In this document: piece by piece, positions 1-24,044 of the stretch
Numbering within the stretch: position 1 is the first letter of the stretch
How the letters are laid out: the number at the start of each line of letters is the position of its first letter
Position numbers and translations under genes: made by a program
Virus record (IMG/VR): IMGVR_UViG_3300045838_000021
Location: 1 to 24,044 of that record
Source: a virus
Lineage: Duplodnaviria; Caudoviricetes
Direction: 5' to 3' (one strand)
DNA length: 24,044 nucleotides
The notes under the pieces: model-generated
What the model was told of the DNA's origin: nothing
Databases searched by the model: none
What the model saw: the letters and a program-made list of their open reading frames with translations, nothing else

Positions 1-1
1 T

Positions 2-3000
2 CTGCTCCTTGGCCTGCTCGGTGGCGACGTTGATCTTGTACGGCACCAGGGGGATCCCGAGAGTGCTGAACAGGTTCTGACGGTAGGCCCCGTCGTTCTG
101 GGCCTTGAGCTGCCTCGCCCGCTTGGTGATGCCGAAGAAGTCATCGACACCCCCGAGGGCGGGGATGACCTGCTCGGCGACCGACGCCGGGCTGATACCC
201 GGCCTCTTGCCCACGATGGCCCCGGAGTTGGGATCGATATCGAGCTGGGGGTACAGCTCGGGAGTTCCACCGAAGGTGTCGAGCCCCATGCCCTTGAGGA
301 TCTCGGAGGCGACGGGGTTCAGCCCTCCGATGAGGCCCCACCCGGAGAAGATGTTGGCCGCGTCCCGGAAGGGGTTGATGGCTTTGATGTCGGACACCTT
401 GACGTTGCCGAACTTGTCCGGCGAGCCGATGAAGAACAGCTTCTGGAGCGTGACGGGCAGACCGGTGTTCCAGTCCTTGTTCTCGTTCTCGGCGATGTGG
501 GCCATGACCGCGGCCCGGACCGGGTGGTCGGCCGGGAAGCTGAGCAGGAACCGGACGATGTACTTGGTGAAGCCGTAGAAGGGCAGCCACTGGCGGATGG
601 CCGTGCGCTCGAAGGTGGTCATCCCGTCCCAGTCCACGAAGGTCTTGTGGACGTGCTCGATGGCCAGCTCCCGGGCATGGGCATCGGTGTAGCCCTTGGC
701 CTTGCCCCGCTTCTCCTCGCCCAGGAGCGCGACACAACGCTCCCAGTTGTTCATCATCTCCTCGAAGCGACCCAGGGCCCCCTGCATCTTGGCCAGCCGG
801 GAGCCCGCCCACTTGCCGATGGCCATGTGCATGATCTGGTCCGTGGACATGACGTCCAGGCCCTGGCTCATCTCGGGGGGCATCTCCCCGTTCTTCATCA
901 TCTTGTAGGCCTGGGTGATCGAGGCCACCTCATGCCAGTCCCCGGTCAGCATCATGCCCATGGCCCCACCCACCACCACATGCATGAAGTGCCGGGGGGA
1001 GAGGAAGAACAGACTGGCCTTCATGACCCCGGTGACCTTGGCCCCGGCCTTGCCGATGGGGCTGGACTCATGGGGCCGGGCGGCGTCCTCGAAGGCTTTC
1101 TGTACGTGCTTGGGAACCCAGATGTCCTCGCCGCGCTGGAACCGCTCCAGCCCGTCGATCCGGTCACTGGCCCTGGCGGAACCCTCCTGGCCGCTCCTCG
1201 GGGCCCGGTTGGTCGGACGCTTGAGACCGAACCGCTCGGGGTCGAAGAGGACGTAGTTCTCGTGGATGAGGTCGTCCCAGATCAGGGCGTCGGTCTCGTA
1301 GGGGCTGGTGCCCTTCTTCCCCATCCGCGCCTTGCGGGCCTGGAAGCTGGCTTCGAGGTTGTCCCGCATTCCCTGGGTGTTGACGGCCGCCGGGAGGATG
1401 AACTTCTCGATGGCTTCCCGGACCGCGGCCTGCCGGGCGAACTCGAAGCTGGCCGAGGACAGGGCCACGCCCACGCTCTCCACCCTGGGGGTGAGGTCGA
1501 AGATCTTCCCCTTGAACTGGGTGGGGGTCCAGAGCCGGTCGGAGAACAGGTTCGTGCCGTAGGCCTGGTTGAACCGGGAGAGGGACACGGTGTGGACCCA
1601 CAGCGGGTCGTACCCGGCGCCCACCAGACCGATCCAGCCCCGTTGCACGTCGGCCTTGAGGTCGGCCCACTCCTTGTCGGTGAAGTAGGCCCCGCCGTCC
1701 CCGCGGCGGATGTACTCCAGGGCCTGGTCCAACTGGGGGGCGGTGATCTCCCCGGCCTGGTGCTTCTGCTGGAGCTTGAGCTTGGCCCGGGACTCCAGCT
1801 CCTTCTCCAGCATGGGCTGGAACTGGGCGGGAGCGTTACCCAGGAAGTACTTGAGGAACTGCTGGTTGGCCTCCTCGTTGAGCCTCTTGGCCTGCATGAA
1901 GGCATCGGCGGCCTTCAGGTGGCTGGGGCGCTGCGCGACGTTGCGGAGATCCTCCCGGGCCTTGGCCAGCCTCCTCTGGGCGGCGTCGAAGCGTCGGGCC
2001 GAGTCACCCATGAGCTTGCGCTGGGCGGCCGGTAGCTCGGGGATCGGGGTCATGGTCCGGCGCGGGGCCCTGGCCTGCTCCGGGGCCGGTTCCTCTTCGA
2101 TGCCCTTGGCCCTGATCTCCGGGTTCTCAGCGGCGAAGCCGAAGGCGTCGTGGCCGTACTGGTCGTAGGCCTGACGCATGGCCGCCTGCCACTCGGCCTT
2201 GTTGACGGTCTTCCAGTCGCCGTCGCTTCCGGTCCAGCGATAGACCTGATAGGTCCCGTCCTCGTTCTTGACGATGCGGGCCTTGTCCATCGGCCGCTCG
2301 ACCTTGTCCTCCACGGCCCGGAGATGGTCGCCCCGGACCTCCACCGTGTCAGGGGTGTTGGCCAGATGCCGGGCCACCTGTTCCTTCATGTCGGCCGGGA
2401 AGTCCTCCCAGACCCGGCCGTTGTCCAGGTGGATGGTGACGGTACCCAGGGGCTTACCGGTAGTGGGGTCGTTACCCTCACCGCCCTTGCGCTCCACCCG
2501 GGTGACGGTGGCCCACTCCCCCTGGGACGGGACCCTGTCCCCGATCTGGATCTCGGACATGGGAGCCTGGTGGATGAGCCCGGGGAAGTTCTCGGCGCTG
2601 GGCCCGCGGCTCTTCAGCTCCTGGAGCCGAAGCTCCAGCAGGGTGGCCTGCATGGCCGCCTCGCTGACCCGCTGCCTCATCTCCTCGGGGGGGATGGTGT
2701 AGTCGGCGTTGCGGGGGCGGTCGATGATCTGAGTGCTGTGATGCTCGTCGCCCTTGACCTTGGTGGCCTCGGGGCGGCGCTTGATATGCCGCTTGGAGGC
2801 GTGACCCCCCAGCCAGATCTCTTTGTCCGGCTCCCCCTCGAAGGTCACGTACTTGCCGGTGTTACTGGAACGGATCGAGGCGATGACCCGGGGTCGTGGC
2901 TCTGCCTCACCCGGGTACACGATGGCGTCCCCGACCTTGAGCCCCTTGGTGGTCTCGTACTTGGTCTCGACCTGGGACCAGTCCACCTGGGACCCGGCTC

Positions 3001-5716
3001 GCGCCCGACGACCAAGAGCGAATGCCGCTCCCTCCGGGGTCAGGTTCTGACCACTGGAGGCTTCAACATCAAACCCGGCGGCCTGCGCGCGACGGTACAA
3101 CTCCGAAGCGATCCCCTGACGCTGATGACGGGGATCGACCCCGACCATGATGTCCTTCACCCGTCCGGTCGCATCCTGGGCGAAGTTCAGCGTGCCAACC
3201 AGTTCTCCCTGCTGGTTGCGATAGGTGAAGATGTGGGCCGGTTCGCCGTCCACCGTGGTGTGGATGGCGTCGTAGCCGGGAGGGCCTGACTCCGTCACCA
3301 GCCCCGAATTCCGGACCTCGTTCAGAACATCTTCGGCAGTGGTCATGGCCTCCGTCCGAGGCGTCGCTGCGATCCTTCTCAGCTCTGCCTCGGACGGGCC
3401 CTGAACCTGGATGGGTTGTGGCACGTCCCGGAGCATCTCCCGGGGGACGTGGACCGGGACCTTCTCGTTGGCGTGGCCGGTCTTGATCAGGTGGGTGCCA
3501 CGCTCGCCCTCGGTGTAGCCCCACACCTCGAAGTCGGTGCCCGACTTCTCCACCCTGGTGATGATGGTGCGGGGTCTGGTACCGGCGTAGACCCTGTCCC
3601 GGGTGGACTCGTAGATGGCCATGCCCGGCTTGAGCAGACGCAGGGGCAGATCCCTGGGGCTGGCCTGGGACCAGTCGGTCTCTGCGAAGTTCTCCCTGTG
3701 CGCCGCCAGCTCGGCCTGCATCTGGGCGTGTTGGGCCGAGGCTTGCTTGTACTGGCTCTCAGCTCGCTCCAGAGCCTCTGCGTGGGCCCGACGGGCAAGT
3801 TCAGCCTGCGTGGGCTCGCGGGGCTCTCGGGGCGTTCTGGAGGTCTCTGTGGCCTCTCCAGCGGCATGGACCTGGACGAAGCTCTTGGCCAGGTCCTCGT
3901 TCTTGAACGTGCCGAGCAGGTTGCCGTTGTGCCTGAGGTCCCACCGACCCTTGTGCAGACGGGTGAGGGTGTAGGGCCCCAGCTCCTGTCGCTCCCTCCC
4001 GACACCCCGGTAGTCCTCGGGTACCTGCCAGGCCCCGGCCTTGACGAGGTCGAACTCGCTGGCGCCGCGGCCGGGAGCCTTCATCCGCTGGGCGGCCAGC
4101 TTGGCCTCGGGCAGGGACTTGAACTGACCGAGGATCTGGTTCTGCTCATCGAAGAGGACGTAGAGCCCCTGCTCGGCCCGGAGGATGGACCGGCCGGACT
4201 CACTGGTGAACCAGTTGGGGGAGTCCTCCATGCGCGACCACTTGCCCGGGTCGGTCACTCCCGGGGCGATGGGCGAGGGCTTGATGACCTTCTCCCGGGT
4301 CTGGGTGTTGCCCCAGTAATCGACGTTGGCCTTCTCCCGGGCGATGAGCTTCTCCAGCCGGTCGCGCTCCTTCTCGATCTTCTGGGAGCTTTCGTAGAAG
4401 TCCTCCCTGGCCTTCTCGAAGCCCTTCTGTCTCCTGGTCACCACGTCCCAGAGCTTGCGGGCGGGGGACTCCCGGGTGAGGCCGGGGAAGACCACCTCGT
4501 TGTTGTCGTCCAACCTGGCGGCGAAGAGCGTGCCCTCGGCCTTGCCCCGGTCCCGGAGCATCTTCTCCAGGGACTTGGCGTGGTTGAAGAGGTTCTTCTC
4601 CTCCGGCGTCATGTTGGGGTAGCTCTGGGGGTCGGACGCCTTGCGGAAGAAGTCCTGGACCTCCTCGGGGGACTTGTCCTTGAAGAAGACCTCGGCCTGC
4701 TTCAGGAACTCGTTGCGCTGTCGGTCCACCTGGCGGGTGATCTGAGCGAAGCCCCGCTGGACGGAGAGGTTGTAGTCGTCCAGCTTCAGCCGCTTGAGGT
4801 AGTCCCGGGCCACTCTGCCCGCCCAGTCGTCCATGGCTTCGGGGAGGACCTTGGAGCTGAGGCCCCCGATGGTGCGGTAGGCCGTGGCCAGGGTCTTGCC
4901 CCGGCTCATGGCGTCGTAGACGCGCTCCATCGGGCTGAGGGGGTTGACCTGGTCGGCCAGGGCCGTGCCCGCCACCTTGGAGGCCTTCCAGTCGGCGGCC
5001 TTCTGGGCCACCTCCTCGGCGTCGATCCCACCGATCCTGCCGAGCACGCCCGAGCCCGCCTCCAGGAACTTGCCGAAGGGCACCACCTGGAGCAGGCCCT
5101 CGCCGATGGGGTGCTGCTCCAGCTCCTGGCGGCCCTGACCGGTGGTCATGAGCGCGGCCGGGCCGGTGGCCAGCTCGGCGGCGGCCAGCTCCGGGCCGAC
5201 GATGGGGATCATCTCCGAGAGCAGGGGCATCCAGGAGTGCATCCCCGGGGTGGCGTCGAGTGTCCTCAGAGCCTCACCGAAGTCCCCGCTCACTGCGGCG
5301 CTGAGGGCCTTACCGAAGTCCCCGGGGACCTCCCCGATGTGGGTCAGGTCCTTGACCGGAGTGGTGGCCATCCCGACCAGGGTCTTGGGGATGTTGCGGA
5401 CCATGTCCCCGACGTCGGCGGGGATGTTGTGGATGGCCGCTCCCAGGCCCCCGAGCAGACCGTGGCCGACGTTGGACGGGGGGTTGATCTGCTGCTGGCC
5501 GAAGCCGAGCTGCTGGGCTCTGGGGTCGTCGTGGTAGGCGGCCTGGAGCTGGACCATGGCCTCCAGTCCCGAATAGGGACCGAACCCGGCCTGGACCCTG
5601 TTCCAGTCCTGAGCCCGGACCTGCTCCGCCCGGCTGGTGTCCAGGCCCAGAGCCTGGAGCTGGGCCAGGCGTCCGGCCCAGTTGGACTGGAACTTGAGTT
5701 CGTTGGAGGTGGCCAC
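2..5716 (-). CDS. Giant internal virion/ejection polyvalent protein (>1905 aa, truncated at window edge) with GNAT and SH3-like domains
   Basis: GTG at 5716 immediately follows the upstream TAG (MATSNELKFQSNW...). I found no in-frame stop down to position 2; absent from the ORF track because it has no stop in the window. Contains VDPRHQRQGIASELY (GNAT motif A) and TFVDWDGMTTFERTAIRQWLPFYGF, a motif typical of large podophage ejection/polyvalent proteins. Confidence 0.88.
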   Translation of the reverse strand, partial: MATSNELKFQSNWAGRLAQLQALGLDTSRAEQVRAQDWNRVQAGFGPYSGLEAMVQLQAAYHDDPRAQQLGFGQQQINPPSNVGHGLLGGLGAAIHNIPADVGDMVRNIPKTLVGMATTPVKDLTHIGEVPGDFGKALSAAVSGDFGEALRTLDATPGMHSWMPLLSEMIPIVGPELAAAELATGPAALMTTGQGRQELEQHPIGEGLLQVVPFGKFLEAGSGVLGRIGGIDAEEVAQKAADWKASKVAGTALADQVNPLSPMERVYDAMSRGKTLATAYRTIGGLSSKVLPEAMDDWAGRVARDYLKRLKLDDYNLSVQRGFAQITRQVDRQRNEFLKQAEVFFKDKSPEEVQDFFRKASDPQSYPNMTPEEKNLFNHAKSLEKMLRDRGKAEGTLFAARLDDNNEVVFPGLTRESPARKLWDVVTRRQKGFEKAREDFYESSQKIEKERDRLEKLIAREKANVDYWGNTQTREKVIKPSPIAPGVTDPGKWSRMEDSPNWFTSESGRSILRAEQGLYVLFDEQNQILGQFKSLPEAKLAAQRMKAPGRGASEFDLVKAGAWQVPEDYRGVGRERQELGPYTLTRLHKGRWDLRHNGNLLGTFKNEDLAKSFVQVHAAGEATETSRTPREPREPTQAELARRAHAEALERAESQYKQASAQHAQMQAELAAHRENFAETDWSQASPRDLPLRLLKPGMAIYESTRDRVYAGTRPRTIITRVEKSGTDFEVWGYTEGERGTHLIKTGHANEKVPVHVPREMLRDVPQPIQVQGPSEAELRRIAATPRTEAMTTAEDVLNEVRNSGLVTESGPPGYDAIHTTVDGEPAHIFTYRNQQGELVGTLNFAQDATGRVKDIMVGVDPRHQRQGIASELYRRAQAAGFDVEASSGQNLTPEGAAFALGRRARAGSQVDWSQVETKYETTKGLKVGDAIVYPGEAEPRPRVIASIRSSNTGKYVTFEGEPDKEIWLGGHASKRHIKRRPEATKVKGDEHHSTQIIDRPRNADYTIPPEEMRQRVSEAAMQATLLELRLQELKSRGPSAENFPGLIHQAPMSEIQIGDRVPSQGEWATVTRVERKGGEGNDPTTGKPLGTVTIHLDNGRVWEDFPADMKEQVARHLANTPDTVEVRGDHLRAVEDKVERPMDKARIVKNEDGTYQVYRWTGSDGDWKTVNKAEWQAAMRQAYDQYGHDAFGFAAENPEIRAKGIEEEPAPEQARAPRRTMTPIPELPAAQRKLMGDSARRFDAAQRRLAKAREDLRNVAQRPSHLKAADAFMQAKRLNEEANQQFLKYFLGNAPAQFQPMLEKELESRAKLKLQQKHQAGEITAPQLDQALEYIRRGDGGAYFTDKEWADLKADVQRGWIGLVGAGYDPLWVHTVSLSRFNQAYGTNLFSDRLWTPTQFKGKIFDLTPRVESVGVALSSASFEFARQAAVREAIEKFILPAAVNTQGMRDNLEASFQARKARMGKKGTSPYETDALIWDDLIHENYVLFDPERFGLKRPTNRAPRSGQEGSARASDRIDGLERFQRGEDIWVPKHVQKAFEDAARPHESSPIGKAGAKVTGVMKASLFFLSPRHFMHVVVGGAMGMMLTGDWHEVASITQAYKMMKNGEMPPEMSQGLDVMSTDQIMHMAIGKWAGSRLAKMQGALGRFEEMMNNWERCVALLGEEKRGKAKGYTDAHARELAIEHVHKTFVDWDGMTTFERTAIRQWLPFYGFTKYIVRFLLSFPADHPVRAAVMAHIAENENKDWNTGLPVTLQKLFFIGSPDKFGNVKVSDIKAINPFRDAANIFSGWGLIGGLNPVASEILKGMGLDTFGGTPELYPQLDIDPNSGAIVGKRPGISPASVAEQVIPALGGVDDFFGITKRARQLKAQNDGAYRQNLFSTLGIPLVPYKINVATEQAKEQ

Positions 5717-6445
5717 CTACTGCCCGTAACCGGCGGTCGTCGGGTTGCCCTTGGGCGCGGCAGCCATCTGGGCGGGGGTGGGACCGGGAGCGGCAGGGGG
5801 GGTTGTGGTGCCCGGTGTCACCGGCAGGTCCCCGGCAGTCGCCGCGGCCGAGCGGCTGGCCGTGGGGACGTTCTGGATGTAGGACAGCGCCGCCCTCCGG
5901 CCCATGTCGGGACCCTTCCAGTAGTCCATCACCTGCTTGAGCGCACTGGCATCGTCCTTCAGGCCAAGCTTGTTCATGCGGTCGTAGATGGTCTGCATCT
6001 GAGCCAGCATGGGGGCGGAGGTCTGCTGGATGACGGCCATGAGCTGCTCGGGCTGGATGTACTGACTGCCGGGAGCCGGAGCAGGAGCGGCCGGGGCCGG
6101 AGCAGGCTTCTTCTTGGAGCCACTGCCGAACACATTGGAGAAGGACTGGCCGACGCCGCCGAGGCTGCTCAGGACCCCCCCGAGACTTCCGGGGATCGTG
6201 GCCAGATCGCCGGGGATGGTGGCCAGGCTCGACGCGATGTTCCCCGGCAGGGCGGCGATGGTGGATCCCACCCCGCCCAGACTCTTGGGGATCTCGCCGA
6301 GGCTGTCGGGGATCGTGGAGAGGCTGCTGCCGATCTCACCCGGCAGAGCTTCCACTCCACCGAGGGCCGACTGGGCGCTGTCCTCTACTCCGCTGAGGCT
6401 TGACATCAACTGGTCGAGGAACGAGTTGCCCTTCTTCTTCGCCAT
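5717..6445 (-). CDS. Putative internal virion/ejection protein with amphipathic repeats (242 aa)
   Basis: ATG with upstream GAGGT. G/S/A/L-rich helical repeats and Pro-rich linkers; lies between adaptor and giant protein, like T7 gp14-16 / P22 gp7-20-16. Confidence 0.65.
   Translation of the reverse strand: MAKKKGNSFLDQLMSSLSGVEDSAQSALGGVEALPGEIGSSLSTIPDSLGEIPKSLGGVGSTIAALPGNIASSLATIPGDLATIPGSLGGVLSSLGGVGQSFSNVFGSGSKKKPAPAPAAPAPAPGSQYIQPEQLMAVIQQTSAPMLAQMQTIYDRMNKLGLKDDASALKQVMDYWKGPDMGRRAALSYIQNVPTASRSAAATAGDLPVTPGTTTPPAAPGPTPAQMAAAPKGNPTTAGYGQ
6158..6349 (-). repeat. Two tandem 32-aa (96-bp) degenerate intragenic repeats
   Basis: ALPGEIGSSLSTIPDSLGEIPKSLGGVGSTIA / ALPGNIASSLATIPGDLATIPGSLGGVLSSLG. 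Confidence 0.75.
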
Positions 6446-6449
6446 GGTC

Positions 6450-7655
6450 CTACCTCACCGGAGTGGCTTTGGCCGGGGTGGCGCTCCCGCCCCCGCCGCT
6501 GGGTTGGGACGGAGTGCTGGCCGGGGGCGTCGGGCCGGGGGGAACCTGGCCGGGCAGGCTGCCGGTCTGGATCATGCCGGAGAGCTGCTGGGGCGTCAGG
6601 TTGGACGGCAGGCCCAGCCGGTCGAAGCTGGTCCCGGCCACCTGGTTGATGAGGCTCAGGTTGTTGGGGATCTGGCCCATGGCCAGGGCCGCCTGGCCGG
6701 AGAGGACCTGGGACTGGTTCAACTGGTTGGACAGGCCCAGGTTCTGGAGCGTGCTCTGGAGGCTCTGCTGGTAGCCCTGGCTGGTCAGCCCCAGGCCCTG
6801 GTTCACCAGGTCCAGGCCCTTTATCTGCTGGCCCTGCTGGAAGTTCTGGTACTGGTCGGAGAGGTCCAGGAGCTGACTCTGGTCGCCCAGACCCGTCGCC
6901 TGGTCCCGGAGCCCGGCCATGGTCTCGTTGTAGACCAGACCCGCCTGCTGCTGGGACAGCCCGAGGTTCTGCTTGGACAGATCGAGGTTCTGGCGGGCCA
7001 GGTCGATCTGCTGGTTCTGGTACTTGTTCTGCTGGTTCAGGTCGGACTGGGCCTGGCGGGCCCCCCCGGTTCCGGTCGCTCCACTGGCCGCGCTCTGGCC
7101 CTGCTGCTGAGCCTGCTGGCGGGCGTACTGGTAGGCCAGGTTGGCAGCCTGCTCATCCAGGCCTGTGCCCTGGAGGGTGAGGCCCTGGGACTGGAGCCCG
7201 AACTGCTGGCCCTGGATGCCGTACAGGGCCTGCTGGAGGACCTGCTGTCGCTGGTTGGCCGCGGTGGGCAGGTTGATCTGGAGATCCCGGGTGAGCTTCT
7301 GGATCTGGGGCGTCTGGCCGATCTGGAACTGCAAGGTCTCCCGAGGCAGGGTGTACTGCTGCTGGCCCTGGATCCCGAGCTGGCCGGTTCCGGTATGGGT
7401 GGTGGGATCCCACGTTCCCTGGAGCTTGGCCGCGGCCTGGGCCTGGGCCTGAGCGGCGGCATTCTGCTGGGCCTGGATCCCGCCCTGGGTCCCGAGCTGG
7501 GCGTACTGGTTCTGCTCCTGGCGGTTGCTGCCGGTGATGAGGGTCTGGAGCAGGGTCTGGTAGTCCTGAGGGGACAGGGACTGGGCGGTGGTCCCGGCCG
7601 GGAGCCCGGCCGCGGCAGCGGTCTGGGCCGGATCAGTGGGCGGGGGGGTCGCCAC
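6450..7655 (-). CDS. Gln/Gly/Leu-rich putative DNA ejection (pilot) protein (401 aa)
   Basis: GTG overlaps the adaptor stop (TAGTG). Very Q-rich with 7-residue periodicity (QIDLARQ NLDLSKQ NLGLSQQ); position typical of podovirus internal proteins. Confidence 0.7.
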   Translation of the reverse strand: MATPPPTDPAQTAAAAGLPAGTTAQSLSPQDYQTLLQTLITGSNRQEQNQYAQLGTQGGIQAQQNAAAQAQAQAAAKLQGTWDPTTHTGTGQLGIQGQQQYTLPRETLQFQIGQTPQIQKLTRDLQINLPTAANQRQQVLQQALYGIQGQQFGLQSQGLTLQGTGLDEQAANLAYQYARQQAQQQGQSAASGATGTGGARQAQSDLNQQNKYQNQQIDLARQNLDLSKQNLGLSQQQAGLVYNETMAGLRDQATGLGDQSQLLDLSDQYQNFQQGQQIKGLDLVNQGLGLTSQGYQQSLQSTLQNLGLSNQLNQSQVLSGQAALAMGQIPNNLSLINQVAGTSFDRLGLPSNLTPQQLSGMIQTGSLPGQVPPGPTPPASTPSQPSGGGGSATPAKATPVR

Positions 7656-8347
7656 TACCAGTCCTCGGGGTAGTTGACGAGCCAGCCGGGCAGCCAGCTC
7701 CTGCCCGTCGTGATCATCCCGGCCTGGTCATGCCACTTGCGGGTCATGTCCACCATCTGCCCGAGCTTCTCCTCGTAGATGGCCTTGGCGTCAGTGAAGC
7801 GGGGATCTGCGTCCTTCCGCAAGGCCTGGTACTCGGCGAAGAGGCTGACCAGGTCCCACCACCCCTCGGGGATATCGAGGACGTCGGTGTCGTTGGCCGC
7901 GGTGTTGGGCAGGCGGTAGTACCAGACGTTCAGGTTCCCGGCCTGGGAGGGCACCGGGTAGAGGTAGATGCTCAGGTTCGGGGGGTTGCCCCACAGGGCC
8001 CAGTAGTCGGGGTAGGCCCGGGTCTGGGACTGCTGCGTACCCCAGATGGAATCCAGCTCGTAGAACTGTTTCGGTTCCAGGGGGTAGACCGGGCCGGAGC
8101 CGGGGCCGGGGTCGAACTCCACCCGGTGGACCCTGATCAGGTTCGGGCTGAAGTTGAGGGTGTAGCTCCGGGTCCCGGCGGTGACGGAGATCGTGGACAG
8201 GGTCTGGAGGGTCTCCGTTCTCCGGGCGATGTCCCGCAGGGCGTCGTTGATCCAGGTGTTGAGCTGGGCGTCGGTCCAGAACGTGGCACTGGCCTCGTCC
8301 AGATGGGCCCTCACGTCTGTCCGCATGGTGCTGAGCTGAATCGTCAT
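7655..8347 (-). CDS. Head-tail adaptor/connector protein (230 aa)
   Basis: True start is ATG at 8347 (ATGA overlap, GGAGG upstream), not 9763. N-terminus MTIQLSTMRTDVRAHLDEASATFWTDAQLNTWINDALRDIARR plus YLYPVP and DIPEGWWDLVSLFA are typical of podophage adaptor proteins. Confidence 0.8.
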   Translation of the reverse strand: MTIQLSTMRTDVRAHLDEASATFWTDAQLNTWINDALRDIARRTETLQTLSTISVTAGTRSYTLNFSPNLIRVHRVEFDPGPGSGPVYPLEPKQFYELDSIWGTQQSQTRAYPDYWALWGNPPNLSIYLYPVPSQAGNLNVWYYRLPNTAANDTDVLDIPEGWWDLVSLFAEYQALRKDADPRFTDAKAIYEEKLGQMVDMTRKWHDQAGMITTGRSWLPGWLVNYPEDW

Positions 8348-10068
8348 CCGGCCCCCAGGTGCATTCGCTCGTTGTAGCCGATGTGGACGGAGTAGACGGT
8401 GGGTGCGGGGTTGCCCCCGGTGCCGGTGGAGATGATCTGGACGATCACGTCCTGGCCCTGGACGGCGTAGGACTGACGCAGGTACTGGTAGAGGGTCGAG
8501 ACCCCCGAGAGGGTGAAGGTCTGGGTCTGGCTGTTGAAGTTGGACCCGCTGCGGGCGCTGATGACCACCTGGATGTTGCCCACCCCCTGGGCGTTGACCG
8601 TGACCTCGCGCACGTCCACCACCCGGTTCCTGGTCCGGACCAGGGGCTGGCTCTGCCAGGAGAAGGTGGTGGCCCCCACCCGGCGGTTGTAGCCCCTCAG
8701 GTAGCCGCTGACGGTCCCTGAGCCGGGGTCGGTCCACACCGGGGCGTTGCCGTAGACGTAGCCGTTGTAGGGGTTGACCATCCACTCGTAGGCGGCGAAG
8801 ACACTCGGGTCGTCCAGCCGCCACCAGCTCCCGCTGGCACAGTCCAGGAGCCAGTTGTTGGGGCACATGACCCAGTTGTTCCACAGCTCGAACCGGCCGA
8901 AGTTGTTGATGATCCCGGTGTTGGGGACCACCCAGAAGTCGTCGGGCAGATGGGCCGAGAGCGCGGTGGAGGAGTCCCCGGTCCAGGCGTAGACCCCCCC
9001 GTAGTTCACTCCGTAGACGAAGCCCAGCGGCGTCTGCACGCCCGTCATCTGGGCGCCGTAGGTGGACTGGACCCCGGGCATCCGTCTGACCGTGGGGTTG
9101 GCCAGGTCCCCCTGGACGAGGACCCCTCCCTTGGTGTGGGTGATGATGAGCAGGTCGGAGGCGCTGATGCTGGCGGCGATCCCGATGCCACTCAGGGAGT
9201 CCTGGGTGACGACGCTGGCCGCGGTGCCGCCCGTCGTGTCCTGCACGTAGCTGTTGGCGTTGACCCCGGGGATGGTCGGCACCGTGAAGTAGTAGAAGTC
9301 GTTGGGGCTCTTCAGCCCGGTGCCGACGAAGCCCGCGGTCTCGTTGAACTGGAGGATGCGGCCCTGGTGGCTGACGGTCGGGCCCATGGTCCCGGTGTTG
9401 AACGGGGAGCCGAAGGCCACGGACCCGGTCCGGGTGTTGGGGTCGGGCGTGGCGATGGTCCCGATGCCCATGGTCCCGTCCAGGGCCTGGTAGTTCCTCA
9501 CCACCACCGGGGTGGTGGTCGAGGTGTGGGTCAGCCAGTGGATGATGGCCTGGCCGGGGGTGAACAGCGTGGTGGCGTGGGCCCCGGTGGAGACCGAGTT
9601 CGACTCGATGCTGATGACGTTCGGGGCCGTCATCGTCGGGCCGGTGTTGTAGACCTCCTCCTTGGTGAACAGCTCGGCCCGGCCCGTCCCGCCGTTCCAG
9701 ATGTACTCGTAGTTCATGTAGAACTCGACGCCGTGGATGGTGTTGGTGCTGCGGGGGTCCCACAGCTCCGAGGCCAGGCCGACGTTGATCTGCTGGTTGA
9801 AGCCCACCGGGCCGTTGACCAGGAAGCTGACCCTGACCCCTGTCGCAGTTCCGAGACTGGGACGGCTGTAGGTCCAGTCCTGGGCCGGTAGGGGACCTAA
9901 CCCACCACCCTGGAGGGCGATGCAGCGGTAGGTGTTCTCGATGGTGGCCGCGCCGTCTGGCCCGGCGGCCTTGCCTGTGGGCGATCCGCCGACGACGGAT
10001 GAGCCGAGGTCGTGCATGATCCCCCGGCTGAAGTCCGTCAGGTCGATCCAGGCCTCAGGCTCCCGCAC
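8344..10068 (-). CDS. Tail nozzle/hub protein (P22 gp10 / T7 gp12-like, 574 aa)
   Basis: N-terminal DFSRGI...ENTYR motif, beta-rich propeller-like middle (GFVYGVNYGGVYAWTG), C-terminal beta sandwich; adjacent to adaptor. Confidence 0.7.
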   Translation of the reverse strand: MREPEAWIDLTDFSRGIMHDLGSSVVGGSPTGKAAGPDGAATIENTYRCIALQGGGLGPLPAQDWTYSRPSLGTATGVRVSFLVNGPVGFNQQINVGLASELWDPRSTNTIHGVEFYMNYEYIWNGGTGRAELFTKEEVYNTGPTMTAPNVISIESNSVSTGAHATTLFTPGQAIIHWLTHTSTTTPVVVRNYQALDGTMGIGTIATPDPNTRTGSVAFGSPFNTGTMGPTVSHQGRILQFNETAGFVGTGLKSPNDFYYFTVPTIPGVNANSYVQDTTGGTAASVVTQDSLSGIGIAASISASDLLIITHTKGGVLVQGDLANPTVRRMPGVQSTYGAQMTGVQTPLGFVYGVNYGGVYAWTGDSSTALSAHLPDDFWVVPNTGIINNFGRFELWNNWVMCPNNWLLDCASGSWWRLDDPSVFAAYEWMVNPYNGYVYGNAPVWTDPGSGTVSGYLRGYNRRVGATTFSWQSQPLVRTRNRVVDVREVTVNAQGVGNIQVVISARSGSNFNSQTQTFTLSGVSTLYQYLRQSYAVQGQDVIVQIISTGTGGNPAPTVYSVHIGYNERMHLGAG

Positions 10069-10216
10069 GCTCCTGCTCCTGGGTCAGCTCTTCCTCAAGC
10101 TGCTGGATCCGGGCGTGGGCCCAGGCCAGGTCCGCGGTCATCCGGGCGAAGGTCGCCGCCGCGATCTGCTGGTAGTAGGCCAGCAGGCTCTCAGGTTTTA
10201 CTCCGTTTGGATTCAT
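10055..10216 (-). CDS. Small coiled-coil hypothetical protein (53 aa)
   Basis: Read by hand: MNPNGVKPESLLAYYQQIAAATFARMTADLAWAHARIQQLEEELTQEQERAGA. Fills the gap between tail fibre and nozzle, overlapping both; AAGGAAGAG upstream. Confidence 0.7.
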   Translation of the reverse strand: MNPNGVKPESLLAYYQQIAAATFARMTADLAWAHARIQQLEEELTQEQERAGA

Positions 10217-11777
10217 CGATCTCTTCCTTCAGGTGCTGGACGGCGTCGATGATGTAACCCAGCAGCCGGTCATGGTCGAAGTGCATCATCTCGGCCGGTT
10301 CGGCGGGCTTGTGGAGGATCGGGTTGCCGTCGGCGTCATGTTCCGGCAGCAGGTCACCCTCCCCCCAGTGCCATTCGAGCCGTTCCTCTTTCCACAGGAC
10401 GAGGTCGGGAGCGACTTCGTGGACCTCTTCGGTGATGAGCCCGACGACGCCGTTGGGGTAGCGGGCGTTGATCTCGTCGCCGTTGACGATCCCCTCGGTG
10501 TCACCGGCCGCGACGTCGCGGTGCTTCCAGTTGAAACGCACCGGCCGCATCTTGAACACCGGGTTGTCGGCGCCGGAGTCCTTCTCCGGTGTGTCGCGCA
10601 GGGCCCGCACGTTGTGTTTGTGGCGGCCCGACGACGTGCTGTAGCCGACCTGCGTGGAGGTGGTGTTGAGCATCATCGTGTTCCCGGCAATCGCCGGGAC
10701 ACCCATGCAGATGTTGTTGGACAGTGGATTGGTGCTGTTGAAGCTACCGACCGTCAAAACGGTCGCCCCATTGTTGGCCAGACGGAAAGCGACCACTCCA
10801 GTGGCGCTGACGTTTCCGTACGAGAGGTACATGGACGAATCGCTGTTGTTACCGAACAGCATCTTGTAGGAAGCGCCGTTCCGGTTGTTGTCGACCTGGG
10901 AGTCGATTGAGGTGTAGCCGCCGGTGCCTGGCCACTGACCGAAGAAGCCTTGCGCCGCTGCGCCCTGGTAGCAGACGAGGTAGCCAAGCGAGCGAAGAGT
11001 GCCGCTGGCACGTTCGACAAAGACCATGTCGCCGTTGTTGTTCCACAACCTTGCTTGGTTGCCAGTGCCGTACCACACCCATGTGTTTGCAGAGTTGTCT
11101 CGCTCATCGAACTGGTACCCGGCCCCTGATCCTTCAACGTGACAGTTGGTCGCCGCTCCGGCGCTGACCACGAACTGTCCGTTGCTGACCAGCAGCTCGC
11201 CGTTGTTGACCTCGGTGATTCCGGTGGCGGCGTTGAGGACGAGCCCGACTCCACCGGCCCGGCCGGTGACCTGCCCACTGACCGTCGCTCCGTCGCTCTC
11301 CAGGAACTCGACGGTCGGGTTGCCGCTGACCCCGGCCTGCTGTATCCGCACGGCGATCCCCGAGGACGAGGAGATGAACTGGCTCCCGCTGCCCATCGCC
11401 AGCTTCCCGCCGAAGACCGACAGCTGGCCGGAAGCGTCGTTGATGATCCGCATGTTGTAGTCGGCCCCGCCGTCACCAGCCGAGTTGGCGGCGTGGTGGA
11501 AGTCGATGAAGGGCGTGGAGGCTGGCTGGTACAACTCGAGACCATTACCGGTCGTCGTCAGCGTGCCGCTGAACGTGGTCGCCCCGAAGGTGACCGACGA
11601 GTTGAACGTGAACGCCCCGGTGGTCATGTCCCGCAGTAGCCCCCCGCTGGGCTTGGGCTGGCCCAGGGGGCCGAGGAACTTCTCGACCTCCTGGAAGTCG
11701 GTGTAGATCTGCTTCTGGGGCTTCTCGGCCAGCCCGTCGGGCAGGGGGAAGGGCGTCTTGAACGGGGTGGCGGGCAT
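10191..11777 (-). CDS. Tail fibre/spike with C-terminal Peptidase_S74 intramolecular chaperone (528 aa)
   Basis: G/N/S-rich beta repeats; PFIDFH...DYNMRI fibre motif; S74 signature TSSGRHKHNV...MRPVRFNWK...GLITEEV...LLGYIIDAVQHLKEEI. Confidence 0.88.
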   Translation of the reverse strand: MPATPFKTPFPLPDGLAEKPQKQIYTDFQEVEKFLGPLGQPKPSGGLLRDMTTGAFTFNSSVTFGATTFSGTLTTTGNGLELYQPASTPFIDFHHAANSAGDGGADYNMRIINDASGQLSVFGGKLAMGSGSQFISSSSGIAVRIQQAGVSGNPTVEFLESDGATVSGQVTGRAGGVGLVLNAATGITEVNNGELLVSNGQFVVSAGAATNCHVEGSGAGYQFDERDNSANTWVWYGTGNQARLWNNNGDMVFVERASGTLRSLGYLVCYQGAAAQGFFGQWPGTGGYTSIDSQVDNNRNGASYKMLFGNNSDSSMYLSYGNVSATGVVAFRLANNGATVLTVGSFNSTNPLSNNICMGVPAIAGNTMMLNTTSTQVGYSTSSGRHKHNVRALRDTPEKDSGADNPVFKMRPVRFNWKHRDVAAGDTEGIVNGDEINARYPNGVVGLITEEVHEVAPDLVLWKEERLEWHWGEGDLLPEHDADGNPILHKPAEPAEMMHFDHDRLLGYIIDAVQHLKEEIDESKRSKT

Positions 11778-12146
11778 CTAGGCCCAGACCTTGCGGTCGA
11801 GGACGAACTCGTACATGGCCCGCTCGCTCTCCAGGGCCAGGAGCTGAGTCTTGGCTTCGGTCAGACCGTTCTCCATGTCCAGCACGTAGAGGGAGGCGTC
11901 CCGGTCCCGACCGGAGACAGACTGCTCCATGGACTTGTTCCAGGCCAGGAGCTTGTCCCTATGCACCCGGGCCGTAAGGAGACCCACTTCGAGCTGCGCG
12001 CTCCGGATCTCTGCCTGTACTTCGAGCCAGAGCCCATGAAGCTGGGACGCGGAGAGGTTCAGGAGGAGCTTCGGGTCCCCCAGAACTTCAGCTCGGGGCG
12101 GGTTCGGCTGGGGCTGACTCGGGAGCGGGCTCGGGGGCGGGTTCAC
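11778..12146 (-). CDS. Helical/coiled-coil hypothetical protein (122 aa)
   Basis: GTG with AGGAGG upstream; stop abuts the fibre ATG; GC3-rich codons. Confidence 0.7.
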   Translation of the reverse strand: MNPPPSPLPSQPQPNPPRAEVLGDPKLLLNLSASQLHGLWLEVQAEIRSAQLEVGLLTARVHRDKLLAWNKSMEQSVSGRDRDASLYVLDMENGLTEAKTQLLALESERAMYEFVLDRKVWA

Positions 12147-12351
12147 TCACGGCCTCCTGGGTGATCTGGGACTCAGAACCCTGGACCGGGACCGACGCCT
12201 CGTCCGGGGTACCGGGAGGGGCCGGGTCGTAGGGACAACCGATGTGGATGCCGCAGTTGTACTGGGGGTCCTCCAGCACCCGGCCGCACTGACCACAGGT
12301 GGGGACGGGGTTCACGAAGACCTCAGCGTGTTCCATCTTGACCCAGGGCAT
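12088..12351 (-). CDS. Small Cys/His (putative Zn-binding) protein (87 aa)
   Basis: AAGGAG before ATG; CGQC-x10-CGIHIGC followed by an acidic Pro-rich tail. Confidence 0.7.
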   Translation of the reverse strand: MPWVKMEHAEVFVNPVPTCGQCGRVLEDPQYNCGIHIGCPYDPAPPGTPDEASVPVQGSESQITQEAVSEPAPEPAPESAPAEPAPS

Positions 12352-12985
12352 GTTGCTTCTCCTTCATGTAGAGATCGAAGTCCAGCACCTGGGTCTTGAT
12401 GTGACCCAGGCCGATGGGGACACCCCAGATCCGGTAGCCCGCCTCCCTGGCTCTGGCGCAGAAGCCGTAGTCCTCGCTCATACGCTCCAGGCCGTCGGGC
12501 GTGTTCATGATCTCATGGCCGAACCAGGGCCAGGGGTCGTCGTTCTTGGCAGTGTCCCGCAGGACGCTGCGGTGGATGAGGGTGCAGCCCATGGCCACGA
12601 ACCCGAGCGGGGTCAGGTTCTCGGTGAACACATCGACCGGGGTCCAGTCCTCCTTGAGCCAGGTGGCCCTCAGGCCGCCTCTGAGGCTCACGAAGTACAG
12701 GGCGGCGTAAATCCCCGGCCCGTTCTCCTTGGCAGCCTTACAGAGCCACGGAAGGGTCTCTGGGGCGAAGATGATGTCGTAGTCCAGGAACCACAGGTAC
12801 TCGGACTTGGCCTCGTCCAGGAACCGCTGGACCACCCGGTTCCGGTTCTGGGCGATGTAGGCCCCGCTGGCACTGATCGTCCCCTCGATGAGGTGGGGGT
12901 ACTGGGTCTGGGTGGCCAGGACGCATTCCATCCAGGGCTGGTGGACCATGCCGTTGTGGCAGTAGCCGATGGCGACGGTGGTCAT
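12323..12985 (-). CDS. GT-A fold (GT2-like) glycosyltransferase (220 aa)
   Basis: True start ATG at 12985 (ATGA overlap). Motifs RNRVV..FL, YLWFLDYDII (DxD), AMGCTLIHRSVL, PWF, SEDYGFCARAREAGYRIW, GH. Confidence 0.88.
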   Translation of the reverse strand: MTTVAIGYCHNGMVHQPWMECVLATQTQYPHLIEGTISASGAYIAQNRNRVVQRFLDEAKSEYLWFLDYDIIFAPETLPWLCKAAKENGPGIYAALYFVSLRGGLRATWLKEDWTPVDVFTENLTPLGFVAMGCTLIHRSVLRDTAKNDDPWPWFGHEIMNTPDGLERMSEDYGFCARAREAGYRIWGVPIGLGHIKTQVLDFDLYMKEKQHALGQDGTR

Positions 12986-13932
12986 GTGGATGCCTCGTAC
13001 TGGAAGTTGCCGAGAATCCGGTTGTTGGCCCCCCACGTCCAGGGAACGGAAGCGGTGACGAAGGAGACCGCCGTGGAACTGTCGAGGAGGCCGACCATGA
13101 CCGACGAACCGGAGGCCTGGAACAGGCTGTACAGGTGGAGGATGGTGCCGTTGTACAGGTAGCCGTGACCGATGGTGATGTGGTCGGTGGCCGACGCCGC
13201 CGGGGTGACGGGGAAGCTGACCTGATAGGTGCCGGTCCCTGCGGCCGTGCCGCTGCTCCCGAAGTAGATGATGAACCAGCCGATGACCGTGCGGCCGATC
13301 TTGATGTACTTGCCCGTCGTGATCGACCCGGTGCCCAGCGTGGGGTTGGTCGTGGACGCGGTGAGGGCGGGGGTGTAGCTCGTCCACGCCCCCGACATGA
13401 CCACGCCGTCAATGCTGACCGCGCCGGGGTGAACCACGGTCTCGGCCGAGGTTCCGAGCATGATCTGGTTGGCCGCCGTGGTGGCCGCCACCGCCCCGAG
13501 AGCGACGGAGTTGTTGTGGCCGGAGGCGACCACGGTGTGATGGCCGAGGGCCATCGACCAGGCCCCGGCGCAGTTGGCCGCGGCGTTGTTCTGGTCCCCG
13601 GGCCCGATGGCCGTCGATGCCGTGCCGGTCGCCCTAGCGCCGTTCTGGGTGGCGCTGTTGGTCGAACCGATGGCGATGCCGCAGATGCCGGAGGCGAGCG
13701 GCGCGGCGGTGGTCGAGATGGCCGACCCGCCGCCGACGGCGACGGCCTGGACGTTGGTTTGGACGGTGGCCCCCGAGCCGATGGCGACGCCGTCGTTGGT
13801 GCTGACCGAAGCGGCGTGGCCGACGGCGAGACTGTTGGTGGCCGACGCCGTGGCCGTGTCGGCGGTGTGAGCCGCGGCGATGGCGTTGGTGCCGGTGCCG
13901 TCGATGAAGGCAGTGCGGGGGTAGTAGGGCAT
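12982..13932 (-). CDS. Fibre/adhesin with YadA-head-like (Hep_Hag) repeats (316 aa)
   Basis: Start ATG at 13932 (TGATG). Repeats SLAVG/GVAIG/AVAVG/GIAIG/STAIG/SMALG/SVALG, neck-like ANQIMLG, then a fibre-tip-like WTSYTP...GKYIKIGRTV...YQVSFPV domain. Confidence 0.78.
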   Translation of the reverse strand: MPYYPRTAFIDGTGTNAIAAAHTADTATASATNSLAVGHAASVSTNDGVAIGSGATVQTNVQAVAVGGGSAISTTAAPLASGICGIAIGSTNSATQNGARATGTASTAIGPGDQNNAAANCAGAWSMALGHHTVVASGHNNSVALGAVAATTAANQIMLGTSAETVVHPGAVSIDGVVMSGAWTSYTPALTASTTNPTLGTGSITTGKYIKIGRTVIGWFIIYFGSSGTAAGTGTYQVSFPVTPAASATDHITIGHGYLYNGTILHLYSLFQASGSSVMVGLLDSSTAVSFVTASVPWTWGANNRILGNFQYEAST

Positions 13933-14618
13933 CAGGTCAACTCCACCCAGCGGGCGTTGCCGGTGGCCGAGGCCCACACCGCGGTGAGGACCCCGGTCCA
14001 GCCGAAGGGGACCTCGTAGTAGCTGTTGGGCAGCATCTGGACGGCGAAGTTGGTGGTGGAGGCGAACGCGCCCAGCATCAGATAGCAGATGGCCGTCGAA
14101 TCGTTGTAGACCGTGGCCCCCAGGCGGCTGGCGTTGGAGGGGATGATCGTCACCGTAGAGACCGAGGCCGCCACATTCCCCGACGCGCTGGTCGAGGATC
14201 TCACCGCCTGGGTGGCGAAGGTGCCGGACCCGGCGTTGGCGGTGACCGTGCCCGACACCGGCTGGGTGGCCTGCCAGAACGTCCCCGTCACCGGGATGCT
14301 GGCGTTGTCGACCGTCACATGGCCGAGGAGGCGGGCCGCCCGGTCGGTCACGTCGGGCGTGTTGGTGGCCAGGCTGACCGGCTGGGTGGCCTGCCAGAAG
14401 GTCCCTGTGACGGCCAGGGAGGCGTTGTCCACGGTGACGTGACCCAGGAGCCTGCCGCTCCGGTCGGACACGTCCACGGCTCCGGAGAAGGTGGCGCTGG
14501 TGGGCAGGGTGTAGGCCGTGCCGTCGGGGTAGGTCGTGGACAGCAGGGCGCAGATCAGTTCCTTCCAGAGGTCCTGGAGCTGCTGCGCCTGGAGCGTGCC
14601 GTAGCCGGGGCTGGGCAT
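13932..14618 (-). CDS. Putative virion fibre/decoration protein with 40-aa repeats (228 aa)
   Basis: TGATG-coupled on both sides; T/V/A-rich; C-terminal beta domain RLGATVYNDS...LPNSYYEVPFGWTGVLTAVW. Confidence 0.7.
   Translation of the reverse strand: MPSPGYGTLQAQQLQDLWKELICALLSTTYPDGTAYTLPTSATFSGAVDVSDRSGRLLGHVTVDNASLAVTGTFWQATQPVSLATNTPDVTDRAARLLGHVTVDNASIPVTGTFWQATQPVSGTVTANAGSGTFATQAVRSSTSASGNVAASVSTVTIIPSNASRLGATVYNDSTAICYLMLGAFASTTNFAVQMLPNSYYEVPFGWTGVLTAVWASATGNARWVELT
14257..14474 (-). repeat. Direct repeat with 120-bp period inside the fibre gene
   Basis: accggctgggtggcctgccagaa occurs at 14257 and 14377; protein unit DV(S/T)DRxxRLLGHVTVDNASxxVTGTFWQATQPVS x2. Confidence 0.9.
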
Positions 14619-15022
14619 CAGCTACTCGCGAAGTGGCACTCGACCTCGCCGTAGAAGGTGCCCTCGGGGACGACCCTCAGGTAGTAGAAGGTCGTCGGGG
14701 TGGACGCGTCCCGATGGGGCGTCCCGGCCCAGGCCGTGTGCCTCTCCATCTGGAGCGTGGTGATGGTGTACCAGTGGCTCCCCTCGATGGAGCCCTGGAA
14801 GAGGAGGTTCCCGACGCCGTTGTCGGTGACGACGCAGAGGGAGTGGTGGTGGAGAGGCTCATCGAGGATGTACACCTCGCCGATGGCGTAGGGCTCCTCG
14901 ATGATCTCGGGCATCTGCGGCTGGGCCGCAGGAGCCTCGTCGTCCTCGAACTCGATCCTCGGTCGGTTCGGCCGGACGGCCGAGGCCAGGAAGCGGTCGA
15001 GAAGGGTCTCAGCCCTTGCCAC
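14618..15022 (-). CDS. Hypothetical protein (134 aa), beta-sandwich-like C-terminus
   Basis: Likely start GTG at 15022 (MARAETLLDRFL...), overlapping the upstream stop; the track's 15220 start overlaps the upstream gene by about 200 nt. FQGSIEGSHWYTI...FYYLRV resembles small phage structural beta domains. Confidence 0.65.
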   Translation of the reverse strand: MARAETLLDRFLASAVRPNRPRIEFEDDEAPAAQPQMPEIIEEPYAIGEVYILDEPLHHHSLCVVTDNGVGNLLFQGSIEGSHWYTITTLQMERHTAWAGTPHRDASTPTTFYYLRVVPEGTFYGEVECHFASS

Positions 15023-15599
15023 GCGCCGCCGCCCGGCTCGGCGTCGTGTCCTTCGGCAGGTCGTCCTCGGAGTAGTCCACCAGGTGGGTGACGCCGTCGT
15101 CCTTCTGGGCTTCGAGGATGGCCAGGCGGCGGCGCATGTTCTCCAGCTCGTCGTCAATGAGCCGCTGCTCGTCCACCGTCCGCACGACGCTGGTGTAGCC
15201 CTTGCCCTCGGGGTCGTCAATGACCGTGGTCACCCGCTCGCCGTCCAGGGTGTAGACCTCGACCTCCGGCCGGGAGTAGTTCTCGTCGTCGGGGTTGTTC
15301 CACCGCTCGGGGTAGGTCCACCCGCCCCAGCGGTGCTTGAGCTTGTCCAGCTCGAACTCCCGGGTCTGGATGATGATCTTCTCGCCGTTCTCGCCGTCGG
15401 GCTTGAGGACCTGGGTGTCCTTGCGGGACCGCTCGTCGCCGAACCAGTCCCGCATCCAGTCCACGCGGATGCGCCGCTCCTGGCCGGGCTGGAAGACGAC
15501 CACGTCCTTGTCCGGGCCGTTGTAGCAGTAGATGGGACGGCGGCCCACGTTCTTCACGATGACCAGGGACTCACCGTGGGGGATGGCCAGGATGCTCAT
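15009..15599 (-). CDS. Hypothetical protein (196 aa)
   Basis: GAGGA before ATG; strong GC3 codon bias; charged, with a short C-terminal coiled coil. Confidence 0.8.
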   Translation of the reverse strand: MSILAIPHGESLVIVKNVGRRPIYCYNGPDKDVVVFQPGQERRIRVDWMRDWFGDERSRKDTQVLKPDGENGEKIIIQTREFELDKLKHRWGGWTYPERWNNPDDENYSRPEVEVYTLDGERVTTVIDDPEGKGYTSVVRTVDEQRLIDDELENMRRRLAILEAQKDDGVTHLVDYSEDDLPKDTTPSRAAARGKG

Positions 15600-15619
15600 G
15601 ATCTGCGCTTCCTCGAATA

Positions 15620-15685
15620 GCGGGTGAGCCTGCCCCCGCCCTTGCTGGGCTGGGCACCCTTCCCTACGACCTTGCCAGCAGGCGG
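15620..15685 (-). terminator. Stem-loop region after capsid/decoration genes (possible terminator or attenuator)
   Basis: Minus strand CCGCC-UGCUGG pairs with CCAGCA-AG-GGCGG in a rare 90-nt intergenic gap; no U-tract. Confidence 0.4.
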
Positions 15686-15689
15686 CATC

Positions 15690-16175
15690 CTACGCCTTCA
15701 TGATGTAGGCGCGGATGGTGTTGTTGGCGTCCTTGGCGCCACTCGCCTCCAGAGCCACGCCCAGGATGGAACCGACCACGGCGTTGGCGGCCGGGGCACC
15801 AGCATTCGTGGCGGCCACACCGGCCGCGGTGCTGGTCGTGAGCAGGTCGTTGGCGGCCACGGTGTTGGCGGCGATGTTGACCCGGGCCGGGCCGGAGATG
15901 ACCACCGGCATGATGGCCCCGGCGGCGTAGGTCGTGCCGTCACCGGTCGTCGCCCCGACGATCCCGGCTGATCTCTGGCCCACGACACCGATGACGGTCT
16001 TGTCGTTGGCCGTCGTCGTGGTGGTGGCGTTCACGCCGTTGGCGTCCACCACGACCACGTCGCCGTAGGTCCGGGTACCACCGGAGTTGTTGACCATGGA
16101 CACGGTCATCTGGAGGCCGGAGCTGGCGGTCAGACCGAAGACACCGGCCGGGTTGGCAATCTGTACCTCGGGCAT
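15690..16175 (-). CDS. Capsid decoration/cement protein (161 aa)
   Basis: Directly after MCP with AGGAG RBS. A/T/G/V-rich; GDVVV...IGVV...V.ISGPARV...NDLL..S..AGVA...LGVALE pattern typical of DUF2190-like cement proteins. Confidence 0.75.
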   Translation of the reverse strand: MPEVQIANPAGVFGLTASSGLQMTVSMVNNSGGTRTYGDVVVVDANGVNATTTTTANDKTVIGVVGQRSAGIVGATTGDGTTYAAGAIMPVVISGPARVNIAANTVAANDLLTTSTAAGVAATNAGAPAANAVVGSILGVALEASGAKDANNTIRAYIMKA

Positions 16176-16184
16176 CGTCAGCTC

Positions 16185-17156
16185 CTAGAACTGGACGTTG
16201 GTGAACTTGCCCTGCCGGGCCACGTTACTGAAGATCAGGTTCCCGGCCCAGAGGAGCAGGGCCGTCATGGCGTCCTGCTGGACGGGCTCACGGAACTCGC
16301 GCAGGTCGAGGTCGGCCCTCGGGTTCACCAGCAGGTACATGTAGTCCTCGTTCAACATGAAGATGTTGTTGGCGGGGACGTGGGAGTCCACGACCCACGG
16401 AACTCCGTTGAAGAGGAGGTTGGTGAAGCCGGACTGGGCCAGTTGTTCATCTGCACCCTGTGGCTGAACGGGGAACGACTGGCTGGGAGTGTTGAGGTTC
16501 CAGTACTTGTTGTATCCAGCCTGGGTAGAAATGATGATCGTGGGGTGACGGCCACCAGCGGTCAGCGTGCCGAACATCGTCTGGAGGTTCAGCAGGGTGA
16601 TGGCGGCGGTGGACGCTGAGCCGGAGGTCGTGTCCAGCGTGGACTGCCACCAGGTGTTGGCTGATCTCAGGAGACCGCCGTAGGTCACGCCCGAGGTGTT
16701 GTCCACTGCGTAGGGGATGCCGTCGATGTTCTTGTGGCCGGGGTTGGTGTCAGTGTTCCAGCACCCGGCCCCCAGGATCTCGGCCATCTCGATCTGGGCG
16801 TTCTCGAACTGGAAGCTGAGGAAGTTCACCACCGCGTCGGGGTGGTCGGCCCGGATGATGTCCAGACCGGAGACCGAGATCGGGACGTCGGCCTGGCGCC
16901 AGTCGAAGGCCGCGTTCTTGACCGTGTCGCTGGGGCTCACGTCGAGCAGGTCGTAGCCGGTGTAGAAGCCGCCCGCCGCCATGCGCTGGTACACGATGGG
17001 GATCTCGAACTGGTAGCCGCCCTGGACGATCTTCTTGTTCATGGCGTTGAGCCGGAAGAACGTCGGGTTCGAGTTGTAGATGTTGTCGTAGACGGTCGGC
17101 ATCAGGAACCGACGGCTGAGGGACGTGATCTCGTTGGTCCCGACGGGCGTAGCCAC
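16185..17156 (-). CDS. Major capsid protein (323 aa)
   Basis: TAAGGAG RBS; size and position after scaffold; HK97-fold-like motifs VYDNIYNSNP, YGGL.RS.NTWW, GFTNLLFNGVPWVVDSHVP, MLNEDY. Confidence 0.88.
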   Translation of the reverse strand: MATPVGTNEITSLSRRFLMPTVYDNIYNSNPTFFRLNAMNKKIVQGGYQFEIPIVYQRMAAGGFYTGYDLLDVSPSDTVKNAAFDWRQADVPISVSGLDIIRADHPDAVVNFLSFQFENAQIEMAEILGAGCWNTDTNPGHKNIDGIPYAVDNTSGVTYGGLLRSANTWWQSTLDTTSGSASTAAITLLNLQTMFGTLTAGGRHPTIIISTQAGYNKYWNLNTPSQSFPVQPQGADEQLAQSGFTNLLFNGVPWVVDSHVPANNIFMLNEDYMYLLVNPRADLDLREFREPVQQDAMTALLLWAGNLIFSNVARQGKFTNVQF

Positions 17157-17168
17157 GTCTATCGCTCC

Positions 17169-18098
17169 TTACTCGTTGATGGCGTTGCCACGCCACAGCT
17201 CTTCGATGGCCGCCCGGAGCCCCGCCTTGCGCTCATCGACGTTGCGGGGCTCGGGTGTGGTCCTCGGGACGGACCCGCTGTTGCCCGTCACGGCCGCCAG
17301 CTTCTTCTGACGCTTCCTGTCCTGCTCCCACTTCGCCCGCTCTTCGGCGATGGCCTTGTCCCGGAACTTCGGGAGAGACCAGTAGGCCACCTCGAAGGCG
17401 TCCCGGACCTGGTGGTAGGGGTCGTTCCCGGGCTTCACCTGGGCGATGGCCCGGATCTCGCGCATGTCGTCGTCGGAGATGCCCTTCTCCTCCTTGAAGG
17501 AGGTGACGACACCCTCCACGATGGCCAGCGCGGCCTGCTGGTTCTGCTGGGTGATGTACTGCTCATGGGCCTCGACCCGCTGGAGCTGGGGTGTGATCCG
17601 CTCCAGGACCTTCTGCTGGGCCTGAGCCTGCACCCAGGAGACAAATCCTTGGGGGTCGTCGTAGGGGTCCGGGGGTTCACCGGCCGGTGGGGCCTCTGGT
17701 GCGGCCTGACCCTCGGGTCGGAGCCCCAGGGCGGCCTGAAAGGCCCGGAGGAACTCGGGGTCGCTGCGTAGACGGGCGTCGGTCTCCGCGTAGAGGCGGG
17801 CCGTCTGCTCGTCAACGACGACTCCGAGGTCATCGAATCGGTATCCGGTGAACCCCTGGGTCTCTACCGGGGCTTGAGGAGGCGGTGGTTCTCCCTCTGG
17901 GCCTGTCGGAACGCTCTGCGTATCGACCGGCGACTCGGGTTCAGGTCCCTCAGGGGGTACGGGCTCTTGCTCGGGACTCTCGGCACCATGTGCGGCATCG
18001 TCGTCCTCCGGTGGGTCCTCAGCCTGGCCCAGGAGCCGGGCCGCGGCGGCATCGAGAGACTCGGCGGTGACGTCCTCGAAGGTGTAGTCGGCGGCCAT
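17169..18098 (-). CDS. Capsid scaffolding protein (309 aa)
   Basis: Acidic Pro/Glu-rich N-terminus, helical middle, basic C-terminal helix; immediately upstream of MCP. Confidence 0.75.
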   Translation of the reverse strand: MAADYTFEDVTAESLDAAAARLLGQAEDPPEDDDAAHGAESPEQEPVPPEGPEPESPVDTQSVPTGPEGEPPPPQAPVETQGFTGYRFDDLGVVVDEQTARLYAETDARLRSDPEFLRAFQAALGLRPEGQAAPEAPPAGEPPDPYDDPQGFVSWVQAQAQQKVLERITPQLQRVEAHEQYITQQNQQAALAIVEGVVTSFKEEKGISDDDMREIRAIAQVKPGNDPYHQVRDAFEVAYWSLPKFRDKAIAEERAKWEQDRKRQKKLAAVTGNSGSVPRTTPEPRNVDERKAGLRAAIEELWRGNAINE

Positions 18099-18488
18099 TT
18101 ACGGTCCTCCCGGTCCTGGGGCACCCCCAGCGGCCATGCCGAGGATCCTTCGTAGCTCGTCGGGGTCGGTGGGACCCTGCATCCCCTGCATGGGGGCACC
18201 CGGACCGGCCATGCCCGCTGCCGCGGGAGGGGCAGGGGGCGCTCCCTGCGGTGGACGAGGACCACCCGGGGCCCCGCCCGGCCCGCCAGGTCGGCCGGGT
18301 GCCCCCATGGCGGCCTGGGCTGCCTGGTCCCCAGGTCCTCCCTGTCGAACGAACTGGAGCAACGCCTGCTGGAGCTGCATCCCCTGCTGGATGTTGGCGT
18401 CGGGGGCGGTCATGCCCTCGGCCAGCATGGCCAGGATCTTCTTCAGGTACTCGCTCCAGGTGGTGGTGGCGTTGCTCGCGGATGCCAT
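18099..18488 (-). CDS. Pro/Gly/Gln/Met-rich hypothetical protein (129 aa)
   Basis: TAATG overlap; helical N-terminal half then low-complexity tail; stop abuts the scaffold ATG. Confidence 0.75.
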   Translation of the reverse strand: MASASNATTTWSEYLKKILAMLAEGMTAPDANIQQGMQLQQALLQFVRQGGPGDQAAQAAMGAPGRPGGPGGAPGGPRPPQGAPPAPPAAAGMAGPGAPMQGMQGPTDPDELRRILGMAAGGAPGPGGP

Positions 18489-18625
18489 TACCGGCCGGGC
18501 TTCAGGTCCCGGGGCTTGGAGTTGTTCTTCTTCACGTAGCCGGGGTCGTTGCCGTAGTCGTGGGCGGTCTGACCCTGGCGCATGATCTTGTCGGTGCCCT
18601 TACGGACGGGCGGGTTCGTCGGCAT
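18488..18625 (-). CDS. Small basic protein (45 aa)
   Basis: MPTNPPVRKGTDKIMRQGQTAHDYGNDPGYVKKNNSKPRDLKPGR; GAGG upstream; nearly all codons end in G/C; TAATG-coupled to the next gene. Confidence 0.8.
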   Translation of the reverse strand: MPTNPPVRKGTDKIMRQGQTAHDYGNDPGYVKKNNSKPRDLKPGR

Positions 18626-18626
18626 C

Positions 18627-18701
18627 TCAACCCCTCAGCTTGCGGCCGCGGTGCTTGGAGTACCGGGCCATGTTCTTGGCGACCTTCGCACGTCGCGCCA
18701 T
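18627..18701 (-). CDS. Arg/Lys-rich micropeptide 6 (24 aa)
   Basis: MARRAKVAKNMARYSKHRGRKLRG; TGATG overlap with peptide 5; AGAGGA upstream. Confidence 0.75.
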   Translation of the reverse strand: MARRAKVAKNMARYSKHRGRKLRG

Positions 18702-18790
18702 CAGATCCTCTTTCCGCCGTGCCGGGCCTTGCGGTACTTCCGGGACCGGGTGGCCGAGCCGGTGACGGCTCCACGGCCGCGGCGGGCCAT
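18701..18790 (-). CDS. Arg/Lys-rich micropeptide 5 (29 aa)
   Basis: MARRGRGAVTGSATRSRKYRKARHGGKRI; TGATG overlaps at both ends. Confidence 0.78.
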   Translation of the reverse strand: MARRGRGAVTGSATRSRKYRKARHGGKRI

Positions 18791-18858
18791 CAGTACCGCT
18801 TCCTGTTCCGACCGCCCCGGGCCTGGACCCGGAACTTGGCTGCCTTGGCCACTGCCAT
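18790..18858 (-). CDS. Arg/Lys-rich micropeptide 4 (22 aa)
   Basis: MAVAKAAKFRVQARGGRNRKRY; TGATG overlaps at both ends; AGAGGA upstream. Confidence 0.78.
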   Translation of the reverse strand: MAVAKAAKFRVQARGGRNRKRY

Positions 18859-18935
18859 CACATCCTCTTTTTCCGGCGGGACATCCGGCCGGAGTGACCG
18901 AATGTCCCGCCACGGATCCTCGCTGCCTTGGCCAT
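18858..18935 (-). CDS. Arg/Lys-rich micropeptide 3 (25 aa)
   Basis: MAKAARIRGGTFGHSGRMSRRKKRM; TGATG overlaps at both ends; GGAGG upstream. Confidence 0.78.
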   Translation of the reverse strand: MAKAARIRGGTFGHSGRMSRRKKRM

Positions 18936-19006
18936 CACTTCCTCCGGGATCTGCGGCCGTGCCGCTTCTTCTCCGGGGCGAAGTCCTTGAGCCGGGAAGC
19001 AACCAT
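18935..19006 (-). CDS. Arg/Lys-rich micropeptide 2 (23 aa)
   Basis: MVASRLKDFAPEKKRHGRRSRRK; ATG 6 nt after the peptide 1 stop; TGATG into peptide 3. Confidence 0.72.
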   Translation of the reverse strand: MVASRLKDFAPEKKRHGRRSRRK

Positions 19007-19012
19007 CGGTAC

Positions 19013-19051
19013 CTACTTCCGCTTGTGGTGACGACCGCGACGACGCGCCAT
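19013..19051 (-). CDS. Arg/Lys-rich micropeptide 1 (12 aa)
   Basis: MARRRGRHHKRK; very strong SD GGAGGAGGT (19058-19066) 6 nt before ATG. An in-frame GTG at 19144 could give a 43-aa form. Confidence 0.7.
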   Translation of the reverse strand: MARRRGRHHKRK

Positions 19052-19146
19052 GCGAGCACCTCCTCCCCGGGGAACGGGCCGACCCCCGGAGTCGTCCATG
19101 GGATCAGCGTCAGGAGCGACAACCGGGCCCCGACGGCGAGGCACTA

Positions 19147-19341
19147 TCAGTAGTCCTCGTCGTCTTCGACGCAGTGCTCGTTGCGCCGGTCGAAGTCCTC
19201 GGGCTCCCAACTGTCGGTCTTGAACCGATTCACGCTGCGGTGCCCGTCAAAGGTCCGCACCATCGAGAAGTCGTTCGACCCACCCTGCCAGCGGCTCGGC
19301 GGCTTCGGGTTGGGACCGTCTACTACGCGGCGACGAGGCAC
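19147..19341 (-). CDS. Small protein with basic N-terminus and acidic C-terminus (64 aa)
   Basis: MPRRRVV...EPEDFDRRNEHCVEDDEDY; GTG start without a clear SD, 6 nt after a -10 hexamer. Confidence 0.7.
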   Translation of the reverse strand: MPRRRVVDGPNPKPPSRWQGGSNDFSMVRTFDGHRSVNRFKTDSWEPEDFDRRNEHCVEDDEDY

Positions 19342-19347
19342 GATGTG

Positions 19348-19375
19348 ATGTTACTTCTTTCTGGCTCTCTGTCGA
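19348..19375 (-). promoter_or_regulatory. Putative sigma70/SigA promoter giving a leaderless transcript
   Basis: TCGACA-N16-TAACAT-N6-GTG(19341), with an AT-rich upstream segment inside the portal 3' end. Confidence 0.6.
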
Positions 19376-21084
19376 GCGCCTGGTTGTTCCATTCCAGCCT
19401 GGTTCTCTTGCTGCAATCTTTGAAAGATTTCATCGGCATTCGGGACTTCCATCATCCGGAGGAAGCTCAAAGTGTCCAGTGCCGATAGTCCTCTCAGCGT
19501 CTGGGCCTCGGCCTGACGCTGGGCCCGGCTGGTCGGCCTGGAGCTTCCGGCCTGGACGGTCAGCATGAACTTGAGCGGGGTCGCTCCCTTGGCCGTGGGG
19601 GCCCAGAAGTGCCTGCCCGCCAGGCCCAGGGCCGTCCTCTCGCCCTCGGAGCCGACGATGGACACCGTGCGGGGCACGGTGTAGTTCTCCACGATGAGGC
19701 CCGCCAGCAGGATGCCCGCCTGGGTCAGGGCCCGCTCCCGGGACCTGATGGCGTCCCTCACCCGGACGAAGGCCGACTCCTGGGTCTGGGTCGTGGTCTT
19801 GTCCCCCTGCCTCTGCTTGGGAGGCTGGAGGGCGTCGAGACCGGCGATCTCCTTCATCCGGTTGCCCCAGTACTCGACCAGGGCCCTCACACCGTCGGGC
19901 ATGTCCGGGGGCCGGAGCCACTGCGGCTGGCCATTGTTGCCCTGCATGGCCGCGCTGTTGACCTTGAGCCGAAGCCCTGGTCGGTTGACGATCCCTACCC
20001 GGTCTGTTCCGGCGTTGGCGGGCTCCATGAAAACGGGGTTGCCGATGAGTTCGGCGTTGTGCTGGAGAGCGGTGAGCAGTCGGTTGAGGTAGATCTGGGG
20101 GTGGGCCAGATGCTCGACCAGAGAGACACCCCAGAAGTCCCCAAGATCATCGAATGCATAACGTACATAGGGGTGTCGTCCGTGTTCCCACAGATCGGTA
20201 GCCAGTTCATCCATGAGAATCTGACCGTTCGCCACCACAACAAGGCGCCAGACATCTGTGACCTCGATGCCATAGACCTCGTCCTCCTCGTCTTCCTCCC
20301 GGTGGCGGTTCTCCCGGAGCCAGAACTCATAGACGGTGACCCCGTCGTCCATCACGTAGTCCCGGCCCTTCTTCACCCCGGACCATCGGGTGTTGCCCCC
20401 TGGGAGGGCCCCAGGATTCGTTTTGGGCTGCCGGTCGATCTCGGTGGCCAGATCCGGCCGCCGGTCCATGTCGTCGTCCCCAGAGAGGATTCCAGCGGCC
20501 TCTGTGGCGATCCTGGCGTCGGGGTAGCGACGCTCCAGCTCGTCCCAGGACATGCGCCGGACCTCGATCATGTAGTCGGCGTCCTCCAGGGAGGTGGCGG
20601 CGGGGTCGGGGTAGAAGGTCCAGGGGTCCACCCGGACGAGCATGGCGTTGCCGTAGCCGTCGCTCAGTGAGGGATCCCAGACGCACTTGTAGATCCCGGC
20701 CCCGTACATGATCGAATCCCAGATGCAGAGCCGGTCGGCCCGGCCGTAGTCCTCCACGATCCAGTTCGTGGCCATCATCCGCTCCAGGTGCTCGGCCAAC
20801 TGGGCGAAGATGGGGTAGTCCGGGCTCTTGGTGGAGCGGCTGGCGCTGATCTCGAAGCTGACCCGCTGGTCGGTCATCCAACTGACGAGGCTGGCGCAGA
20901 CCGGGTAGATCTGGCTGTCCCGGGGCTGGGGCATCCAGTTGGCGCTGGTGCCGCCGTAGCGGTTGTTGACCAGGCGGTAGGACCTCGTCCAGCGGCTGTA
21001 GAGGTCCCGCTTGGCCTTCCTGGCGCTCTGGTAGAGGACCTTGAGCTTCCCGACCAGGTCGCTGTCGAGATCCGTGACTGTCAT
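19351..21084 (-). CDS. Portal protein (P22-like/podophage type, 577 aa)
   Basis: Size and position after TerL; D.IMYGAGIYK..WD, VDPWTFYPDP.A..LEDA.Y, VYEFW, PYV......GDFWGVSLVE.L..PQ..LN motifs. Confidence 0.9.
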   Translation of the reverse strand: MTVTDLDSDLVGKLKVLYQSARKAKRDLYSRWTRSYRLVNNRYGGTSANWMPQPRDSQIYPVCASLVSWMTDQRVSFEISASRSTKSPDYPIFAQLAEHLERMMATNWIVEDYGRADRLCIWDSIMYGAGIYKCVWDPSLSDGYGNAMLVRVDPWTFYPDPAATSLEDADYMIEVRRMSWDELERRYPDARIATEAAGILSGDDDMDRRPDLATEIDRQPKTNPGALPGGNTRWSGVKKGRDYVMDDGVTVYEFWLRENRHREEDEEDEVYGIEVTDVWRLVVVANGQILMDELATDLWEHGRHPYVRYAFDDLGDFWGVSLVEHLAHPQIYLNRLLTALQHNAELIGNPVFMEPANAGTDRVGIVNRPGLRLKVNSAAMQGNNGQPQWLRPPDMPDGVRALVEYWGNRMKEIAGLDALQPPKQRQGDKTTTQTQESAFVRVRDAIRSRERALTQAGILLAGLIVENYTVPRTVSIVGSEGERTALGLAGRHFWAPTAKGATPLKFMLTVQAGSSRPTSRAQRQAEAQTLRGLSALDTLSFLRMMEVPNADEIFQRLQQENQAGMEQPGARQRARKK

Positions 21085-21200
21085 CAGATGCGGCGGATGA
21101 AGGCGAAGGCCACCGCGGCGATGACCACGATGATGAGGATGACGATGAGCACGTTGATCAGGCTGTCGGTGGAGTTGTCAACGACGGCGAGCCAGTTCAT
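21084..21200 (-). CDS. Single-pass membrane micropeptide (38 aa)
   Basis: MNWLAVVDNSTDSLINVLIVILIIVVIAAVAFAFIRRI; ATGA overlap upstream, TGATG with the portal, AGGAGG RBS. Not in the ORF track. Confidence 0.82.
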   Translation of the reverse strand: MNWLAVVDNSTDSLINVLIVILIIVVIAAVAFAFIRRI

Positions 21201-21571
21201 GAGAACGTCCTCCTGGTCATGTTCTTCTGACCGAGGTCAACGGCCGCCTGCTCGGTCTTGTCCAGGCCCTCGTCGGTCACCCGTCCAGCATCCTTCGCGT
21301 CCACCCACTCGACGGGGACGAACCGATGCTCGGTCCCAGTGCGTTCAGAAGCCTCATCAGAGCGTCGTTTGAGACCGTCCTCAAACTCACGACGATTTCG
21401 CACGTATGCCCCGAGGGCGTTGTTCCAGTGAGGCTCCATGTCCCGTCGTGTAGACACTCGATGCCAGATACGTCGAATGGGAGCCTGGCAACAGGTGGAG
21501 GGGAAGGTGGGGTTGTGGACGGGATAGTCAAGATCCCTCCCGCAGTTGGTGCATCTGAAGGGATAGATCAT
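21197..21571 (-). CDS. FmdB-like zinc-ribbon protein (124 aa)
   Basis: MIYPFRCTNCG...TCCQAPIRRIW; ATGA overlap with TerL. Confidence 0.75.
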   Translation of the reverse strand: MIYPFRCTNCGRDLDYPVHNPTFPSTCCQAPIRRIWHRVSTRRDMEPHWNNALGAYVRNRREFEDGLKRRSDEASERTGTEHRFVPVEWVDAKDAGRVTDEGLDKTEQAAVDLGQKNMTRRTFS

Positions 21572-23169
21572 GTGAACGAAGCGTAGAGATCCTCGGCCTC
21601 GTTGTACACCGGCCCGCTGTCGCCCCGGTACGGGCCCTCCACGCCGCTGGCCGTGATGTTGATGACGAGCGCCATGACCGCGTCGTCGTGGAGCTTCTTG
21701 TCCACGTTCCCCTGGTAGCCCCCGGCGTGGGTCACGAAGCCCCGCATCTGCATGTAGGTGACCTCGTCGTGGATGGTGAGGGCCCGCTCCCCGATCAGGA
21801 AGCAGGTCCGGCCGATGGCCCAGTCCTTGCGCTTCCAGGACGACTCCCAGCCCAGGCTCTGGCTGACCTTGCCCTGGGACTTGTCGGCCCAGCGATGGTG
21901 CCAGATGCTCGGGTAGTCCCTCTCGATGATGGCGGCGATGGTGGCCTGGCCCCCACCGGAGACCTCGGGGCAGAGCATGGCCCCTCCGTACCAGTAGCCC
22001 AGCTTGATCATCTCCCCGGCGAAGGACACCGGGTCGATGTGGCCGTGCCAGACCGCCACCTGCTCATGGGTGGCCCGGTTGAAGACCATGATGCAGGCCG
22101 GGTCCCCGTAGGTGGTCTGGCTGGGGTCCCCACTCACGAAGTACAGGTCCGGTGTGACGTCCTCGGCCGGAGCCTTGTAGATGGTCAGGGGGCCCCTCTG
22201 GTCGGGCTCGAAGCGGATCCGGCCGCCGTCGTCCAGCAACATGCCCCGGTAGCCCTGCATCGGCTCGTAGCAGTCCATGAGGGCCTCCAGGGGGAAGACC
22301 GGGGTGCCGCTGACGATGAAGGCGTCGGTGTCGGTGGCGGGCATCTCCTGGTTGAAGTAGGCCTCGTCGTGGCGGAAGTCGGTGGGGAGGACCTCGCGCC
22401 TCCACTGGAGGTTCTCGAAGCTGGCACCAAGATCCAACAGACGGCGCTCTTCCGTTGTCAGTTCGAGGCGGCTGCACAGAGTCGTTGGAAGTTGGTACTC
22501 CGGGTGCTTGAACCAGGGGAAGAACAGGGGGACGTACTTGGTCCCGCCCTCCTTGGACTCCTGCCAGAACTCGTAGAACCACCCGGCCGCTCCGTTGGCG
22601 GTGGACTCCAGGCAGATGAAGGTGCCGTGCTTCTTGGGCACCGTCTGGTTCAGGGCCACCATGAGGAGTTCCGGCTCGTCGTAGAAGGCGCACTCACTGA
22701 GGTGGACGCAGTGCAGGGTCCGACCCCTCGGGGCCTCCACGTTCTTGGCGCTGGCGATCTTGAGGCCGGAGCGGGTCTCGTCCCACATGAACCGCTTCTG
22801 GGAGGCGTGCCGGACGTGGAACAGGGGTCGGAAGGGCCAGGACTCCCAGTAGAACTGCGTCTTCTCGAACAGGCCCTGGGAGGCGTCCCCCTGGTGGGCG
22901 ATGACCAGGCCCTGCATCCCCTTGTGGAACATGAGCCAGAGGAAGATGATCCCCTCGGTCACGGTGGAGATGCCCAGTTGCCGGGCCTTCAAGGTGATGA
23001 TCCTTACCGGGTCGCCCTGGTTGTACTTGTCCTCCACCACCTTGCACAGTTCCCGCTGGGCCCAGGCGAAGGGCTCATGAATCGGGAACCTCCTCGCCGT
23101 CGCCTCCTTGTCGATGATGCTCAGAGTCTCCAGGTACGGAGCCAGCTTCAATGGCCGCCTGAACGGCAT
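21568..23169 (-). CDS. terL: Terminase large subunit (533 aa)
   Basis: Walker A LKARQLGIST, Walker B GRTLHCVHLSECAF, coupling motif ESTANG, PLFFPW, nuclease SGDPS...D and HDDAVMAL. Confidence 0.95.
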   Translation of the reverse strand: MPFRRPLKLAPYLETLSIIDKEATARRFPIHEPFAWAQRELCKVVEDKYNQGDPVRIITLKARQLGISTVTEGIIFLWLMFHKGMQGLVIAHQGDASQGLFEKTQFYWESWPFRPLFHVRHASQKRFMWDETRSGLKIASAKNVEAPRGRTLHCVHLSECAFYDEPELLMVALNQTVPKKHGTFICLESTANGAAGWFYEFWQESKEGGTKYVPLFFPWFKHPEYQLPTTLCSRLELTTEERRLLDLGASFENLQWRREVLPTDFRHDEAYFNQEMPATDTDAFIVSGTPVFPLEALMDCYEPMQGYRGMLLDDGGRIRFEPDQRGPLTIYKAPAEDVTPDLYFVSGDPSQTTYGDPACIMVFNRATHEQVAVWHGHIDPVSFAGEMIKLGYWYGGAMLCPEVSGGGQATIAAIIERDYPSIWHHRWADKSQGKVSQSLGWESSWKRKDWAIGRTCFLIGERALTIHDEVTYMQMRGFVTHAGGYQGNVDKKLHDDAVMALVINITASGVEGPYRGDSGPVYNEAEDLYASFT

Positions 23170-23554
23170 CCTCGATCTCCTCGTTGGAGAGCTTGCCCAT
23201 GAGCGTGTCGAACTCCGCTCGCAGTTCCTCCATCATGACCGGGGAGTCCCCACCGATCAGGGGCATGAGCCGGGTGATGAGCGTGCGGGCCATCATGGAC
23301 CGCTCCTTGAAGTTGCCGAACTGGAGCACGTCCACCGCCACCTCGATGGACATCCACGCCACCCTTCGCAGGGCCGTGGCCAGCTCCTCGTCCTCGGCTG
23401 AGCGGTAGACCCGCACCACGCTGGTGGTACGGCTGAGCTTGTCCACCTGGGCCACAGGGATGGACAGCAGGTCGGCCACGGCGGTGGGGGTCATCTGGCG
23501 CTCCAGGAGCTTCATCGCCACCTTGCGCTCGGCCTGGGTCAGTCCAGTAGCCAC
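23075..23554 (-). CDS. Putative terminase small subunit (159 aa)
   Basis: N-terminal HTH-like TPTAVADLLSIPVAQV followed by helices; directly upstream of and overlapping TerL; AGGAG RBS. Confidence 0.7.
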   Translation of the reverse strand: MATGLTQAERKVAMKLLERQMTPTAVADLLSIPVAQVDKLSRTTSVVRVYRSAEDEELATALRRVAWMSIEVAVDVLQFGNFKERSMMARTLITRLMPLIGGDSPVMMEELRAEFDTLMGKLSNEEIEDAVQAAIEAGSVPGDSEHHRQGGDGEEVPDS

Positions 23555-23781
23555 GCCGATCTCCTGGCCTCGATCTCCACATGGATGCGGTACCCGTAGA
23601 GCCGGATGACCTTGGCGATCTCGCTGGCCTCTCTCCCGGGCACGATCAGGTTCACCACCAGGTTCCCGTCCCTGGTACTGACGAAGGTCCCCAGCGTGGC
23701 CTCGAACTCGATCTTGCCCTCAGGGACCGGGCCCTCGGTCAGGAACTCCTCGGTCCGTCTTCGCTGGCGGGGAGCGACCAC
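23539..23781 (-). CDS. Hypothetical protein (80 aa)
   Basis: GGAGGAGG before GTG; GC3-rich codons; overlaps its neighbours. Confidence 0.7.
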   Translation of the reverse strand: MVAPRQRRRTEEFLTEGPVPEGKIEFEATLGTFVSTRDGNLVVNLIVPGREASEIAKVIRLYGYRIHVEIEARRSAWLLD

Positions 23782-23981
23782 GGTTCCTCCTCCCAGGCCG
23801 GGTACAGATCGGCGATCTCCGTGGGCTGCTCCAAGTCAGGGAGCTTGGGCTGAGCCAGGTCCTTGGGTCCGTAGACCATCTCCAGGGCCCGGCTCACCGT
23901 CTGGGTCACGATCCTGGCCAGTCCCCAGGTCACCGCCAGCATCAGCCCGCTGATGACCACCGCCACCCCCAAAATTTCCAC
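23739..23981 (-). CDS. Small protein with N-terminal TM segment (80 aa)
   Basis: ILGVAVVISGLMLAVTWGLA hydrophobic helix then an acidic tail; apparently the first gene of the operon. Confidence 0.65.
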   Translation of the reverse strand: MEILGVAVVISGLMLAVTWGLARIVTQTVSRALEMVYGPKDLAQPKLPDLEQPTEIADLYPAWEEEPWSLPASEDGPRSS

Positions 23982-23989
23982 GATTCCTG

Positions 23990-24018
23990 AATGTACTGGT
24001 CCGGAGTCCTACTGGAAA
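23990..24018 (-). promoter_or_regulatory. Putative promoter of the packaging/structural operon
   Basis: TTTCCA-N17-TACATT, ending 8 nt before the GTG at 23981. Confidence 0.45.
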
Positions 24019-24044
24019 TATCCCCTCCCCGACCCAGAGAGACC

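Follow-up and report, generated by a model that had tools for sequence, protein, structure and literature searches.

What do six reading frames of 12-29 codons, each of them strongly basic, contribute to a tailed phage that carries them between its portal gene and a scaffold-like gene? The question is raised by positions 18,627 to 19,051 of the window, by which the whole analysed stretch of viral DNA (24,044 nt; Caudoviricetes) is meant, and it has two parts: whether these reading frames are genes, and what their products might do.

Six basic micro-ORFs in the head operon

A first-pass annotation, made from the sequence alone, had described six back-to-back ORFs, and all six are found, with peptides exactly as quoted there; they lie on the minus strand, which had been left unstated (Table 1). 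The protamine-like composition ascribed to them stands on recount: among the 135 residues, 55 are Lys or Arg and 2 are Asp or Glu, the net charge of the array is +53, and the single peptides are small (1.6-3.2 kDa). ORF1 and ORF2 are 6 nt apart and the four next junctions, ORF2 to ORF6, are all TGATG overlaps as had been noted; also present is the Shine-Dalgarno (SD) sequence seen before ORF1, a strong one, whereas the SD duplexes of ORFs 2-6 are weaker (-5.5 to -9.5 kcal/mol). Two of the earlier observations need amendment. The MA(R/K) start said to be shared is found in four of the six ORFs only, ORF2 beginning with MV and ORF4 with MAV; and the list, right for the six, omitted two further coupled ORFs, of 45 aa (18625-18488) and 129 aa, by which the chain continues in 3′ direction, with a 1-nt gap before the former, TAATG before the latter and TAAATG before the scaffold-like gene. 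The coding signals are those of genes: GC3 of ORFs 2-6 is 0.80-0.90 (0.88 in the large genes of the window), Lys is encoded by AAG with a preference of 18:1 across all six, and AGG within the final two codons of ORFs 2, 3, 5 and 6 forms the SD sequence for the next gene.

Table 1. Features of the head operon around the array, in order along the minus strand
Feature	Position	Strand	Remarks
P22-like portal, 577 aa	19351..21084	-	phrog_156, E 5.7e-41; PF16510, E 4.7e-29; upstream boundary of the array
Predicted sigma-70-type promoter, TCGACA-16-TAACAT	19348..19375	-	overlaps portal stop; -10 box ends 6 nt before GTG of p64
p64, conserved small protein, 64 aa	19147..19341	-	acidic C-terminus; GTG start; tblastn matches of 42-56% identity directly after portal in relatives
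SD of ORF1, GGAGGAGGT	19059..19067	-	strong; duplex -15.1 kcal/mol
ORF1, 12 aa	19013..19051	-	MARR-type peptide; net +7; widely conserved member
ORF2, 23 aa	18935..19006	-	net +8; GC3 0.87
ORF3, 25 aa	18858..18935	-	net +9; TGATG-coupled; GC3 0.80; contains 16-bp hairpin
RNA hairpin in ORF3, 16 bp	18875..18911	-	z -3.9 and -4.1
ORF4, 22 aa	18790..18858	-	net +8; TGATG-coupled
ORF5, 29 aa	18701..18790	-	net +11; TGATG-coupled; GC3 0.90
ORF6, 24 aa	18627..18701	-	net +10; TGATG-coupled; GC3 0.88
p45, conserved, mildly basic, 45 aa	18488..18625	-	tblastn 42-59% in relatives; homologues at 93% and 80%
p129, Gln/Gly/Pro-rich	18099..18488	-	TAATG-coupled; look-alike ORFs at equivalent position in relatives, judged by eye
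Acidic scaffold-like protein, 309 aa	17169..18098	-	net -27; named by position, charge and homologues before MCP in relatives
Major capsid protein (MCP), 323 aa	16185..17156	-	net -10; phrog_9953, E 2.7e-53

Chance does not readily produce such a chain. When short basic ORFs were defined by an ATG start, 10-40 aa, K+R of at least 33%, D+E of at most 10% and at least two Lys, the window contained seven, all of them on the minus strand; six of these form the chain and the seventh is the C-terminal 13 residues of the portal. Chains of more than one such ORF arose in 0 of 200 Markov-simulated windows and in 0 of 5,000 shuffles of the 425-nt region.

The minus strand encodes, in this order, the large terminase, a P22-like portal, p64, the array, p45, p129, the acidic 309-aa protein, the MCP and a cement protein, with an SU10-type adaptor found by family searches farther along. 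The reported placement between portal and scaffold is thereby borne out, for the portal by family matches and for the scaffold by position and acidity only; the 309-aa ORF matched no family, so that "scaffold" is a label for where it lies and how acidic it is. No family in PHROGs, Pfam or NCBIfam was matched by p45, p64 or ORFs 2-6, ORF1 being too short for family or PDB sequence searches; the MCP, ORF6 and p45 gave nothing significant in PDB sequence searches, p45 found only matches below 0.9 in the ESM Atlas, and blastn of the cassette against cultured phages returned short noise only. Among the 20 ORFs scanned in this partial 24-kb genome no prohead protease was found. From the sequence we infer a P22-like short-tailed phage as the source; an actinobacterial host is weakly hinted at by two Acidimicrobiales MAG contigs with portal relatives. 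A promoter pattern near the portal stop was present in 15 of 84 loci, the window and three near-duplicates without peptides included, versus 38 of 838 control windows, and in 13 of these 15 a start codon follows 5-8 nt past the -10 box; the head operon is probably transcribed leaderless from this predicted promoter at the portal end.

The array in related phages

The portal alone, used as query, returned no relative in IMG/VR; portal alignments comprise 122 loci with about 38-57% best-segment identity, and the closest relatives of the window have 84-85% portal identity (P0002, P0003). The full interval between portal and MCP is present in 64 loci, reduced by dereplication to 54, that is, 53 relatives and the window. 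A search of such intervals for basic ORFs, proposed in the first-pass annotation as a check, came out in favour of the array: the portal-MCP intervals, 136,889 nt in total, hold 139 short basic ORFs that have an SD or are coupled, whereas 5 occur in 89,962 nt of portal genes, and a MARR-type peptide of 11-16 aa, the counterpart of ORF1, is encoded in 39 of the 53 relatives by a strict pattern. Twelve of the 14 pattern-negative relatives were re-examined; six have near-variants, one has other basic ORFs and five are without convincing peptides, all five with short portal-MCP intervals. The peptide of ORF1 itself recurs unchanged in two relatives (L034, L036). All loci combined yield 104 pattern rows and 78 distinct MARR genes (one, in L025, was dropped as the tail of a longer ORF), and an SD of -8 kcal/mol or stronger precedes 63 of the 74 with enough flanking sequence (median -14.4).

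The same gene is found when the portal is not used at all. Three DNA scans of IMG/VR with the peptide only gave 10, 30 and 5 matches. On the same strand, 42 of these 45 have a portal upstream, 36 have an MCP downstream and 44 have at least one of the two; all 45 are in frame, although 35 came from patterns whose gap left the frame free. The contigs were new relative to the portal search in 27 cases, and in 21 the portals have about 20% identity or less or are without BLAST match, these 21 forming roughly four groups with near-duplicates included. Five distant or intermediate MCPs were checked and all belong to phrog_9953. One distant clade encodes a 12-mer one residue off ORF1 in which variation is synonymous only, including Ser TCN/AGT, while the flanks carry indels; and a MARR-type gene preceded by an SD is present in all six new loci that a search with only the MCP found out of sample. 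A pN/pS of 0.18 over 155 MARR-gene pairs was given no weight, since selecting the genes through an amino-acid pattern biases it. The MARR gene was found in none of seven GenBank relatives examined (Mx8, Mx9, BUCT555, ppBjS10J-1, 45A6, PK1, ctMlz233). BUCT555 encodes a 52-aa basic protein after the portal.

By their overlaps, the simulations and a position kept across distant phages, the six ORFs are to be regarded as genuine overlap-coupled micro-genes of a phage head operon, as first proposed, and the cassette as real, widespread in relatives and unannotated, as far as comparison of genomes can tell.

The members other than ORF1 are far less constant. The last 10 residues of ORF4 are identical to those of a coupled 22-aa ORF in one relative (0 of 200 shuffles were as good), whose contig was the sole match in a scan for the ORF4 motif; the best relative of ORF2 reaches only a marginal value (p = 0.03), and a search of 288 candidate ORFs in 100 loci found no orthologue beyond shuffles for ORFs 3, 5 and 6. 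Absence of the ORFs or their overlaps from relatives had been named beforehand as evidence against the proposal, and the outcome is divided: ORF1 is widely kept and ORF4 has one orthologue, while ORFs 3, 5 and 6 have none. Relatives hold from none to about six such basic ORFs, alike in composition and variable in number and sequence. Nor could the six be upheld as a multi-gene family of diverged duplicates: none of the 15 pairs is similar at p < 0.05 against composition-preserving shuffles (three are near 0.05), and as the six are no more alike than composition predicts, a gene family is not shown.

It could be argued from this that selection acts only on ORF1, and perhaps ORF4, and that ORFs 2, 3, 5 and 6 are incidental, the more so as a strong hairpin is overlain by ORF3, or that the array is a polyprotein made by -1 frameshifting or readthrough. 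Perfect tiling with ATG starts, gene-like GC3, the SD-forming AGG codons and the lack of chains in 5,000 shuffles speak against incidental ORFs. Recoding was rejected: junction offsets in relatives vary freely (-1 in 28 cases, 0 in 11, -4 in 3, +1 to +8 in 17), as do the stop codons of the MARR gene (TAG 37, TAA 36, TGA 4), so a fused frame or a recoded stop would not be tolerated. Taken together, this explanation in either form is very improbable.

RNA structure offers a further alternative, in which the array would act in cis, either through an arginine-rich peptide that binds its own flanking hairpin or as a ribosome relay with ORFs 2-6 as spacers. Arginine-rich-motif RNA-binding peptides of the lambda N/Tat type pair with a conserved cognate RNA element in cis. 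Downstream of the MARR gene a hairpin (z < -2) is indeed found in 43 of 74 cases versus 12 of 150 portal-internal controls; the window has none directly after ORF1, and the 16-bp hairpin in ORF3 is possibly the counterpart. In one distant clade a bulged stem-loop just before the SD covaries, with two-sided changes in 12 of 16 pairs. A universal bulged hairpin upstream was rejected, since upstream structure (z < -2) occurs in 7 of 74 MARR genes, near the control rate, and is absent from the window; Rfam gave 0 matches in 7 sources. A relay, moreover, could work without every member being extremely basic and without the fusion to a folded domain described below, and a cis-regulatory array is altogether rather unlikely. 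The hairpins could stabilise a heavily translated message or serve as peptide-binding sites.

Fusion to folded domains and an indirect link to virions

In a sister clade the MARR-type peptide keeps its own SD sequence, yet it is at the same time joined in frame to the end of a small folded domain. An MCP tree made by a quick method places the fusions in a sister clade of 20 rows and the window in a separate clade of 16 rows without fusions. Thirteen of the 14 listed phrog_2423 ORFs run in frame into the MARR peptide, and so do those of L138 and L164, with linkers of 11-14 codons; in five loci (L029, L047, L064, L082, L157) a phrog_1375-like domain, a weak match with E 0.002-0.009, stands instead, and the near-identical phages L029 and L030 carry different fused domains. 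For the fusion, a helical hairpin followed by a disordered basic tail is predicted; the core pLDDT is 85-88 and the overall value 67. The predicted fold had no Foldseek match at E ≤ 0.001 in PDB or BFVD, and a PDB sequence search with the phrog_2423 domain found nothing significant. The best rows for the fusion in BFVD are uncharacterised phage proteins, and those in the ESM Atlas are unnamed clusters.

Among cultured phages, phrog_2423 is found in 204 records at a loose cut-off; among the 40 matches listed, Acinetobacter phages included, head-protease annotations are frequent over it, and in Pbunavirus it lies between the portal/minor capsid genes and the next large head gene. In the Caulobacter phage Ccr2, phrog_2423 sits in a tRNA cluster. 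The member in the Pbunavirus SCUT-S1 matches P0121 at 95.6%, and P0121 matches phrog_2423 at 7e-29; by gene order, mass and record annotation it was matched to ORF22 (7.46 kDa), which Table 1 of PMC6521218 lists for LiCl virion ghosts, where 7 peptides covered 77% of it. The family, of the same genomic slot and MARR-fused in the sister clade, has a member detected in virions. The Pbunavirus member is without a MARR tail, however, and the domain is absent from the 24 kb of the window, so the fusion supports packaging of the peptides indirectly, at two steps removed, through another phage family and DNA-free ghosts.

The fusions also bear on the idea that the peptides are helpers of prohead assembly, which would offset the charge of the acidic scaffold and capsid proteins or bridge them, and would depart together with the scaffold once DNA is packaged. 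Scaffold, MCP and the tail of p64 are acidic (Table 1), coupling into p45, p129 and the scaffold gene would give co-expression, the fused domain of L027 weakly matches the scaffold family phrog_1018 (E 0.015), and the predicted helical hairpin is reminiscent, from general knowledge, of the coat-binding domains of scaffolds. On the other hand, that fold has no match in the PDB, the Arg/His/Gly-rich, nearly acid-free composition is, again from general knowledge, typical of nucleic-acid binders, and mature Pbunavirus particles retain their phrog_2423 member; a role confined to assembly is unlikely.

A candidate counter-ion for packaged DNA

With a probability of about 0.5, the peptides are made in bulk and loaded into the head, where they would neutralise part of the DNA charge. 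Transcription would start at the promoter near the end of the portal gene, and translation would pass from ORF to ORF by stop-restart coupling, aided by the SD-like AAG-AGG (Lys-Arg) codons that close each peptide, so as to yield the peptides in bulk alongside scaffold and capsid proteins. Electrostatic attraction to the scaffold (-27) and capsid (-10), both acidic, would draw them into the prohead, a task that in the sister clade may fall to the helical-hairpin handle (phrog_2423 or phrog_1375) ahead of the MARR peptide, and they would be retained in the virion as counter-ions; partial neutralisation may then ease packaging or stabilise the particle, short of a condensation that jams ejection. 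By calculation, 415 copies of each peptide, one per capsid subunit for an assumed T=7 shell and an assumed genome of 37 kb, would offset about 30% of the charge on the phosphates; to reach N/P = 1, about 1,400 copies of each are needed. That neutralisation be partial would matter, and an excess of peptide would do harm, since Arg5 and spermine, once at condensing levels, condense the DNA inside capsids so that ejection jams, according to passages of PMC7377361 and PMC2771126; the former argues against full protamine-style condensation in a pressurised capsid.

Variable number and sequence at constant composition is what would be expected of a bulk supply of charge, and a recognisable targeting sequence is not found in the array peptides. 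The near-invariance of ORF1 across distant clades, in turn, points to a specific partner and not just to bulk charge. It was considered that phages without the peptides might compensate by a basic capsid; this was rejected, as the trend is opposite, the capsids of the five peptide-less loci with short intervals being more acidic (charge -13 to -22 versus a median of -7). Somewhat more tentatively, it is quite possible that a broad, uncultured lineage of P22-like phages with phrog_9953 capsids packages a genome partly coated in protamine fashion, with a tunable array of polycations of 11-30 residues setting the capsid pressure, some of them free and others held at the shell by helical-hairpin handles that can replace one another.

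If the peptides are packaged, tailed phages own a gene-encoded means of tuning the charge of their DNA and the pressure in the capsid, a point relevant to the in vivo balance between packaging and ejection forces, and both annotation and trypsin-based virion proteomics miss widespread structural genes, such as a 12-codon gene kept across about 20% portal identity. A viral-chromatin strategy until now credited to eukaryotic and ssDNA viruses would then have been hidden because its genes fall below the limits of gene callers and tryptic proteomics. The fused handles, phrog_2423 and phrog_1375, suggest a small capsid-loading tag. Under the rival explanations too, a near-invariant gene of 12 residues at the head of a capsid operon is a conserved function that needs explanation.

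Microvirus J protein has an ordered capsid-binding part. Among known systems, J (phiX174, G4, alpha3) and gokushovirus VP8 are likewise tiny, basic and phage-encoded; they lie in the capsid interior and serve DNA packaging, in 60 copies according to passages of PMC11945456, and they are closer precedents than the adenovirus and baculovirus proteins invoked in the first-pass annotation. They are, however, products of a single gene in ssDNA phages with T=1 capsids, whereas terminase, P22-like portal and SU10-type adaptor here mark a tailed dsDNA phage, which has a terminase motor and a gene array that varies; PHROG, Pfam and NCBIfam gave no match to J or VP8 for ORFs 2-6, nor did PDB searches match J with ORFs 5 and 6 at E ≤ 10. 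Adenovirus VII and mu (passages of PMC4189039) and baculovirus P6.9 are protamine-like proteins that bind or condense virion DNA, as is proposed here, and the array shares with this class small size and an Arg/Lys-rich, nearly acid-free composition; by position and coupling it would be expressed together with the structural genes. Those, in contrast, are proteins of eukaryotic viruses with nucleoprotein cores under protease or phosphorylation control, whereas the DNA of tailed phages is pressurised and condensation blocks ejection.

The earlier statement that tailed phages neutralise their DNA without such proteins overlooks the internal proteins of T4: passages of PMC9958956 describe IPI, IPII and IPIII as head-operon products of which about 360 copies each are loaded into the prohead core and which assembly does not require. 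They are folded proteins whose N-terminal capsid-targeting sequence is trimmed off by the gp21 protease, and IPI acts against restriction; the array peptides are unstructured polycations of 12-29 aa without a common leader, alike only in composition, and no protease was found among the 20 ORFs. In its action the array is thus proposed to resemble most J/VP8, adenovirus VII/mu and baculovirus P6.9, and in its loading the T4 internal proteins. In sequence or in context it departs from every one of these systems. In the openly available full-text papers searched, a description of tailed-phage micro-genes of this kind was not found.

The peptides might instead act in the cytoplasm and never be part of the virion, by binding rRNA or ribosomes in the manner of bL37 and bS22 or by late compaction of host or phage DNA. 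Both are actinobacterial ribosomal proteins of 20-35 aa, rich in Arg, Lys and His, that bind nucleic acids and resemble the array peptides in size and composition; of 177,635 PDB sequences, bL37 is the only one that ORF5 matches (E 1.4), the portal relatives in Acidimicrobiales MAGs are in keeping with bL37 being actinobacterial (passages of PMC5876184), bS22 and eL41 inhibit cell-free translation at 80 µM (passages of PMC10085706), and the strict conservation of ORF1 would fit a specific target. A profile was built from nine host ORFs, taken from 14 matches in 151 genomes of G001's class after exclusion of four without a nearby ATG and one unrelated. Membership in bL37 was rejected with it: the 164 phage peptides reach at most 13.7 bits (host self-scores are 50-79) and score no better than their own shuffles (mean z -0.02), and the ANHG[KR]RP core is missing from all of them, ANHG being present in 0 of 164 but in all nine host ORFs, which were themselves retrieved by the motif. 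The likeness is purely compositional; the peptides may still act in a way similar to bL37. The fixed position in the head operon and the fusion to a virion-associated domain are left unexplained by a cytoplasmic role, which may be called doubtful.

Compared with packaged polycations, cationic membrane-active peptides for lysis or antimicrobial use deserve hardly any credence. The net charge is high, and bL37 and bS22 peptides are antimicrobial according to passages of PMC10085706; against this, LIVFWY make up only 8-18% of ORFs 3-6, and the array lies in the head operon rather than in a lysis module.

Motifs upstream of the MARR gene

In the relatives L133, L135, L140, L141, L148, L153, L155, L156 and L160 a conserved bulged stem-loop lies approximately 10–70 nt 5′ of the MARR gene, the micro-gene of the ORF1 type (12 aa in the window); its bulge resembles UUGCGAUCU, several of the loops are of the GNRA type, and compensatory changes are present. 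Comparison of the element with Rfam gave no matches, and it is a candidate for a new structured RNA motif; related shapes occur in the clades L123–L132 and L139/L150. Directly past the stop codon of the small upstream ORF p64, a motif resembling GCGTAGACG recurs in relatives (see table); it is absent from the window. The sigma-70-like promoter predicted in the window has its like in some relatives, also near the portal stop, and from it the head genes would be expressed as a leaderless transcript.

Coordinates of features in the window and in related loci
Feature	Location	Strand	Remark
GCGTAGACG-like motif	L001, L003, L011, L015, L017, L103, L105		20–45 nt 5′ of MARR gene
Predicted sigma-70-like promoter	window 19375–19341	−	overlaps portal stop
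p64	window 19341–19147	−	conserved small protein without known family
p45	window 18625–18488	−	conserved small protein without known family
38-aa hydrophobic ORF with Shine-Dalgarno sequence	window 21200 to ~21084	−	between zinc-ribbon-like gene and portal
Glycosyltransferase family 2 gene	window 12985–12323	−	phrog_34859, PF00535; inside tail-fibre region
Small basic proteins with K/R-rich tails	L001:3255–3413, L003:3656–3808, L009:1868–2095, L019:3035–3408, L042:7842–8015, L067:2709–2882		
phrog_2423	L165:4001–4207		Pbunavirus phiFenriz; also in Acinetobacter phage records

Small proteins of the head region

In many relatives p64 and p45 flank the array of small basic ORFs on both sides, and both are candidate minor head proteins. 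The hydrophobic ORF of the window is possibly a small membrane protein. Close to terminase and portal, relatives encode further small basic families with K/R-rich tails (sequence types MPFKSE..., HPGFKA... and GKYIHLA...), one of which is also found 5′ of terminase in Bradyrhizobium phage ppBeUSDA76-2 and within a larger ORF of Atu_ph07. The domain phrog_2423, which is fused to the MARR peptide in a sister clade, is a helical-hairpin family detected in virions; it is free-standing, located at head-protease genes, or bears the MARR tail, and is possibly a general capsid-loading tag.

Variant loci and host genomes

The portal–major capsid protein intervals of L037, L043, L044, L050 and L055 are short and lack basic peptides, and the capsid proteins of these loci are more acidic (−13 to −22), for which another ionic habitat might be the cause. 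In the 55-kb clade (L125, L126, L128, L129, L123) HNH/endonuclease-like ORFs surround the MARR gene; judged from sequence alone, they appear to be insertions between the portal, peptide and scaffold genes, despite which the peptide gene seems intact. The host genomes L170–L183, of the class Acidimicrobiia to which G001 belongs, contain bL37-like ORFs of 27–28 aa, several of which have GTG starts.
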